NCBI GenBank assembly: GCA_964434715.1
Contig: CAYSWC010000002.1
Location: 10,609 to 74,608, forward strand
Source: an uncultured Candidatus Saccharibacteria bacterium
Lineage (GTDB): Bacteria; Patescibacteriota; Minisyncoccia; UBA6257; 1-14-0-10-40-38
Direction: 5' to 3'
Length of the DNA: 64,000 nt
Every line of letters begins with the position of its first letter. Within the stretch, counting starts at the first letter, position 1. The notes under the pieces were generated by a model. That model did not search any database, had not been told where the DNA came from, and saw only the letters and a program-made list of their open reading frames with translations. This document shows positions 1-64,000 of the stretch, piece by piece. A program made the translations under genes and the position numbers.

Positions 1-119
1 CCCAAAACAATGCCGACAATACCCACGGCAACCAAAATTTCAATCAAGCTCTGTCCCCGGCGATCACCAGGTAATCCCGCCGGCCGTATTAATTTTGAAA
101 TTAACCGACTGATCCCCAT
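1..119 (-). CDS. prepilin-type N-terminal domain protein (partial, continues beyond window edge)
   Basis: Minus-strand frame reads MGISRLISKLIRPAGLPGDRRGQSLIEILVAVGIVGIVLG. This is a basic leader ending in Gly, then a hydrophobic helix with Glu at +5 (type IV pilin class III signal). The ATG at 117-119 is my choice and overlaps the 3' end of the upstream pilin gene. Confidence 0.5.
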   Translation of the reverse strand, partial: MGISRLISKLIRPAGLPGDRRGQSLIEILVAVGIVGIVL

Positions 120-489
120 AGCTTAAAGTAATGTTGCCGCCGGCGCTTGCGGCTGAAAGCGGCGCAAAAACGATTTCCGTGGGACCGCTGATATCAATTC
201 CTTGCGCTCTCGGAAAAATCTCGTCATAGGCCGGATTGCGATTTAAATAATCCGACCCTTCAAAAATAATATAGCTCGCCGCATCAATATAGAGACCGTG
301 TGGCTGGGAATTGCGGTTAGCTAAGGAAAGCGTCCGCGCCCGTCGCAAGAGACTTAAAAACTCGTCACGCTCGGAGATAAAAACATAAGCCTGATAGTGG
401 CTTAAGGCGACTGGAGCGCTAAACGCAAGAATAATTGCCAGCAGCGCCAAGACTATCAAAAGTTCAATAAGCGTAAAACCTTGTCGCAT
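64..489 (-). CDS. type IV pilin-like / pseudopilin protein
   Basis: N-terminus MRQGFTLIELLIVLALLAIILAF matches the prepilin cleavage/methylation motif G|FTLIE followed by a hydrophobic helix. It sits next to pilC and pilB. Confidence 0.8.
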   Translation of the reverse strand: MRQGFTLIELLIVLALLAIILAFSAPVALSHYQAYVFISERDEFLSLLRRARTLSLANRNSQPHGLYIDAASYIIFEGSDYLNRNPAYDEIFPRAQGIDISGPTEIVFAPLSAASAGGNITLSYGDQSVNFKINTAGGITW

Positions 490-516
490 AATGATTTTCG
501 TTTATTAATTTATTGC

Positions 517-1563
517 TTAGCGGATCCCTTGGGTCAGTTTGTAGAGCGGCGTAATAAAGGAAAGCGCGATAAAGCCCACCAAGACGCCCATAAAAATGAG
601 CAGGATTGGTTCTAGGGTGCCGGAGAGGTTTTTTACAAAGTCATCAACTTCAGACTCATAATATTCAGCTAAGTAATTAAGGTTTTCGGTTAAGTTGCCG
701 GTATTTTCGCCCACGGCCACCATATTGGTGAAAATCGCCGGAAAAAATTTTTTCTTCAAAACAAAATGTTTGGAGATGAATTCTCCTTTGCGAACTTTTT
801 CAGCCGCTGATTTTAATTCCCTTTGATAGACCAGATTTATCAGGGTGTCGGCCGTGATATTCACGGCTTCAACAATGCGCACGCCGCTTTTAAGAAGCAA
901 TCCTAAAGTTCTTGAGGAATTCACCAAATTAACCTCAACCACAATTTTCCCGAAAAGCGGTAAACTGATGGCCAGCCGGTGGACTACTTTGCGAAACCCC
1001 TGCGCCCGTAAAAGCAGAATAAAGAGAATGATTAAAACAATGAGGCCTAAAATAACCCAAAGACCGTAATTGGTCAGAAAACCGGCCACGGCAATCAAAA
1101 GGCGGGTAGTAATGGGCAGTTCCACTTTAAGGCTCCGGAAAAGCGGCAAAAGTTTGGGGAAAACAAAAACAATCAAGGTGGTGGCAATCACAATAGTCAC
1201 GAAAAAGATAATGGCCGGATAGATGAGAGCGCCGCGCACTTTGCCCCGGAGTTCGTGACGCTTTTTAAGCTCCAGAGCCAAGTAATTCAGGTTTTCCGGA
1301 AGTGTGCCGCTGGTCTCACCGACTTTCACGATATTGATAAAAAGTTCTCCGAAAGTCGCCCGGAATTTTTCCAAGCTTTTGGAAAGAAACAGCCCCCTCG
1401 TAACATCGGCAATCAGACTTTCAAGAATTTTACCGAAACTGCGCCTCCGCGTTTGGGTTCTGATCATCTTTAAGCTGTCAGTGAGACTCATGCCGGATTT
1501 TAGGGCAATAGAAAGATGCCGACAGAACAGAAACCTCTCTTGTAATGATACCCGTGCAAACAT
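517..1563 (-). CDS. pilC: type IV pilus assembly platform protein PilC (GspF family)
   Basis: Two repeats of the GspF-type domain (VGETSGTLPENLNYLA and VGENTGNLTENLNYLA) with three or more TM segments. Adjacent to the PilB ATPase. Confidence 0.85.
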   Translation of the reverse strand: MFARVSLQERFLFCRHLSIALKSGMSLTDSLKMIRTQTRRRSFGKILESLIADVTRGLFLSKSLEKFRATFGELFINIVKVGETSGTLPENLNYLALELKKRHELRGKVRGALIYPAIIFFVTIVIATTLIVFVFPKLLPLFRSLKVELPITTRLLIAVAGFLTNYGLWVILGLIVLIILFILLLRAQGFRKVVHRLAISLPLFGKIVVEVNLVNSSRTLGLLLKSGVRIVEAVNITADTLINLVYQRELKSAAEKVRKGEFISKHFVLKKKFFPAIFTNMVAVGENTGNLTENLNYLAEYYESEVDDFVKNLSGTLEPILLIFMGVLVGFIALSFITPLYKLTQGIR

Positions 1564-1564
1564 G

Positions 1565-2818
1565 TTATTCGTGGAAAACTCTTAAAACTTCTTCTATGGT
1601 GGTGGTGCCTTTTTTGGCTTTTTCAAAGCCGTCTTCAAGCATGGCGACCATACCGAGTTTGACGGCGGCGGTTTTAATTTCGCTCGCGTTAGCCCGCTTC
1701 ATAATCAGTTCACGGATGGAATCGTCAATCTCCAAAACTTCATGAATGCCGACCCGTCCTTTAAACCCGCTCCCGTCGCATTTTTTGCATCCGGCTCCCA
1801 CAAAAAAATCGCGATGGCTGTCTAAAAGATTATCAGGCAAAGAACTTTTAAGACTCATTACTTCCGCATCAGTCAGCCGCTTTTCCACCCGGCAGTCAGA
1901 ACAAATAGTCCTCACCAGCCGCTGACCAATCGCCACATTGACAGTTGAAGCGATTAGGAACGGCTCCACTCCCATATCCAATAGACGCGGCAGGGTGGTG
2001 GCGGCATCGTTGGTGTGGAGCGTGGAGAGCAATAAGTGGCCGGTCATAGCGGCATTAACCGCGATGGAGGCAGTTTCATTATCCCTGATCTCACCTACCA
2101 TAATAATATTGGGATCCTGACGCAGAATAAAACGCAGTCCTTGGGCAAAAGTCAGGCCAGTTCGGGCATTTACCTGAATCTGATCAATGCCGGCAATCGA
2201 ATATTCAATCGGATCTTCAATAGTAATAATTGAAACTTCTTTGGTGTTTAAAACTTTTAAAATCGCGTAGAGCGTGGTGGTCTTGCCCGAGCCGGTGGGA
2301 CCGGTGGCGAGAATCATGCCGTAGGGTTTTTTAATGGCCCGTTCGATTTTATCCAGATTGGTTTTGGAAAATCCCAAAGTCTCCAGCGTAAAAACCTCGC
2401 CTTGTTGGGCTAAAAGACGCATAACGCAGTTTTCGCCGTAATAAGTGGGGGCGACCGAGACCCGGATATCAATATGATTATGTCCGGCGATTGGTATTTT
2501 AAATCGGCCGTCCTGGGCCGCTTGATGCTCGTCAGTGCGGAGGCCGCTTAAGATTTTAATGCGAGTAATAACCTCTGACTGCAGTTCTTTGGGGAAAGTA
2601 AAATTTTCATGGAGCACGCCGTCAATCCGGAAACGCACCCGCAATTCCTCTTCAGTAGGATCAATGTGGATGTCCGAGGCGCGCATCTCATAAGCGGTTT
2701 CAATCAAGGTATCAACTAGACGAATAACGGAAATATGGCTCGGCGTTCCGGCGAGTTCTTTTTTAATTTCTTCCACGCTTGACTGATGGCGGTGATCTTT
2801 GTCTCCACTCTTGACCAC
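1565..2818 (-). CDS. pilB: type IV pilus assembly ATPase PilB (GspE family)
   Basis: Walker A GPTGSGKTTT, Asp/His boxes (IMVGEIRD, LSTLHTND) and a tetracysteine motif CSDC...CKKCDGSG typical of GspE/PilB. Confidence 0.9.
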   Translation of the reverse strand: MVKSGDKDHRHQSSVEEIKKELAGTPSHISVIRLVDTLIETAYEMRASDIHIDPTEEELRVRFRIDGVLHENFTFPKELQSEVITRIKILSGLRTDEHQAAQDGRFKIPIAGHNHIDIRVSVAPTYYGENCVMRLLAQQGEVFTLETLGFSKTNLDKIERAIKKPYGMILATGPTGSGKTTTLYAILKVLNTKEVSIITIEDPIEYSIAGIDQIQVNARTGLTFAQGLRFILRQDPNIIMVGEIRDNETASIAVNAAMTGHLLLSTLHTNDAATTLPRLLDMGVEPFLIASTVNVAIGQRLVRTICSDCRVEKRLTDAEVMSLKSSLPDNLLDSHRDFFVGAGCKKCDGSGFKGRVGIHEVLEIDDSIRELIMKRANASEIKTAAVKLGMVAMLEDGFEKAKKGTTTIEEVLRVFHE

Positions 2819-2855
2819 GGATGTAATAAATTTATTGGTTTATTAATTTACTGAT

Positions 2856-3329
2856 TTATTGGGCGGCTGATTCGTAATTTAGGATAATTTGCTGTCTGTC
2901 CCGAAGCATTAAATTACCCAACTCCTGACTGGGTAGGCCGTCAACGGTCATCTCCAAAGTAAAGCCGGGACGCTCAAGGGTCTTGTCCCAAACCGTGAAC
3001 AATTGATTTAAAGTAAATTCTTTGCCAGCCAGAATTGATTCCACGTGAATAGTGCCAGAGGCATCATGAGTATGAATCTCGGCCATACAACTCCTAACAA
3101 TGCCGACATTAGCTAGAATGCCCTCCGGCGTACCATCAACAATAATTTGAAGCGCCGGGTGAATATGCAAAGAAGCGTTTTGATGGCTGGGCAAACATTC
3201 CACTCCTGCCTCTTGCCAAACTTTAACTTGCGCTCGTGTCGAATCACTAAACCTCGGCCAAGCGAAAAGAATTATTAATAAAATGACTATGACGATAATT
3301 ATGACGACCGCGGATTTGTTTTTGTTCAT
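2856..3329 (-). CDS. membrane-anchored hypothetical protein with His-rich motifs
   Basis: N-terminal TM (VVIIIVIVILLIILFAW), then HIHPALQIIVDG and EIHTHDASGTIHVES. I recognise no family with a known function. Confidence 0.5.
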   Translation of the reverse strand: MNKNKSAVVIIIVIVILLIILFAWPRFSDSTRAQVKVWQEAGVECLPSHQNASLHIHPALQIIVDGTPEGILANVGIVRSCMAEIHTHDASGTIHVESILAGKEFTLNQLFTVWDKTLERPGFTLEMTVDGLPSQELGNLMLRDRQQIILNYESAAQ

Positions 3330-3409
3330 GAAGTTAATTATACTACAAAAATAGAATAAGATGCCAATCCGCTAATTCTATGCCAATCTACGAATTGCCA
3401 ATATACTAT

Positions 3410-3483
3410 TGCGGGGTCTGCTAATGGTAGGCAACGTGGCTCTGAACCACGGAATCTTGGTTCGATTCCAAGCCCCGCAGCCA
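3410..3483 (+). tRNA. tRNA-Gln (anticodon CTG), CCA encoded
   Basis: Hand-folded cloverleaf. Acceptor TGCGGGG/CCCCGCA with U1-A72 and G73, as in bacterial tRNA-Gln. D stem TGCT/GGCA. Anticodon stem CGTGG/CCACG with loop CTCTGAA. T arm CTTGG-TTCGATT-CCAAG. CCA at 3481-3483. Confidence 0.85.
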
Positions 3484-3484
3484 G

Positions 3485-5038
3485 ATGAGCAAAAAATGGC
3501 TTTTTTTAACTATTGCCGTGATTTTAGGGATAAGCGCTTTTTTTCATTTTATCTCGCCCAATATCCCGGATTTGGATAGCTTCTACTATATCAGGCAAGC
3601 GTGGCTTTACCGAACCGAAGGAATTTTAGACAGCGCTTTTCCCTGGTTGCCTTATTCGGCGATCGGCACTTTTTCCTCTTCGCTGTGGTATGGATTCAGT
3701 ATATTGCTCATCCCTTTTACTTATTTTCAAAACCTTGTCTTGGGGATTAAAGCGGCCGGCCTTTTTCTTACCGCACTTCTCTTGGCAGCTTTTTTAGTGG
3801 TAGTTTCGCGTCAGGGATTAAAACTGCCCTTATTATGGCCATTCTTACTTTTTTTCTCCGCGCCTAATGTTATGGGTCAGTTTATTATGACGCGGCCCCA
3901 AACCGTTTCTTTGATCCTGAACCCTCTTCTCTTTTCATTCTTGATTAAAACATCAACCCATAGGACTCTCGGGCTCGTGATAATTTTTTTAATGTCTTTC
4001 GGAATTGCCTGGTCTCATCTGAATTTTGTCTGGGTTCCGCTTCTAATCTTGGGAATAACAGCAGTGCTGAAATTAATAATTGAAAAAAGATTCATCTTGA
4101 AAGAAATCGCAGCGGTATTCTTGGGAGTATTTCTAGGCTGGTTGGCGCGTCCTAGTCCTCTGGGCGCGCTTAAACTTTTTTATATCCAAGTAGTTGAGCA
4201 AACCTTGGGAAAACAAAGCGGCTTGCCCTTACTTTTCGGTAAAGAAAATTTTCCCCTGAGTTATAAGATTCTTTTTGAAAACTTCTCGCCCTTTATAATC
4301 TTATGGATTCCAGCAATCGTGTTGTTGATAATGCTTTTAAGAAATAAGAATTTAGCTTTTGACAGCGAGAAAAGAATTTTTCTGTGGGCCGCCGCCTTCC
4401 TCTCTGTAATTTTCTTTTTGCTTACCATGTTTGTTGCCCGGCGCGCCTATAATCTTTGGGCAGTTTTTGGGGTACTTTTAATAGCGGGTGTCTTTACTTC
4501 TTTATCCTACCATCTAAAACTCAAAAAATTCGTTAGGCCTGCCAAAATAGCGATCCTCGCCGTTTTTGTCTTTCTCCTTAGCTATTCCAGTTATAAAACC
4601 ATTAATTCTCTCAATCGCAGCAGCTACGAACCTGATAAACTTAAAGAAGTCTCGCTTTGGCTTAAAAATCGTAGTCAGCCCGGTGAAGTTGTATTTAATC
4701 TCCACTGGAGCGATTTCTCGCCGCTCTTTTTTTGGAACCAGAAGAACTACTACATCGGCGGGTTGGATCCGATTTTCCAATATGCCTATAATCCAACCCT
4801 TTACTGGAAATTCCATTATCTTTCGGCTGATCAAGTTACTGATAAAACCTGCGGCGCTATTGCCTGCACCGAATCTATGCTTGAGGATACTTACGAGGTT
4901 TTGGTAAATGATTTCAACGCCAAATATATAGTAGCCGGCAGAAATCACAATCCCCGGGTGTATGCTTATCTTGAAGGCGACACTCGCTTTGAGAAAAAGC
5001 TAGAAACCGCCAAGGAAGCCGTTTTTTTGATTAAATGA
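3485..5038 (+). CDS. polytopic GT-C-fold membrane glycosyltransferase, STT3/AglB-like motifs (paralog 1)
   Basis: About 12 hydrophobic segments. First-loop motif NIPDLDSFYYIRQAW. C-terminal soluble part has EVVFNLHWSDFSPLFFWNQKNYYIGGLDPIF. Paralogous to 5430-6989 and followed by a GT2. Confidence 0.6.
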   Translation: MSKKWLFLTIAVILGISAFFHFISPNIPDLDSFYYIRQAWLYRTEGILDSAFPWLPYSAIGTFSSSLWYGFSILLIPFTYFQNLVLGIKAAGLFLTALLLAAFLVVVSRQGLKLPLLWPFLLFFSAPNVMGQFIMTRPQTVSLILNPLLFSFLIKTSTHRTLGLVIIFLMSFGIAWSHLNFVWVPLLILGITAVLKLIIEKRFILKEIAAVFLGVFLGWLARPSPLGALKLFYIQVVEQTLGKQSGLPLLFGKENFPLSYKILFENFSPFIILWIPAIVLLIMLLRNKNLAFDSEKRIFLWAAAFLSVIFFLLTMFVARRAYNLWAVFGVLLIAGVFTSLSYHLKLKKFVRPAKIAILAVFVFLLSYSSYKTINSLNRSSYEPDKLKEVSLWLKNRSQPGEVVFNLHWSDFSPLFFWNQKNYYIGGLDPIFQYAYNPTLYWKFHYLSADQVTDKTCGAIACTESMLEDTYEVLVNDFNAKYIVAGRNHNPRVYAYLEGDTRFEKKLETAKEAVFLIK

Positions 5039-5058
5039 CGAGTAAAGTAGAAAAATTC

Positions 5059-5340
5059 CTAATGGCTGTGTTCAGCTTTTTCAATCTCCCAGATTTCTTT
5101 GCCAAGATAATGTTCTACCTGTCCTAAATCTCCAAGCAATTGTTCCTCTTTCATTTTTTCTTCACTCGAAAGCAGTTTATTTAATTTTGCTTTTTTAAAA
5201 ACCTCCAGTTCCACCTGAATATCTCGTCTTAATACTGCAAAACCGCGCCGGATTGATTCTTCCACTCTCCTCACCTCTTCCACAAACAGCCGATGTTTCC
5301 TTCGGCCATGAGTAAAGTGGATAACTAGGGATAGCACCAA
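5059..5340 (-). CDS. hypothetical coiled-coil protein (possibly a gene remnant)
   Basis: ORF only, on the opposite strand between two plus-strand paralogs. The charged helical sequence resembles the cytoplasmic tail of the cohesin-type protein at 7744-9471. Confidence 0.25.
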   Translation of the reverse strand: MVLSLVIHFTHGRRKHRLFVEEVRRVEESIRRGFAVLRRDIQVELEVFKKAKLNKLLSSEEKMKEEQLLGDLGQVEHYLGKEIWEIEKAEHSH

Positions 5341-5429
5341 TAATAATCGCGTTTTAAGCTAGCTTTCCTTAGGGCAGCATAGTAAACTCTGGTTAAAGAG
5401 GGCTTTTGAGCGAGCTTCTCTATTTGGCT

Positions 5430-6989
5430 ATGAAAAAACTCTCTTGGATTTTGGGAGTCGCCTGCTTTTTCACACTAGCAGCACTTTTCCATTTTTTGAC
5501 CCTAAATATCAGCGATGCCGACAGTTTTTATCATATCCGGCACGCCTGGCTGTATCGAACAGAAGGTTTATTTCAAAGCGAATTCCCGTGGGTGACTGCT
5601 TCAGTTATTAGTTCCTTAGCGTCCGATCTCTGGTACGGTTTTCACTTGCTCTTAATTCCTTTTACCTACACGTCCGATTTAATAGTTGGAATTAAAATCG
5701 CCGGCGTATTTCTAACCGCAGTTACGCTTTTAATCTTTTATCTAACGCTGAAGAAATTGTTAATCGCTTTCCCTATGTTTTGGACGCTGCTGCTTTTTTT
5801 CGCCACGCCGGATTTAAACTTTCGGCTGACCATGACAAGACCCCACCTTCTCACCCTGGCTTTAAGTACCGCTTTAATTTATTTTCTAAGCTCTCCCCGC
5901 TCTTTGATCGCCATTTTCTTAAGCAGCGCGGCTCTTATCTTTTTTCATCTAGCCCTTGGTTGGCTACCGGTGCTTATTTTTATTGTTATAACGGCCGTAA
6001 AACTGTTCTTGCGTTACCGCTTCGAGTGGCGTCAGCTTGTCGCTTTTATCCTCGGCGGTCTTTTAGGTATTACCTTGAGGCCTAATTTCCTAAACGCCTT
6101 AAAACTCGCTTATATCCAAGTGGTGGATTTACTTAGAGAAAAACTGAAAGAATTACCGATAAGAATCGGTGCGGAACTCAAGTCAGTTGATTGGTCTATT
6201 TTCTTCTATCAGATGCTGCCTGTTCTCCTGCTTTTGACGGCGGCGGCAATTATCCTCGTCATCCTTCTCCGTAAGCGCCGTTTCCAAAATATGCAGGAGT
6301 TGATGCGGATAGCACTCGCAGCCAGTCTTATTCTTTCTATTATTTTCGGAATTCTAACCGGTTTTGTGGCCAGACGCTCTATGGATTTATGGGTAGCTTA
6401 CAGTCTGATTTTTATCGGGCTCGTTTTTACTCATTTCCGTAACCAAACTAATTTCCTTGCCGATTATCGCTGGTTAATTTACGGCGCACCCCTCTTGGTA
6501 ATAGCGGTAATGCCTTTTAATGCCCTGCACTTTGCCTCTTTATACCATCGCCAAGCGATCGCTCCGGATAAATTCAAGGAGGTATCGCTTTGGCTTAAAG
6601 AAAATGCTCGAGCCGGAGAAGTTGTCTTTAATCTCCACTGGGATAATTTTCCGATGCTTTTTTTCTGGAACCAGAAAAATTATTATATTAACGGCATGGA
6701 TCCGATTTTTGAATACGCCTTTAACCAAGGTCTTTACTGGAAAAATTATTTTCTTGACGTTGATACCTTTTATCTTAGAGACGGTAAAGGTTATACTTGT
6801 CCCCAGGTACGCTGTACTGATGAGCTGACCGTCCCAATCTACGAAACCCTTAAAAATGATTTTAAAGCCAGCTATGTCTTTATTGAACAGCGGCGCAACC
6901 CTAAATTTTACAGTTATCTGGAAAACGAATCCTTATTCCAGAAACTTTTTGAGACCAATAAAAAGGAAGCTGTTTTTAAAATCCTATGA
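5430..6989 (+). CDS. polytopic GT-C-fold membrane glycosyltransferase, STT3/AglB-like motifs (paralog 2)
   Basis: Collinear with 3485-5038 (SDADSFYHIRHAW; EVVFNLHWDNFPMLFFWNQKNYYINGMDPIF). ATG at 5430 chosen by alignment to the paralog N-terminus. The ORF track extends to a TTG at 5406. Confidence 0.6.
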   Translation: MKKLSWILGVACFFTLAALFHFLTLNISDADSFYHIRHAWLYRTEGLFQSEFPWVTASVISSLASDLWYGFHLLLIPFTYTSDLIVGIKIAGVFLTAVTLLIFYLTLKKLLIAFPMFWTLLLFFATPDLNFRLTMTRPHLLTLALSTALIYFLSSPRSLIAIFLSSAALIFFHLALGWLPVLIFIVITAVKLFLRYRFEWRQLVAFILGGLLGITLRPNFLNALKLAYIQVVDLLREKLKELPIRIGAELKSVDWSIFFYQMLPVLLLLTAAAIILVILLRKRRFQNMQELMRIALAASLILSIIFGILTGFVARRSMDLWVAYSLIFIGLVFTHFRNQTNFLADYRWLIYGAPLLVIAVMPFNALHFASLYHRQAIAPDKFKEVSLWLKENARAGEVVFNLHWDNFPMLFFWNQKNYYINGMDPIFEYAFNQGLYWKNYFLDVDTFYLRDGKGYTCPQVRCTDELTVPIYETLKNDFKASYVFIEQRRNPKFYSYLENESLFQKLFETNKKEAVFKIL

Positions 6990-7738
6990 CTAGAGGCGTT
7001 TCTATTATCATCCCCGCCTTCAACGAGGCGGCCACACTCAAGACTGCCGTTCAAAAAGTACTCCAGGTCGATCTTCGCGGGTTAAATCTTAAAAAGGAAA
7101 TTATTGTTGTTGACGACGGTTCGACTGATGAGACTAGAGGCATTCTCGAGGCCCTTAAAAAAAACGGCATCAATGTTTTACGTCATGAAGACAATAGGGG
7201 CAAGGGTATGGCTATTCAAACCGGCCTTAAAGAAAGCGCCGAAGACATCGTCCTTATCCAGGACGCTGATCTTGAATACAACCCCCAAGATTACAAGAAG
7301 CTGCTTGAACCGATTACGGCCGGCGTAGCCGACGTTGTCTATGGTTCACGGTTTGTCGGTTCTTCGCCGCACCGCGTGCTTTTCTTCTGGCATTACTTCG
7401 GCAATAAAATCATTACCTTTCTGACTAATTTAGTGGCTAATCTTAATCTCACCGATATTGAAACCGGCTTCAAAGCTTTTCGCAGGGAAGCTATTTTATC
7501 GGTAAAGCTTAAAGAAGCTCGTTTCGGTTTTGAGCCGGAGGTAACTATTAAATTAGCCAGAGGCCGGTGGCGCTTCTACGAAGTTGGTATTTCTTATTAT
7601 GCGCGTGATTACTCGCAGGGTAAAAAAATCCGCTGGACCGATGGTTTGCTCGCGATCTGGACTATTATGCGTTTAAGTCCGGGATTAAGTATTGTTTTGG
7701 CACTTATCCTAATTGTTCTCTTCCTAATATCCCTCTAA
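6986..7738 (+). CDS. family 2 glycosyltransferase (polyprenol-phosphate sugar synthase-like)
   Basis: SIIIPAFNEA, VVDDGSTDET and QDADLEY (DxD) motifs of GT2/Dpm1-like enzymes, with a C-terminal TM. Overlaps the upstream GT-C gene by 4 nt. Confidence 0.85.
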   Translation: MTRGVSIIIPAFNEAATLKTAVQKVLQVDLRGLNLKKEIIVVDDGSTDETRGILEALKKNGINVLRHEDNRGKGMAIQTGLKESAEDIVLIQDADLEYNPQDYKKLLEPITAGVADVVYGSRFVGSSPHRVLFFWHYFGNKIITFLTNLVANLNLTDIETGFKAFRREAILSVKLKEARFGFEPEVTIKLARGRWRFYEVGISYYARDYSQGKKIRWTDGLLAIWTIMRLSPGLSIVLALILIVLFLISL

Positions 7739-7743
7739 TCCTT

Positions 7744-9471
7744 TTATTTAAGCTTTGCCACTTCTTGGCTAAGATATTTTCTCATTTTGGTGATGGTTTC
7801 GCTGATCCGGCTCATAAGAAATTCTCTTTCGTGCTTCCTCCGGGGATCAGCTTCTTCCGTAAAACCAGCGAGCGCTTTCAAATCAGTCTCAAGCAGGGTG
7901 CTGAATTTATCAAGATCGCGAAGGGCGATTACATCATAGGCGCTCCGCTTCTCTCTAAGCCGGATATAATACCAAGCGTAGAGGCTCACGCCGGAGGTAA
8001 CAAGCAAGATGACGATAACCAGTATTTCAAAAAATCCTAAATCAATAAAACCGATGGTAAGTACGCTTGGAGCTTTGACGCGAAGGGAAATTTCTTCCGG
8101 ATAACTTAAGGCGCCGCGTTCGTCGCGCGCTAAAACCAAAAGCTGATATTTGCTTTGTTCAAGTTTTTCATCAATGGCTAATTCCCATTTGCCAAAACCA
8201 TCGGGTGAGACAGTCTTTTTCACGATTTCCTGACCGCTTGAATTTAAAAGCGCCAGATCAACGAAACTGTTGGGGATGGATTTGCCGGCAATAAATATCG
8301 GCTCGCCTTGAGCAACTGATCTAGTCACAAATTCAATCGTCGGCTGGGGCAACGGCAAAATCTCAAATTCCAAATCATCCTCAATGCTGTTACCGGCAAA
8401 ATCAAATACCCGAACTAAAGCCAAATGTTTTCCCGGGGGTTGGGGCGGCAATCTATCTGTAGCCGCGGCTGATCTTAAAATCTCTCTGCCGTCAACAAAA
8501 ATCAGCGCTTCTTTAAGTCCTGACAAACTGTCTTGGGTGGCATGCCGGATCTCGGGCGCCGGATTATCGCTTACCGCCGCATCAATCTCAATCTCAAAAG
8601 GTAAAGGAGCGGTAGTATCAATAGCAATCCGAAAGTTGGCAACCGGTCCCCAGCCGAAATTATTCTTAAACTGAACATGCAAAAACCAAATGCCTTGTTC
8701 AAGGATGCCGAAATTTTTGCCGGTAAAAAGTTCCGGCTCCGGCGCTCCGGGATCAGTATTGGGATTGGTATCCAAGGCCGTTGCTACCGAGACAACGTCC
8801 GGGGATACCTCCCAAAGAGCAATTGTCTCACCCAGCTGGTTGTACCAAGTATCAGGTTCTGGATAAAGCGGTACTCTCAAAACCGGTTTTTCCGGCAAAC
8901 CGCGGGCAGGAATAGCTGGCCTCACTACTTTTTCCGGTTCTTCTCTTATAACCGCTGGGGGCGGCGAGACGCTTGGCCGAGTTTGGCTTACACCTATGGT
9001 TACCGCCGCGCCTTTAATCTCTTCCAAGACATTGGTTCCTTTGCCGTCGCTCGCGGTTACCACTGCCTCCTGAATTTCAAGAGCCGCCGTTCCCGCGCCC
9101 CGGGCTTTAAATTTCAGCCGCAGAATCTGAAGCGTCTCGCCGGATACTCCCTTGGCAGTGCCGCCGATAAAACTCAAGGTGCCGTCTTCGTTGGAGATAA
9201 TTGGCTCCTCCACCCAAAAATTAAAGATTGAACCGGTTTTATCGGCCTCAATGAGTTCTAAAACGCCGGGCGGGAAATGCACCGTCCCTTGAGCGGCATT
9301 AATAAAAGCTTCTTCAGTATTAACCTTAAGATCTAGGATCAATTCTTCACCGGCACCAGCCTGCTGACTTTCGGGAAACAAAAATAAAGTGGTTGCCTCG
9401 GCTCTTGCCGCTAACGCTGTCAAAATAAAAGCGGCGAGCATCAATAAGTATAAGTATTTGTAAGGATTCAT
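7744..9471 (-). CDS. cohesin-like domain surface protein with C-terminal membrane anchor
   Basis: Signal peptide (MLAAFILTALAARAEA). The N-terminal roughly 140 aa follow the cohesin pattern (LDLKVNT..INAAQGTVHFPPGVLELIE...GTLSFIGG...LKFKARGAGTAALEI). TM FFEILVIVILLVTSGVSLYAWYYI near the C-terminus, then a charged tail. Confidence 0.6.
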   Translation of the reverse strand: MNPYKYLYLLMLAAFILTALAARAEATTLFLFPESQQAGAGEELILDLKVNTEEAFINAAQGTVHFPPGVLELIEADKTGSIFNFWVEEPIISNEDGTLSFIGGTAKGVSGETLQILRLKFKARGAGTAALEIQEAVVTASDGKGTNVLEEIKGAAVTIGVSQTRPSVSPPPAVIREEPEKVVRPAIPARGLPEKPVLRVPLYPEPDTWYNQLGETIALWEVSPDVVSVATALDTNPNTDPGAPEPELFTGKNFGILEQGIWFLHVQFKNNFGWGPVANFRIAIDTTAPLPFEIEIDAAVSDNPAPEIRHATQDSLSGLKEALIFVDGREILRSAAATDRLPPQPPGKHLALVRVFDFAGNSIEDDLEFEILPLPQPTIEFVTRSVAQGEPIFIAGKSIPNSFVDLALLNSSGQEIVKKTVSPDGFGKWELAIDEKLEQSKYQLLVLARDERGALSYPEEISLRVKAPSVLTIGFIDLGFFEILVIVILLVTSGVSLYAWYYIRLREKRSAYDVIALRDLDKFSTLLETDLKALAGFTEEADPRRKHEREFLMSRISETITKMRKYLSQEVAKLK

Positions 9472-9486
9472 CTTTACTTAATTGTA

Positions 9487-10917
9487 TTATATTTTTATGG
9501 CTTTTAAAAACAGGCTAAAGTCGGCAATATCCACCCGACTGTTCCCGTCCAAATCATTTTTGAGGCGAGCCGTTGCATCTTTTGTCCCCCAGCGGGAAAG
9601 AAAAATACTCCAATCAGTGATGTTCACGCGATCATCATTGTTAAAATCAGCTGCCGGCAGGGCGAGCGCTGAAATTTTAAAAGCCGCCGGCAGGGAAAAA
9701 CCGCTTTTCCGGCCGTCCGGAATTAACGCACGGGTTTTTAAATAATAAGTCCCAAACTCCATGCTCCCAGTGGTAGTGGAAAACTCGTAAAAACCTTGGG
9801 GATCGGAAGTTGTCTCTCCGAAAAGCTGCTCGCCAGAGAAAATCTCAATCCGGCTATTGGGAGCGGCATAACCTGAAACCGCAATCGGGTTGCCGCGTCC
9901 AACCGCCGCCTGCCGAATCCCCAATGTCGGCGGCACCAAAATATCTTTAGCCACCAAGTCGCTGTAAGTAAGGTTGACGTTAAAAGAAATAATGCCGGTC
10001 TTCCGGCCGTCTTGATCCTCGGCTCTAAGGGCAAAAAAATATTCAGCGCCGATCAAGCCTTGGTAAATAATAAAGAAAGTTCCATCCTCGTGAATCACGC
10101 TTGAGCTGGCAAACGGCTCATTGGGATAGCTTGCATCAAGAAAACTTTTTCGAAAAACCTCAATTTTACTTCCCGGATAAGCCTGACCGGAAAATTCTAT
10201 CCGAGACGGCAAAACTCCGCCGCCTCCTCCGCCTCCTGATGGCGGCGGTTCTGGCGGAGGTGGCGGAGGTGGGGGCGGAGGGCCGCCATCCGGCGGCGGA
10301 GGCGGAGGTGGTGGAGGCGGCGGAGGCGGTGAAAAAGTATAAGTAAAAACAACTGAAATCTGACTGATTCTAATTGTCCGATTGGTGGCTCCGGTAATGG
10401 CTGACCCTATTTCCAAATCAGTGGCCGGCGTTTTGGTAATGTTTAACCCAGTAAAGGACTGTGTACCTTGAGTGTAATTCAAGCCCGGAACAATATCACT
10501 CCCGGCATTAGTGCAGACGCCGTCAACACAACCGCGCACCTTAAAAGCATTGGATTGTCCGGTAGCCGCCTTCCTATGACAGACCGTAATATCGGCCTGG
10601 TTGATAACGGCGCCATCAGGAATGCTTAATTCATCAATTTCAAAAGTCTGGCTGGCTCCGGCGGCGCCCCCGGCAATATAGGTAAGGTCACCGTCGCTCG
10701 AGGTGCTGCAGGACGAACCGCTGGATTCATTTACTTCCAAAAAGCAATCGGCACCGCTGCAGGCGGCGCCTCCTTTATTTGACCAAAGAGAACTATCATC
10801 GGTCCCATCAGAGACGGGACGCAAGATACCGGTAGTGTCAGCGTAAGCAAAATTAATCGGAAGCAGAACCGAAATAATAAAAATCAGAGCAACGAAATAA
10901 TATTTTTTGATGCTCAT
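9487..10917 (-). CDS. secreted protein with Pro/Gly linker and C-terminal dockerin domain
   Basis: Signal peptide. The C-terminus holds two dockerin-type Ca-binding repeats, DFNNDDRVNITDWSIFLSRWG and DLDGNSRVDIADFSLFLKAI. Central P13-DGG-P10-EPPPSG7 linker. Confidence 0.65.
   Translation of the reverse strand: MSIKKYYFVALIFIISVLLPINFAYADTTGILRPVSDGTDDSSLWSNKGGAACSGADCFLEVNESSGSSCSTSSDGDLTYIAGGAAGASQTFEIDELSIPDGAVINQADITVCHRKAATGQSNAFKVRGCVDGVCTNAGSDIVPGLNYTQGTQSFTGLNITKTPATDLEIGSAITGATNRTIRISQISVVFTYTFSPPPPPPPPPPPPPDGGPPPPPPPPPPEPPPSGGGGGGGVLPSRIEFSGQAYPGSKIEVFRKSFLDASYPNEPFASSSVIHEDGTFFIIYQGLIGAEYFFALRAEDQDGRKTGIISFNVNLTYSDLVAKDILVPPTLGIRQAAVGRGNPIAVSGYAAPNSRIEIFSGEQLFGETTSDPQGFYEFSTTTGSMEFGTYYLKTRALIPDGRKSGFSLPAAFKISALALPAADFNNDDRVNITDWSIFLSRWGTKDATARLKNDLDGNSRVDIADFSLFLKAIKI
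10216..10330 (-). repeat. low-complexity (CCN)n/(GGN)n tract encoding the poly-Pro/poly-Gly linker
   Basis: The plus strand reads ccgccgcctcctccgcctcctgatggcggcggttctggcggaggtggcggaggtggg... and translates on the minus strand to [38 protein letters not shown]. Confidence 0.8.
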
Positions 10918-11318
10918 TGCTGTTCCTTGCCTGGCGGATGCTGTTCTTTGCCAAAGAAGTTTTTGATTTTCTCCAAAATTTCCGCGACCGCATGCTGGGA
11001 CTTGACAATATAATCATTGGCGCCGAGCTGGAGCCCCTTTTTAATATCCTCATCACTCCCGAGCATGGTGAGGATAATAACTGGAATGGTCTTAGTGTCC
11101 GGCGCCCGCTTGAGTTCTTCTAAAACTTCAAAACCGTGCTTCTTGGGCAGAATCAAATCCAAAAGCACCAGCGCCGGCTTCTTCTCCCGAGTGAGGCGCA
11201 AACCCTCTTCGCCGTCAAAAGCTTGAATGACTTCAAAACCGGCGTCTTCCAGCTCCTCATAAACTACTTTGGAGAGAATCTCGTCGTCTTCAATTAAGAC
11301 AATTTTATTTTTGAACAT
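10914..11318 (-). CDS. single-domain response regulator (CheY-like receiver)
   Basis: Receiver motifs IEDDE, LVLLDLILP (phospho-acceptor Asp), PVIILT and KS. Its stop overlaps the dockerin gene start by 4 nt. Confidence 0.85.
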   Translation of the reverse strand: MFKNKIVLIEDDEILSKVVYEELEDAGFEVIQAFDGEEGLRLTREKKPALVLLDLILPKKHGFEVLEELKRAPDTKTIPVIILTMLGSDEDIKKGLQLGANDYIVKSQHAVAEILEKIKNFFGKEQHPPGKEQQ

Positions 11319-11359
11319 AGTTTTATTATATCAAAGAATTTCCTTCCTTGCTATTCCCG

Positions 11360-12418
11360 CTAGGCAAAGGTTTTCTCGCCGGTCTTGACCTCTGATTTTA
11401 AGGGCAACTCCGCATAAAAAGTTGAGCCGCGGCCCAGTTCTGACTCAAACCAGATTTTACCGCCCAAAAGCTCCACCGCCTGACGGGCGATGTAGAGCCC
11501 CAAGCCGGTGCCGTCGGTCTTAATCAGTTTGGCGTTGGCAGCCCGTTTGAATTTCTCAAAAATATGCGGCTGTTCCTCCTTGGGAATACCGATGCCGGTA
11601 TCGCGCACTTTAAAGATAAAAGTTTGGGGCTTTTCTTGAAGTGAAAGCTCAATCGTGCCTCCTTCCCCGGTGTATTCAACGGCGTTGGAAACCAGCGATT
11701 GAACAATGTTGCGGAGCGCGTTAGGATCAATCAAAATCTCGAGACGCTCGGGATACTGCTTAAAAGTCAGGATAATATTTTTCTTGGCGCATAAAGGCAT
11801 ACATTCGGAAAAATAATCTTTGATAAATGAGGTAAGCTCCAAAGGTTGGGGAATAATTGTCATCTTGCCGGCTTCAAGGCGCGAGACATTCAAGAGTATA
11901 TCAACTAAAGTGTTGAGACGCCCGATGCTCATCCGGACATCATTTAGATATTCAACTGCCTCGAGCGAAAGATTTTGAGTTTTAAGAACCCGCTCAATCA
12001 CCCACTGGATTCCAGTTAAGGGCGTGCGCAGCTGATGAGAGGCGACGGAGACAAATTCCGCTTCTTCTTCTTCGGCTTCTTTAACCTTGGTTATATCTTC
12101 AAACATAATCAAAAGGCCGCCTTTAATCGGCTCGCCGCTGATTTTAAGGAAAGTTGTTTTGCCGTCTGTTTTGAGTTCCAGTGATGAAATAAGAAATTGG
12201 GAGAGATTATTAAGCTTGACGGCGAGCGGCTCATGGAGTTCGGGAATGTCTTTGATAAATTCCAGAGTGTCGCTCCCCACTGCCGCGGCCGGGGAAATTT
12301 TCTTAGCCAAAAGATCAAGGGCTTTTTGATTAACTGCCGTGAGGCGCCCTTGCTCATCAATGACAAAAACGCCGATCGGCAAAACGGCAACCAAAGAAGT
12401 CAAAAAATCTTTCTCCAT
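11360..12418 (-). CDS. cytoplasmic sensor histidine kinase (PAS-like + HisKA + HATPase_c)
   Basis: H-box SHQLRTPLT, N-box NAVEYT, G-boxes DTGIGI and GTGLGLYIARQ. No TM segments. Confidence 0.85.
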   Translation of the reverse strand: MEKDFLTSLVAVLPIGVFVIDEQGRLTAVNQKALDLLAKKISPAAAVGSDTLEFIKDIPELHEPLAVKLNNLSQFLISSLELKTDGKTTFLKISGEPIKGGLLIMFEDITKVKEAEEEEAEFVSVASHQLRTPLTGIQWVIERVLKTQNLSLEAVEYLNDVRMSIGRLNTLVDILLNVSRLEAGKMTIIPQPLELTSFIKDYFSECMPLCAKKNIILTFKQYPERLEILIDPNALRNIVQSLVSNAVEYTGEGGTIELSLQEKPQTFIFKVRDTGIGIPKEEQPHIFEKFKRAANAKLIKTDGTGLGLYIARQAVELLGGKIWFESELGRGSTFYAELPLKSEVKTGEKTFA

Positions 12419-12490
12419 TTCTTAATTCATCATTCGCATGGGCGCATTCGCATTGCCGGAGCCGCTAGGCGGAGGCGCGCTTTTCGCATG

Positions 12491-13414
12491 CTAAATCTTG
12501 AGATACTTGCGTATGGCAATGGCGCCGGAAACTACGCCCAAGAAAATCCCCAAGAGCAGCTGATAGCCCAAAAGTTTAAAAAGATTGGCGAAAAAATAAT
12601 TGCTGACATCCGTCTCCGGTATAAAAGACTGAATATAAGGCGAACTCAAGTTAATAAAAGGCCCGCTCACGATCAGGCTTAAAATGGCAGCCAAAATGCC
12701 AAAAATAACCGCCTCCACAATATAGGGGCCGTTAATAAAGACGTTCGAGGCGCCGACCAGCCGCATAATGCCGATTTCCTCTCGGTTGGAGTAAATGGCC
12801 AGCCGGATGGTGTTAAAAGTCACGAGGATGGCGGTAAAAGCCAAGAAAACAGTCAGCGCCCAGCCCAGCCGCTCCACCGTATCCACAATTTTGGCGAGCC
12901 GTTCAATGGCCAAACGGCTCTGGGTAAAAGTCACCCGTTCAATCAATTCTTTGAAATTATCATTGTCAAGATAGGCGGCAATAATCGCGTAATCTTCAGG
13001 ATTGTGAGCCTTGATATTCAAAGATGCCAAAAGCGGGTTGTCCCCCAATTCGGTCAGAGCTTGGGTAATCACCGGATCGCCTTGGTGCCGCTCTTTAAAA
13101 ATCTCCAGGGCTTTATCGCGGGAAACATATTCAACGCTTTTGACTTCTTTTAAGCTCTCCAGTGAATTTCTGACTTTTAAAATGTCGTCTTCGGGCGCGC
13201 TGGTTTTAAAATAAACGCTGATGTCAATTTTATCCTCAAGCGAAGCAATGGCCGTCTCGGTTAAGACATTAAAAATAATCAGCCCCTCAAAAACCATGAG
13301 CGCCAAAACCATCACAATGATGGTAGCCGCCGATACCAAACCGTTCCGCCAGAAACTCTGAACGCCGTATTTGATTATTCGGAAAAGAGTCGTAACCATA
13401 TTCGCTTCGCTCAC
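12491..13414 (-). CDS. ftsX: cell division permease FtsX
   Basis: Four-TM FtsX topology with a large first extracytoplasmic loop. Lies downstream of ftsE. Confidence 0.8.
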   Translation of the reverse strand: MSEANMVTTLFRIIKYGVQSFWRNGLVSAATIIVMVLALMVFEGLIIFNVLTETAIASLEDKIDISVYFKTSAPEDDILKVRNSLESLKEVKSVEYVSRDKALEIFKERHQGDPVITQALTELGDNPLLASLNIKAHNPEDYAIIAAYLDNDNFKELIERVTFTQSRLAIERLAKIVDTVERLGWALTVFLAFTAILVTFNTIRLAIYSNREEIGIMRLVGASNVFINGPYIVEAVIFGILAAILSLIVSGPFINLSSPYIQSFIPETDVSNYFFANLFKLLGYQLLLGIFLGVVSGAIAIRKYLKI

Positions 13415-13524
13415 ATGATACCAATATACTAATGGATACGAATGATACTAATCATACAAATATCCGTATTAGTATTATTTGTATCATTAGCATGCATTCG
13501 TATATTAGTATTACTACTTGCCTG

Positions 13525-14208
13525 CTAGGCAAGTGCATACTTGGCTTTTTCTTCGTCTCTAATTATTTTACCATCAGCCAGCGTGATAACCCGCTTATGG
13601 AGTAAATTCACCACATGCTTGTTGTGAGTGGCTAAAATCACGGTGGTGCCCAGCTCGTGAATTTTGGAAATTAAACGCACAATCTCTTCGCTATTAGCTT
13701 CGTCAAGATTGCCTGTCGGCTCATCAGCAATCAAGACTGCCGGCCGGTGAATCATGGCCCGGGCAATGGCTACCCGCTGTTTTTCTCCGCCCGAGAGTTC
13801 ATGCGGAAAATTGTGCTGTTTATCAAGCAAGCCCACCATATCCAAAACTTGCGGCACCAAATCCTCTATCTCATGCTGGCTGCGGCCTTCAACTTCCAAA
13901 GCAAAGGCGACATTTTCATAGGCGTTTTTTCTCGGCAATAATTTAAAATCCTGAAACACAATGCCGATCTGCCGGCGAAGTTCCGGCAGCTGCTTGGGAT
14001 GAAGTTTATTAACTTCATAAGCGCCGAAAACCACCCGGCCCTTGGTTGGCTTCTCTTCGCCGATCAGAAGCTTAATCAAGGTTGACTTGCCAGCGCCCGA
14101 TTTGCCGACAATTGAAACAAACTCGCTGGGCTTAATTTCCAGATCAATATCTTCCAAGGCAATGGCGTTATGGTTGTAGATTTTTGAAACCTTATGGAAT
14201 CCGATCAT
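13525..14208 (-). CDS. ftsE: cell division ATP-binding protein FtsE
   Basis: Walker A GKSGAGKST, ABC signature LSGGEKQR and Walker B VLIADEPT. 227 aa. Confidence 0.85.
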   Translation of the reverse strand: MIGFHKVSKIYNHNAIALEDIDLEIKPSEFVSIVGKSGAGKSTLIKLLIGEEKPTKGRVVFGAYEVNKLHPKQLPELRRQIGIVFQDFKLLPRKNAYENVAFALEVEGRSQHEIEDLVPQVLDMVGLLDKQHNFPHELSGGEKQRVAIARAMIHRPAVLIADEPTGNLDEANSEEIVRLISKIHELGTTVILATHNKHVVNLLHKRVITLADGKIIRDEEKAKYALA

Positions 14209-14210
14209 CT

Positions 14211-14936
14211 CTATAATTGTAACTCACTCTCTATAAACTTGTCGAGGTTGCCATCCAAAACTTCTTCCGGCTCGTGGGAAACCGTGCCGGTGCGGTGGTC
14301 TTTGACTTGTTTATAAGGATGCAAAACATAGGAGCGGATCTGATTACCCCATTCGGGCTTGACTTTGGTGCGCAGTTCGGAAAGCTCCTTTGCCTGTTTT
14401 TCTTCCATCAGGTGAAAAAGTTTTGATTTGAGGAGCTGAATGGCTTTTTCCCGGTTTTGCGCCTGCGAACGTTCGGCGCGATAAGAAACAACAATGCCGG
14501 TCGGCTTATGGAGGACGCGCACCGCCGTTTCCACCTTATTGACATTCTGCCCGCCCGGGCCGCCGGCGCGCGAAAAAGAAACTTCCAGATCATCATCCGG
14601 AATAACAAAATGTCTGAACTCAAGCGGCGACAATATCGGCACCACTTCAACCAAGGCAAAAGAAGTATGCCGCAGTTTTTTAGCGGAAAAAGGGGAAATT
14701 CTAACCAGCCGGTGAACACCGGTTTCCTTTTTAAGAGTGCCGTAAGCATACTCGCCCCTTACCTCCATGGCCCGATCATCGGTTTGAACCGTCTTCCAGT
14801 TACGCTTTTCGGCATAACGCGAGTACATCCGAAAAAGCATATCAGCCCAATCCTTGGCATCATCGCCTCCCACGCCGGCGTAAATCGTTAAATGAGCCGG
14901 AAGTTTATCGTATTTACCCGTTAGTGCTTGAAACAT
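14211..14936 (-). CDS. prfB: peptide chain release factor 2 lacking the N-terminal domain 1
   Basis: SPF tripeptide ([16 protein letters not shown]), GGQ motif ([16 protein letters not shown]) and C-terminal [15 protein letters not shown]. The ORF begins at the position equivalent to about residue 118 of E. coli RF2 (from memory). Confidence 0.8.
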
Positions 14937-14966
14937 AATAAATTAAAAATCGCGATTGACGCGATT
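14937..14966 (-). terminator. candidate intrinsic terminator directly upstream of prfB
   Basis: Minus strand aatcgcg-tcaat-cgcgatt (7-bp stem) followed by tttaatttatt, then the prfB ATG. Confidence 0.45.
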
Positions 14967-15076
14967 CTCTCGACTATATCATAAATCCAAAAAAGAATCC
15001 ATGAAGAAAAAGAAAAGGCGCCCAGAAGGACAATGTCTTTGGACGCCTTGTGTTGCGGGGGAGTGATGGCTCTCGC

Positions 15077-15450
15077 TTAAGCCGGAACCCGCGCGAAGGA
15101 GGCGAGCTCCTCCTCGCTGGTGCCGATATCGGCGAACGATAGGCTGCCCTTGCGGAGCTCACTGGTATCCGATCAACGATTCCACTGCTGGGCGATGATC
15201 TCAAAGCCTTTGGCTCGAAGTTCCTCGAGTTCCTCCTCGCTGGTGCCGATGTCGGCGAGCGAGAAATTGCCCCTACGAGCTTCCTCGCGAACGAGGCCGA
15301 TGAAAAAATCGTACTGGTCGGTGCCGCTACGCAGGAAACCAAGCAACTCCTGGGCGGCGATCTTACAGCCTTTGACCCGAAGTTCCTCGAGTTCCTCCTC
15401 GCTGGTGCCGATATCGGCGAACGATAGGCTGCCCTTGCGGAGTTCCTCGC
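15077..15450 (-). repeat. three tandem ~111-nt coding repeats (37-aa units)
   Basis: A roughly 50-nt near-identical core (ctcctcctcgctggtgccgatatcggcgaacgataggctgcccttgcggag) occurs at about 15108-15158 and 15384-15434, with a diverged middle copy at about 15225-15275. Each encodes ...(L/F)(S/A)DIGTSEEELEELR... Confidence 0.75.
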
Positions 15451-15547
15451 GGATGTAGATGATCCACATCCACCCATCGTAGGTGCTCTCGCGTAGGTAG
15501 CCGAGCCACTGCTGGACTCTCGCTTTGTTATCACTCATAGCCGTCAT
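15173..15547 (-). CDS. acidic tandem-repeat protein, candidate RHS immunity protein
   Basis: 124-aa ORF downstream of the RHS gene on the same strand, with GC-rich composition like the RHS core. Two 37-aa repeats. Its stop is an in-frame TGA followed by a third repeat. Confidence 0.5.
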   Translation of the reverse strand: MTAMSDNKARVQQWLGYLRESTYDGWMWIIYIREELRKGSLSFADIGTSEEELEELRVKGCKIAAQELLGFLRSGTDQYDFFIGLVREEARRGNFSLADIGTSEEELEELRAKGFEIIAQQWNR

Positions 15548-15779
15548 CCCTTTCCTAGTTTGGAATGTGCGATCGAGTCGAAATGACCCGATTATTACGC
15601 TATTACAAGTATAGCATACATATGTATGTATGTCAAGTCAAATGGCCCTCTCTGCGAGGAAACTCGGGGGTCAACTTTGGGATCAGGCACTAGAATTGAC
15701 ATAGGCACCAAGGCTACATATTTAATCTTAAATGCCTGACACTAATTTTTCCGTTTTTCGTTTACTCGGAACCCGGTAC

Positions 15780-18700
15780 CTAATAATCCCCCCTCCGATG
15801 ACCCCAGAAATCTGTCCATGCCCGGTAACCTGTATACCGTCCCCTGTCACCCTGACCCTCTCGATCGTTTTTGGTATAACCAGCACCGTGTTTATTTTTT
15901 TGTGTAGGCTGGGGCTCACCACCGCCACCACCGCCACCGCTTCCGCTTCCGCCGCCACTGCCGCCGCTTGCGCCACCACCTCCTCCACCCTTACTTCCAC
16001 CGCCGCCGTTTGATACTCCAGCCCCACTACCGGGTTTTGGTTGTTGGACGGTGGAAAAATTAAAGATCGCATCCGAATATCCATCGCCTGATATGTCGCC
16101 AGACAAATTTGGAGCAAAATCTCCAGGCCTTATGGGACCAAAATCCGAATGCCAAGATTCTATAGAATAAGGATTGTCCTTTGGTGCTGATGTTGACGAA
16201 TCTGAGTTTTGTATTTTTTGATAAATTCCTACAACCCCATTAATTATTCTTGCCCAAAATTCTCCACTACCACTGAGCATTGGAGCTTGTGGAGGGGTAT
16301 ATCGGGGAATTCCTAATATTGTATTCATACAATCCGTGATACATCTAATAAGACTATTTTTTTGTTCCCATGACAAATCATAGAACCGATATGCAAGAGG
16401 AGAAGCCATCGCCGCATATATATAAGGAGACGCCGCGGAGTAGGCCGCGGAGGAGACCAAATAGCTCACACCTACAACCATACCAACAACGCTTTCTTCA
16501 GTGGCAGCGATGGCGACAGGAGTGATGACGGCAGGAGTGAGGACGACAGGTGTGGCGAGAGCAACACTAAAAGCAGCTGCATCGGCAACAAGTGCTATTC
16601 CCATTAACACCTGTACAGATTCCTTTCCCCCGAGACCTCCATACTGTTCATTCAGATCGGCAGCGCTTCCAGGTTGGGCTCCAAATCTGACGCCTGAGCC
16701 TTGCAGAACGTCGGAAGCTAAGCTCAAACTTGCTTCAATATTGGACGCTACAACATCATCAAAGGCTCCCGGTAACGCTTTTGTAAAATTGTATCCGTAT
16801 TTGACATCCTCCCATCTGTCTGCCCACCAACCTAGACCGCTTGCATCTGTTACGTTGGCTGAATTATTCCCCACGTACTCATACAGTCCGAGGCTGCCGG
16901 CGGCGTAGCCGATGGGATCGCGCTCGATGAAGCGGCCGGTCGAAGGGTTGTAGTACCGGTTGCGGTAGTAGTAGAGGCCGGTTTCCGGATCCAGGCGCTG
17001 GCTGGTGAAGAGGAACGGATTGCCGACCGAGGAGGTCGTGGTGGCGGACGGATTGAAGTTAGCGTCGGTAAATTGAGGCGCGCCGTAGGCGTCGTAGGTC
17101 GTGCGCTCGACGATCGCCTGGGTGCTATCGGTCAACACCTCAGTCGAACCTAACGAATCATCGTGGTAGTAGAACGTCTGCCCGCCGCGGCCCATGGTCA
17201 AGCCAGGGACATATTGCGCGAGCACTGTTCCGGAACCATCACGCTCCTCGATCTCCTGCCAACCGTCCCACAAGAAACGAGTAGTGCCATTAAGACTTCC
17301 GGAGTTAGTCACAGTTTTGGTGGCGCGGCGATTGGGCGCGTCATAAGTGTAGACGGCAATCGGCAGACCGTCGGATTTGCGCGTGACCGAGATGAGGCGG
17401 TTCACGGCATCGTGGGAAAATAGGAGTGTCCCGTCGTCTGTCAGGTTGCCGTTGTCATCGTGCAGGTTGGACAGACCGCCGACCGTATCGTACTCGTTCA
17501 TGATGTTGGGGCTGTAGGTGGTCGTCACGGAGTCCTTGGTGATGAAGGTGCGGTTGCCGACGCCATCAAGGTTGTAGAGCGTTTGGGTGTCTGGTGTCGG
17601 GATCGTGCCCGCGCCTGTTTGAGTGCCGACTTGAAAGTTCATGAGACGATACTGGGAATCGTAGGTATAGGCCTCGCCTTTGGCGTCGACGCCGGCTGGC
17701 TCGTGAAGCCGATGCTCAAAGGTGCGCATGTTTTCACGATTATGGCCGTAGGTAAAATCAGCGATGGTCGCATCGCTAGCTGTTTCATGCCGATGTCGGA
17801 TGATACGCTGGATGCCGTCATAGCCCACATCCGCGCCGGCGTTATCCAAGTAGGTAAGCTTGGTGCCATTGGTAAGGGTGCGCTCAAGCAGCCGCCCGGG
17901 GCCGATGTAGCTGTAGCTGGTCACAGCACCGGGAATGGTCTTGAGCCGCTCCAGGGCGTCATACGTGTAGGTGAGCACCTTGGGTGATGGGTCGGGATAG
18001 GTCAATTGAATCCGGTTGCCCAAGCCGTCGTAGTCAGAGGTGATGACGCGGAAATCCTGCTGCTCTTCGAGCTGACGGGAAAGGGAGTCGTAGAGCTTGG
18101 TCACTATAGAATCATCCGTGCCGGAGGCGGGCGTATTGTTGTTAGTGGCTTTAGTCGGGCGGCTTAAGCCGTCGTATTCAAAAGTCTGGAGCGTGGTGCC
18201 GCCGATCACGGTGCCGGGAGTATGGGGAGGCACCTCGTTCCCGGCGCGCTGGATCACGGTTTGGATGCGGCGGTTCACGCCGTCATAGCTGTGGGTAAAG
18301 ACCGAATTGTTTTGATCAATGAGTTCACGAAGATTATGGTCGCGGTCGTAGAGATAGCGATTCTTGGTCAGGTCGGCGAAGGTCTCTCGAATTTTACGGT
18401 TGAGCGAATCGTACAAATAGTCCGTAACGTTGTTCTTGTCATCAGCAACGCTTTTGAGCCGGGAGTTATCGTCCCAGATAAAAGTTTCAGTAATCTTGCC
18501 ATCCGGATTGTCGGGGTTGGTGGTGTCGAGGTTGGACGGATCCACATTGGGATTTGCAGGGCCGTCGAGCGAGGGTGTGCCATCGCCGGTGCCGCCGATG
18601 CGGAGGTCTTCGATGCTTTTGACTCGCCGGTTGATGCCGTCGTAGAAATAGCGCATAGTGTTGCCGGAGCGGTTGATCAAACCGAGCTGTGAGTCGTTCA

Positions 18701-21700
18701 AGTCCACCGGCCCTTGGGCATCGCTCATCCAAGTCTGGTTGTCACGGCTGTCGTAGGCCATGCGGCGGGACTGTTTAAGGTTGTCGCTCGTGAAACGCAA
18801 GCGGTTCAGCGAATCGTAGCGATTGACGATCACAAAAGTCTCTGACAAAATAGACAAGTCATCGCCTCGGCGCTCGATGGTCGTCAGTTTCGTAACGTTG
18901 TGACTATTGTTATAGGCTGAACGGGTTTCGTTTTGGAGGGCGTCTACCGTGCGAAGCAACCGATCCACCCCATCGTATTCCATAGTCGCATCGTGGCTAT
19001 TGTCGTTTAAAGTACGCGTGAGCCGGCTCGTCCGGTCATACTCCATCACGGTCGTGCGCCGACCATCGGCCACCGGAATGGGCGGCCGCGTCGGCGACAC
19101 GCCGGTTGAGAGAAACCATTCGCCGTCCGCGCGGATGTGGCGGTTCAGTTCATCGTACTGGGAGGTCCCCCGCGCCAAATCCACATTGCTGGCGGTGGAG
19201 TTATCCGTTGGGCTTGGGCCTCCGATCCGCCCCCTCGCTTTGGAGGTTAACACATTGCTTGCCGGATCATGGGTCGTGATGGATTCATTGCCTACCGGAT
19301 CGAGCGTCTTGACCAGGCGATCGAAACCATCATAGGTAAAAAAAGTCTGTTCCTCGCCTCCCATCCCATCCGTATCCTCGGCGTCCCGCGCAAACTTCAC
19401 ATTTTTATTGCCGTCGTAGGTTATGCGGGTCGTCGCGGCCACGGCGAAGTCATTGGCGCCGGCGGTCGTGGTGAAGACCAGATCGCGTTCATCGTAGACG
19501 GTGTCATGGAAGTTGCCGACCGGTTGGATGGTGCGGATCTGGTTTTGGTTGGCGTCGTAGCGGTAGCCGGTCGTCAGGGTCTTGGTGGAACTGACTTCCT
19601 GCGTCATCTCGATTTGGTTATCCAGGATATCGTAGGCGTATGTCGTGGTGAGGATCGGATTGGTATCGGTGTCGCCGTCTTTATTCTGGACATCCACTTT
19701 CACTAAATTCTCGTTCCCGTCATAGAAATTCGTGACCTTGTAAGCAAAAGGAATAAGGCCGGCTTCCGAGCTTTGACTGACATCAGCCGCCCGAGTGGTT
19801 TGGACAGTCTGATTCAGCTGGTTCACGATGAAGTCGGTGCGGATGCGCCGTCCATCGAGTATGGAAATCACGTTCCCAACCGGATCGTACCGGTAGTCCA
19901 TTGGGATCGCGAGAGCGACGGCGTCAAAATTATCATCGCTCGTGGTATCGGACACTGTCTGCCCAAGATAGCCGCCCAGCTCGTCCGGTGTATCGACGCT
20001 GGGAGGAATGCCGCCCGCGCCGCTCGGGTTTGACTCCGGGTAATACTTATATTCGTCGCGGCTCTTATCCGGATCAATCCGAAAAAGCATTTGTCCGCGC
20101 GAATTGTAGCCCGTGAGGGAAAAAATTTCCTGGGTGGTGTCGCCTTCAAGACCAGCCTGCTGGGAACCGGGCACCAAATGCACGGTTGGCGAGTCAACGC
20201 GCACAACATTGCCCTGCGTCTGGTCGGTCAAGCCATCGTTATTCAAGTCCCCCAAGTTTAACAAAACCCCGGCGGCAGTGAGCAAGGCCTGCACCTCCGG
20301 CACCGTGATCCCCAGCTCAAGAGCCAAGGCCGCTTCATTAGCCCCTTCCTGATAATCAAAAGTGAAACGGGTAGTATAGCGATCAGGCCCGGTAATGCCG
20401 GGATCAATCGGCGGCACAAAACTTGGATCATTGCCGCGCGCATCAGTCACGCTCTTCATCTGATTGAAAATCGGTTCATAGCTATAGCTGGTCAGGAGAT
20501 CATTAATGGGCGCGCCCAAGCCGTCCCCGCCGCGCGGCCCAGCCGCCCTCCGGATCTCGAGCAGGTTGCCCTGCTGAAAACGATTGGGGTTTAGGGTGTC
20601 GTAGAGGTAGCGGACTTCATTAGCTTCCGGAGGAGTCACTCGAGTCCGCTTGCCATCGGCATTATAGCCGTAGGTAGTTGTAAAGACATCCGGGTCCTCG
20701 GGCCGAAGTTTCGGAATTTGGGGAAATAAAGGGTCCACCGACGGAATCTGACTGCACAAGGTCTCGCGGTCCAGAGCCGGATCCAGTCGGCCGGTGAACT
20801 CGTGGTAGCTCACGGTGGCGCCAAGGATATTTTCTTCATAGGCGGCGACATTACCCTTGCGGTCAATGACCGTGGTGCGGTTGCGTAGGATGGCAAGGTC
20901 GGTCGGGTCGGCGCCGGGGTTAAGCTCTTGGTAGCAGTAGGTTACCCGACCGCCGGCCGGGGGAAGGCCGCGCGAGGCCGCGGCGTCATTCAAGCCTCCG
21001 TAGGTTTGCGTGAGCAGTTTGTCAAACTCAAACGGGATGGCCGGATTAGTCCCATAGACGTTCACCAAGGCCGGCGGTCCCTGCGGCTCACGAGCAACCT
21101 CGTTGGGCTCGGTGACGGTAAGAAGATTATGATTCAACTCCGGGTCTAAGCTGGCTCCGGAGCTATAAGTGTATCTCATCTCTTTGCCATTGGGAAAATC
21201 GTTGCCATTGGGCGTGCCAGTCACGCTGGGAGAAGTGACCATCACCAGATCTCCGTCAGGCAGACTGTAGGCGAATCGCACCTTCCGACCGAGGAAATCG
21301 GTAATCTGAATCAAATGTTCAAACTCATCATAGTCAAAGGTGATTTCTCGATTAAGAGTATCCCGGACTTTTTTCAACAGCCAGTGGAGGTTGTATATAA
21401 AGGTAAGGGCGTTACCGTTCCGGTCTTCAATCCGGGTTAAAAAGGCGCGGTTGAATCGGTCAACGACGTCGGTAAAATGATAGGTCAGCCCGTCCGGTTC
21501 CCTAAGAAAAAACCCTCCGCTTGACTTCTTCGCCAACTGACTGTAAAGGCCGGCCGGGGAGGTAAAAGAACCATTCGGCTGTTTAAGAAAAAGGTCTTTC
21601 CGTCCCAGGCCGTCAAGGACAAAGATGTTGCCTGTTGGAGTCTCGGTGCAGCAGTCAAGCTCTTGGTTCAGCCGCCTGTTGTAATTAAAGTCCCAGTTAT

Positions 21701-22082
21701 GACCTATGGGGCCGTTATAAGTCGCTTGGGATTTATAGGTTCGTTCAAACCGAAACGGCATCCCCCGGCCTGGAATAACCAGATCAACGACCCGCGCCAC
21801 AAACTGGCCCGCGGTGAGATACGCATCGTCAACGTGATCAGCTCCTTGGCCTTGATCAAAGCCCTGGCCTTCAACCGTCGCTAGTTTTTGACCCTTGGGA
21901 TAGCCTTTGGTTTCTTCCCAGTTCGCTCTGACGTGGTCGCCGGGTCCTTTGAAACAGGACAGGATGGGGCCGGCGCCCGGCGGTCTCGCGCCTAACGCCG
22001 CCCAGGCAATATGAAACACAAGAGTCGCGCTCCCCGCGATGAGCAAAGCCAAAATACAGATTGATACCTTATAAGTTTTCAT
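15780..22082 (-). CDS. RHS/YD-repeat polymorphic toxin (2100 aa) with Sec signal peptide
   Basis: Signal peptide [29 protein letters not shown]. Dozens of YD repeats (YxYDxxGNxxx). Core-terminating motif [43 protein letters not shown], then a 349-aa C-terminal region. Confidence 0.9.
15783..16829 (-). other. RHS C-terminal variable (toxin) region
   Basis: Lies after the DASGLG core boundary. Contains two long hydrophobic stretches ([38 protein letters not shown] and [29 protein letters not shown]), a [10 protein letters not shown] motif, a roughly 30-aa Gly/Ser tract and a basic tail. The DNA is visibly more AT-rich than the RHS core. Confidence 0.6.
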
Positions 22083-22148
22083 GTTCTAAGAGTATTCTCG
22101 TTTTGTTCAGATAGCAAGCCAAGTATCTCTTTTTGAGCCGATGGGCAG

Positions 22149-22216
22149 CCCCATACCGGAAACTTCGTTTCGGTACGGGGTAAAAATCGAACTGCCGTCC
22201 ATGGTTTACCCCGTAC
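22149..22216 (-). promoter_or_regulatory. two mutually exclusive hairpins in the RHS upstream leader
   Basis: Hairpin 1: 22173-22184 gtacggggtaaa pairs with 22205-22216 tttaccccgtac (12 bp). Hairpin 2: 22149-22163 pairs with 22167-22180 (about 14 bp, one mismatch). Both use cggtacgggg at 22171-22180. Confidence 0.3.
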
Positions 22217-22458
22217 AACAATTTGCCTATTATCTGGAGCGCCTTTTGGTTAAAATCCGAACTTTTTTTGACGAAAATCCGGATTGCGAATTTTGATTGC
22301 CGCGCTTCGCGCGGCAGAGCAGAAAACTTTTCCGCTCGGGCGGGGCGGGAAGAAAAAGGAATTGGGGAGAAAGGAATTCCCGCCCGCCCTCGCTTTTTTG
22401 CCGCCGCGATTTTTCGTGCCAGCGAAGCTGGCGCACCGCCTATAAATTTACAACTAAA

Positions 22459-23178
22459 CTATCTTATGGTTGCATATTGAAAATGCATCGCGTCAGGATT
22501 ACCTACCCACCTACCACCCCATACAAAACCAACATCCTCAAAGCATTTCGCTAAATCATCGTTCATCTCAAAATTTTTCTGTCCAAACTGATTCCATTTT
22601 ATATTTAAATCAATAGCAATTCCCCAAGAATGCATTGACCATGTATTTCCGCCACGCATTAAACGTTTATTTAAACAACCGCCAAAAGTTTTAATTTTTT
22701 CAGCCAAATTTCTATCCACCACATTTTTAAAAGCCATTTGAAATTTTGGTGCAACAATTCTGTGACAAGTAAAACCAAACCAATCTTTATGAGAAAAAGC
22801 AAAATCTTTCGGTGTTAGCCAGTCCCAGTACACATGACCTAATTTATCACTAAAAGCAGATAAATCACATCTAATAATATTCTGTTCGTCCCAACCAGCT
22901 AATTGATGGTTTCCAAAAACCTCAAAACAACGACCCTGTGATGGCGGATTATCTAAAGAAATAGGTTTCGGAATTTCCTCTTGAAATAACGAACCCCAAG
23001 TTTGATTACCAACTACTCCATCTGCATGTAGCCCTTTATCTTTTTGGTACTTTATAACCGCTGCTTCTGTTTTTGGCCCGAATACGCCGTCTACCAAACC
23101 CACATTATATCCAATTTCTGATAATTTTTGCTGTAATTTTTTTACTAATTGTCCTTGAGAATTTTTTTGTAGCATCAT
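22459..23178 (-). CDS. peptidoglycan-binding domain + M15-family peptidase (endolysin-like)
   Basis: N-terminal PG_binding_1 pattern LQQKLSEIGYNVGLVDGVFGPKTEAAVIKYQKDKGLHADGVVG. C-terminal HSWGIAIDLN...DAMHFQ, typical of the M15 (VanY/peptidase_M15_4) zinc site. Confidence 0.75.
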   Translation of the reverse strand: MMLQKNSQGQLVKKLQQKLSEIGYNVGLVDGVFGPKTEAAVIKYQKDKGLHADGVVGNQTWGSLFQEEIPKPISLDNPPSQGRCFEVFGNHQLAGWDEQNIIRCDLSAFSDKLGHVYWDWLTPKDFAFSHKDWFGFTCHRIVAPKFQMAFKNVVDRNLAEKIKTFGGCLNKRLMRGGNTWSMHSWGIAIDLNIKWNQFGQKNFEMNDDLAKCFEDVGFVWGGRWVGNPDAMHFQYATIR

Positions 23179-23193
23179 AAAAATTTATAAAAC

Positions 23194-24375
23194 TTAAATT
23201 GCTAATTTTTGTTGATCGGCCATTGCCAAATTTCGAATATCAATTTTCTCAATCTTGATTTCAGACATTGCTTCTGTTCTTCCATTTTTATGAATTATAA
23301 ACAGGTACTCTTTATTAGCCCCATTTTTTTCGTTAATCCATTCATTTGTCGTTCTAGTAATTGTTGCCATTACATTCTTTTTATAATCCATTTCAATAAT
23401 GGAAACTTTCTTCTTTAAATTCTTTAGAATTTCTTTTATTGCTTGCAGGGTAGCCCTGCCATTATTGTTATAAGACAGAACTGCATGTTTTGCCGGCGTA
23501 TTTTTTATCAATCTTTCTATAGCTTCAATAACTATGTATTGTCCTTCGTCATTTTTTCTGAATTCTTCAAAAATGGAACCTGAAATTGTATCGCCTACAT
23601 CCTCCCGCCGATTCGCTACCCCAACCAGTTTTGGTTTATCATTCAAGCAAATTGTTTTCCAAATATGATAATAAGAAGCATATCTTACCCGAGAAGGCGG
23701 CATTAATTCGTTTGAAGAACCATAGGGCGGATCAAAATACGCTAAATCAACTTCAATATTATTTACTAAATCAAAAATATCTTTTTGATAAACTTTATGT
23801 GGTTTATCGTCAATAATCAAACGAGGCACTTCCATTTTCATTGTATTGTAAGCACGGGGAGCCCATTTTTTCAAATACGAAACTTGATGACCAACGGAAC
23901 TATCAACTTTATCCATCGCTATAATCAAACTGGTAAGCAATACCGATTTTTCAATTTCATCCTTTGTGATTTTATCAATTTTTTCTCTTATCGCGTCGAG
24001 TTTTTTTGTATTATGTAATTGCCAAATTCTTTTTCTGCCGTCCTTTTGCATAGCAGAACCGTCGTTCGGCTCGCCGCCATAATTTTCAGAAAACCAGCCG
24101 TATTTCCCGGACAAATTATTTAGATGATCTATAAGCGGCAAATAATAACTTGCTGGTTTTCTGTTCAATAAATAACATTCGCCGAATACTTTAGACCAAT
24201 CGGCAATATCGTTAGCATAGACAGTATAACCGGCTTGCTTTAACGCTTGGGAAACTCTTGTCGTGCCAGAAAAACCATCTAAAACCGTTTTTACTTTGAG
24301 CGGCTTTAACAATTCTAATAAAACAGGAAGTATTTCCCTTTTAGAGCCAGTATATTTTATACCCTGTGTTTCCAT
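23194..24375 (-). CDS. N6-adenine DNA methyltransferase, D12 (Dam-like) class
   Basis: N-terminal KYTGSKREIL, SAM motif LDGFSGTTRV and catalytic DPPY (AYFDPPYGS). Confidence 0.8.
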   Translation of the reverse strand: METQGIKYTGSKREILPVLLELLKPLKVKTVLDGFSGTTRVSQALKQAGYTVYANDIADWSKVFGECYLLNRKPASYYLPLIDHLNNLSGKYGWFSENYGGEPNDGSAMQKDGRKRIWQLHNTKKLDAIREKIDKITKDEIEKSVLLTSLIIAMDKVDSSVGHQVSYLKKWAPRAYNTMKMEVPRLIIDDKPHKVYQKDIFDLVNNIEVDLAYFDPPYGSSNELMPPSRVRYASYYHIWKTICLNDKPKLVGVANRREDVGDTISGSIFEEFRKNDEGQYIVIEAIERLIKNTPAKHAVLSYNNNGRATLQAIKEILKNLKKKVSIIEMDYKKNVMATITRTTNEWINEKNGANKEYLFIIHKNGRTEAMSEIKIEKIDIRNLAMADQQKLAI

Positions 24376-24433
24376 AAGCTAAAACCACTAGATTGTCTTC
24401 TAGCATCATTTTAGCATTTTTAATTCGTTTGGT

Positions 24434-25252
24434 CTATTTAGAGGGAGTGAAAAAATACTGGAGTATCTTTTCGTGAGTATCCTTGCGAGAAACGAGGATT
24501 TTGGCGATTAAAGTAATGAGTGGCTCGTTGATTTTATAGCCACCGGCGAGCAGTTCTTTAAAAAATGGTTCGGCGTTTTCTGTATGTGTCCACATTCCGC
24601 GTTGCAAAGCATTAGCTTTTGCGTCGCCATATCTAACCTCAAAGATATAATCGCCCTTATTATCAAAAAATTTATAAATAGGAAATGTCTTTTTTCTACC
24701 AATTTTGCGGGGCGGTAAAAATTTTATCTTTTTAACAGAGGAATATGCTTTCTGTAAATCAAAAACTATTACTTTAAACCTCATCTCTTTCTCGTTATAA
24801 ATCAGCGGTAAAACATTTACAGAGCCGAAATCCTTAAAGCATTTATTGCCTAAAATTTCTTTTATTTTAACGACATCATTTGTTCCCCGTTTGCCAATTT
24901 CTTTTTGTAAAAGAGAAAACATTGACCCGTCTTTATTGGTGGAAAGTTGAAGCGGGCCAAATCCATAAGTTTTAATGCTAATTGGGATTTCTTCTTTTGT
25001 GCTGGTTTCGGTAATTCTTATATCTTCTTCAAATTCTTTCGCGCGAAATTTTTCTTTGCCGGTATGTTTTGCTGAATAACCACTAACATATTGATTGATG
25101 TATTCAGTGAGAGCAATTTCCGCAAGATCGCCGTGCGTTTTATTTCCGATAATTCTCATTGAGAAAACATTGCCTAAAACACTAAAAATCATCGGGTCTT
25201 TACCGCTGAAACTCTCTACAAACTTTTTTAGAAATTTATTAAATGATGACAT
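24434..25252 (-). CDS. hypothetical protein, candidate type II restriction endonuclease
   Basis: Immediately upstream of the methyltransferase on the same strand, in an AT-rich segment. Possible PD-(D/E)XK-like EEDIRI...PISIKTYG. Start moved to ATG 25252 because the ORF-track start at 25285 lies inside tRNA-Thr. Confidence 0.4.
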   Translation of the reverse strand: MSSFNKFLKKFVESFSGKDPMIFSVLGNVFSMRIIGNKTHGDLAEIALTEYINQYVSGYSAKHTGKEKFRAKEFEEDIRITETSTKEEIPISIKTYGFGPLQLSTNKDGSMFSLLQKEIGKRGTNDVVKIKEILGNKCFKDFGSVNVLPLIYNEKEMRFKVIVFDLQKAYSSVKKIKFLPPRKIGRKKTFPIYKFFDNKGDYIFEVRYGDAKANALQRGMWTHTENAEPFFKELLAGGYKINEPLITLIAKILVSRKDTHEKILQYFFTPSK

Positions 25253-25260
25253 ATTATCTA

Positions 25261-25332
25261 AGCCGAAGGTGGGATTCGAACCCACGACCTACGGTTTACG
25301 AAACCGTTGCTCTGCCGCTGAGCTACTTCGGC
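25261..25332 (-). tRNA. tRNA-Thr (anticodon CGT)
   Basis: Minus strand GCCGAAG-TA-GCTC-AGCGGCA-GAGC-A-ACGGT-TTCGTAA-ACCGT-AGGTC-GTGGG-TTCGAAT-CCCAC-CTTCGGC-T. All stems pair perfectly. Confidence 0.85.
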
Positions 25333-25419
25333 GCCTTCTTAGCAAAAAGGTGCTGGGCTGCCACTGCCGCCCCGATTGTAGTCGGGGCGGGAGCTACTCC
25401 GGCACGATACTTAAATTTA

Positions 25420-25764
25420 TCAGAAAAACAACGCAGAAACAAATCCAAGAGTTCCGAATATAAAGCCGATTAGCGCTCCTTTGGTTGGCAGTTGTCCGAA
25501 AAGAGTATAAGCAAGAATTGGTTCAATTATCAAAATCGAGGTTATGGAGACGACGCTCACGATCCAAATATTTCTAAACGATTTGATGCCCAGCATATAA
25601 CCGGCAATCAAAAATCCGCCGCCGATGATTATGATTAAAAATAACTTCAAAAATATCTGGATAAAAGGTGAGCTGCTAGTTGAGTAATTTCTGGCCGCCA
25701 CCATTTCGGCATAGATAGCCGTAGCCTCGCCTAAAAAAATCAAAATAATGGTTAAAATTTTCAT
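25420..25764 (-). CDS. small four-TM membrane protein
   Basis: 114 aa, almost entirely hydrophobic helices. No recognised motif. Confidence 0.5.
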   Translation of the reverse strand: MKILTIILIFLGEATAIYAEMVAARNYSTSSSPFIQIFLKLFLIIIIGGGFLIAGYMLGIKSFRNIWIVSVVSITSILIIEPILAYTLFGQLPTKGALIGFIFGTLGFVSALFF

Positions 25765-25770
25765 ATTTTA

Positions 25771-25841
25771 AGCGGGCGACGAGAATTGAACTCGCGTCTC
25801 TTGCTTGGGAAGCAAGTATAATGCCACTATACTACGCCCGC
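25771..25841 (-). tRNA. tRNA-Gly (anticodon CCC)
   Basis: Minus strand GCGGGCG...CTTGC-TTCCCAA-GCAAG...GCGAG-TTCAATT-CTCGT-CGCCCGC-T. Acceptor, anticodon and T stems all pair. Confidence 0.85.
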
Positions 25842-25878
25842 AGTCTACTATAAGTCATACTCATTGTCAGCGTCATAG

Positions 25879-26469
25879 TTATTGAATCGTTACCTTCCCA
25901 TCTTTCCATTCTAAATTCGGCGCAAAGATAACAACCTTAGCTTCTTGGCGGGCGCGGGTAAGCCATTCTCCTAAATTTGCTTTCTCGGTAAAAAGCCGGC
26001 CTTCGAGGATCTCCCGCCGCGCTTGGGGCACGAGCACTGTTTCCTTAAATTCTTCTAAAGTAAGATCGTAAAGCGTGGCCACGCCCTGCCGGAAATCCGG
26101 ACTGTTTAAGTTCAAACTGCTGACTTTGTTCCTAACAATACTCTCGGTTTCTTTGCCAAGCCGGCTTTTTAACTCTTTATAAACTAGGACATCTTCAACT
26201 AATTTATCAAGAGTCGCCCGCCGAATCTCAACTAATGCCTCCGGCATTTGAACCAACTCACGCGCCGGCACTTCGGCTTTCAAAAGTTGATCATAATAAT
26301 GATAAGCGCTGGCTAAAACTTCTTCATAGCTCCGGGCGCCGATAATTCTGGAATTAACAACCGCAATCGGATAAAAACCCGCTTGGACAAAATAAAAAAA
26401 CGTGAGTCCAGCCGCTATCATAATTATTAAAATGACGAAAAATTTTTGGGATTTTATAAATCTATTCAC
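25879..26469 (-). CDS. membrane-anchored SurA-N/PpiD-like chaperone-domain protein
   Basis: N-terminal TM, then a helical region resembling the SurA N-terminal domain. The assignment is weak. Confidence 0.35.
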   Translation of the reverse strand: MNRFIKSQKFFVILIIMIAAGLTFFYFVQAGFYPIAVVNSRIIGARSYEEVLASAYHYYDQLLKAEVPARELVQMPEALVEIRRATLDKLVEDVLVYKELKSRLGKETESIVRNKVSSLNLNSPDFRQGVATLYDLTLEEFKETVLVPQARREILEGRLFTEKANLGEWLTRARQEAKVVIFAPNLEWKDGKVTIQ

Positions 26470-26475
26470 ACTGGT

Positions 26476-26751
26476 TTATTCCCCTTCTTTGGGAACAATA
26501 ATAATCAATTTTTCCCCGGGTTTGCGGTAATTAAAAAGACTTTTTAACTCTTTAACCAGATTGTCGAAATTGGAAAAATACCCTAAATCGGCTGTAAGTT
26601 TCTCGTTCTCGGCTTTAAGCGCCTCGGTTTGAGCGCCAACTTCCTCCGCTTTTTGCGATAAGCTCGCCCGCTGATTCCAAAGCCCGTAAAGCTGAATGCC
26701 CAAGAAAACAATCAAAACCAGCAAAATCAAAGATAAAATTAGCCGCATCAA
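26476..26751 (-). CDS. septum formation initiator (FtsB/DivIC-like)
   Basis: 91 aa with one TM followed by a coiled coil (QKAEEVGAQTEALKAENEKLTADL). Confidence 0.5.
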   Translation of the reverse strand: MMRLILSLILLVLIVFLGIQLYGLWNQRASLSQKAEEVGAQTEALKAENEKLTADLGYFSNFDNLVKELKSLFNYRKPGEKLIIIVPKEGE

Positions 26752-26771
26752 TATCTATAATAATCTTTTCT

Positions 26772-28535
26772 TTATTTTTTTAAAAGTTCCTTGAAAATGT
26801 CAGCCGGGATTTTGACTGGCGATCGAATGGCTAATTCTTTAAGCTTCTTTTTGCCTCTTTGCTGTTTTTTCCAGAGTTTCATTTTCCTGGTCCGGTCGCC
26901 GCCGTAAAGATAGCCGGTCACGTCTTTGCGCAAGGCCGGGATAGTTTCCCGCGCAATAATCCTCCCGCCCGCCCGCGCCTGAATCGCTTGGGCAAACTGT
27001 TCGCGCGGCAGAAGTTTTTTTAATTTTCCCACAGTCGAGCGGGCTTCATATTCCAAATCTTTTTTGGGAACAATGCGGGTAAGACCATTAACCGTTTGTC
27101 CGGTTGCCAAAACTTCCAGTTTTAAAACATCGCCTCTTTCCCAACCGATGCTTTTATAGCTTAAAGAGGCAAAGCCCTCGGAAACCGACTTGAGTTTGTC
27201 GTCAAAATCACGGATCAAATCTCCAAGCGGCAGTTTAGTTTGGATTACGACTTTGTCGCCCCGCGTCTGGGTTTGAATTTCCGAAAGCCGAAAAATTTCC
27301 TTGAGCCGTAAAACATTGCCTAGATAGCGCGGCGGCGTTAAAATCTCGGCTTTAGTCATTGGTTCCAGCACCTCATAAGCATCATCGGGAAAATCTTTGG
27401 GATTGGTAATGGTAATCCAGCCGTTGCCTCTGATTTTGATCTGATAAGCCACCGAAGGAAAACTATGCACCGTCTTCACTTTGAATTCGCGGGCTAACCG
27501 TTCCGCCGTAATTTCAAAATGAAGCCGGCCCAAAAATCCGCCTTTAAAACCTCGGCCTAAGATTTCACTCATCTCCGGCTCAAAATAAAGCGCGGCGTCG
27601 TTAAGCCGCAGACGCGCCAAGGCCTGACGCAGATTATCATAGTCATTCGGGTCTTCAGGATAAAAGGAAACAAAAACCACTGGTTGCGGTTCTTGGTAGC
27701 CCGTCAAAGGCGGAGAGCCGATAGTGCCGCCGATTTTGATCTTGCCCGGGTCTTTGATGCCGGTCGCGATATAGCCAATCTCGCCGGCTTTAAGTTCTAA
27801 AGCCGGTTTTAAGGCCGGAGTAAAATAACCCACTTCCTTAATCGTCCCCTCTCTCCGAAACGAACCATTAAAGACGCGAACATAGGCAATCACGCCTTTG
27901 TGATCGTCATACACAGAGTCGAAAATGAGAGCTCTGCCCTCCGCAGACTTACGCTGACTGTCCGCGTCGGTCCGCGTATAGTCAGTTTTGGTCTGCGGGG
28001 GTGGAATCTTTTCTATAATAGCTTCGAGCAACGATTCCACCCCAGAGCCGGTTTTCCCGGAAACTAAATAAATTCTCTGGGCCGAGATATTTAGGAGTTC
28101 TGCCAGCTCATTTCTGGTTCGCTCAATCTGTTCCGGCAAGGCGGCATCAATTTTATTGACCGCCCCAATAATAGTCAGATTCGCCTTTTTGGCATGCTCA
28201 AAATTGGCTAAAGTCTGGGCTTGAATGCCTTGAGTGGCATCCACTAGTAAAATCGCGCCCTCAACCGCCGCCAAAGCCCGGGAAACCTCATAACTAAAGT
28301 CGCTATGTCCAGGGGTGTCGATAAGATTCAAGGTGTAGTCTTTGTATTGCATGCGCACGGGAGTCATCTTGATAGTGATGCCATGTTCACGTTCCAATTC
28401 CAATTGATCCAAGTATTGTGGCCGCATTGAGCGTTTTTCTATGGTTCCGGTAATTTCAAGAAAACGGTCAGCTAAGGTGGATTTTCCGTGGTCAATATGG
28501 GCGATGATGACAAAATTTCTGATGTTTTGATTCAT
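26772..28535 (-). CDS. lepA: translation elongation factor 4 (LepA)
   Basis: G1 AHIDHGKST, G3 DTPGH, G4 NKID, and the LepA-specific C-terminal domain (RDVTGYLYGGDRTRKMKLWKKQQRGKK). Confidence 0.9.
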   Translation of the reverse strand: MNQNIRNFVIIAHIDHGKSTLADRFLEITGTIEKRSMRPQYLDQLELEREHGITIKMTPVRMQYKDYTLNLIDTPGHSDFSYEVSRALAAVEGAILLVDATQGIQAQTLANFEHAKKANLTIIGAVNKIDAALPEQIERTRNELAELLNISAQRIYLVSGKTGSGVESLLEAIIEKIPPPQTKTDYTRTDADSQRKSAEGRALIFDSVYDDHKGVIAYVRVFNGSFRREGTIKEVGYFTPALKPALELKAGEIGYIATGIKDPGKIKIGGTIGSPPLTGYQEPQPVVFVSFYPEDPNDYDNLRQALARLRLNDAALYFEPEMSEILGRGFKGGFLGRLHFEITAERLAREFKVKTVHSFPSVAYQIKIRGNGWITITNPKDFPDDAYEVLEPMTKAEILTPPRYLGNVLRLKEIFRLSEIQTQTRGDKVVIQTKLPLGDLIRDFDDKLKSVSEGFASLSYKSIGWERGDVLKLEVLATGQTVNGLTRIVPKKDLEYEARSTVGKLKKLLPREQFAQAIQARAGGRIIARETIPALRKDVTGYLYGGDRTRKMKLWKKQQRGKKKLKELAIRSPVKIPADIFKELLKK

Positions 28536-28555
28536 TCCTTAAATTCTATAGACAA

Positions 28556-28579
28556 AATAAAAAAGATGCCAATGGCATC
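28556..28579 (-). terminator. intrinsic terminator upstream of lepA
   Basis: Minus strand gatgcc-at-tggcatc followed by ttttttatttt. Confidence 0.5.
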
Positions 28580-28846
28580 ATGAAAAAACAAAATTCGAAA
28601 AGGTCCCGATTTGATCTCGGGGTCCTTTCGAACCCCGCTCAATACATGTTCCCGGCTAAAGCCAAGTGGGTGGGCTCAATCTCGACCCCACAGGGTCGGA
28701 TGCTATCGCCCTCCCTGAACATAATTATTTGATCCGGAACTATGAGAGAGCGGGATCATTATCATTAACTACCCGCCGGAGCAAAAAGTCAACTCACACC
28801 CTGTGCATAACTTTTTCAGCAATCTGCCGGGCATTTTACTTCCTAT
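28580..28846. ncRNA. candidate structured RNA of unknown class in the ndk-lepA spacer
   Basis: An unusually long spacer, richer in GC than other spacers. Nested helices: gggtgggc/gccctccc enclosing cgaccc-caca-gggtcg, cccga-tttgatc-tcggg, and agcggg...cccgc. It ends at the terminator above. Confidence 0.2.
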
Positions 28847-29431
28847 TTATTCATCAACACCAAATCTCTTATAGCTATAAATCGGATGGCTCTTGAACCA
28901 AAATTCAATTTCATGCTTGGCTTCTTCCGGAGTTTCCGAAGCATGGACCAAATTCATAACCGCCCGTTTCTCCTTATTGGCCAAAGCCGGCGAGTCCGCT
29001 GAAAAATCGCCGCGAATGGTGCCCATCTCGGCTTGATAAGGCATTGTGAGGCCGACAATTTTTCTCACCATATCAACGGCGTGGATGCCTTGAATCACCA
29101 TGCGCACCAAGGGAGCCGAGGTCATATAATCAATAAGCCACTTACGGACTTGTTTGCCGATGGCTGTGGGATCAGCTGTTCCCAATTCTTTTTTGGCGTC
29201 ATAGCCGTATTTTTGATAAGTAGTCAAGGTTTTTTCGCCCAAGCGATGAATCCATTTAGGATCTTTGGGATAATGCTTGTCCACCTGCTCCTTGGTTGGC
29301 TGAAACATCTCCAAAGCGACAATCTTTAAATCGCGCTGTTCAAAGCGCTTGATGATTTCGCCAATCAAACCCTTGCGCACGCCGTCGGGCTTAATCATTA
29401 AAAAAGTTTTTTCTTCCTTAGGATGCAGCAT
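28847..29431 (-). CDS. ndk: nucleoside diphosphate kinase with ~40-aa internal insertion
   Basis: TFLMIKPDGV, the catalytic-His region NLVHASET, and Kpn-loop context. 194 aa versus about 140-150 typical. Confidence 0.85.
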   Translation of the reverse strand: MLHPKEEKTFLMIKPDGVRKGLIGEIIKRFEQRDLKIVALEMFQPTKEQVDKHYPKDPKWIHRLGEKTLTTYQKYGYDAKKELGTADPTAIGKQVRKWLIDYMTSAPLVRMVIQGIHAVDMVRKIVGLTMPYQAEMGTIRGDFSADSPALANKEKRAVMNLVHASETPEEAKHEIEFWFKSHPIYSYKRFGVDE

Positions 29432-29472
29432 ATTGGCTACGAAATACGAAATTCCTACGAATATACGAAAAC

Positions 29473-30879
29473 CTATTGTTTATTTTTTTCGACTTTTAGC
29501 TTAAGTTCTTTAAGCTGTTCCCCGGTAACTTCGCTCGGCGCATTCATCATTAAATCTTTTCCGTCGCCGGTCTTGGGAAAAGCAATCACTTCGCGGATAT
29601 TTGGCTCATTTTGCATGATCATTACAAATCTGTCAATACCCGGCGCAATGCCGCCGTGCGGCGGCGCGCCTGATTTTAACGCTTGTAGCATATGTCCGAA
29701 CTTTTCGTCAATGTCTTTTTTCTTATGACCCATAACTTCAAAAACTGCTTCCAAAAGTTGGGGGTTGTGGATGCGGATTGAGCCGCCGCCGATTTCATAG
29801 CCGTTTAAGACAAAATCATACTGAAAGGCTAAAATCTTTGATGGATCATCTTTGAAAAGTTCTTTTAATTCTTTCGCGCTTTTAACCTGCGGCATAGTAA
29901 ACGGATGGTGCACTGCATCCCAGCGTTTCTCTGTCTCGCGCCATTCAAACATCGGAAAATCAACGACATAGGCAAAAGCCAGTTCATTGGGATCGCTTTT
30001 ATTCTCCCGCAAATCAGGTTTTTCGCTTTTATGCTTTTCCATCACTTCTTGAAATTTCAGCCGCGGAAACGGCTTTTGCGTAATATGGTGATTTGGGAAA
30101 AGCTTCTCCACCAAGGCGGTAAAAAGTTCTTCGGTTAAATTCAAAACATCGTCGGCAGTTACAAAACTCATCTCCAAATCCAATTGGGTAAATTCCGGCT
30201 GGCGGTCGCCTCTCGTGTCTTCATCTCTGAAGCATCGCGCAATTTGGAAATATCTTTCCAAACCGGCAACCATTAGAAGCTGTTTGTACTGCTGGGGCGA
30301 TTGGGGCAAGGCGTAAAATTTTCCCGGCTCTAACCGTGCTGGTACGAGATAGTCGCGCGCGCCCTCGGGCGTGGACTTGCCCAAAATTGGCGTTTCAATT
30401 TCAGCAAAATCGCGCTCGGTTAAGAATTCCCGGACAAACTCTAAAACTTTGTGGCGCAGACGCAAGTTTTTCTGCAATCGCGGCCGACGCAAATCAAGAT
30501 AACGATACTGCATCCGAACTTCTTCGTTAATCTCATAGCCATCAGTATCAATCGCAATCGGCGGCGTCTCTGCCTCGGCTAAAACTTCCAAATGATTTAC
30601 TTGAATCTCAACTTGGCCAGTTGCAAGTTCCGGATTTTCCATTCCTTTGGGCCGCTTCGCAACCTTGCCTTTTATGCTAATTACCCATTCAGGTCTCAAT
30701 TTCTCGGCTTTTTCATAAACTAATTTTTCTGCTGGTGTGAAAACAAGCTGGGCAATGCCGCTCCTGTCCCTTAAATCAATAAAAATAATCTTGCCGTGAT
30801 CGCGCCTTGTCCCCACCCAACCGGCCAGTTCCACTTCTTGATTTTCTTTAGTTACGATTTCTTTTGCTAGAATACGCAT
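29473..30879 (-). CDS. aspS: aspartyl-tRNA synthetase, bacterial-type core lacking the GAD insertion domain
   Basis: Class II motifs FRDEDTRGDRQPEFTQLDLEMSF, HHPFTMP and GGIAPGIDR. The segment between KPDLR and DFPMFE is only about 15 aa. Confidence 0.9.
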   Translation of the reverse strand: MRILAKEIVTKENQEVELAGWVGTRRDHGKIIFIDLRDRSGIAQLVFTPAEKLVYEKAEKLRPEWVISIKGKVAKRPKGMENPELATGQVEIQVNHLEVLAEAETPPIAIDTDGYEINEEVRMQYRYLDLRRPRLQKNLRLRHKVLEFVREFLTERDFAEIETPILGKSTPEGARDYLVPARLEPGKFYALPQSPQQYKQLLMVAGLERYFQIARCFRDEDTRGDRQPEFTQLDLEMSFVTADDVLNLTEELFTALVEKLFPNHHITQKPFPRLKFQEVMEKHKSEKPDLRENKSDPNELAFAYVVDFPMFEWRETEKRWDAVHHPFTMPQVKSAKELKELFKDDPSKILAFQYDFVLNGYEIGGGSIRIHNPQLLEAVFEVMGHKKKDIDEKFGHMLQALKSGAPPHGGIAPGIDRFVMIMQNEPNIREVIAFPKTGDGKDLMMNAPSEVTGEQLKELKLKVEKNKQ

Positions 30880-30914
30880 AAATCAAGTCTATCATAACAA
30901 GAAAAATTTTAAAA

Positions 30915-31808
30915 TTATGGCTTTTCGGCATAAACCGACAAAGAGTCATTATTAACGGCTACTTTCACTGTGCCGTTATTATCAGTTCGGAAAATCCTTC
31001 CGCCTCCCTCCCCCAACCTCTGAAGCGCCTCTTTAGTGGGATGACCATAGCTGTTTTTGCCGACCCCGATTACCGCTAATTGCGGCTTAACTTTTTCCAA
31101 AAACTCACGGCTGGAGGAAAATTTAGAGCCGTGATGGGGAACTTTTAAAATTTGGGATTGAAGATCGTATTTTTGAACCAATTGTTTTTCAACACTAAAA
31201 CCGATATCGCCAGTATAAAGAGTCCGCAATCCTTCCTGCTCCAGCATCAAAATCAGACTGGTATCGTTAATTTCCTTGCTTAATAAATTTTGTTCATTGG
31301 GCGCGAGAACTAAAAATATGCTGTCGCGGTATTTAATCTTATCTCCTTCGCCTAAAACAATATAAGGAACTTGTTTTTCTTTAAGAGTCTCAATCAGAAC
31401 TTGGTAGCTTTCAGTCTCGCCTTTGCGGCCATTGCCTATAAAAGCGCCGACCCCGTATTTCTCAAGCACATCAATCAAGCCGCCAAAATGATCCAGCTGC
31501 GGATGAGATATTACTATTAAATCAATATAAGTATCGGTAGCCGGCAAAATTTCAGCAAGTTCGCTTAAAATCTTTGAATTCGCGGGTCCGCCGTCAATTA
31601 AAACCTGCACCCCCGGAGCTCCGGCGGAGGGCAAATTAACCAACTGACTATCCCCTTGCCCGACATCCAGAAAATACAATTCCAGATTGCCTTTCTCCTT
31701 CGGGAAAAGAATAAAGTACCAAATTACCGCATCTAAGAGCGCAAACGACGCAATGACAAGTAAAACCGTCTTATACTTTTTGAGAAATTTGAATTTTTCT
31801 TCGCGCAT
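30915..31808 (-). CDS. MBL-fold hydrolase (ComEC C-terminal domain-like) with own N-terminal TM
   Basis: Metallo-beta-lactamase motifs VISHPQLDHFGG and KVPHHGS. Overlaps the comEC 3' end by 38 nt. Confidence 0.75.
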   Translation of the reverse strand: MREEKFKFLKKYKTVLLVIASFALLDAVIWYFILFPKEKGNLELYFLDVGQGDSQLVNLPSAGAPGVQVLIDGGPANSKILSELAEILPATDTYIDLIVISHPQLDHFGGLIDVLEKYGVGAFIGNGRKGETESYQVLIETLKEKQVPYIVLGEGDKIKYRDSIFLVLAPNEQNLLSKEINDTSLILMLEQEGLRTLYTGDIGFSVEKQLVQKYDLQSQILKVPHHGSKFSSSREFLEKVKPQLAVIGVGKNSYGHPTKEALQRLGEGGGRIFRTDNNGTVKVAVNNDSLSVYAEKP

Positions 31809-33207
31809 GAATTATTAGCCAAACGAGCAGGCCATAATAGATTAATGATAGCAGAACGCCAAACCGCTCAACTGAAATTTGAAAATTGATTTTTGAGAAC
31901 AAATCAATCACGCCGATCTCATAACTTAAAAAAAGATTGGCCAGCCAGCCCACGACTTGGGCCAAATAATAAGAAATGATTCCCGAAAGTGTCATGAGTA
32001 ATCCCAAAAACATGGTCATGGGAATAAAAGTGAGGATCAAAACATTGGTCAAAAATGAAATTGGCGAAAATAAGCCAAAATTGGAAAGCAATATCGGCAA
32101 AACCGCAAATTGTGCTGAAACAGTAGTCCATAAGTTCTCCCGCCATTTTAAAAATCCCGGCTCCGGCTTTATTTTCAAAAGCTTTTTGATAGCCGGCTCG
32201 AGGTACATTAGTCCCAAAACGGCGGCGAATGATAACTGAAATCCAATATCCCAAACCAAAATTTTCGGATTGAATAAAATCATTAAAAAAGCGGCAATTA
32301 CAATGGAGTTCCGAAAACTGTAAAGCCGCTCTGCCTGACCGGCGAGTAAAACCAGAAAAGCCATGATGGCCGCCCGAACCACCGAAGCTTCGGCGCCGGT
32401 CATAATGACAAAAAGAATGATGACTAACGTGGAGAGCCAAAAAACCTTGCGCCGGGAGAAATAATATCCCAAAGCCAGCATCACTCCTTTCGCAATTACG
32501 CTGATGTTGTAGCCGGAGAGCGCCACCAAATGACTGGTGCCGGTCAAACTCATTTTTTCGCGAAACTCTTTGGAAAATTCAGCAGTTTCACCTAAGGTGA
32601 GTCCAGCCATAAAAGCGGCTTTCTCCGGCGGCAGGACACGCTGAAAGGTTGATTCGGCATATGATTTGACTTTAAAAAGTGCTGATTTTATCGGCGAACC
32701 TTGATTGCTTTCTAAAAGTGTGATTTCCGGAAAACTGGCAGTTCCGAAAATCCCTTCTTTTTCAAAATATTTCTCGGACTGTTCGCTTGGTTCTTTAATC
32801 GTGCCTTGAACTTCCACCAAATCGCCGTAGTTCCAAGAGGGATATCGCGGGGCTGTAATTCTAACTCTCCCGCAATACGGCTCTTTGAGTTCTAAAACCA
32901 AATTTTGCTGATTTAAGCCGATTGAAACCTTTTGGATTACACCGGTAAAGGTCGCCTTATCGCCAAACGGAATATTAAAATCTTTCTGCCGAGTATCAAA
33001 AATAAAATAATATCCGCCTCCTAAGATAATTGCGAGTGATAAAATCGCGAGCCAATGCTTCCCGAAAATAAAAGCGACAACGGAAATAAATAAAGTAATC
33101 AAAACAATTGCTAAAATCTTTTCTTGCCAATCGTTTATAAGGCTTGCAAGTAAAACACCAACTAGGAAAAAACTTACTCCCCAAAAAGCTTTATCGTGAA
33201 GAGGCAT
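31771..33207 (-). CDS. comEC: DNA internalisation competence protein ComEC/Rec2 (membrane part)
   Basis: N-terminal OB-like region and a polytopic Competence domain (TGTSHLVALSGYNISV). Confidence 0.8.
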   Translation of the reverse strand: MPLHDKAFWGVSFFLVGVLLASLINDWQEKILAIVLITLFISVVAFIFGKHWLAILSLAIILGGGYYFIFDTRQKDFNIPFGDKATFTGVIQKVSIGLNQQNLVLELKEPYCGRVRITAPRYPSWNYGDLVEVQGTIKEPSEQSEKYFEKEGIFGTASFPEITLLESNQGSPIKSALFKVKSYAESTFQRVLPPEKAAFMAGLTLGETAEFSKEFREKMSLTGTSHLVALSGYNISVIAKGVMLALGYYFSRRKVFWLSTLVIILFVIMTGAEASVVRAAIMAFLVLLAGQAERLYSFRNSIVIAAFLMILFNPKILVWDIGFQLSFAAVLGLMYLEPAIKKLLKIKPEPGFLKWRENLWTTVSAQFAVLPILLSNFGLFSPISFLTNVLILTFIPMTMFLGLLMTLSGIISYYLAQVVGWLANLFLSYEIGVIDLFSKINFQISVERFGVLLSLIYYGLLVWLIIHARRKIQISQKV

Positions 33208-33210
33208 AAT

Positions 33211-33256
33211 CCACTAATGCTCACTAATCGGTCACTAATGACACTAATAAACCACG
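33211..33256. repeat. left arm of inverted repeat built from CACTAAT heptamers
   Basis: ccactaatgctcactaatcggtcactaatgacactaataaaccacg. Overlaps the stop codon of the GxxExxY gene. Confidence 0.7.
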
Positions 33257-33645
33257 CGGCGATATTCTAAATCCCTGTGGCTAAAATTCGCGATGATCCC
33301 CAATTTCAATCCTGTAGATTCTAAATATCGCAAAACTTGCCTTATTTCATCGTCGCTAATTCTCCAGATCTTTTTCGTTTCTAAGATTAATTTATTATCA
33401 ATTACAAAATCTATGAAAAATTTACCCAAGTCTTCATTTTTAAACTTTATTTTAGTCATAACCTCGCGATCGTAAGTAACGCCTAGCGATTTCAATTTAA
33501 TTTCTATCGCACGCTGATAATGCTTCTCTTGATACTTATTACCTAATTCATTATGAACGTCAAATAAAATACCCATTGTCTGATAGCTTAATTCGGGATA
33601 AATTAGTTTCGTATTCGTGCTTATTCGTGGTTTATTAGTGCTCAT
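33244..33645 (-). CDS. GxxExxY family protein (PD-(D/E)XK nuclease superfamily)
   Basis: ELSYQTMGILFDVHNELGNKYQEKHYQRA...DFVIDNKLILETKK, the typical GxxExxY family pattern. Confidence 0.7.
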   Translation of the reverse strand: MSTNKPRISTNTKLIYPELSYQTMGILFDVHNELGNKYQEKHYQRAIEIKLKSLGVTYDREVMTKIKFKNEDLGKFFIDFVIDNKLILETKKIWRISDDEIRQVLRYLESTGLKLGIIANFSHRDLEYRRVVY

Positions 33646-33651
33646 TAGTGG
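33606..33651. repeat. right arm of inverted repeat (reverse complement of CACTAAT arm)
   Basis: The reverse complement reads ccactaatgagcactaataaaccacgaataagcacgaatac. It shares ccactaatg and cactaataaaccacg with the left arm and overlaps the start codon. Confidence 0.7.
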
Positions 33652-33652
33652 C

Positions 33653-34204
33653 TTAGAACTCCATCGCTATCTTTGCCAATTTTCCGTCATTAAACGGATG
33701 CTTGATTTCTTTCATCTCGGTTACCAAATCGGCGCGGTCAATAAATTCCTGGGGCGCGCCGCGGCCGGTAAAAATTACAAATTTCTCCGGCGGCAAATCT
33801 TTAACTGCCCCTAAAACTTCGTCGACCGTTAGTAAACCGAGGGATGTCGCGACGTTAATTTCGTCCAAAATAACCATTTGCCATTCGCTATTTGCAATTT
33901 GCTCTTTGGCATATTCTAGTGCTTGCCTCGCGGCTTTTGCGTGTTCCTCCTTTGGTAACTTATCGCCTAAAATCCCTACGAAACCTAATCCCATTTTCCT
34001 AATTTGGAATTTGGGAATTTGCTTGTCCGCCGAAGCTTCGGCGAAGGCGGAGAATTTCTCGGCGAAGTAATCTTCGCCCGAGCGCCACGGTCCTTTAATA
34101 AACTGAATCATCAAAACATTTTTGCCGCGGCCTAAAGTCCGAACCGCCTGGCCCAAGGCCGCCGTGGTTTTCCCCTTGCCGTTGCCGGTGAAAATTATAA
34201 GCAC
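33653..34204 (-). CDS. cob(I)yrinic acid a,c-diamide adenosyltransferase (CobA/BtuR type)
   Basis: P-loop GNGKGKTTAALG, IQFIKG, and ILDEI...LVTEMKEIKHP. Confidence 0.75.
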   Translation of the reverse strand: MLIIFTGNGKGKTTAALGQAVRTLGRGKNVLMIQFIKGPWRSGEDYFAEKFSAFAEASADKQIPKFQIRKMGLGFVGILGDKLPKEEHAKAARQALEYAKEQIANSEWQMVILDEINVATSLGLLTVDEVLGAVKDLPPEKFVIFTGRGAPQEFIDRADLVTEMKEIKHPFNDGKLAKIAMEF

Positions 34205-35547
34205 GAGTTAATTATACCACCGCCGAGCATCTCGCCATCTTTGGAGTAAAAAACCGCTGATTGGCCGGGGGCGACGAACTTTTGCGGCACTTCAAAAATT
34301 AGTTGATAAGTTATTGAGTCCCGACGCCCCTTATTATTTTTTTTATCAGAAAGTCGGGATCCCGACCTTGCGTCGGGATTGATGAGTTTAAGAGTTGCTT
34401 TGGCGAGCGGCTGACGATAACGGATCCTGGCATAAACTCCCAAACCAGACATCCCAACATTCTCAAGTATGTTGGTATGTTTTGAGTTGATGAAATTTAC
34501 ATCTGTTAATACAATCTCCTTACTATAGAGCGCCGGATTGTCAGCGCCTTCGGCAACCACGATGGAATTAGTATTAATATCTTTTTCGGCAACATACAAA
34601 GGTCTAAAATCCCTAGCCCCTAGTCCCTTGCCCCTAGTCCCTAAATCCAAACCGTGTCGCTGACCAATAGTGTAAAAATGTACTCCTTCGTGTTCGCCGA
34701 TTATATGAGATCCTTCGCTATCGCTCAGGATGACTGAACCGGGGCGTGGTTTAATATAATCGCCGAGAAAATCCCGAAGCGTCACTTTGCCTAAAAAACA
34801 AATCCCCTGCGAATCTTTTTTATCGGCATTGGGCAAACCAAAGCGACGCGCAAGCGCCCGCACTTCGGGCTTCAAATAATCGCCGATAGGAAATAAACAG
34901 TGCTTCAACTGATTTTGAGTTAAAGTCCAAAGAAAATAGGATTGGTCCTTATTTTTATCATTAGCAACGAAAAGAGAAAAAATGGTCTTTTCCGAAACCT
35001 CCGGAGCAGGCGAGCTTGGTGGTTTTGATATAATTTGGCGCGGAGCGCCATCAAAACCTCGCCGTTGCGAGGACAAGCGGAGGCCGCCGCTGGAGCGGCC
35101 GAAGCGGGTTGAGGAAAGACTATTTTTTCTCGCCTGTAAACGCACATAGTGTCCCGTAGCAATATAGTCCGCTCCCATTTCAAGCGCTTTTGCGAAAAAA
35201 AGCCCAAACTTGATTTCCTTATTGCACATCACATCGGGATTGGGCGTAATCCCCTCGAGGTAACCGCGAACCATATAATCCACCACTGTTTCCTTGTATT
35301 CTTTCTCAAAATCAAAAACATAAAAAGGAATACGCAGCACTTCGGCGGCTCTCCGGGCATCCTCGGCATCCCCTGCGGCACAGCCGTCTACGTTATAACA
35401 GCGCATATGGACACCGATTACCTCGTATCCTTGTTCCTTGAGTAATGCCGCAGAGACAGAACTATCAACGCCGCCACTCATTGCCACAAAGACCCTTCGA
35501 CTTCGCCGAGGGTAGACCAATTGTTTACTGGTGCGAATTGATTTCAT
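34195..35547 (-). CDS. mnmA: tRNA 2-thiouridine(34) synthase MnmA with three insertions
   Basis: PP-loop AMSGGVDSS, ATGHY, KDQSYFL and PGQSAVFY. 450 aa versus about 360 typical. Confidence 0.85.
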   Translation of the reverse strand: MKSIRTSKQLVYPRRSRRVFVAMSGGVDSSVSAALLKEQGYEVIGVHMRCYNVDGCAAGDAEDARRAAEVLRIPFYVFDFEKEYKETVVDYMVRGYLEGITPNPDVMCNKEIKFGLFFAKALEMGADYIATGHYVRLQARKNSLSSTRFGRSSGGLRLSSQRRGFDGAPRQIISKPPSSPAPEVSEKTIFSLFVANDKNKDQSYFLWTLTQNQLKHCLFPIGDYLKPEVRALARRFGLPNADKKDSQGICFLGKVTLRDFLGDYIKPRPGSVILSDSEGSHIIGEHEGVHFYTIGQRHGLDLGTRGKGLGARDFRPLYVAEKDINTNSIVVAEGADNPALYSKEIVLTDVNFINSKHTNILENVGMSGLGVYARIRYRQPLAKATLKLINPDARSGSRLSDKKNNKGRRDSITYQLIFEVPQKFVAPGQSAVFYSKDGEMLGGGIINSCL

Positions 35548-35567
35548 AAGAATAATATTGTGCCATT

Positions 35568-36953
35568 TTAATGCTTTTTAGCAAAATGGCTGCGCACGGT
35601 ACGCAAACGTTCCGGCGTACCGCAGTCAAACCAGTAATTGCCGCGATGTAATGCCAAGACAAGTTCCCGGCGCTTGGCTAATTTGGGAAAAAGATCTTTT
35701 TCAATGGAAAACGCTTTAGGAGTACCGTAAAAATCCTCCGGCCGCAAAACATAGGCGCCGGTGTTCACAATGCCGGAGCGCGCCTCGGGATTTTTCTCCC
35801 GGAAAGCGCAAATCCGTTTATGCTCATCGCACTCTATTAAACCATAGTCTCTCACATCACCAACCTCTATACCGCAAACTACGCTAAACTTGCCCCCGCC
35901 CGAATGCCGCAAAAGCGAAGCGAAATTAAAATCAGCCAAATTATCTGAATTGACAGCAATAAACGGAACTCTCACGCCTCTGGCGGCAAGCTTTATGCCG
36001 CCGCCCGTCCCTAATGGTTCACGCTCCACCACATACTTAACATTGTTAAAGCGACGTTTTTTTAACCAATCAATCACTGCCTCGGCTTTATAACCCAGCG
36101 CCAGCCGGATGTCACTGAATCCCTGCTTTTTAGCCCATTCCAGCTGATGCTCCAGCATTGGTTTGCCGGCAATATCAACCAAAACTTTGGGTAAATGTCT
36201 TTTTCCTTTAGGCAGGCGCGTACCCAAACCGCCGGCCAAAAAAATAACCGGCGTATCATACTTTTTCTTCCTGCCCCTCCCCAGTATTTCCTCGGCTTTA
36301 TCAATATCGTGTGGGTAGCCGATCGGATGCCAAAAGTCGGTGCGCTCCACCACGATTCTTTTCTCCTTGGCCATGGCCCGTAGCGGATCAACATATTCGT
36401 ATTCACCGCGGGGGCTCTTGGGCATCGGATAATCAAAAAAACTGCTGTCAAAGACAAAGACGCCGACTGGCACTAAATTAGTTTTGGGCCGCGCCGGTTT
36501 TTCCTCAAAGCCGATGATGTAGCCATATTTATCTGTCTCAATTGAAGCAAAACGGCTTGGATCCGGATGTTCCTGAACTAAAACGCCCAGTCCTTTTTTA
36601 ACCAATTTTTTAATCGCTTTCCCGCTGTGCAAATCATCGGCAAACAGAAACAAAAACCGCTCGCCGGGTTTGATCAAGCGTTTGGCAAGATGAAGCGCGT
36701 GACCGGTTCCCAGCGGTTTTGGCTGATGTATATAGGTGATTTTCCGCCTTTCAAAAAAATTCCCAAAATATTTTTTAATCTGCTCACCCTTACGGCCGAT
36801 TATAATGATAAGTTCGGTGATCTCTCTGGGCAGAGTGTCAATAACATGATGAAGCAAGGGTTTGCCTAAAACCTCAATCATCGACTTGGCGTGAACAAGA
36901 GTTAGCGGCCGCATACGTTTGCCTTCGCCGGCGGCTAAGATTACAGCTTTCAT
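35568..36953 (-). CDS. tandem sugar-phosphate nucleotidyltransferase fusion
   Basis: Two NTP_transferase signatures: AVILAAGEGKRMRPLT at the N-terminus and IFLAGGLGTRLP at about residue 235. Confidence 0.7.
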   Translation of the reverse strand: MKAVILAAGEGKRMRPLTLVHAKSMIEVLGKPLLHHVIDTLPREITELIIIIGRKGEQIKKYFGNFFERRKITYIHQPKPLGTGHALHLAKRLIKPGERFLFLFADDLHSGKAIKKLVKKGLGVLVQEHPDPSRFASIETDKYGYIIGFEEKPARPKTNLVPVGVFVFDSSFFDYPMPKSPRGEYEYVDPLRAMAKEKRIVVERTDFWHPIGYPHDIDKAEEILGRGRKKKYDTPVIFLAGGLGTRLPKGKRHLPKVLVDIAGKPMLEHQLEWAKKQGFSDIRLALGYKAEAVIDWLKKRRFNNVKYVVEREPLGTGGGIKLAARGVRVPFIAVNSDNLADFNFASLLRHSGGGKFSVVCGIEVGDVRDYGLIECDEHKRICAFREKNPEARSGIVNTGAYVLRPEDFYGTPKAFSIEKDLFPKLAKRRELVLALHRGNYWFDCGTPERLRTVRSHFAKKH

Positions 36954-37068
36954 AATTTTGATGTTGATATTTTCTCACTAAATTGCTAGAATAGCAAACT
37001 AACGTACCAATAGTTTTTGGTTTTTAGTTAATGGTTATAGTTTGTTAGTTATAAGAACTAAAACCCAT

Positions 37069-37644
37069 ATGTTAACTTACAACGATCTTAAAAAAAGCAC
37101 ACTGTTTGTCTTGGATGGCGAGCCCTACGAAGTTTTGGAGTACGAATTTTTGCGCATGCAGCAGAGAAAACCGGTGGCCAAGACTAAAATTAAAAACCTG
37201 ATTAGCGGGAAAATTTTAGAGCGAAATTTCCATCAGAACGAGACATTTCCCGAAGCCGAGATTGAAAAAGAACCGGTCAAATACTTATATAACCACCGGG
37301 GCGATTATTGGTTTTCTAGTCCCCAAAATCCCAAAGAGCGTTTCTCGCTTAAGGAGGATACGATTGGGCCGCCGGCTAAATTCCTAAAAAGCAATACCGA
37401 AGTAACGGCAGTAAAATTCGGGGAGAAAATCATTAATATAGAACTGCCCATCAAGGTTGATTTGGAAATTAAGGAGGCCCCGCCCGGCATCCGCGGCGAT
37501 ACGGCTCAAGGGGGCACTAAAGCGGCAATCCTTGAGACCGGCGCCGTGGTCAACGTGCCGCTTTTTGTAAATAGCGGAGATATTGTGAAGGTTAATACTG
37601 AAACCGGCGAATATGTAGAGCGAGTAGCAAAAGCCTCGGAGTAA
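37069..37644 (+). CDS. efp: translation elongation factor P
   Basis: 191 aa from the ATG at 37069. EF-P pattern YNDLKKSTLFVLDGEPYEVLEYEF...KPVAKTKIKNL...GDTAQGGTKAAILETGAVVNVPLFV. Confidence 0.85.
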   Translation: MLTYNDLKKSTLFVLDGEPYEVLEYEFLRMQQRKPVAKTKIKNLISGKILERNFHQNETFPEAEIEKEPVKYLYNHRGDYWFSSPQNPKERFSLKEDTIGPPAKFLKSNTEVTAVKFGEKIINIELPIKVDLEIKEAPPGIRGDTAQGGTKAAILETGAVVNVPLFVNSGDIVKVNTETGEYVERVAKASE

Positions 37645-37684
37645 TCGCTTCGATAGAATGATGCGAATCTACAAATCTTATCCG

Positions 37685-37720
37685 AATCTACGAATATGCG
37701 AATTCGCATATTTGTAGATT
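37685..37720. terminator. bidirectional hairpin between convergent efp and ATPase genes
   Basis: Near-perfect 36-nt palindrome aatctacgaatatgcgaattcgcatatttgtagatt centred on GAATTC. Confidence 0.5.
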
Positions 37721-37743
37721 GGCATTTTATCCGCAGATTAGCA

Positions 37744-39531
37744 TCACGTTTTGTCCTCTACGTCTTTCTCCAAGGTTTCTTTCAAGGCCTCACGCAGACC
37801 GGCGATATCCGGCCCTTTTTTGGGAGGTCTCACTTTGGGTTTGTATTCCTCCCGGGGTTTAAGTTCGCTTAAATGGAGCCCGCTCTTTTTGGCCGCCTGC
37901 TGGCGCACCAATTCTTCTTCTTTTCTTAAAATTGAAGTGCTGGTTCGCGCGGGCGGCCGTTCAAATTCAATGCCCAATTCGGCCAATTCTTCAGCCGGCG
38001 CTTCCGGCTCGGCTTCGGTTGCTTCTCCTCTTACATCTTCCCCGGCTTTAATCTTGGCAAAACACTCGTCACAATAGACCGGCCGGCCGGGAGTGGGTTT
38101 AAAGCTGACCTTAGTATTTTTGCCGCAAGAAGAACAGACTGCTGGATATTTAGCTCCGGCCGCGGCAGCAGTTTTTCGCGGACTTCTCGCGACTCCCTCT
38201 ATTTCGCTGCCCATCGAACCAGTCCAACTTTCAATTGCCTCTTCTACCTCTTCCCGGGGAAGCGCATAGAGCTCGCGGGATTTTTCAATAACTTTCTCCG
38301 CCGTGGCGGATGAAGTCGGCACCTTAAACGGCGGCAGTGTCATGGCGGAAAACGGCCGGCTGGCAACGCCATCGCACATAAGTTTCAAATAGACGCAGTA
38401 ATTGGGCAGATTAACCATATCTTCAATAGTAATTTCCGGCGTAAATTCGTTTTCCAAAAATTCGGCATCAGTGGCGCCCACCCGGAAAATAACCATGGTG
38501 CCGACATTGCCGAAAACCGCGTCGCGCACTTTAGTTGAAGTCAGAGTCGTTCCCATAGTCACCAATTGTCCCACATATTGATGGGCCAAAAGTAAATTCA
38601 GCCGGTATTTGCGCGCTTCGGACAAGATGCCGGCAAAACTGTCAGTGGCAAAATTCTGAAACTCGTCAACATAAAGATAAAAATCCTGACGCTCCTCTTC
38701 CGGGATTCTTACGCGCTCCATGGCCGAGAGCTGAATTTTAGTAATCAGCATGGCTCCTAAAAGAGCGGAGTTATCCTCGCCAATCCGTCCTTTGGAAACA
38801 TTGACCAAGAAAATCTTCCGGCTGTTCATAATTTCAAAAATATCAATAGTGCTTTTGGTCTGGCCAACGACATTGCGGATTAAAGCGGTTGATAAAAACT
38901 GGCCGACTTTGTTTTGAATCGGCGCAATGGCTTCGTTTCTAAACTGATCACGCCAAGTTTCGTATTCGTTAATCCAGAAGGCCTTGACTACCGGATCTTT
39001 GACGTTGGAGATAATGCGCTGGCGATAATCCTTGTCCACCAAAATGCGGTTGATGCCGAGAAGTGTTGAACCCGGCGTGTCCAGTAGCGCCAGGATGGCA
39101 TTGTTCATAATGTATTCCATTCTGGCTGACCAGACATTGGACCAGATTTTGGTGAAAATTGCCATGAGACCGGAGGCCACCAAATGTTTGTATTTGGGAT
39201 CAGGAAGCTCCAAGACATTAAAACCAACATGATAATCAGTGTCGGCCGGATTAAAGTAAATCACGTCTTTGATGCGCTCCTCGGGAATTTTCTCGAGCAG
39301 ACTTTCCACAAATTCACCGTGCGGATCCACTACGCAGACACCCTCGCCGTTCAAAATATCCTGCACTACCATATTGTGAAGGAGCGCAGTTTTACCGGAG
39401 CCGGATTTACCCATGACATACATATGCTGTCGGCGGTCTTTTCTTTTGATGCCGAATAACCGATTGGTGTTTCGGAAATCGGTTCTAGCAAAATAAACAA
39501 CGTCAGTGGTGTCGCCGATTAAGGGATTCAT
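37744..39531 (-). CDS. soluble coupling-protein-like (TraD/VirD4/HerA-type) ATPase with C-terminal zinc ribbon, paralog 1
   Basis: Walker A GKSGSGKT, DPHGEF, Walker B-like LYVDEFQNF and LLAHQYVGQL. C-terminus CSSCGKNTKVSFKPTPGRPVYCDECF. No TM segment. Confidence 0.65.
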   Translation of the reverse strand: MNPLIGDTTDVVYFARTDFRNTNRLFGIKRKDRRQHMYVMGKSGSGKTALLHNMVVQDILNGEGVCVVDPHGEFVESLLEKIPEERIKDVIYFNPADTDYHVGFNVLELPDPKYKHLVASGLMAIFTKIWSNVWSARMEYIMNNAILALLDTPGSTLLGINRILVDKDYRQRIISNVKDPVVKAFWINEYETWRDQFRNEAIAPIQNKVGQFLSTALIRNVVGQTKSTIDIFEIMNSRKIFLVNVSKGRIGEDNSALLGAMLITKIQLSAMERVRIPEEERQDFYLYVDEFQNFATDSFAGILSEARKYRLNLLLAHQYVGQLVTMGTTLTSTKVRDAVFGNVGTMVIFRVGATDAEFLENEFTPEITIEDMVNLPNYCVYLKLMCDGVASRPFSAMTLPPFKVPTSSATAEKVIEKSRELYALPREEVEEAIESWTGSMGSEIEGVARSPRKTAAAAGAKYPAVCSSCGKNTKVSFKPTPGRPVYCDECFAKIKAGEDVRGEATEAEPEAPAEELAELGIEFERPPARTSTSILRKEEELVRQQAAKKSGLHLSELKPREEYKPKVRPPKKGPDIAGLREALKETLEKDVEDKT

Positions 39532-39554
39532 ATAACAATCTTAATTATACCTTT

Positions 39555-41042
39555 TTAAAAGGAGCGAAGGAAATGAGTAAGCAGACTAACGGTGGGGCCA
39601 GCGGCGCCTTTAGCCAAATGCTCACCTTCAATTGAGGTCATCCGGGGAGCAATATCTAAATGAACCCACCCTCCGCTCCACTCCGGGTTTTTGACAAACT
39701 GCCAAAGGAACATGGCGCCAGTAATGGCTCCGCCCCAGCGAGTCTTCCCGATATTGGCTACGTCGCCAAACGTGCCTTTAATCTCCTCTTCATATTCTTC
39801 CCATAAAGGCAGGGGCCAAACAAAATCGCCGGTCTCTTCGCCAATGTCGCGGAGCTCCTTTTCTAAGTTTTGGTCGGTGGTAAAAAGCGCTGATGCTCTC
39901 TGACCTAAAGCGCTTACTGCCGCGCCGGTTAAAGTAGCAATATCAATAATCAGCCGGGGTTTATATTTTTGCGCGTAAGTCAAGCCGTCAGCTAAAATAA
40001 TCCGGCCCTCGGCATCAGTATTTAAAACTTCAATGGTTTTGCCGGACATTGATTTAAGCAAATCGCCCGGATGATAACTGGAGCCCGAAGGCATATTCTC
40101 CACTGCCGGCACGAGCCCGATAACATTTTTTTTGACTTTAAGACGAGCCAGAGCGCTGATGATATGAATGACCGAGGCGCCGCCAGACATATCCATATGC
40201 ATTTCATAAATCCCCTGTTCGGGTTTTAAATTAAGTCCGCCGGTATCAAAAGTTACGCCTTTGCCGACTAGGACTACGGGCGGCTCGGATTTTGGGCCGT
40301 TCAGGTACTCCATGACTATAAACTTCGGCTCATGATCAGAGCCTTGAGCCACGCCCAAGATGCCGCCCATTTTGAGTTTCTTCATCTCATCTTTGTTTAA
40401 AACACGAACTTTAAAGCCGGATTCTCGGCCGCTTACTCGCGCCGCTTCCGCGAGCTTGAGAGGAGTCAGATCGCCGCCCGGAGTATTGGCAAGCACCCGG
40501 GCTTTATTAATTTCTTCGCCGATAATTTGGCCGCGGCCTAGAGCTTCTTTTAGGCCGGCCGAAGTTTTACCGAATACCAAAACCTGATCAACAAAAATCC
40601 AGCCCTCTTTAGGCGGCGTCCGGTAATCGGTGAATTCAAAATTAGCCAGCTCAAGTTGGGTGGTTATAACTTCGGTTAAAAGTTCACGGTCTTTAATTTG
40701 CGGGGTTTTAAAATCCTCAAGGTACAGGGTGATATTTTTTACGCGCTCGCGCCGGGCAAAAGCCACTGCCCGGCGAGCGGTCAGCATGGATTTTCTATGA
40801 TTAAATTTTGATTTCTCCGGCACCCCCAAAAGAATAACTTCGCCGCCCGAGGGCGTAAAAATCAAATGCGAATGAGTGTTTTTAACCGGCGATTTATTTT
40901 GAAAAGCTGCAACGTGCTTCTGGTCGTCTTTCCCCAGCAGTCTAAAAAACGGATGTTTTTCCAGTTTTTCGCCGTCTTTTAAAACAAAAACCGGCACGGT
41001 GCCTTTTTTAAGTGTATTTATAAGCTGAATTCTCATCTCCAA
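39555..41042 (-). CDS. pepA: leucyl aminopeptidase (M17)
   Basis: M17 signature NTDAEGRIILAD and metal ligands in VGKGVTFDTGG and DMSGGA. Confidence 0.9.
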   Translation of the reverse strand: MEMRIQLINTLKKGTVPVFVLKDGEKLEKHPFFRLLGKDDQKHVAAFQNKSPVKNTHSHLIFTPSGGEVILLGVPEKSKFNHRKSMLTARRAVAFARRERVKNITLYLEDFKTPQIKDRELLTEVITTQLELANFEFTDYRTPPKEGWIFVDQVLVFGKTSAGLKEALGRGQIIGEEINKARVLANTPGGDLTPLKLAEAARVSGRESGFKVRVLNKDEMKKLKMGGILGVAQGSDHEPKFIVMEYLNGPKSEPPVVLVGKGVTFDTGGLNLKPEQGIYEMHMDMSGGASVIHIISALARLKVKKNVIGLVPAVENMPSGSSYHPGDLLKSMSGKTIEVLNTDAEGRIILADGLTYAQKYKPRLIIDIATLTGAAVSALGQRASALFTTDQNLEKELRDIGEETGDFVWPLPLWEEYEEEIKGTFGDVANIGKTRWGGAITGAMFLWQFVKNPEWSGGWVHLDIAPRMTSIEGEHLAKGAAGPTVSLLTHFLRSF

Positions 41043-41112
41043 ATATATCTTAAGATTATTCGCTTTTAATTAGCGATTATTTTTATAAAGATTGCGTAAC
41101 CTTGGAGATTTC

Positions 41113-41418
41113 TTAGGCAATGCGTCCAATCAGCCAGTCTTTATACTCCTTATTCATCCGGTAGAGGGAAAAAGAGGCAATGCAGGGAATCTTGCTCGTA
41201 TGAACCGTGCGCACAATATCCTCCACATCCTGAATTTTGGATTCAATGCTCTTGATGGTCAAGGCAAAACCCTCTCTTTCTTTGACCTCCTCGTTTTCCC
41301 GGTAGATTGACTGGATAGGCGAGACATTGACCCAACCGGCGGCTCGCTTGGCCACCAGTTCGCGGCTGATATTCTTTGCCTCTTCTAAATTTTTGCAGGT
41401 AACGTAGAGGAAAACCAT
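41113..41418 (-). CDS. cutA: divalent-cation tolerance protein CutA
   Basis: 101 aa with a CutA1-like pattern: MVFLYVTC..EEA..I...LV..R.AG.VN......SIY. Confidence 0.7.
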   Translation of the reverse strand: MVFLYVTCKNLEEAKNISRELVAKRAAGWVNVSPIQSIYRENEEVKEREGFALTIKSIESKIQDVEDIVRTVHTSKIPCIASFSLYRMNKEYKDWLIGRIA

Positions 41419-41461
41419 GGGAGTTAAACGTTTTCGACCTTTACTATATTTTACACCGCTT

Positions 41462-41755
41462 TTAGCGAAAAATCAAGTCTTTAATCCGCTGGGCTTCTTC
41501 GCGCACGACCTCCGAATCATAGTCGCCGGCGTGAGCAGTGGCGCCTTCGTAGACCGGCTTTTTCTGATCCAGATGCAAGTTAAAGGTGATAATATCTTTA
41601 TCCTCTTTGAGATAAATATGAAAACGCGGATAATCCCCTCCCAAAGGCCGGACACAGTTAAGTTCTTGTTTATCGGTATAGCCCAAAGGCCGATAGCCAA
41701 TCCGCCGCACCAAATCGTGCAGATTATATTTTTGATTGTAGATTTTGAAGGTCAT
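41462..41755 (-). CDS. hypothetical protein
   Basis: 97-aa ORF. Its start overlaps the stop of paralog 1 by 4 nt (ATGA), implying co-translation with the array. Confidence 0.5.
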   Translation of the reverse strand: MTFKIYNQKYNLHDLVRRIGYRPLGYTDKQELNCVRPLGGDYPRFHIYLKEDKDIITFNLHLDQKKPVYEGATAHAGDYDSEVVREEAQRIKDLIFR

Positions 41756-43419
41756 AAAACTTCAGCGTTATAACACTGTTCGCAGTAGACGATCTCCGGC
41801 CGGCCGGGGGCGTAGGTTGTTTTGATTGGTTTTTTGCAACGGTTGCAGATTCGGTCGAAAATTTTCATGGGACCGCGGCGGCGGATGCGATCCGCATGAC
41901 GGCAGAAGAAACACCGACGCGGAATCGACAGAATCATGCGGCGATAAAACTCGAGCTCCGACCGGATAAGCCGATAGTTGCGGCCGCAGGAGATACATGC
42001 AAGAACCTCGTTCAGTATAGAATCGGGCACGTCCTTGATGTGATCGGGAATCTGCTCGGGGCTCATCGTTTCCTTGCCGGTTGTCATCTGTAGTTTATCC
42101 TCCCAACGAAAACCCTGCGCGAGCGCCGCCTCTTTTGTCATCGGCAGATTCTCCTGCCCTATAGTTTCGTTGTACGCGAAGAGCGCAAGCGCAGGCGGGA
42201 AAAAAAGCCCGTATTCCCCTTGCTGTTTCAACTCCTCTATTATGTGCGCGCGGATCTTTTTATATTCATCCTCGGAATAACGTCTGTTCAAAATTGCGTA
42301 TTCCGCCTTTTTGATGCCGTCACAGCCAATACAATATTTACTGCCATGTGTCGCCAGCGAATACTCCACATATTGGCAGTTTTCAACCGCCCAGCCAGCG
42401 ATGTTCCGCGAGCTAAAACCCGACGCCACCGTCTCAAGCAATAATTCAGAACTCCGGCCGTGACCAATAAGATCGTAAGCATCCTTCGCGAGCTTCACCG
42501 AAAAAGCGTTGCTGACATTCTCACAATACGACAGCTCAAACGCCGCGTGACAATTTTTGGATTCAAAGATATAGTCGCCGTCCACGTTCACACTTTTCAA
42601 GTTACTCGTTGCGCGCCGCGGGAAACGAAGCGAGAACTCTTCAAAGCGCTTGCGGAACTCTTCCGAGGCGCGCCAACTGCCTAAAATGCCGGCTACGCAC
42701 CGGTGGTATTCCTCCTTTGAGAACGCTTCGTTTAAAAAATGATGCTTTTGGTGACGAAGGTTCACACAACCGAAACAATTCTGGAGGCCTGTACCACTTA
42801 TAAGAAACGCCGAGTCAAGGCACTCTATCGCGTTCTGCGCCCAAAGCACGCCTGCGCTGTTGTGAACACCCACACCCTCATAGATCCGTTCGGATTCATC
42901 GACGTAATAACTGTCATAAACGTCGCGGCTCTTGATAAGGCCGCGGGAATAAGCACAATTTTCGTTTCCGGTACCGGAATTCGCGACAAGGTAGCAATCC
43001 TTGTTGCCGCCTGAAAAGTTTTCGTAATGGCTATTGACGCTCGGAAGCACACCGCTCCGATAGAGCGCGTACTTTGGAACTGCGCGTACGAGTACTTGGA
43101 GTTGTTCAAAAAACGGCCGCTTCAAATCATAGTCCCTGCCGTAAGCGAATGGATCCCATTTGTCCGAATACCAGCAATCTGGACAATAGACGGTGTAGGA
43201 CGCTTTTGGATGGTACATTGAAACAATGGATTGCGAACAAAGATCACATTTTCGGTTGTAAAGTCTAAATTCATTGCGAAATGCCGCCCGCCGCTTAAAC
43301 CGGCAATCAGGACACAAAACCGGCGTCGGCACTCCCATTTTTTGATAAAAGGAAAAATCATCCGGCGCGATGGCGAACTGATTTTTACAATTCTGGCAAA
43401 TTTTGATTTCTTGATTCAT
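41752..43419 (-). CDS. cysteine-rich four-zinc-ribbon protein, array paralog 1 (subtype B)
   Basis: From MNQEIKICQNCKNQFAIAPDDFSFYQKMGVPTPVLCPDCRFKRR to ...CNRCKKPIKTTYAPGRPEIVYCEQCYNAEVL. The start at 43419 is set by alignment with the other five paralogs; the ORF track extends to 43503. Confidence 0.75.
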   Translation of the reverse strand: MNQEIKICQNCKNQFAIAPDDFSFYQKMGVPTPVLCPDCRFKRRAAFRNEFRLYNRKCDLCSQSIVSMYHPKASYTVYCPDCWYSDKWDPFAYGRDYDLKRPFFEQLQVLVRAVPKYALYRSGVLPSVNSHYENFSGGNKDCYLVANSGTGNENCAYSRGLIKSRDVYDSYYVDESERIYEGVGVHNSAGVLWAQNAIECLDSAFLISGTGLQNCFGCVNLRHQKHHFLNEAFSKEEYHRCVAGILGSWRASEEFRKRFEEFSLRFPRRATSNLKSVNVDGDYIFESKNCHAAFELSYCENVSNAFSVKLAKDAYDLIGHGRSSELLLETVASGFSSRNIAGWAVENCQYVEYSLATHGSKYCIGCDGIKKAEYAILNRRYSEDEYKKIRAHIIEELKQQGEYGLFFPPALALFAYNETIGQENLPMTKEAALAQGFRWEDKLQMTTGKETMSPEQIPDHIKDVPDSILNEVLACISCGRNYRLIRSELEFYRRMILSIPRRCFFCRHADRIRRRGPMKIFDRICNRCKKPIKTTYAPGRPEIVYCEQCYNAEVL

Positions 43420-43546
43420 TGATTTTTGTCCCGCCGCTGGCGGGATCCTCGATTTTGTAACCCCTCGATAAACTCGGGGACAAAATCGGGACAGTTTTGG
43501 CACTTTCTAATTTCTGAACTCATCTTACTCGCGAACCGAGGTTTCC

Positions 43547-43945
43547 TCATAAAAATAACAAAAATTGACGTGCGGTAACAATTTTGATTCCGTCGTATCC
43601 ACGCAGATCAAGAAGGTGGCGGTCGCCGGAAACAATAAAATGCGCCTGTCCGGAAACAGCGCATTCAACGATCTTATTATCGGTCGGGTCGGCCTTAACT
43701 GCCTTGAGAAGAGTTTTAGGTTCCCCGATATAGGAATGAAGCGTTATTATTTCCAAAAATTCGTTGGTATCGTCGTCCGGGAAATGAAACTTATTCTTTA
43801 AACGTTCTTCAAGTTCTCGCAATATTGCCGTAGAAATTAAAAGAGTAAATTTTCCGTCAAGTCCGGCCTTGAGCACTTCATACGGTGCGCCTTTCCAGAA
43901 AAGAGCCGAGATGAAAATATTTGTATCCAAAACAGCCCTAATCAT
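43547..43945 (-). CDS. PIN-domain toxin (VapC-like)
   Basis: MIRAVLDTNIFISALF and later acidic residues (ELEERL, DDTNE, DNKIVECA), typical of PIN family toxins. Confidence 0.75.
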   Translation of the reverse strand: MIRAVLDTNIFISALFWKGAPYEVLKAGLDGKFTLLISTAILRELEERLKNKFHFPDDDTNEFLEIITLHSYIGEPKTLLKAVKADPTDNKIVECAVSGQAHFIVSGDRHLLDLRGYDGIKIVTARQFLLFL

Positions 43946-44105
43946 TTTTTAGGACATCGGATTGACGGATGCCTCTCTTGCGCGCAAATTTCCTCCCCTC
44001 TGCCGCGAGGGTTTCGAAACGCTTAAGAGTGCCAATGATTCTGATTTTTGCCTTCAACTGCTCAACCTCGGTATTCAATTTCCTTATAAGAGTTTGGGTT
44101 GTCAT
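43938..44105 (-). CDS. putative antitoxin (55 aa), not in ORF track
   Basis: Hand-translated as MTTQTLIRKLNTEVEQLKAKIRIIGTLKRFETLAAEGRKFARKRGIRQSDVLKND. Its stop overlaps the PIN start by 8 nt. Confidence 0.45.
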   Translation of the reverse strand: MTTQTLIRKLNTEVEQLKAKIRIIGTLKRFETLAAEGRKFARKRGIRQSDVLKND

Positions 44106-44132
44106 ATTGATAGTATACCAAAGCGGGAGAAA

Positions 44133-45872
44133 TTATACAACTTCCGCTTGATAACACTGCTCGCAGTAAACAATTTCCGGCCGATCGGGAGCGTAGGACG
44201 ACTGCATAATTTTGCCGCATTTGGGGCACGTCCGATCGTGAAGTTTAAGTACAATTGAACCAAGTTTCTTTCTCATATTTAGAAGCCGCAGGCTGTAATG
44301 CTCGGTGGGGAGCGCAATATTGAACCGGTGATGAAATTCAAGTTCCTGCCTCGTATAACGGAATTTTTTGCTGTTCTTGGTGTCAAAAATGATTTTTTTT
44401 AGAATTTCGTCCGATACGTCCTTAACGTCTGGCGGCAGATCGTGCGCAACTATTAATTCTCCGTCCACTTGCTGTTCCCCTTCGCTAACATCATTCACCT
44501 GATAACCATACTTGCTCGCCACTGCCACATCGTCGTATCCCACATAGGAGGTAGCGTAAGTAAGATTATAAGGAAATGGAGACAAGTGCGGGGGGAAGAA
44601 TTCGCCGTATTCCCCCTTATCGAACATCGCAGTTTTTATTTCGTCTAACTTCTTCCAGTATTCATCTTCCGAATATTGAACGTTAAAAATACAAAACGAC
44701 TTGTTCTTTAATCCAATACAGGCAAAACAATCGTGGCAATTAATGCAGCCATCACAATATTCCACACTCCGGCACATATCGCAGCCAACTGAAAAAAGAA
44801 TACGGAAGTTCTGCACGCCGCCATAGGTATCGTAGCAAAGTTCGGAACCGACTCCACCGACAAGATCTAGGGCATCTTTTACCTCAGTACCTCCCAAAGC
44901 ATAGGCAATGTTCTCCCCGCCTCTCACGTAAAAACTGGCATAGCAGTTCTTGCAGTTCTTGAGATAATCGCCGAAAGAGTTGATACTACGCTCATTGTGC
45001 GTCTCCTTGTAAATTGCGGATTTTTTCATCTCGGCGAACCGTTCGGCCATTTCCCGGAGGACGTCACGGTTTCCCAAATCTATTCTTTTGAGTTCGGCCA
45101 GATACTGTTCCTTGGTAAGCGGTTTGTTGAAAAAGTAGTACTTTTTGTGACGCAGATTTACACAGCCAAAACAATTCTGACAGTTTCGGCAATCATAGAG
45201 AAAATATGAATCAAGACAATTCTTGGAATATTCCACAAAGAAACAGCGGTGAAGTTCCGAGCTCTCAAAGCCTCCGTAACATTCCTGCGCATTATAGAGG
45301 GTGAGGCCTTCGAGACAGTTCTGCGTATTCATAAAGACGATGCCGTAGGCACAATCCTCGGCTCCATATGAATCAAAGACAAGATAACAATTTTTGAGGC
45401 GCGAGGATGAATTGGTGTAGTCGCTGTTTACATTAGTTGGATCAACGGTTAAGTTTGGTCTCGGCACTGAAAGCTGAAAGGCGCGATATTGTTCCCAGAA
45501 TGGACGCGTCGTATCGTAGCTCACGCCGTAGGCAAAGGGATCCCAGCCCTCACCAAACCAAGCTTGATGCTCGTAGATTTTAAAGAGCGAACCCGGCGGA
45601 TATGCCGAGATGATGGATTTTTCTGTCAGCGCAGAAGTGCCGTGAAATAGATTATAGCTGTTGACGAAGGCAAGTTTACGGCGGATTCGCTCGTGCGCTG
45701 AAAGCGTCGGCAGCGGTACGCGAATCTTTTTATAAAACTCAATATCCTCGGGACGGACATAAAATTTTTCTCCGGAAAAACGGCAAGTTCGCCACTGACC
45801 ACCGTTTTCATCGAGTTCCAGCTTGGAAAAATATTCGTTAAGCGCCTGATCAAATCGTGGGGTTTTGAACAT
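44133..45872 (-). CDS. cysteine-rich protein, array paralog 2 (divergent subtype B, three ribbons degenerate)
   Basis: The core is collinear with the family (NCQNCFGCVNLRHKKYYFFNKPLTKEQY, GEYGEFFPPHLSPFPYN). The last ribbon is intact (CPKCGKIMQSSYAPDRPEIVYCEQCYQAEVV). The other ribbons lack their Cys ligands. Confidence 0.75.
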   Translation of the reverse strand: MFKTPRFDQALNEYFSKLELDENGGQWRTCRFSGEKFYVRPEDIEFYKKIRVPLPTLSAHERIRRKLAFVNSYNLFHGTSALTEKSIISAYPPGSLFKIYEHQAWFGEGWDPFAYGVSYDTTRPFWEQYRAFQLSVPRPNLTVDPTNVNSDYTNSSSRLKNCYLVFDSYGAEDCAYGIVFMNTQNCLEGLTLYNAQECYGGFESSELHRCFFVEYSKNCLDSYFLYDCRNCQNCFGCVNLRHKKYYFFNKPLTKEQYLAELKRIDLGNRDVLREMAERFAEMKKSAIYKETHNERSINSFGDYLKNCKNCYASFYVRGGENIAYALGGTEVKDALDLVGGVGSELCYDTYGGVQNFRILFSVGCDMCRSVEYCDGCINCHDCFACIGLKNKSFCIFNVQYSEDEYWKKLDEIKTAMFDKGEYGEFFPPHLSPFPYNLTYATSYVGYDDVAVASKYGYQVNDVSEGEQQVDGELIVAHDLPPDVKDVSDEILKKIIFDTKNSKKFRYTRQELEFHHRFNIALPTEHYSLRLLNMRKKLGSIVLKLHDRTCPKCGKIMQSSYAPDRPEIVYCEQCYQAEVV

Positions 45873-47133
45873 ATCTTTGTTCTTTCTCGCTTAAGAGAAG
45901 CGGAATTATTGCGGCCAGAACAAATAATGCCATGGTGGCTGCGGCTAGCCGATAATTAAGCGGCAACTGCTCACGGAAGAGAAAAACCACCGTTCCCCAA
46001 ACTAACGGGCCAACTATTGAAGCAAAACGCTCGGCAAAAACATAAAGGCCGAAAAAGGTGCCGCTTTTCTCTTTGGGTACAAGTGAGGCCAAATAGCTCC
46101 TGGAAGAGGCATAAGTGGTTCCCATAGTTAGGCCGAAGATGAGATAGATCGGTATCAAAAATTTGCTTGCGGTGGGCAAAAGCGCGATCGCCATGATGCT
46201 TAAAGTATTAAAGAGGAGCGACCAGATAAGGGTGGGTTTATGTTTCCAGCGGTCAGCGACTGTTCCTCCGACAAAGGCGCCAAGCGCGAATCCGGCAAAC
46301 ACATACATAAAGATGTTCGCCTTGAGTTCATCGGAAACTCCGAAGACCCGCTCGAGGTAAATGGCCGAGTAAAGCCCAATAGTTAAAATGGCATCACTGA
46401 AAAGATAAAAAGATAAGAGCAGTCGGAAAACGCCGGGATAACGTCGGCTCTCGAGTAAATTATGCCAGAATGATCCCCAAAAAGGCATCGGCGCCGCTCT
46501 GACGGCAACTGGGAAAGCCCTCCGTTTAAAAACGAAATAGCTCGGCAGAAAAAATAGCATGGCGGCCAGGAGCGCTGGCAAGAGGGTAGCCAGACGATCA
46601 TCGCCAAAAAAAGTGATAGTGCCGTTTATAACCGGCAAGGTGAGCAGTATGCCGGCAATATGACCAAGTTGGCTCATGCCGAAACCAATGCCCGAGACCT
46701 TGCCGTAGATTTCTTGATTGGAGATATATTTCATAAAAGCTCCGTAAGGCACGAGAGCCAGTTGATAGAAAAGCTGGTAGATACCAAAAAAGATAAGAGC
46801 GAGGACAACGCCGCTAGAGTTACCGACCAAGCGACCCGCCAAAACCACCAGTAGGAGGCTGATAAAGACCATTAGAGTTGAGCCGGCAAAAACTCGGAAA
46901 TGCTTGCCGGTTCGATCACCAAAATGACCGGCGTAAGGAGAAAGAAAAATAAGCAAGCTGGTGGCGATAACCACTGGCACCGAATACCAAAAATCGCTAA
47001 GACCGCGATCCACCACTACCCATTGGGAGAAATAGATGATCATATTGATGTAGAGGAACGAATTAGCGAAATCGTAGAGATACCAAGCGGTGAGCTCTTT
47101 AGTCCAGAGAGATTTTTTAAAAATGCCTAACAT
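45850..47133 (-). CDS. MFS transporter (UMF1/Atg22-like)
   Basis: About 12 TM helices with an MFS loop motif GHFGDRTGKH. The 3' end overlaps the paralog 2 start by 23 nt. Confidence 0.7.
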   Translation of the reverse strand: MLGIFKKSLWTKELTAWYLYDFANSFLYINMIIYFSQWVVVDRGLSDFWYSVPVVIATSLLIFLSPYAGHFGDRTGKHFRVFAGSTLMVFISLLLVVLAGRLVGNSSGVVLALIFFGIYQLFYQLALVPYGAFMKYISNQEIYGKVSGIGFGMSQLGHIAGILLTLPVINGTITFFGDDRLATLLPALLAAMLFFLPSYFVFKRRAFPVAVRAAPMPFWGSFWHNLLESRRYPGVFRLLLSFYLFSDAILTIGLYSAIYLERVFGVSDELKANIFMYVFAGFALGAFVGGTVADRWKHKPTLIWSLLFNTLSIMAIALLPTASKFLIPIYLIFGLTMGTTYASSRSYLASLVPKEKSGTFFGLYVFAERFASIVGPLVWGTVVFLFREQLPLNYRLAAATMALFVLAAIIPLLLSEKEQRYVQNPTI

Positions 47134-47139
47134 AGTGGT

Positions 47140-48873
47140 TTAGACAACTTCTTGAAGGTAACACTTTTTGCAAAGAATATAATCTACTTCTTCTTTATGG
47201 TGTGGTGAATCAAACTCCGTACCGCATTTATCACAAATTCTCTTTACTAAATTAAATTCTTTAACCCAGAAGTTCAACTTTTCACCGATGCGGCAGAAAG
47301 GACATTTACGGGGTAAAGGTAAATTCATTTTACGCAGGAAATCAATTTCGAACTTAGTAATTTTGAAACCTCTAGAACATGTAGAGCAACCGATTACCTC
47401 TTCTAATATGTTATCCTCCGCGTCTTTTATATGGTCAGGTAAATCTGCCGATTTTTTCGTAATAGTGTATTCCCTGATGTCTGGTTCAAGCCACCGATAA
47501 CCTTTAGCTGCAATTTCTTCCCGTGATAACGGGAAAAACTTTGCTGCAATCGTCTCATTATAGGCATGAGGGCTTAATTCAACCGGGAAAAATTCGCCGT
47601 AGCGGTAAACTCTCCCCTTATTATCGGTATAAGGCACTTCATTCATATGTTTTATGATTTTCCTTCTTAATTCCCAAAACTCATCCTCCTTATAGCGCTT
47701 GTTTAAAATGCAATATTTCCCTTTCTTCGCAGACACGCAACCGAATTGATGGCTTCCCCCGAATGAATCCTTACAATATTCGGCGTGGTAAAGATCAATG
47801 CCGGAATCATGACAAAATTTTATTTCCGAAGAATCGCCGCCGACAACCCCGGAATCATAAGATAAGGCCAAATTCTGTCCCCACCCGGATATGTCATAAC
47901 AATCTTTGGTCGTTGGGTCAATCATTATCAGCAAGTATTTGGAATTTTCCGCTCCCTGCACCTCAAAACATTCTTTACAGTTCTTAGACTGATAAATACG
48001 GTTGCCGGTTGAATTGGTCACAAAATTTTCAAACCGAGGCATGGGCGGAAATTTTTTCCAATGCTCTTCGGCGAGTTTTTTAACCTCCTGATAAATTTTA
48101 TAGGAGCCCAAATCCCATTTTTTAATTTCCTTAAAGTATTCTTCTTTTGTATACGGTTTATTGAAAATGTAGTACTTTTTATTGCGTAGGTTAGCCGAAC
48201 CAAAACAATTCTGGCAATTTACAGATTCTCTCATAAAATAGCAGTCAAGGGATTCAATAATATCTTTAGAACCAAAGCAACGATTGCTCTTATACGCGTG
48301 CGTGAGATCATAACAGAATTCGCAGATGGCAAGAAGCGAACAGTCCACTAAGTTCTTGTTCTGATATAAATAAAACCCGTGATAGCAGTCTTCGTTAAAA
48401 TCAGCCCAGAAAAGAAGATAGCAATTCTTGAGATGACCGACGTAGTTGTGGTAACTTATATTCTCTCCGGTAAAGAAATCTAGCGATAATCCCATAACCG
48501 GCGCCTGATGCAATAGTTCATTGAATTGTTCAAAAAATGAGCGTGAAAAGTCATAGTCGCGACCGTACTCAAACGGATCCCATTTATCCGACCACCAGCA
48601 TTTAAAGCAGTAAACTTTATAGGGAGCATCTGGCGGGTACATTGAAATATTCTCCTTGCCGCATAAATCGCATTTGCGTTTGTAAAGATTGATTAAATTA
48701 AACCAAGCGAGCCGCCTCTCTAGCCGGCAGTTCGGGCAAAACGTCGGCGGCGGGACTTTTCCGCCAGAGGCGGATCCGCCTTTGGCAGAGATTTTTTCGT
48801 AGAAATTAAAATCCTCCGGTTCGATTACGAATCGCTGCTTACAATTCTGACAAATTTTTGATTCCTGATTCAT
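47140..48873 (-). CDS. cysteine-rich four-zinc-ribbon protein, array paralog 3 (subtype A)
   Basis: From MNQESKICQNCKQRFVIEPEDFNFYEK to ...CDKCGTEFDSPHHKEEVDYILCKKCYLQEVV. Closest to paralog 5. Confidence 0.8.
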   Translation of the reverse strand: MNQESKICQNCKQRFVIEPEDFNFYEKISAKGGSASGGKVPPPTFCPNCRLERRLAWFNLINLYKRKCDLCGKENISMYPPDAPYKVYCFKCWWSDKWDPFEYGRDYDFSRSFFEQFNELLHQAPVMGLSLDFFTGENISYHNYVGHLKNCYLLFWADFNEDCYHGFYLYQNKNLVDCSLLAICEFCYDLTHAYKSNRCFGSKDIIESLDCYFMRESVNCQNCFGSANLRNKKYYIFNKPYTKEEYFKEIKKWDLGSYKIYQEVKKLAEEHWKKFPPMPRFENFVTNSTGNRIYQSKNCKECFEVQGAENSKYLLIMIDPTTKDCYDISGWGQNLALSYDSGVVGGDSSEIKFCHDSGIDLYHAEYCKDSFGGSHQFGCVSAKKGKYCILNKRYKEDEFWELRRKIIKHMNEVPYTDNKGRVYRYGEFFPVELSPHAYNETIAAKFFPLSREEIAAKGYRWLEPDIREYTITKKSADLPDHIKDAEDNILEEVIGCSTCSRGFKITKFEIDFLRKMNLPLPRKCPFCRIGEKLNFWVKEFNLVKRICDKCGTEFDSPHHKEEVDYILCKKCYLQEVV

Positions 48874-48999
48874 TGGTTTTTATCACCCTACGGGTGATCT
48901 CTCATGCCTTCGGCAGACCTCCCGAAGGGATTGGCCGCAGGGAGACAGTTTTGACAGGTTTTATTTTCACTAGTCATTATTTTGTCGAATATTATGAGC

Positions 49000-49036
49000 G
49001 CTATGAAAGTTCATAGCACTATGACGCGTCATAGTG
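49000..49036 (-). terminator. double hairpin downstream of paralog 4
   Basis: gctatgaa-ag-ttcatagc at 49000-49017 and the perfect 20-nt palindrome cactatgacgcgtcatagtg at 49017-49036. Confidence 0.4.
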
Positions 49037-49044
49037 CCTCGATG

Positions 49045-50817
49045 TTAAACTACTTCGGCGTTATAGCACTGCTCGCAATAGACGATTTCTTTGCGTTCGG
49101 GGGCATACGAGGTTTCAAATTCGTTTGGGCAGTGGTCGGTGCCGTGAAAATGCGAAGCGCTATTCTGATAAATGCTATTTTCTAACTTATTACCAGTGCA
49201 ACCACATTTTCTATGCCAAAGTTTGAGAGGATTTCGCTGCTTTAATCTTTGGTAATGCCGACAGTTAGGACATAATCGAGGAATAGGAATGCCGACTGTT
49301 CTTAAAAATTGAAGCTCCGCCGGTATAATTCTAAAGGCGGTGGTACACTGCTCATTGCACTTGCCTTCATGGGCACAACTAATAACCTCATTCAAAATAT
49401 TATCCTCAACATCATTGATATTTTGAGGTAGTTCGGAAAATGCTTTTGTTATTTTATAACTCTTCGTATCTGGCTCCCGCCATCTAAATCCTAGCTCTAC
49501 TGCTCTTTCTCTTGTAAGCGGAAAATGTTCTTGCGCAACAGTCTCGTTGTAAGCAAAGGGAGAAATTTCCGGAGGGAAAAATTCGCCGTAGTTATACGCA
49601 TGTCCCTTACCGTCGGTGTAAGTCACTCTCTTCATCTGATCTATAATTTTAGAAACAATCAATTTATACTCTTCTTTAGAATACTGTTTGTTCAAAATAC
49701 AGTATTCTTTCTTGCGCAGCCCAATGCAACCAAAAAGATAAGCTGAATTGTAACAATCGTCCGAATAAGATACATCGTGTGAGTAGTACACTCTAGTAAT
49801 GAACGCTACTCGGTTCAAAGCAAAAGCGCTAAGCGCTTCATAGACAAGTTGTGAGCCGACTCCTACGTGATCAAGGTCGTAGCCATCCTTTGAATCCTGA
49901 CCGCCGTAGAAAACGTAATGGAGGTTTTCGGCATCTTCAATTGAGAAACAGACTCGGCAATCCTTGCTATTTTCTATATCATCGCCGGTTGAATTAACAA
50001 CGTTCCTCATCCAGGCATACTTTCGAGGATACCTAAGCGCATGCTCATGAAATTTATCTCTAAACTTCTTAAAGTTATCGTATAATCCTAAATCCATATC
50101 TAATAGCGCTCTTTCGTAATCTTCTTTAGCATATTGTTTATTGAATATGCAGTAAGTTTTATTACGCAGGTTTACGCAACCGAAGCAGTGTTGGCAATTG
50201 CGACAGCCGATCAAAAACCATGAATCCAAACATTCCTCCGAATAAAGACTAAAATACACTCGGTTGCATTTTCTCAAATGAAGAGATTCGTAACACTGCT
50301 CGCTATTCCATAAAAAATCAGTATCAAAACAATCTTTTAGATAGATGCACTGGCTCGCATAGGCAACGTTCTCATAATGGTGACCGCCGAAAACTAGATA
50401 AGCATCTTTAAGATGAAGACCCCAGTTGGTATAATCGCTATTCACTGCAAAATCGAAATAAAGGGCTCTCCGGGGAACAGCACGAAACAGATCAGCAAAT
50501 TGTGCAAAGAAAGGCTTAGAAAAGTCATGGTTTTGAGCGTAGCTTAATGGATCCCATTTATTAGACTGGTAACACTCGGTGCAATGCACTGTAAACGGGC
50601 TATTCGGGGCGTACATCGTGATGATGTTTTTGCGACACAACGCGCAGGTTCCTTTATAGAGCGCTCGCTCATTTCGGAAAACCATGCGGCGAATCATCCG
50701 ACACTCCGGACACCAAGTCGGCGGCGGGACTTTAATTTTTTCGTAGAAAGTAAAGTCTTCGGGTTCAATCGTGAACTGAACCTTACAATTCTGACAAATT
50801 TTTATTTCTTGACTCAT
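49045..50817 (-). CDS. cysteine-rich four-zinc-ribbon protein, array paralog 4 (subtype B)
   Basis: From MSQEIKICQNCKVQFTIEPEDFTFYEKIKVPPPTWCPECR to ...HCPNEFETSYAPERKEIVYCEQCYNAEVV. Confidence 0.8.
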   Translation of the reverse strand: MSQEIKICQNCKVQFTIEPEDFTFYEKIKVPPPTWCPECRMIRRMVFRNERALYKGTCALCRKNIITMYAPNSPFTVHCTECYQSNKWDPLSYAQNHDFSKPFFAQFADLFRAVPRRALYFDFAVNSDYTNWGLHLKDAYLVFGGHHYENVAYASQCIYLKDCFDTDFLWNSEQCYESLHLRKCNRVYFSLYSEECLDSWFLIGCRNCQHCFGCVNLRNKTYCIFNKQYAKEDYERALLDMDLGLYDNFKKFRDKFHEHALRYPRKYAWMRNVVNSTGDDIENSKDCRVCFSIEDAENLHYVFYGGQDSKDGYDLDHVGVGSQLVYEALSAFALNRVAFITRVYYSHDVSYSDDCYNSAYLFGCIGLRKKEYCILNKQYSKEEYKLIVSKIIDQMKRVTYTDGKGHAYNYGEFFPPEISPFAYNETVAQEHFPLTRERAVELGFRWREPDTKSYKITKAFSELPQNINDVEDNILNEVISCAHEGKCNEQCTTAFRIIPAELQFLRTVGIPIPRLCPNCRHYQRLKQRNPLKLWHRKCGCTGNKLENSIYQNSASHFHGTDHCPNEFETSYAPERKEIVYCEQCYNAEVV

Positions 50818-50832
50818 GAATTTTTGTCCCCC

Positions 50833-51435
50833 TTATATCGGGGTTTTCCCGCGCTTTATTGCGAACTCGTTTTGAGGATACATTACGCCTCTACGGATAA
50901 AAAATGCTCCCGCGATAGCGTGAACCAAGGCATTTAAGAATACATCTTGCCACAGAAAGAAAAGCGCCAGCGAAATAAATCCCCACAACAAGGTAACCGG
51001 AATTTTCACCTGCCAGTATTTTGGCTGGAAAAGGTGACTCAAGGAATAAGGCGGAACCACGAGTATCACGATAAAAAAGAACGAAAGTGGACCATAAAGG
51101 TAGTAAGCAATCGAAGTCATGGTGAGCTGTTGAATCAGTGCCGAAAATGTATAGAAAAGTCCGAAACGGCCAAGTATGACAAAAATAGCAACGGCTACCC
51201 CAATAAAAGAAAATATCGAAGCAAGGCGGAAATTCCACGGGAAGGAACGTTCTACGGCGTAAAGCAGATACTGGCTAAGAACGATTGAGACAAGAAGACC
51301 GATATGGACAACAGCTCCGCGGAAGAGTGTACCGGCACGGTACTCTGGGAAAAAACGAATCACCGCAACCACTAATAGGATAGGGAGTATATAAGCGAAG
51401 AGCCAACCGCCGAGCGTAGGGAAAATCATATCCAA
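50833..51435 (-). CDS. polytopic membrane protein (unassigned)
   Basis: 200 aa with about six hydrophobic helices. Sits 15 nt upstream of paralog 4. Confidence 0.5.
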   Translation of the reverse strand: MDMIFPTLGGWLFAYILPILLVVAVIRFFPEYRAGTLFRGAVVHIGLLVSIVLSQYLLYAVERSFPWNFRLASIFSFIGVAVAIFVILGRFGLFYTFSALIQQLTMTSIAYYLYGPLSFFFIVILVVPPYSLSHLFQPKYWQVKIPVTLLWGFISLALFFLWQDVFLNALVHAIAGAFFIRRGVMYPQNEFAIKRGKTPI

Positions 51436-51496
51436 TCTTTATTCTACCAAATATCTCACATAGAAAAAACCGGCTGTTTGGCAACAACCGGCGTAT

Positions 51497-51853
51497 TCAA
51501 GAAAAAAATCTGAAAAGCCATAGAACTGCTGAAATGATAAACATTAGCAGCAAAGTTTTGCTAACGGCTCCGCGGGGAATCTTGATTCCGAAGTATTGCT
51601 CTAGATTGCGGCGGATGAACGAATCCCTGACTGCCTCTCCGCTATTGCACTTTTTAAGGAGCACATCCTCTACCATAGTAAGCGGACAACGCTTCCACCA
51701 AGCCAGAAAAGCAAGAGTAAGAGCGAGCAAGATTGTCTCAATTGCGCCGTAAAACAGAGACGCCCACTGGATAATGAAACCTACGAGCAGTGCAGCTATC
51801 CACAACCAGTGAATCCAGAAAACGGTGCGCGCCATCAGCCAGTACCTATCCAC
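51497..51853 (-). CDS. small membrane protein, DUF2784-like
   Basis: GTG start preceded by a strong SD (aagggaggg). WKRCPLTMVED motif and three TM helices. Confidence 0.5.
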   Translation of the reverse strand: MDRYWLMARTVFWIHWLWIAALLVGFIIQWASLFYGAIETILLALTLAFLAWWKRCPLTMVEDVLLKKCNSGEAVRDSFIRRNLEQYFGIKIPRGAVSKTLLLMFIISAVLWLFRFFS

Positions 51854-51915
51854 TGATCCCTCCCTTTTTTAGATTTCTAGGTTCTAAGATGGGATTATAA
51901 GGTATCCAGGCGTAG

Positions 51916-51966
51916 TTAGTCAAAAATCGTTTGGCAGTTTTGACAGATTCTGGTTTCGCTATTCAT
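51916..51966 (-). pseudogene. 16-codon relic of the 5' end of a seventh array paralog
   Basis: Reads MNSETRICQNCQTIFD then stop, homologous to the MNPETKTCQNCKNQF starts. It is preceded by the same 40-nt hairpin element that precedes paralog 5. Confidence 0.65.
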
Positions 51967-51970
51967 AATT

Positions 51971-52010
51971 CATAAATCTTATTCTAATGTTCTTAAGAAC
52001 ATTAGAATGA
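51971..52010 (-). repeat. array-associated 40-nt hairpin element, copy 2
   Basis: cataaatcttattctaatgttcttaagaacattagaatgat, with a 12-bp stem attctaatgttc/gaacattagaat. Lies 2 nt after the paralog 5 stop. Confidence 0.8.
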
Positions 52011-52012
52011 TC

Positions 52013-53743
52013 TTAAACTACTTCTTTAAGGTAACACTCCTTGCATAATATTTTCGGGACTTCGGATTCGGTGTAGCTGGTTTCAAATTCAGCGCCGCAT
52101 TGATAACAAGTGCGCTTGACCACGCTTAAATTTTTTACCCAGAGAGAAAATTTATCGTTGATGCGGCAAAAAGGACAGCGTCTAGGGAGGGGCAAATTCA
52201 GATGACGGAGGAAATTCAGCTCCTGATGAATAATCTTAAAGCCCCTCGGGCAGGTGGTGCATCCGATTACTTCTCCCAAGATGGTGTCGGGCGCGTCCTT
52301 AATATGATCCGGCAAATCCTCGGGCTTCTTGGTAATGGTATAGGTGCGTAAGTCAGGCTCGCGCCACCGGTAACCATTTTTTAGAGTTTCCTCCTTGGTC
52401 ATCGGGAAAAAATTATTAGCCAAGGTTTCATTATAAGCATGCGGGCTTAAATCCGGCGGGAAAAATTCTCCGTATTGATAAACAATTTTTCTGGTTTCCC
52501 GCTTCTCGCTTCCGACTTCTGAAATGTAAGGCATATCATTCATATGCTTGACGATTCGTTCGCGGAGCTCATTAAATTCCTGCTCTGTATAGCGTTTATT
52601 GAAAATAGCATAATCGCCTTTTTTCATACTAACACAGCCAAAGAGGTTGGAACCGCCGGTAGCGGCTTTTGAGTATTCGGCGTTATAGAGATTAAGTCCT
52701 GATTCCTGACAAAACCGCAAATTGGCGGCGGCTTCGCCGGAAACACAGCATTCGTAGAGTAAATTCACATTGTTGCCCCAGCTGGTGTAATCCCAGCAAT
52801 CTTTGATGGGCGGCAGATAGGTCATGAGCAGAAACTTTGAATCTTCAGCGCCAATCACTTCAAAACACTGTTTACAGTTTTTGGCTTGGAAAACATAGTT
52901 GCCGGTGCTCCTCGCCGACATTTCGTCAAATCGGGGTTTGGGAGTAAATTTTTTCCAGTGCTCTTCGGCGAGCTTTTTAACTTCTTGATAAGTTCGGTAC
53001 GAACCCAAATCCCATTTTTTAATTTCTTTAAAGTATTCTTCCTTGGTATAGGGTTTGTTAAAAATATGATATTTCTTGTTGCGCAAATTAGCCGAAGCAA
53101 AGCAATTCTGACAATTGGCGCAGTCTTTTAAAAAGTAGCAATCAATGGATTCGGTCACCTGACTCCTAAGGCCCACTCCCCGGCTGACTTTATAAACATT
53201 CATACAGTCATAGAGGAGCTCGTTGGAGGCGGCGAGCGATGAATCCATAACCGATTTATTCTGGATCAGATAAAAACCGTAAGCGCAGTCTTCGTTAAAA
53301 TCAGCAAAGAATAAAAGATAAGAGTTTTTAAGATGGCCGGCGTGGTGGTTATAGGGCGAGTGCCTCGCCGTATCTAAATCAATGGAGAGCCCGAGCAGCG
53401 GCGCCGTATGCAGGAGTTCATTAAATTGTTCAAAAAAGGGGCGGGAAAAATCATAATCACGGCCGAAACTAAACGGATCCCAGCCGTCACCCCACCAGCA
53501 CTGGGGACAATAGACATTATAAGGAGCTTCCGGCGGATAAAAAGAGACTTTCTCCTCGCCGCAAAGGCCGCATTTGCGCTTGTAAAGATAGTGGATATTG
53601 AAAAAAGTGAGGCGTCTTTGAAGACGGCATCGCGGACAAAAAGTCGGAGGTGGGACTTTGATTTTTTCGTAAAAGTTGAAATCTTCCGGTTCAATTACGA
53701 ACTGATTTTTGCAATTCTGACAAGTTTTTGTTTCTGGATTCAT
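52013..53743 (-). CDS. cysteine-rich four-zinc-ribbon protein, array paralog 5 (subtype A)
   Basis: From MNPETKTCQNCKNQFVIEPEDFNFYEKIKVPPPTFCPRCR to ...CYQCGAEFETSYTESEVPKILCKECYLKEVV. Confidence 0.8.
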   Translation of the reverse strand: MNPETKTCQNCKNQFVIEPEDFNFYEKIKVPPPTFCPRCRLQRRLTFFNIHYLYKRKCGLCGEEKVSFYPPEAPYNVYCPQCWWGDGWDPFSFGRDYDFSRPFFEQFNELLHTAPLLGLSIDLDTARHSPYNHHAGHLKNSYLLFFADFNEDCAYGFYLIQNKSVMDSSLAASNELLYDCMNVYKVSRGVGLRSQVTESIDCYFLKDCANCQNCFASANLRNKKYHIFNKPYTKEEYFKEIKKWDLGSYRTYQEVKKLAEEHWKKFTPKPRFDEMSARSTGNYVFQAKNCKQCFEVIGAEDSKFLLMTYLPPIKDCWDYTSWGNNVNLLYECCVSGEAAANLRFCQESGLNLYNAEYSKAATGGSNLFGCVSMKKGDYAIFNKRYTEQEFNELRERIVKHMNDMPYISEVGSEKRETRKIVYQYGEFFPPDLSPHAYNETLANNFFPMTKEETLKNGYRWREPDLRTYTITKKPEDLPDHIKDAPDTILGEVIGCTTCPRGFKIIHQELNFLRHLNLPLPRRCPFCRINDKFSLWVKNLSVVKRTCYQCGAEFETSYTESEVPKILCKECYLKEVV

Positions 53744-53783
53744 AAATCTCTTATTCTAATGTTCTTAAAAACATTAGAATGAT
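53741..53783 (-). repeat. array-associated hairpin element, copy 1
   Basis: cataaatctcttattctaatgttcttaaaaacattagaatgat, between the paralog 6 stop and the paralog 5 start codon (included). Confidence 0.8.
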
Positions 53784-53786
53784 TAC

Positions 53787-55535
53787 TTAGACTACTTCGG
53801 CGTTATAACACGCTTCGCAGTAGATAATTTCTGGACGGTCGGGAGCATAAGCGGTTTCAAATTCGTTGGGGCAATGATTTTGGCCGTGAAAATGAGAAAC
53901 GGTATTTTTATAAACACTCCCCTCTTTTCTCTTTTCACTTTCCTCTCCATTACAAAGGCAAGCGCGGTGCCAAAGTTTCCTCGGCGGCCGGAGGGCAATT
54001 TTTCTAAGATACCGGCAATGAGGACATAATCTTGGAATCGGGGCGTTAAATCGCCGGTAAAGATCAAGTTCGGGTTTGACGACATTGTAATTCCGGCCGC
54101 ACTCGATACAGGCGAGCGCCTGATCAACAATTGAATCAGGCACGTCTTTAATGTTGTCGGGAATATCTGCCGGCTTTAAAGTTTCTTTACCAAAAGTTCC
54201 GGGGACGCGATCCTCCCATTTCAAGCCCAGTTTCAAAGCCGCCTCTTTTTTAAGCGGCATATAAATTTGCCCTTGAGTTTCGTTATAGCCAAAAGGAGAA
54301 AGTTGGGGCGGAAAAAATTCGCCATACTCCCCGGTTTTCTTCATCTGTTCAATGATTTTCTCTTTTAAAGCCAGATAATCAGTCTCACTATACTTTTTAT
54401 TCAAAATCACATATCGTCCCTGCTTAACCCCAACACAGCCAAAAAGATTTTCACTGTTATGACAGCTGTCGCAGTACATTAAATGAGAATTGTCGTAGCT
54501 TAGATGACTGAAAAGCACATTATAAGAATGGATAAGAGCGTGAGATTCATAGACCAATTCAATCGCAAAACCGTAGTGATACGAATCCATACTATGCTTT
54601 ACATCCGGACAAACAATCCCATATTTAGTGTCTTCGGCTTTATCGGCGTCAAAAACCTGATGAACATTTTTAGAGTCACTGATAACATTACCAGAAACAT
54701 TATTTGATCGTTCAATAATGGCAAACCGATGCAGAGCTTGCTCTTTAATCATGCCGAGATACTTGCCGTATAATTGTTCTCTCTCTTTAAAAGAACCGAG
54801 GTTAAATTCTTTTATTTTTTTAAGATATTCTTCTTTGGAGTACGGCTGATTAAAAAAATAGTAGTTTTTGTTTCGAAGGTTTGATGACATAAAACAGCTA
54901 GAGCATCCGCGGCAATCAAAGCAATAAAAGCAATCAGTGCTGTCGCGAAGCAGTCTTCCATATTGACAATGGTAAATGCGAAATGAATCGGTGCACTCGT
55001 AGCATAACTCTGCGCCTTCGCCGTTCCGATAGATTTCCATTGAATCTCTGGAAGCATTCCAGACGTTGGTGCAGTAAAGAAGATTTTCCGAATCAAAAAT
55101 GCCGAAGCAGAGATAACAGTTGCGGTTATTGCTAGAGTGATTGGTATATTCCGAATTGACGCTGTTTTTGGTTAAAAGGGCGATGCGCGGAACCTGAAGC
55201 TGGAGTTCTTGCCACTGCTCAAAAAACGGCCTTGAAAAATCAAAATCGCGGCCGTAATCCGACCCATTCCACTTGTCCGACCACCAGCAAGGCGGACAAT
55301 AGACTTTATATGGTTTATTGGGCGAGTAAATAGTTACCGTGCTTTTGCCGCAGAGATCACAATTCCGCCGATACAAGACCCGTTCATTCCGCCAAGCATA
55401 CCGCCGCCTTTGCCGGCAATCGGGACACCAAGTCGGCGCCGGCACGCTGATTTTTTCATAGAAAGAAAAGTCGTCCGGAGCGATGGTGAATTCTTGTTTA
55501 CAATTCTCGCAAATCTTTGTTTCCGAACCATCCAT
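53787..55535 (-). CDS. cysteine-rich four-zinc-ribbon protein, array paralog 6 (subtype B)
   Basis: From MDGSETKICENCKQEFTIAPDDFSFYEKISVPAPTWCPDCRQRRR to ...HCPNEFETAYAPDRPEIIYCEACYNAEVV. Confidence 0.8.
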   Translation of the reverse strand: MDGSETKICENCKQEFTIAPDDFSFYEKISVPAPTWCPDCRQRRRYAWRNERVLYRRNCDLCGKSTVTIYSPNKPYKVYCPPCWWSDKWNGSDYGRDFDFSRPFFEQWQELQLQVPRIALLTKNSVNSEYTNHSSNNRNCYLCFGIFDSENLLYCTNVWNASRDSMEIYRNGEGAELCYECTDSFRIYHCQYGRLLRDSTDCFYCFDCRGCSSCFMSSNLRNKNYYFFNQPYSKEEYLKKIKEFNLGSFKEREQLYGKYLGMIKEQALHRFAIIERSNNVSGNVISDSKNVHQVFDADKAEDTKYGIVCPDVKHSMDSYHYGFAIELVYESHALIHSYNVLFSHLSYDNSHLMYCDSCHNSENLFGCVGVKQGRYVILNKKYSETDYLALKEKIIEQMKKTGEYGEFFPPQLSPFGYNETQGQIYMPLKKEAALKLGLKWEDRVPGTFGKETLKPADIPDNIKDVPDSIVDQALACIECGRNYNVVKPELDLYRRFNAPIPRLCPHCRYLRKIALRPPRKLWHRACLCNGEESEKRKEGSVYKNTVSHFHGQNHCPNEFETAYAPDRPEIIYCEACYNAEVV

Positions 55536-55614
55536 ACCCTAATTATACCTTTTTTTTGATTTTAAAAAATCAAAAAAATTCCCCGCTAAGGAGGACTTGA
55601 TAATTATGCTATTT

Positions 55615-55785
55615 TTATCTGTCGGCATCGCCGCCGGCTCCGATCCGATCTTCATAATTGGGGTCTTCTAACTTGCGGATTAGCCGGCGGAGTTTGCTTA
55701 GGCGTGCAAAAAGCTGACACACCATGAGGAATAACCCCATGATGATTAAAATTACGATGATGAGCACCCAAGTGGGTAAAAACAT
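55615..55785 (-). CDS. tiny single-pass membrane protein (56 aa), not in ORF track
   Basis: Hand-translated as MFLPTWVLIIVILIIMGLFLMVCQLFARLSKLRRLIRKLEDPNYEDRIGAGGDADR. Paralogous to 55841-56026. Confidence 0.5.
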   Translation of the reverse strand: MFLPTWVLIIVILIIMGLFLMVCQLFARLSKLRRLIRKLEDPNYEDRIGAGGDADR

Positions 55786-55840
55786 CGTCTTAGTTTAAGC
55801 ATATATTAAATTGTAGAAAAGTCAACCCCGCACCTTGGGC

Positions 55841-56026
55841 CTAATCTATAGCTCCATCCGAGGGTTCTGATTCGGCTTTTCCCCTACCATTCCTAGCTTC
55901 CAGTTCTGTCGCCGCCCTCTCCAAAGCACCCAAAGAGCGGGAAAGCACCATCACTGATACCAGCATAAATAAAGCCAGCAGGCCGCCTATAATCACAACC
56001 CAGGTAGGAATAAAAATAAGGCTCAT
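55841..56026 (-). CDS. tiny single-pass membrane protein (61 aa)
   Basis: MSLIFIPTWVVIIGGLLALFMLVSVMVL... It shares the PTWV-TM-charged tail architecture with the 56-aa neighbour. Confidence 0.5.
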   Translation of the reverse strand: MSLIFIPTWVVIIGGLLALFMLVSVMVLSRSLGALERAATELEARNGRGKAESEPSDGAID

Positions 56027-56082
56027 ATAAGAGAATGTAAATATTATAACGGATAATCTAGAAGAACGTTATTAACAGGCCA

Positions 56083-57600
56083 TTATATGAGGGGTTCTGG
56101 CTCCTTATCTCCTTTACCCTTGCTCTTTTCACCGCCTGCTTCGGCTGTTCCCTCACCCTTAGCCTTGCCTTCAATAATGGCCTTTTCCTGGGCGCTCCGG
56201 AGAATCGTCGCTTCTTCCTCTTGAATCAGTTTTTTAGCGGCATCAGCGGGAATAGTGTATTTCCTACGCGAAGTTTCAATAATATTTTCCCGATAGGATT
56301 TATGATTGGGCGGCAAAACCTTGAGCGTCTCGGCGGAAAACGGATCATAAGTATCGCCGTCAATAGTTATTTTGATATAAAACTCCTGCATGCCCAAATT
56401 AATCATATCTTTAACTTCAAAGATCGGCGCCATCTCGGGAGCGAGCTTTACCGCATCTTCGCCGCCCACTCGGAAAATAATGATACAGCCGGTATTACCC
56501 AAAACCGCGGCCTGCACCCGCGGAATTATCTGCCCGACATATTGGTGAGCGATGGTGAGGCAGAGCGCGTATTTGCGGGCTTCGGAGAGAATATTTTCAA
56601 AAGTCTCGGTAACCAAATTATGAAACTCGTCAACATAAAGATAAAAATCAATGCGCTTGTCCTCGGGCAACGAAGCTCGGGCCATACCGGCTTGCTTGAT
56701 TTTGGTGATAAAGATGGAACCCAAGAAACTGGAATTCTCCTCGCCCAAGCGGCCTTTAGAGAGATTAATGAAAATCAGTTTTTTTTCGTTTATGAGCTTA
56801 TCCAAATCAATCTTGTTTTCCTTCTGGCCGAAAATGTTCCGGAGGAGCGGATCGGATAAGAACTGCCCCAGTTTATTGACGAGCGGGATAATGGCATCAG
56901 TATCAAACTTTTCCGACCAATCGGCAAACTCAATAGCCCAGAAGCGCTTAACCATGTCGTCTTCAATATATTCAACCACCTTTTGACGGTAATTGCGGTC
57001 AGTAAGCATGGAGATCATGCCGCGCATAGTGGCGTGCGGATAATCCAAAAGCGCGAGACAAGTGAAACGAAAGACGTGCTCCAGACGCGGCGTCCAGTTG
57101 GCGCCGAACTGCTTTTCCATTACTTCAATCAGGCCCTGGGTTAATTGATGCTTAAATCCGGGATCAACATTAGCCAACGGATTGAAAGATACCGGATGAG
57201 CCATATCAGTGGGATCAATAATCACCACGTCTTGAATTCTATGCTCGGGAATAAAATTTAAAACAGCGTCAATCACATCGCCGTGGGGATCAATAAAACA
57301 GAGACCATGGCCGTAGGCAATATCCTGACGAATGAAAAGTTCCAAGAGCTTTGATTTGCCGACACCGCTCTTGCCGATGATATAGACATGACGGCGGCGA
57401 TCAACGCGTTTAATGCCGAAAATAAAGCGCTTTTCCTCCAAAGCGGCAATGTAGTTGGTCCGGCCGATAAAAGAAACTTCAACCGGATCAAGGCGGCCGT
57501 AGATGGGCAACTCCGGCGGCGGCGGCGCGTATCTAATTATTTGAACTTTTCCGGCTCGTGGCACTTTCTCAAGATGCCAATAATGCGAATCCAATGCCAA
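56083..57600 (-). CDS. soluble coupling-protein-like (TraD/VirD4/HerA-type) ATPase, paralog 2
   Basis: Collinear with 37744-39531: FGIKRVDRRRHVYIIGKSGVGKSKLL, DPHGD, LYVDEFHNL and TIAHQYVGQI. Lacks the C-terminal zinc ribbon. Confidence 0.65.
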   Translation of the reverse strand: MALDSHYWHLEKVPRAGKVQIIRYAPPPPELPIYGRLDPVEVSFIGRTNYIAALEEKRFIFGIKRVDRRRHVYIIGKSGVGKSKLLELFIRQDIAYGHGLCFIDPHGDVIDAVLNFIPEHRIQDVVIIDPTDMAHPVSFNPLANVDPGFKHQLTQGLIEVMEKQFGANWTPRLEHVFRFTCLALLDYPHATMRGMISMLTDRNYRQKVVEYIEDDMVKRFWAIEFADWSEKFDTDAIIPLVNKLGQFLSDPLLRNIFGQKENKIDLDKLINEKKLIFINLSKGRLGEENSSFLGSIFITKIKQAGMARASLPEDKRIDFYLYVDEFHNLVTETFENILSEARKYALCLTIAHQYVGQIIPRVQAAVLGNTGCIIIFRVGGEDAVKLAPEMAPIFEVKDMINLGMQEFYIKITIDGDTYDPFSAETLKVLPPNHKSYRENIIETSRRKYTIPADAAKKLIQEEEATILRSAQEKAIIEGKAKGEGTAEAGGEKSKGKGDKEPEPLI

Positions 57601-57680
57601 TCTACTAATTGCGAATAACGATTAACCTCATTCGCAATTCGCAAAATTGGCATAAAATTAGCTGATGGGCATCATTTTTT

Positions 57681-58241
57681 TTATTCAATTACTTTTACTT
57701 CCTTAAAAAACGCCTGATAATCCTCTAAAGTTTTCTTATATTCCGAAACTGGCGGGCTGAAATCCGGCGCGTGCACCAAATTGTTGCGGAAGCGGTGCGC
57801 CCGCCAAAGGCGATCCACGGAACGAATCTCCTGCGGCGAAAGTTTCTCCAGCCGATCAGCCATATGCTCGCCGCCCAAACCCAATTGCTTTAAAACATCA
57901 TCGGCAAATTTGTCAGCCTCAATAATCGCCACCTTAAGAGCGTCAGGCGTGGCGGCGGCGGTTCTTCTTAAAATGCCGTTCCAGCGATCACGTAAAACCG
58001 TGTCGCGGAGCGTATAGATCCGTTTTACCGGACCGCGCGTGAGCCGCAGTTTGGGCCGATATTTTAAGGCGGCGAAGTAGACTCCCACAAAAGCGATAAG
58101 CAGGATGCCGTCTAAAACCAAAAAACTGTAACGAGTGGACTGCCAAACGCCGGACCAAAACAGCCGATCGGAAAAAATATCATTGAAATAAAACCCGATA
58201 AAACCGAAAGGGTCGCTCAAAAATTCTACCAAAGAACTCAT
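57681..58241 (-). CDS. membrane protein (one or two TM) with helical cytoplasmic domain
   Basis: 186-aa ORF overlapping the upstream gene by 4 nt. TM YSFLVLDGILLIAFVGVYFAAL. Confidence 0.5.
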   Translation of the reverse strand: MSSLVEFLSDPFGFIGFYFNDIFSDRLFWSGVWQSTRYSFLVLDGILLIAFVGVYFAALKYRPKLRLTRGPVKRIYTLRDTVLRDRWNGILRRTAAATPDALKVAIIEADKFADDVLKQLGLGGEHMADRLEKLSPQEIRSVDRLWRAHRFRNNLVHAPDFSPPVSEYKKTLEDYQAFFKEVKVIE

Positions 58242-59524
58242 TGAAATTTCTCAATTAATTTTTCATCGCCGAAAATGGCCAGCCCGGCCGGCGGACCGGC
58301 TTTGCGGCTCGGCACCCGCGGAATATGAGGCGCGGTCAAAACCATCGCGGTTGGTGGATGATAAACTGTGGCCAGACACTCGGTATTGATTTTGAAGCGT
58401 CTGGAGGCGAAATTCCAGTTCAGGAAATAGGCGCTCATAAATCTACCCATAACAGACTGGGGAGGAATATGGCGTAATTTATATTCGTAGAATAAACGCT
58501 GCTTTCGGTAGAGATTGCGTCTTACCGGAAAAAAATAAGGAAAAAACCAAAACATAGTTCTGGTCGAGATCGTATAATTCTGTCGGAATCTATTTAAATT
58601 CAGGGCGGCGTATTGGTTAAAAGAGCCGGTGATGGCGCGGCGGGCAAAACTGTCGTAGAAAATTTGTTTCGGCGATAGATAAACAAAACGAATGAGCGTG
58701 TCAAAGGCGGGTTTCGAAAGATTGTTTTCTACTGCTTTCAAAATATCAATTTCACCGGGCGAGCGGGCAATCATCTTGGCAAAACTCGCGAATTGTCCTT
58801 CTTCTCCTCCCTTAATTTCCTCTTTTTTAATTTTTGGCTCTTTGAGTTTTTCCACTAAATTATGGAATTCGTCTCGCCAGCGATAATCCGCCGGCGCGAT
58901 TAAAATCTGAATAGCCACCATTTCCTCTTTTTTGACTTTGCCCAAAACTTCCAAAAAAGCCGAAATGGGATCAATTTCTTTATTTTCGTCGGGGGACTCA
59001 AATTCGTGATAGGTTTTGATTGGGTAAGCTGAAGGTTTATCTAAAAGCATTTCGCTTCCCCACATGTCATAACCTAATTGATCCAGCTCTTTTACCGTAT
59101 CGGGAATTTTATCCACATAATCCTCAACTTCCACCAGTTCAAGATCAGGGTATTGAGAGAAAAAAGCGGCTTCAACCAATCCTTTCTGCCTGAAATAACA
59201 GCGGACGTAAAAATGGGTTTCGCCGCCAAAGCTAACCAGTTCCAGACTATACCAGCGGGTAACCTCGCCGGCCCAATACCATTCCCACAAATTGTTCGGG
59301 GTATTCCGTAACGAGTGAATGGCGGCCAAAACCTGCTCCATGCCATAGGGACTATTTTGAATTTCGCGGGGAATACGAATCTCTAAAAGCACCCATTTGA
59401 AAATTTTATAGATAGACTGCCGCCAGAACATCCAGGTCGAACGGAATAAGCCGTAGAGAATGCCGGCGGCAATCAAAGGCCAAACCTCAAGCCAAGCGAC
59501 GTTGACGTAATACCAAAACCTCAT
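58238..59524 (-). CDS. membrane-anchored hypothetical protein (428 aa)
   Basis: N-terminal TM (VAWLEVWPLIAAGILYGLF) followed by a Trp/Tyr-rich soluble domain. No recognised motif. Translationally coupled to the next gene. Confidence 0.5.
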   Translation of the reverse strand: MRFWYYVNVAWLEVWPLIAAGILYGLFRSTWMFWRQSIYKIFKWVLLEIRIPREIQNSPYGMEQVLAAIHSLRNTPNNLWEWYWAGEVTRWYSLELVSFGGETHFYVRCYFRQKGLVEAAFFSQYPDLELVEVEDYVDKIPDTVKELDQLGYDMWGSEMLLDKPSAYPIKTYHEFESPDENKEIDPISAFLEVLGKVKKEEMVAIQILIAPADYRWRDEFHNLVEKLKEPKIKKEEIKGGEEGQFASFAKMIARSPGEIDILKAVENNLSKPAFDTLIRFVYLSPKQIFYDSFARRAITGSFNQYAALNLNRFRQNYTISTRTMFWFFPYFFPVRRNLYRKQRLFYEYKLRHIPPQSVMGRFMSAYFLNWNFASRRFKINTECLATVYHPPTAMVLTAPHIPRVPSRKAGPPAGLAIFGDEKLIEKFQ

Positions 59525-59580
59525 AGCTCTAATTATAGCTAAGAAAAGAAAGAGATAAAAGAGGCAAGAAGTAAGAGGGC

Positions 59581-60648
59581 TTAAGCCTCGCGGAGCGAGT
59601 AGCGGCCGTCGGGAAGTGACGCAAAATGCTTGCGGTTCTGGAGGTTAATCAGGACGGTTGCGTCCTTGATAAAGCGCTGTTCCTTAACCAACTCTATAAT
59701 CCGGCGCGAGGGCATGGGTCCATGCTTTTCCAAAAGATGGGCAATAATCTCGCGGGCGGTGCCGGGGACAAAGCCGTGCTCGCGGAGCGCGTAAAGACCT
59801 CGGCCCACCAAAACAAACCGCTCATCTTTAATAACTTCATTATGGATAGTCTGCAAATTAGTCCGCCGATCCTTGCGATGCTCACTGATAATCTTTGAAA
59901 GCTCGCTGAAGTGAAGCGGTTTCTTTTCTCTTTTTAAAATCAGATAAGCCCAGTCGCGGGCGGTTATGGGATTGACTTCCGCCCAGGTAAGGAGACCGAA
60001 ATCGCCAAAAGGACCGGTGCCGAACTTTTTGGAAACTCCCAAGAAACTGCGCGCCACCGCTTCTTTAACATTCAGATTTTTGGCGACAGTTTTAAAAACG
60101 CTCTCAAACTTTTTCTCCTTTAAAACTTCATCGCGGCGGCCCCCAAGGACGTGAACCAGCCGACCTAGAAAGGCCTGAGCGCGTTTTTTGTCGTCGTGAG
60201 TGAGATAAAAATAAGGATGCCAGTCGCGTTCCAAAGGATCGTGAAACTGGGAAACTCTGCCGGACAACTCCAAAATAAACTTGGCGGCCGAGGAAAATTC
60301 GGCCAGCCCGCCTCCATCTCGCAATAACTTTCGGAGATTTTCCAAATACTGATCTTCTCTCTCTACTCCGCCCTGACTTTTTAAGTGACTGACGGCTTTT
60401 TGGACGAAAGATTTAAAATAGGGAGCTTGACGCTTTTTTCGGAGCGAACCCAAAGCTCCGGCCTCAATCTGCCGGACTCGTTCTCGGGTAATGCCGTAAC
60501 GATCGCCGATGGCCTGAAGCGTGAGCCCCTGGCCGCCGTCTAAGCCATAGCGGGCGCGAATCACCTCGCCTTCACGGCCGTCCAAACCCGTTAAAAACTC
60601 CTTAATAAAGGCGCCGACATTATTAAAATTGACCTTGGTGCTTGGCAT
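59581..60648 (-). CDS. sigma-70 region 4 HTH protein with C-terminal HARE-HTH-like domains
   Basis: REGEVIRARYGLDGGQGLTLQAIGDRYGITRERVRQIEAGAL matches sigma region 4. The C-terminal LHFSELSKIISEH...FVLVGRGLYALREHG resembles the HARE-HTH/RpoE-delta N-domain. Confidence 0.65.
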   Translation of the reverse strand: MPSTKVNFNNVGAFIKEFLTGLDGREGEVIRARYGLDGGQGLTLQAIGDRYGITRERVRQIEAGALGSLRKKRQAPYFKSFVQKAVSHLKSQGGVEREDQYLENLRKLLRDGGGLAEFSSAAKFILELSGRVSQFHDPLERDWHPYFYLTHDDKKRAQAFLGRLVHVLGGRRDEVLKEKKFESVFKTVAKNLNVKEAVARSFLGVSKKFGTGPFGDFGLLTWAEVNPITARDWAYLILKREKKPLHFSELSKIISEHRKDRRTNLQTIHNEVIKDERFVLVGRGLYALREHGFVPGTAREIIAHLLEKHGPMPSRRIIELVKEQRFIKDATVLINLQNRKHFASLPDGRYSLREA

Positions 60649-60716
60649 AGAATTAAACTAGATTTATTCGACTCTTTAAGCTTATCACCTTATTATATTC
60701 TTGTCAACTAAAAGGG

Positions 60717-61628
60717 TCAAGACCGCTTTCTCCACAGGGTTAATAGGGGGCTGGCTACGAAAATTGACGAATAAGTGCCGACAATAGTGCCTATACCGAT
60801 AGTCAGAACAAAATAACCAAGATTCGGGGCTCCTAAAAAGTAAAGCGCTATCAAAACTAGAATCAGGGTGAGCGAGGTATTGATGGAACGGGCCATGGTC
60901 TGATTGACGCTGTTATTGACCAGCGTATTAAAATCGGTTTTGCCGCCGAATCCGGAAACCCGGAGATGCTCTCGAATCCGGTCAAAAACCACAATGGTGT
61001 CATGGACAGAAAAACCCATAACCACCAAAATAGCCACGATGAAATTGGTGTCCATTTCAACATTTAAGAAGCGGCCGAGCAAAGCAAAAAGTCCGGCTGG
61101 GATTAAAGCATCATGAAATAAAGTAACGAGCGTTATCACTCCGTACTTCCAAGAAGAGACTGGCCGCGAGACTTTTCTAAAAGCAAAAGCAATGTAAAGC
61201 GAGATGGCCAGAAGCACTAAAACAAATGCCCAAATGGCTCGGCGGCGGAGTTCACCTCCCACCGCGGCGCCGATAGTTTCGAAACGCAGTTCTTCCGCCG
61301 CTCCCAGTTCGGTCTTAATTTGTTCAAGATATTTTTGGTGATCGGCTTCGCTCACCTCGAGCGTCCGAATCAGGAAACTCCCGCCGCCCTCGGTGGTGAT
61401 AATGGCGTCCTCACGCTGAAGTTTAGTTTTTAGAGATTCAGCCAAGGTCTCACGGCTAATTGCGGAATCAGAAAATTTAATCTGCCATAAAGTGCCGCCT
61501 ACAAAATCAATCCCCGGCCTAAAGCCGAAAACTGCGATAACAATGACACTGGCTATGACCAAGAGTCCAGAGATTGATAGAAAGACACGTTTATGGCCAA
61601 TTACATTAATCATAAATCCAAATGCCAA
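60717..61628 (-). CDS. secF: protein translocase subunit SecF
   Basis: GIDFVGGTLWQI and a six-TM SecF topology. Adjacent to secD. Confidence 0.85.
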   Translation of the reverse strand: MAFGFMINVIGHKRVFLSISGLLVIASVIVIAVFGFRPGIDFVGGTLWQIKFSDSAISRETLAESLKTKLQREDAIITTEGGGSFLIRTLEVSEADHQKYLEQIKTELGAAEELRFETIGAAVGGELRRRAIWAFVLVLLAISLYIAFAFRKVSRPVSSWKYGVITLVTLFHDALIPAGLFALLGRFLNVEMDTNFIVAILVVMGFSVHDTIVVFDRIREHLRVSGFGGKTDFNTLVNNSVNQTMARSINTSLTLILVLIALYFLGAPNLGYFVLTIGIGTIVGTYSSIFVASPLLTLWRKRS

Positions 61629-61721
61629 AATCCAAATTCCAAATCAAACTCAAAACCTAAAATCCAAAACATTTGAACTTTAGACTTTGGATTTGATTTG
61701 ACATTTGAGCTTTGAAATTTG

Positions 61722-62969
61722 TCATTGCCTAATAAAGACCCTAAGCATAGTTCGGGTTACGGTAATAGCGCTGAACATTGAGACGACGACCCCGATAAGG
61801 AGCGCGAGCGCAAAGCCCTTAATAAAGCCCGAGGTAAGGTAATAGAGAATGATTGAGGTAATAATGGTTGAAACATTGGAGTCCCGAATGGAGAGCCAGG
61901 CGCGATGAAACCCCTCTTCCATGGCGGCCAGGCGGTTGAGTCCCTTTTTAATCTCCTCTTTGGTGCGCTCAAAAATCAGGATATTGGCATCAACCGCCAT
62001 GCCAATGGATAAAATTATGCCGGCAATACCGGCTAAGGTCATAGTAACGCCGAATAGCTTAAAAACCACAAGTATTACAATAATGTAAATTATCAAAGCG
62101 CCGATGGCAAACCAGCCCCAAAAACGGTAGTAAACTGCCATAAAAAGCATAATTAAAATCGTGCCTAGGAGCCCGGCTATCAAAGTTTTTTTCAAAGAGT
62201 CAGTGCCTAAACTCGCGCCCACCGTCTGCTGGCTGATTAAGGTAATGGGCGCGGGCAAGGCGCCGGCATTAAATCTTGCCACTAATATTTTTGCGTCTTC
62301 CAAAGTAAACTGGCCGGTAATCTGGGCCCGGCCGCCGGTAATTTTCTCCTGCACCACTGGCGCGGTGATTAAATTGCCGTCTAGGAAAACCGCAATCGGT
62401 TTGCCGACATTCCGTTCGGTTAATGCTTCAAAAATTCTCGAGCCCTCGTCATTGAAATTTAAACTGATTTGCGGGGTGCCGGTTACCTGATCAAAGACTA
62501 AACTGGCGCCCACAATATAACGACCGGTAAGTTCAGTGGGCAGGAAATTTTCTTCAGTAAAAGTAGTAGTCGCGGTGGCGTCCTCTGGTATTTTGACTTC
62601 GGAAAAAATCAAAAAAGGAGTTTCGCCGATTTCTTTAATCGCCTCCCCGACATCGCTTATGCCGGCTAGCTCAACAATAAGACGGCTCGCTTCCCCGCTC
62701 TCGGCTGTATAAACTTGGGGCTCGCTTATGCCAAAAAGATTAACCCGTTTTTCTATGACATCGCGAAGACCAGAAACCACCGAATCGCGATCCGCGTCCC
62801 CCACACCGGAGAGATCAATCTCGTAAACCAAATGACTGCCGCCCACCAAATCCAAGCCCAACCGCCATGACCGCCAGCTTGAACCAATGCCTTTAGGAAA
62901 AACAAAAAAAGCGCCAAATAAACTCACGGCTAAAATCACAATTAAAATCAAAACCGGTCTTTTGCGCAT
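61722..62969 (-). CDS. secD: protein translocase subunit SecD
   Basis: LGLDLVGGSHLVYE, a periplasmic P1 domain and a C-terminal six-TM bundle. Confidence 0.85.
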   Translation of the reverse strand: MRKRPVLILIVILAVSLFGAFFVFPKGIGSSWRSWRLGLDLVGGSHLVYEIDLSGVGDADRDSVVSGLRDVIEKRVNLFGISEPQVYTAESGEASRLIVELAGISDVGEAIKEIGETPFLIFSEVKIPEDATATTTFTEENFLPTELTGRYIVGASLVFDQVTGTPQISLNFNDEGSRIFEALTERNVGKPIAVFLDGNLITAPVVQEKITGGRAQITGQFTLEDAKILVARFNAGALPAPITLISQQTVGASLGTDSLKKTLIAGLLGTILIMLFMAVYYRFWGWFAIGALIIYIIVILVVFKLFGVTMTLAGIAGIILSIGMAVDANILIFERTKEEIKKGLNRLAAMEEGFHRAWLSIRDSNVSTIITSIILYYLTSGFIKGFALALLIGVVVSMFSAITVTRTMLRVFIRQ

Positions 62970-63187
62970 TTCTTAAAATCTTATCTTAAATAACTAAAAA
63001 TTACAACTTCAAAATGACCGGTCAAAGCCGGCTTAATTTTGATTTGGCTTTGCTTTATCTTTTTCCGTCTCCGGGTGGAAAGTCCGTATTTCTATCTTTG
63101 GGAAGTAAAGCGCCGGCAATGCAGGCTTCGGACTGGGGGCGGATAAAACCCAGAACTCCCGACGAATAGCATAATAAAACTAAGGGG

Positions 63188-63973
63188 TCATCGCTTGACG
63201 TAGGAAGAGTTTTGCGCATCCAGTTCCTGCAGGACGAGAGTAGAGGGACCTGTCTCATACGGCGTGCTCACCGAGTTGTTGTGGTAAAACGTACCTCCGT
63301 TGAAATGCCACATGCGGAACGCAATCGCCTGGGTTGTGCCGAACGCTTTTGCCACCTGGGTCGAGTAATTGTGGGGGGTGGAGTTGTAGTCCGCGTCTGG
63401 ATAACTGCCCAGTTTCAGCGTACCCTGTTGCCCATTGCCGACCACGTCAAAGTCCGTCCATGCACCCCCACCGATGCTGTATTGCAAGAAGGTGTGGACA
63501 TCATGCGTATCCGCCTCTCCAAAGTAGCTGATGTTGATGAGTATGACGCTATTCGACTTCTTCGGCGTGATCGCGTTACCGTATTCCCCCCCGCCAAAGT
63601 AATAGGAGTTGCCGCTGCTTGTGACACGCCGGGTGTAATCGCTGTAAACCCGCGTCTGTAGCACAGAACCAACCGTGATCTGCGTCGTTCCATCCGGAAA
63701 TTTGACTCCGCCCGACGTAGATTCAATAGTCCCAGAGACAGTCAACTTCTGCCCTGGGTTCGTCGTCCCAATCCCGACGTTGCCGCCCAATTCATAAATT
63801 ATTGAATCGCCGATAGTATTCGGGTCTAAAAATTTTGCCAAGAAACCGGCGGTGCCGCCGCCATCAATGCCGATAATGGGATTGATTTTTGGAAGCTGGG
63901 CAGAAACTTGAGATACTGAAGCCGTGAGTAATCCGAGTCCTAACAAACTAATAATGATAGAGATTCTTTTCAT
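63188..63973 (-). CDS. secreted tail-fibre-like protein
   Basis: Signal peptide. GNVGIGTTNPGQKLTVSGTIESTSGGVKFPDGTTQ is a pattern I associate with phage tail-fibre N-terminal repeats. The body of the gene is visibly GC-richer than its flanks. Confidence 0.45.
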   Translation of the reverse strand: MKRISIIISLLGLGLLTASVSQVSAQLPKINPIIGIDGGGTAGFLAKFLDPNTIGDSIIYELGGNVGIGTTNPGQKLTVSGTIESTSGGVKFPDGTTQITVGSVLQTRVYSDYTRRVTSSGNSYYFGGGEYGNAITPKKSNSVILINISYFGEADTHDVHTFLQYSIGGGAWTDFDVVGNGQQGTLKLGSYPDADYNSTPHNYSTQVAKAFGTTQAIAFRMWHFNGGTFYHNNSVSTPYETGPSTLVLQELDAQNSSYVKR

Positions 63974-64000
63974 AGGTTAAGATAATTAATTATCGACCTT

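Follow-up and report, generated by a model that had tools for sequence, protein, structure and literature searches.

Are short, near-identical elements that stand between tandem paralogs scars of the duplications that built the array, or sites that serve its genes? This question is raised by the locus described here, a 64-kb stretch of DNA (hereafter the window) that encodes on its minus strand six paralogous proteins of about 555-590 aa each, designated A3, A5, B1, B2, B4 and B6. According to the original prediction, the array grew by duplication of a B+A gene pair, a hairpin element and a 16-codon relic mark the junctions, and two membrane-protein genes replaced most of a seventh copy. We arrive at a different reading, which we hold to be moderately probable as a whole: the array would be old, the hairpin would be an operator, and the 16-codon ORF would be the 5' end of a lost gene.

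The coordinates of the genes confirm the order of transcription that had been proposed, namely B6-A5-(relic)-two membrane genes-B4-A3-MFS-B2-TA-B1 (Table 1), and the array adjoins a homolog of the VirD4/TrwB-type coupling ATPase. The order A3-MFS-B2 is syntenic with locus L082, a TATAAT box lies 6 nt 5' of the B6 ATG, and the first zinc-knuckle cysteines are missing from the N-terminus of B2.

Table 1. Features of the array, listed in the direction of transcription with positions in the window
Feature	Positions	Strand	Description
B6	53787-55535	-	Separate orthogroup; orthologs in L075 (70%) and L003 (67%)
Palindrome copy 1	53753-53780		ATTCTAATGTTTTTAAGAACATTAGAAT; operator-like, TG..CA (regB) type; mismatched once at the centre (U.G in the sense RNA)
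A5	52013-53743	-	A-clade paralog, A5 sublineage; nearest relatives P0002-4 (69-70% identity)
Palindrome copy 2	51981-52008		Perfect 28-bp dyad
Tandem duplication, 7 nt	51961-51974	-	TATGAAT/TATGAAT, read directly from the sequence
Relic 1	51916-51966	-	16-codon ORF MNSETRICQNCQTIFD plus stop; 5' fragment of a family gene
Sigma-70-like match	51894-51923	-	TTGACT-18-TATAAT, 11/12; best in the array
mem1	51497-51853	-	DUF2784 membrane protein; no homolog in 85 related loci
mem2	50833-51435	-	200-aa membrane protein; no Pfam match; no homolog in 85 related loci
B4	49045-50817	-	Separate orthogroup; orthologs in L012 and L013 (59%) and in L041
Relic 2	48889-48978	-	MTSENKTCQNC, then GC-rich hairpin leader; start 105 nt upstream of the A3 ATG
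A3	47140-48873	-	A-clade paralog, A3 sublineage; P0064 (81%)
B2	44133-45872	-	Divergent orthogroup; N-terminus M.SKTPQFDKALDE
Relic 3	43416-43523	-	MSSEIRKCQNC mini-ORF through conserved twin-hairpin leader; start 104 nt upstream of B1
B1	41752-43419	-	Separate orthogroup; orthologs in L010 (64%), L013 (62%) and L015 (60%)

A common element had been described after the stops of B6 and A5, and it is indeed found there. Its core is a 28-bp palindrome, ATTCTAATGTT(C/T)TTAAGAACATTAGAAT, which forms a 13-2-13 inverted repeat and whose two copies are identical at 27 of 28 positions; the sequence CATTCTAATGTTYTTAAGAACATTAGAATAAGA has exactly two matches in the 64 kb and none in 100 shuffles. Copy 1 lies 6 nt past the TAA stop of B6 and 9 nt 5' of the A5 ATG (53743), copy 2 lies 4 nt past the TAA stop of A5 and 7 nt 5' of the first ATG of the relic region, and both are followed by AAGA(GA)TTTATGAAT. 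As had also been described, the element leads into the ATG of A5 in the first case and into ATGAAT with a family-like ORF in the second. Aligned with one another, the two junctions show 64% identity in the final 60 nt of the coding sequence; identity rises to 90% over the 61 nt that begin at the EVV codons, take in the stop and the palindrome and end with ATGAAT, and drops to 57% in the 45 nt beyond. A literature search with the palindrome sequence returned no relevant publication, and Rfam, allowing E up to 10, gave chance-level matches only in the array, none of them at the hairpins or leaders.

The palindrome is by no means restricted to this array. The 28-mer of copy 2 occurs in identical form in 8 unrelated metagenome contigs, and a metagenome search with the pattern ATTCTAAYRTTCTN{0,4}AGAAYRTTAGAAT matched at least 120 contigs, from which 80 loci were kept. 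In these loci, 92 palindrome copies were counted, some contigs having 3-4 copies or copies that flank a regulator gene (L117, L095, L158). The zinc-ribbon family to which the six paralogs belong is present in 3 of the 80 loci and absent from 77, and a small ArsR/HTH_5 protein is encoded in 44 of them. The palindrome either lies 2-30 nt 5' of the start of this regulator gene, as in L091, L140, L154, L098 and L077, or coincides in part with the final codons and stop of that gene. Of the 92 copies, 77 have fully compensated arms (CA..CA is seen once and TG..TG never), and 76 have a self-complementary central dinucleotide. Palindrome and regulator subtypes co-vary: regA pairs with CA..TG palindromes, regB with those of the TG..CA type found in the window (8/10 cases, including 5 at gene starts without coding overlap), and regC-type regulators with ATTCGCGCGAAT sites. 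Regulator and family also meet in the same locus. In L102, a family gene and an orf97 homolog are followed by a window-type palindrome, then by 17 nt, TATAAT, 7 nt and the regB ATG, and, 7 nt after regB, by two family genes; L077, L082, L014 and L006 carry ArsR-like genes with their own palindromes within family arrays, and the A5 ortholog of L085 has a homologous palindrome past its stop. In the metagenome loci, the palindromes are followed by heterogeneous genes with no obvious regulon theme, and tblastn detected no regB homolog in the window and about 9 kb beyond its high end. An element so dispersed, linked to ArsR-type genes and mostly found without the gene family does not behave as the mark of a duplication junction.

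On the basis of this dispersal, of the linkage to a regulator, of the co-variation of subtypes and of the arrangement in L102, we regard a DNA operator, and not a duplication scar, as the most likely identity of the 28-bp hairpin. We infer binding, repression and promoter use as follows. A winged-helix protein of the regB subtype (ArsR/HTH_5-type, ~90 aa) would recognise the 13-2-13 repeat, and the likeness of the two window copies would be explained by the need for one regulator to recognise both. Copy 1 would act before A5, and copy 2 at the equivalent place before the family gene that formerly came next. Since a -10-like TAGAAT is present in each right arm, 7-9 nt before the ATG, the bound repressor would cover both the -10 region and the start of a transcript with a short leader or none. 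Metal sensing by these ArsR-like proteins is unsupported, the proteins being short and without recognisable metal-site motifs.

The 16-codon ORF that follows copy 2 was claimed as a family remnant, and we concur: its peptide aligns to positions 1-15 of the family HMM, is the top match among the non-family fragments of the array, and carries the N-terminal motif, for which shuffled sequence gave no orphan matches. None of the six paralogs stands out as its nearest relative, each matching it at 30-34 of about 50 nt. The doubled ATGAAT at its start is due to the 7-nt tandem duplication, and the first ATG of the doubled start reads MNYE and a stop. Judging from this homology and from a related locus, a family gene probably once followed A5. 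In L084, whose A5 ortholog is 70% identical and is the closest relative of A5 in the databases, an intact family gene begins 19 nt past the stop, with an N-terminus (MADSKKTCQNC) that bears no specific resemblance to relic 1. The proposal that the membrane genes replaced a seventh copy is supported in part. The intact gene of L084 and the restriction of mem1 and mem2 to this lineage speak for it, the absence of homologs from the 85 related loci marking mem1 as a lineage-specific arrival; on the other side, no C-terminal piece of a seventh gene and no further family remnant was found between A5 and B4. As to the order of deletion and insertion, we infer that relic 1 would be the surviving 5' end of the next family gene, the rest of which would have been lost when, or after, the DUF2784 and membrane-gene pair arrived. 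The incoming pair would have brought its own near-consensus promoter and Shine-Dalgarno sequence; the -35 hexamer of the sigma-70-like match overlaps the last codons of relic 1, and downstream of the match follow the Shine-Dalgarno sequence and GTG start of the DUF2784 gene. The 7-nt slippage duplication at the old start would be a sign of decay.

Relic 1 has company. Two more N-terminal fragments, relics 2 and 3, are present in the array beyond those previously described, and such fragments recur across genomes. This opens another possible origin for relic 1, as a former leader mini-ORF of B4 from which the gene became separated by insertion of the membrane-gene pair. Mini-ORFs with a family N-terminus do lie ~75-155 nt 5' of full-length family genes in many genomes (15 orphan mini-ORFs against 0 in shuffled sequence) and are present at 8 of 23 A-type genes; moreover, GGGGGACAAAAATTCATG just 5' of B4 resembles the leader 3' end GGGACAAAAATCAATG, and a C-terminal remnant of a seventh gene is missing. 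Nevertheless, the similarity 5' of B4 may be nothing but a Shine-Dalgarno sequence and an A-rich spacer, no mini-ORF was detected 5' of the nearest B4 orthologs, relic 1 is not nearer to B4 than to the other paralogs, and the full-length gene found directly after the A5 ortholog in L084 also argues for the loss of a seventh gene, and we regard the leader origin as unlikely, though not negligible.

Two broader proposals, equally doubtful, are that the N-terminal relics may be a conserved expression device and not debris, and that regA, regB and regC may form a Patescibacteria-wide regulatory circuit. In the first, a leaderless mini-ORF would copy the first 11-24 family codons and cross a GC-rich twin-hairpin leader that hides the Shine-Dalgarno-like GGCGGGA; it would end at an ATGA overlapping the true start, and by translational coupling the main zinc-ribbon gene would be served by ribosomes that initiate without a leader. 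Relic 1 would then be a stranded copy of the device. In the second, the three regulators and their matching palindromes would control arrays that adjoin the coupling-ATPase homolog. The TGA stop of relic 3 overlaps the B1 ATG as ATGA, and a stop that overlaps or abuts the downstream start is found in most relics of other loci as well; by contrast, relic 1 shows no such overlap: 62 nt separate its stop (51916) from the GTG of the DUF2784 gene, and that gene is equipped with a Shine-Dalgarno sequence of its own. Mini-ORF stops fall within -10 to +8 of the main ATG in 12 of 16 cases, an enrichment that is only suggestive because the ATGAAT start context almost forces a stop in two of three frames. 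The idea that relics are local duplicates of the 5' end of their own gene, as in a long target-site duplication, was rejected: the resemblance of a relic to its own downstream gene does not exceed that to N-termini taken at random from the family (mean fractional rank 0.46). Self-splicing was set aside for want of any support, and so was a programmed ribosomal bypass that would carry translation from the relic into the main gene. As a separate observation, a 30-nt element, (TCCGCCnnnGGCGGA)x2, is found in frame within A3 (SAKGGSASGG), in other genes and genomes, and as part of the leaders after N-terminal mini-ORFs.

Returning to the palindrome itself, a role in RNA has to be weighed against the operator that we favour. 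The hairpin might act between cistrons by ending or stabilising the upstream message or by masking the start codon of the next gene, with a secondary link to the ArsR-like protein. The folds are stable, with -12.6 kcal/mol (z -2.8) for copy 1 and -18.6 kcal/mol (z -5.0) for copy 2; the single substitution between the copies is accommodated on the sense strand as a U.G pair; in the predictions, the stems take in the stop and start codons, so that the stop-codon region pairs with the AUG region; and a perfect hairpin of at least 9 bp is present within 90 nt past the stop in 26 of 218 family genes. As an intrinsic terminator, however, the element is a poor candidate, with a 12-bp stem that contains 3 G-C pairs, the tail AAGAUUUAUG and no U-tract, and the terminator scan lists none at the site. 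The self-complementary centre also counts against RNA, where a loop would not need one, and the loop length is 0 in 17 of the 26 post-stop hairpins. Sequence conservation goes beyond pairing across unrelated metagenomes, copies stand 5' of regulator starts, and palindrome and regulator subtypes co-vary. Taken together, these features make a function in RNA rather improbable.

Still less probable, in our view, is that the palindrome is a REP- or MITE-like mobile or recombinogenic repeat that lies on both sides of A5 and with which the ArsR-like gene co-travels. This would agree with its dispersal over many contigs, several of which hold more than one copy (4 in L117, 3 in L149), with the copies that flank the regulator gene in L095 and L158, and with the larger near-identical repeat units of L108, L149, L127 and L146. 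It fits poorly with the presence of two copies only in 64 kb and with the regular spacing to start codons and -10 boxes; in addition, a non-exhaustive look beside the palindromes revealed no transposase or RAYT-like gene, and the regulator gene is found in 55% of the loci, a proportion that fits few sites per genome and not hundreds.

There remains the history of the array, which we addressed with a neighbor-joining tree of 205 family sequences and 100 bootstrap replicates. Of the two subtypes that had been distinguished, A is a clade and B is not. All A sequences, which have the C-terminus ILCKxCY in common, are monophyletic in 100/100 bootstraps. The C-terminus EIVYCExCYxAEV that defined "B" is carried by most of the family (124 of 205 members), and for each of B1, B2, B4 and B6 there are separate orthologs in other Patescibacteria genomes, at 50-70% identity, against 34-44% among the four themselves; "subtype B" is therefore not a clade. 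B4 and B6 are 42% identical, about as B1 is to B4 and to B6, and their common ancestor spans 180 of the 205 sequences in the tree. A3 and A5 are 64% identical, and they too are not each other's closest relatives: A3 groups with P0064, P0043, P0094 and P0081 (100% bootstrap) and A5 with P0002-4 (99%), the two are sisters in 0/100 bootstraps, and both have closer foreign matches (up to 81% for A3 and 70% for A5). The unequal divergence of the two pairs, 64% versus 42%, is incompatible with one duplication of a B+A unit, and between B4 and A3 no copy of the palindrome is found, a different palindrome and a different relic being located there. As judged from the tree, the six copies fall into no fewer than five orthogroups of ancient origin (B1, B2, B4, B6 and A), the last of them represented by A3 and A5, which come from two old sublineages. 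The pair duplication is refuted by the fact that paralogs 4 and 6 form no clade; what could still be said for it, namely the real order B6-A5 ... B4-A3, 90% identity across the 61-nt junction where the homologous coding sequence next to it reaches 57-64%, and the C-terminal insertion CxCxG...HFHG..HCPNEFET common to B4 and B6, weighs little beside the scatter of that insertion over several clades, the different orthogroups of B4 and B6, the foreign relatives of A3 and A5, and a palindrome spread over at least 120 unrelated contigs, and we judge the whole scenario extremely improbable. With ancient paralogs and a hairpin that is widespread and regulator-linked, the array is ancient and mixed, and did not grow by recent copying of a two-gene B+A unit.

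The protein family itself is specific to Patescibacteria, with over 6,000 homologs; throughout the phylum its genes commonly stand in arrays of divergent paralogs, 3 to 11 or more in number, and an orphan VirD4/TrwB-like ATPase habitually adjoins them. Pfam returned for the paralogs weak zf_Tbcl (treble-clef) matches at the termini and nothing else. The AlphaFold model (pLDDT 87.5) contains several treble-clef zinc ribbons and a beta-helix-like core; its comparison with the PDB by Foldseek gave no match at E < 0.03 and a faint likeness to left-handed beta-helix proteins. Very little has been established about how Patescibacteria control transcription. With its conserved sequence and its co-variation with a tiny ArsR-like protein in many metagenomes, the palindrome makes up, together with that protein, a directly testable candidate regulator-operator pair, and through this pair regulation is linked to a zinc-ribbon/beta-helix family that is very large and uncharacterised. 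The locus also serves as a corrective, in that near-identical short elements beside CPR paralogs should not be taken for duplication scars: the tandem array seen here is ancient and not recently amplified.

Repressors of the ArsR/SmtB family bind 12-2-12 inverted-repeat operators, e.g. SmtB at smtA, and CzrA. The regulator described here is likewise a small winged-helix protein with HTH_5/HTH_20 matches, and its putative site is a 13-2-13 inverted repeat, perfect or nearly so, that stands at promoters and, as in autoregulated ArsR/SmtB operons, precedes the regulator's own gene (L102, L091, L140, L098, L077). It differs by its half-site, ATTCTAATGTTCT instead of a TGAA/TTCA-type box, by the size of the proteins (88-100 aa), which are devoid of recognisable alpha-3N or alpha-5 metal sites, and by the unusual fact that the palindrome itself encodes the last codons of the regulator gene (ILMFLRTLE and stop; KTF and stop in regA). 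With REP elements, the palindromes share their short length, their intergenic position, often just past stops, and their dispersed and sometimes clustered occurrence; unlike REP, they appear to have a low copy number (two in 64 kb), and they have dyads that are perfect including the centre and an associated gene that encodes a winged-helix regulator and not a Y1 transposase, no RAYT gene being seen beside them. Rickettsia palindromic elements (RPE) are selfish palindromes inserted in frame into coding genes. The GC-rich 30-nt element in frame inside A3 is reminiscent of them, although it is much shorter. Finally, VirB2 pilin genes form tandem paralog arrays of 2-11 genes in Patescibacteria (PMC12102498). 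The proteins of the present array are not pilins but cytoplasmic-looking ~580-aa zinc-ribbon and beta-helix proteins, and neither virB4 nor T4SS core genes are present in the 64-kb window; nonetheless, as for VirB2, this family too is organised in arrays of divergent paralogs (here with 34-64% identity), and this array has a homolog of the VirD4/TrwB-type coupling ATPase as its neighbor.

The six minus-strand paralogs belong to a zinc-ribbon family that is restricted to Patescibacteria and comprises more than 6,000 homologs, every one annotated "hypothetical", and tandem arrays of 3–11 copies are the rule (79 genome loci). The gene order is as originally predicted, namely B6, A5, two membrane genes, B4, A3, MFS, B2, a PIN toxin-antitoxin pair and B1, where the number gives the place in the array and the letter the subtype proposed at that time. 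The proposal of two subtypes holds for A, whose clade has 100% bootstrap support, and fails for B, since the "B-type" C-terminus is the majority state of the family (124 of 205 members) and therefore defines no subtype. The derivation of the array from a duplicated B + A pair is refuted on the terms set for it at the outset, a tree lacking separate 3/5 and 4/6 clades: in a neighbor-joining tree of 205 family members, the common ancestor of B4 and B6 takes in 180 sequences, and A3 and A5 are sisters in 0 of 100 bootstrap replicates. A3 groups with P0064 (81%), P0043, P0094 and P0081 (support 100%) and A5 with P0002-4 (~70%; support 99%), all homologous family proteins. The A3-MFS-B2 block is moreover syntenic with L082, the contig encoding P0064. 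Pairwise identity is 64% for A3-A5 and 42% for B4-B6, the latter on par with B1-B4 (43.5%), B1-B6 (43.7%) and A3-B4 (42.8%). Furthermore, every paralog has orthologs of its own in other genomes (57–64% identity for B1, 50–59% for B4, 56–70% for B6 and 54–66% for A), and B2 is a member of a distinct cysteine-poor group. By tree and identities, A3 and A5 are different A sublineages, the paralogs are old and no gene pair was duplicated.

In the B2 orthogroup, whose N-terminus is M.SKTPQFDKALDE in many genomes, the first zinc knuckle and some of the later ones no longer have their cysteines; the orthogroup is nonetheless conserved across genomes. The AlphaFold2 model of A5 is confident (pLDDT 87.5, pTM 0.87) and predicts terminal zinc ribbons surrounding a solenoid-like core rich in beta strands; it has no PDB match with E < 0.03 and resembles left-handed beta-helix proteins (such as LpxD, GlmU) only faintly. 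As for neighboring genes, L082 carries a Fic/HTH pair at a place comparable to that of the PIN pair. More than 30 loci have a TrwB/VirD4-like coupling ATPase homolog (T4CP), 70–88% identical across genomes, beside the zinc-ribbon array, and DUF8128, CutA1 and a second paralog (42–46% identity) often accompany it; thousands of orphan T4CP homologs distant from virB4 are reported from Patescibacteria (PMC12102498).

Features of the array and its surroundings (window positions)
Feature	Position	Strand	Remark
Six family paralogs	41.7-55.6 kb	-	555-590 aa
B2	44133-45872	-	
A5	52013-53743	-	
PIN-domain toxin + small antitoxin	43547-44105	-	within array, between B2 and B1
T4CP homolog	56083-57600	-	
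Palindrome core, 28 bp	53753-53780 and 51981-52008		27/28 positions identical
Relic 1, MNSETRICQNCQTIFD*	51966-51916	-	aligns to family HMM positions 1-15
Relic 2, MTSENKTCQNCLPAANPF...*	48889-48978, ATG 48978	-	105 nt upstream of A3 ATG
Relic 3, MSSEIRKCQNC	43416-43523, ATG 43523	-	upstream of B1
Twin-hairpin repeat, 30 nt, [TCTGCCAAAGGCGGA][TCCGCCTCTGGCGGA]	48760-48789	-	in frame inside A3, encodes SAKGGSASGG
Perfect palindrome GCACTATGACGCGTCATAGTGC	49016-49037		after B4 stop
TATAAT box	55542-55547	-	6 nt upstream of B6 ATG
A/T palindrome TTTTTTGATTTTTTAAAATCAAAAAA	55551-55578	-	precedes B6 TATAAT box

The hairpin reported after the B6 and A5 stops is confirmed: the 64 kb contain two copies and no more, and 100 shuffles yielded none. 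The first copy does run into the A5 ATG and the second leads into ATGAAT and the relic 1 ORF, a 7-nt tandem repeat (TATGAAT TATGAAT) intervening before the latter. Each copy has AAGA(GA)TTTATGAAT behind it, forms a stable RNA fold from either strand and contains in the right arm a TAGAAT located 7–9 nt ahead of an ATG. Between the EVV codons and ATGAAT the junctions are 90% identical, against only 57–64% for the flanking homologous coding sequence, and this likeness is maintained by something other than shared age.

The role of the hairpin as a marker of duplication junctions is not upheld, as at least 120 metagenome contigs match ATTCTAAYRTTCTN{0,4}AGAAYRTTAGAAT in a pattern scan (chance expectation roughly estimated at <0.01) and the zinc-ribbon family is present in only 3 of the 80 loci kept. 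Among the 92 copies in these 80 loci, retained from the matches listed, the Y/R positions are perfectly compensated in 77 (51 CA..TG, 18 TG..CA as in the window, and 8 TA..TA), the uncompensated combinations CA..CA and TG..TG occurring once and not at all; 76 copies have a self-complementary central dinucleotide, and the exact window 28-mer occurs eight times in unrelated flanks. Related palindromes lie at like positions after the stop of an A5 ortholog (L085) and after family genes (L013, L058), with a doubly compensated change (AACATTCT/AGAATGTT versus AATGTTCT/AGAACATT). Of the 26 post-stop hairpins beside family genes, 17 are perfect palindromes devoid of a loop, which an RNA hairpin would not need.

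The palindrome is linked instead to a small regulator: 44 of the 80 loci kept encode an 88–100-aa protein with HTH_20, HTH_5 (ArsR) and MarR-type winged-helix matches, and the palindrome lies 2–30 nt upstream of the start of this gene or over its last codons and stop. The subtype regA (C-terminus ..KTF*) pairs with CA..TG palindromes and regB (..FLRTLE*) with TG..CA palindromes in 8 of 10 cases; the pairing also holds for palindromes that precede a gene start and so cannot owe it to coding overlap. The window palindrome read in frame gives ILMFLRTLE-stop, the regB C-terminus. Elsewhere the palindrome itself encodes the last codons and stop of ArsR-like genes, as ACATTCTAA for regA ..KTF* and as ..ILMFLRTLE* for regB (L095, L103, L108, L110, L113, L117, L136, L147, L149, L150, L158; L091, L098, L102, L140, L154). 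L095 and L158 have palindromes on both sides of the regulator gene, and each of the four copies in L117 has a TGTATAAT box ~20 nt downstream.

Several contigs join palindrome, regulator and zinc-ribbon family directly (L102, L077, L082, L014, L006). L102 presents, in order, a family gene, a homolog of window ORF 41462-41755, a window-type palindrome, 17 nt, TATAAT, 7 nt, regB, 7 nt and two family genes; L077 shares this layout with a variant palindrome, and L082, L014 and L006 harbor a third regulator type inside or beside family arrays, with ATTCGCGCGAAT-type palindromes ahead. No regB gene was found in the window or 9 kb beyond. TATAAT boxes stand 6–7 nt before the ATGs of B6, regB in L102 and regC in L082 and before an ATG in L084, the range being 6–8 nt when L027 and L047 are included, which suggests that leaderless or very-short-leader transcripts are usual here. 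The core TATGAC-NN-GTCATA of the post-B4 palindrome, which may be another operator class, precedes A-type genes as well (L086, L006).

Relic 1, predicted to be what membrane genes left of a seventh copy, is indeed the 5' end of a family gene, behind a putative operator, in line with its HMM alignment; replacement is one of two possible origins. A family gene probably once stood behind A5, and the membrane genes may have taken its place: L084, the closest A5 ortholog, has an intact family gene 19 nt downstream, and no homolog of the DUF2784 gene or its membrane-protein neighbor occurs in the 85 related loci. No C-terminal remnant of the lost gene survives, and relic 1 has no specific similarity to any present paralog. 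Alternatively, the membrane genes may have inserted behind a pre-existing mini-ORF. The best promoter-like site of the array (TTGACT-18-TATAAT, followed by a strong Shine-Dalgarno sequence) precedes them, its -35 hexamer overlapping the end of relic 1.

Mini-ORFs are indeed recurrent: a motif scan of related loci detected 15 orphan N-terminal ones versus none in shuffled sequence, nearly all with a full-length family gene ~75–155 nt downstream. Of 23 A-type genes, 8 are preceded by one. Most mini-ORFs have a stop that overlaps the main ATG or is adjacent to it, frequently in the form ATGA, and their break points group after CQNC, IEPE and FY, a CQNC break being followed by a conserved two-hairpin leader (TGTCCCGAT..ATCGAGGATCC..GGGAYAAAA). 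Relic 3 has 35 open codons across this leader (TGTCCCGAT..ATCGAGGATCC..GGGACAAAA), and its TGA overlaps the B1 ATG; the leader, which has no Rfam match, also follows mini-ORFs in L009, L014, L015, L027, L038, L041 and L054, where its stems covary. The second leader hairpin is part of a GC-rich twin-hairpin repeat, [TCCGCCnnnGGCGGA]x2, which is dispersed: it is the one inserted in A3 and is also found in unrelated genes and other genomes (L017 with four copies, L012, L006, L071, L073) and flanked in L006 by a 10-nt direct repeat. Downstream of relic 2 come GC-rich hairpins (-34.6 kcal/mol, z -3.5), which an A-rich spacer, GATAAAAACCA, separates from the A3 ATG. That relics are copies of their own downstream gene was rejected by similarity comparison; they may be debris or hot spots for these small repeats, or they may serve to couple translation as a functional device. 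In L003, L014, L015 and L038, the ETKT and CQNC of family-gene N-termini are separated by in-frame GC-rich inserts of the CTTCGACAAGCTCAG type (MNTETKT-LRQDSVSST-CQNC is one). One such insert, at L013 10001, gained a stop and an ATGA restart, splitting off the mini-ORF MNSETRILR*, which shows one route by which N-terminal fragments may arise.

The most economical reading of the hairpin is that of a putative operator of a regB-type repressor, which would bind the palindromes and repress, the promoters likewise being presumed to be in use; the two window copies would be alike because one protein must recognize both. A hairpin serving as repressor operator is a known kind of feature, and what is new is an example for an uncharacterized regulator in a poorly understood phylum.
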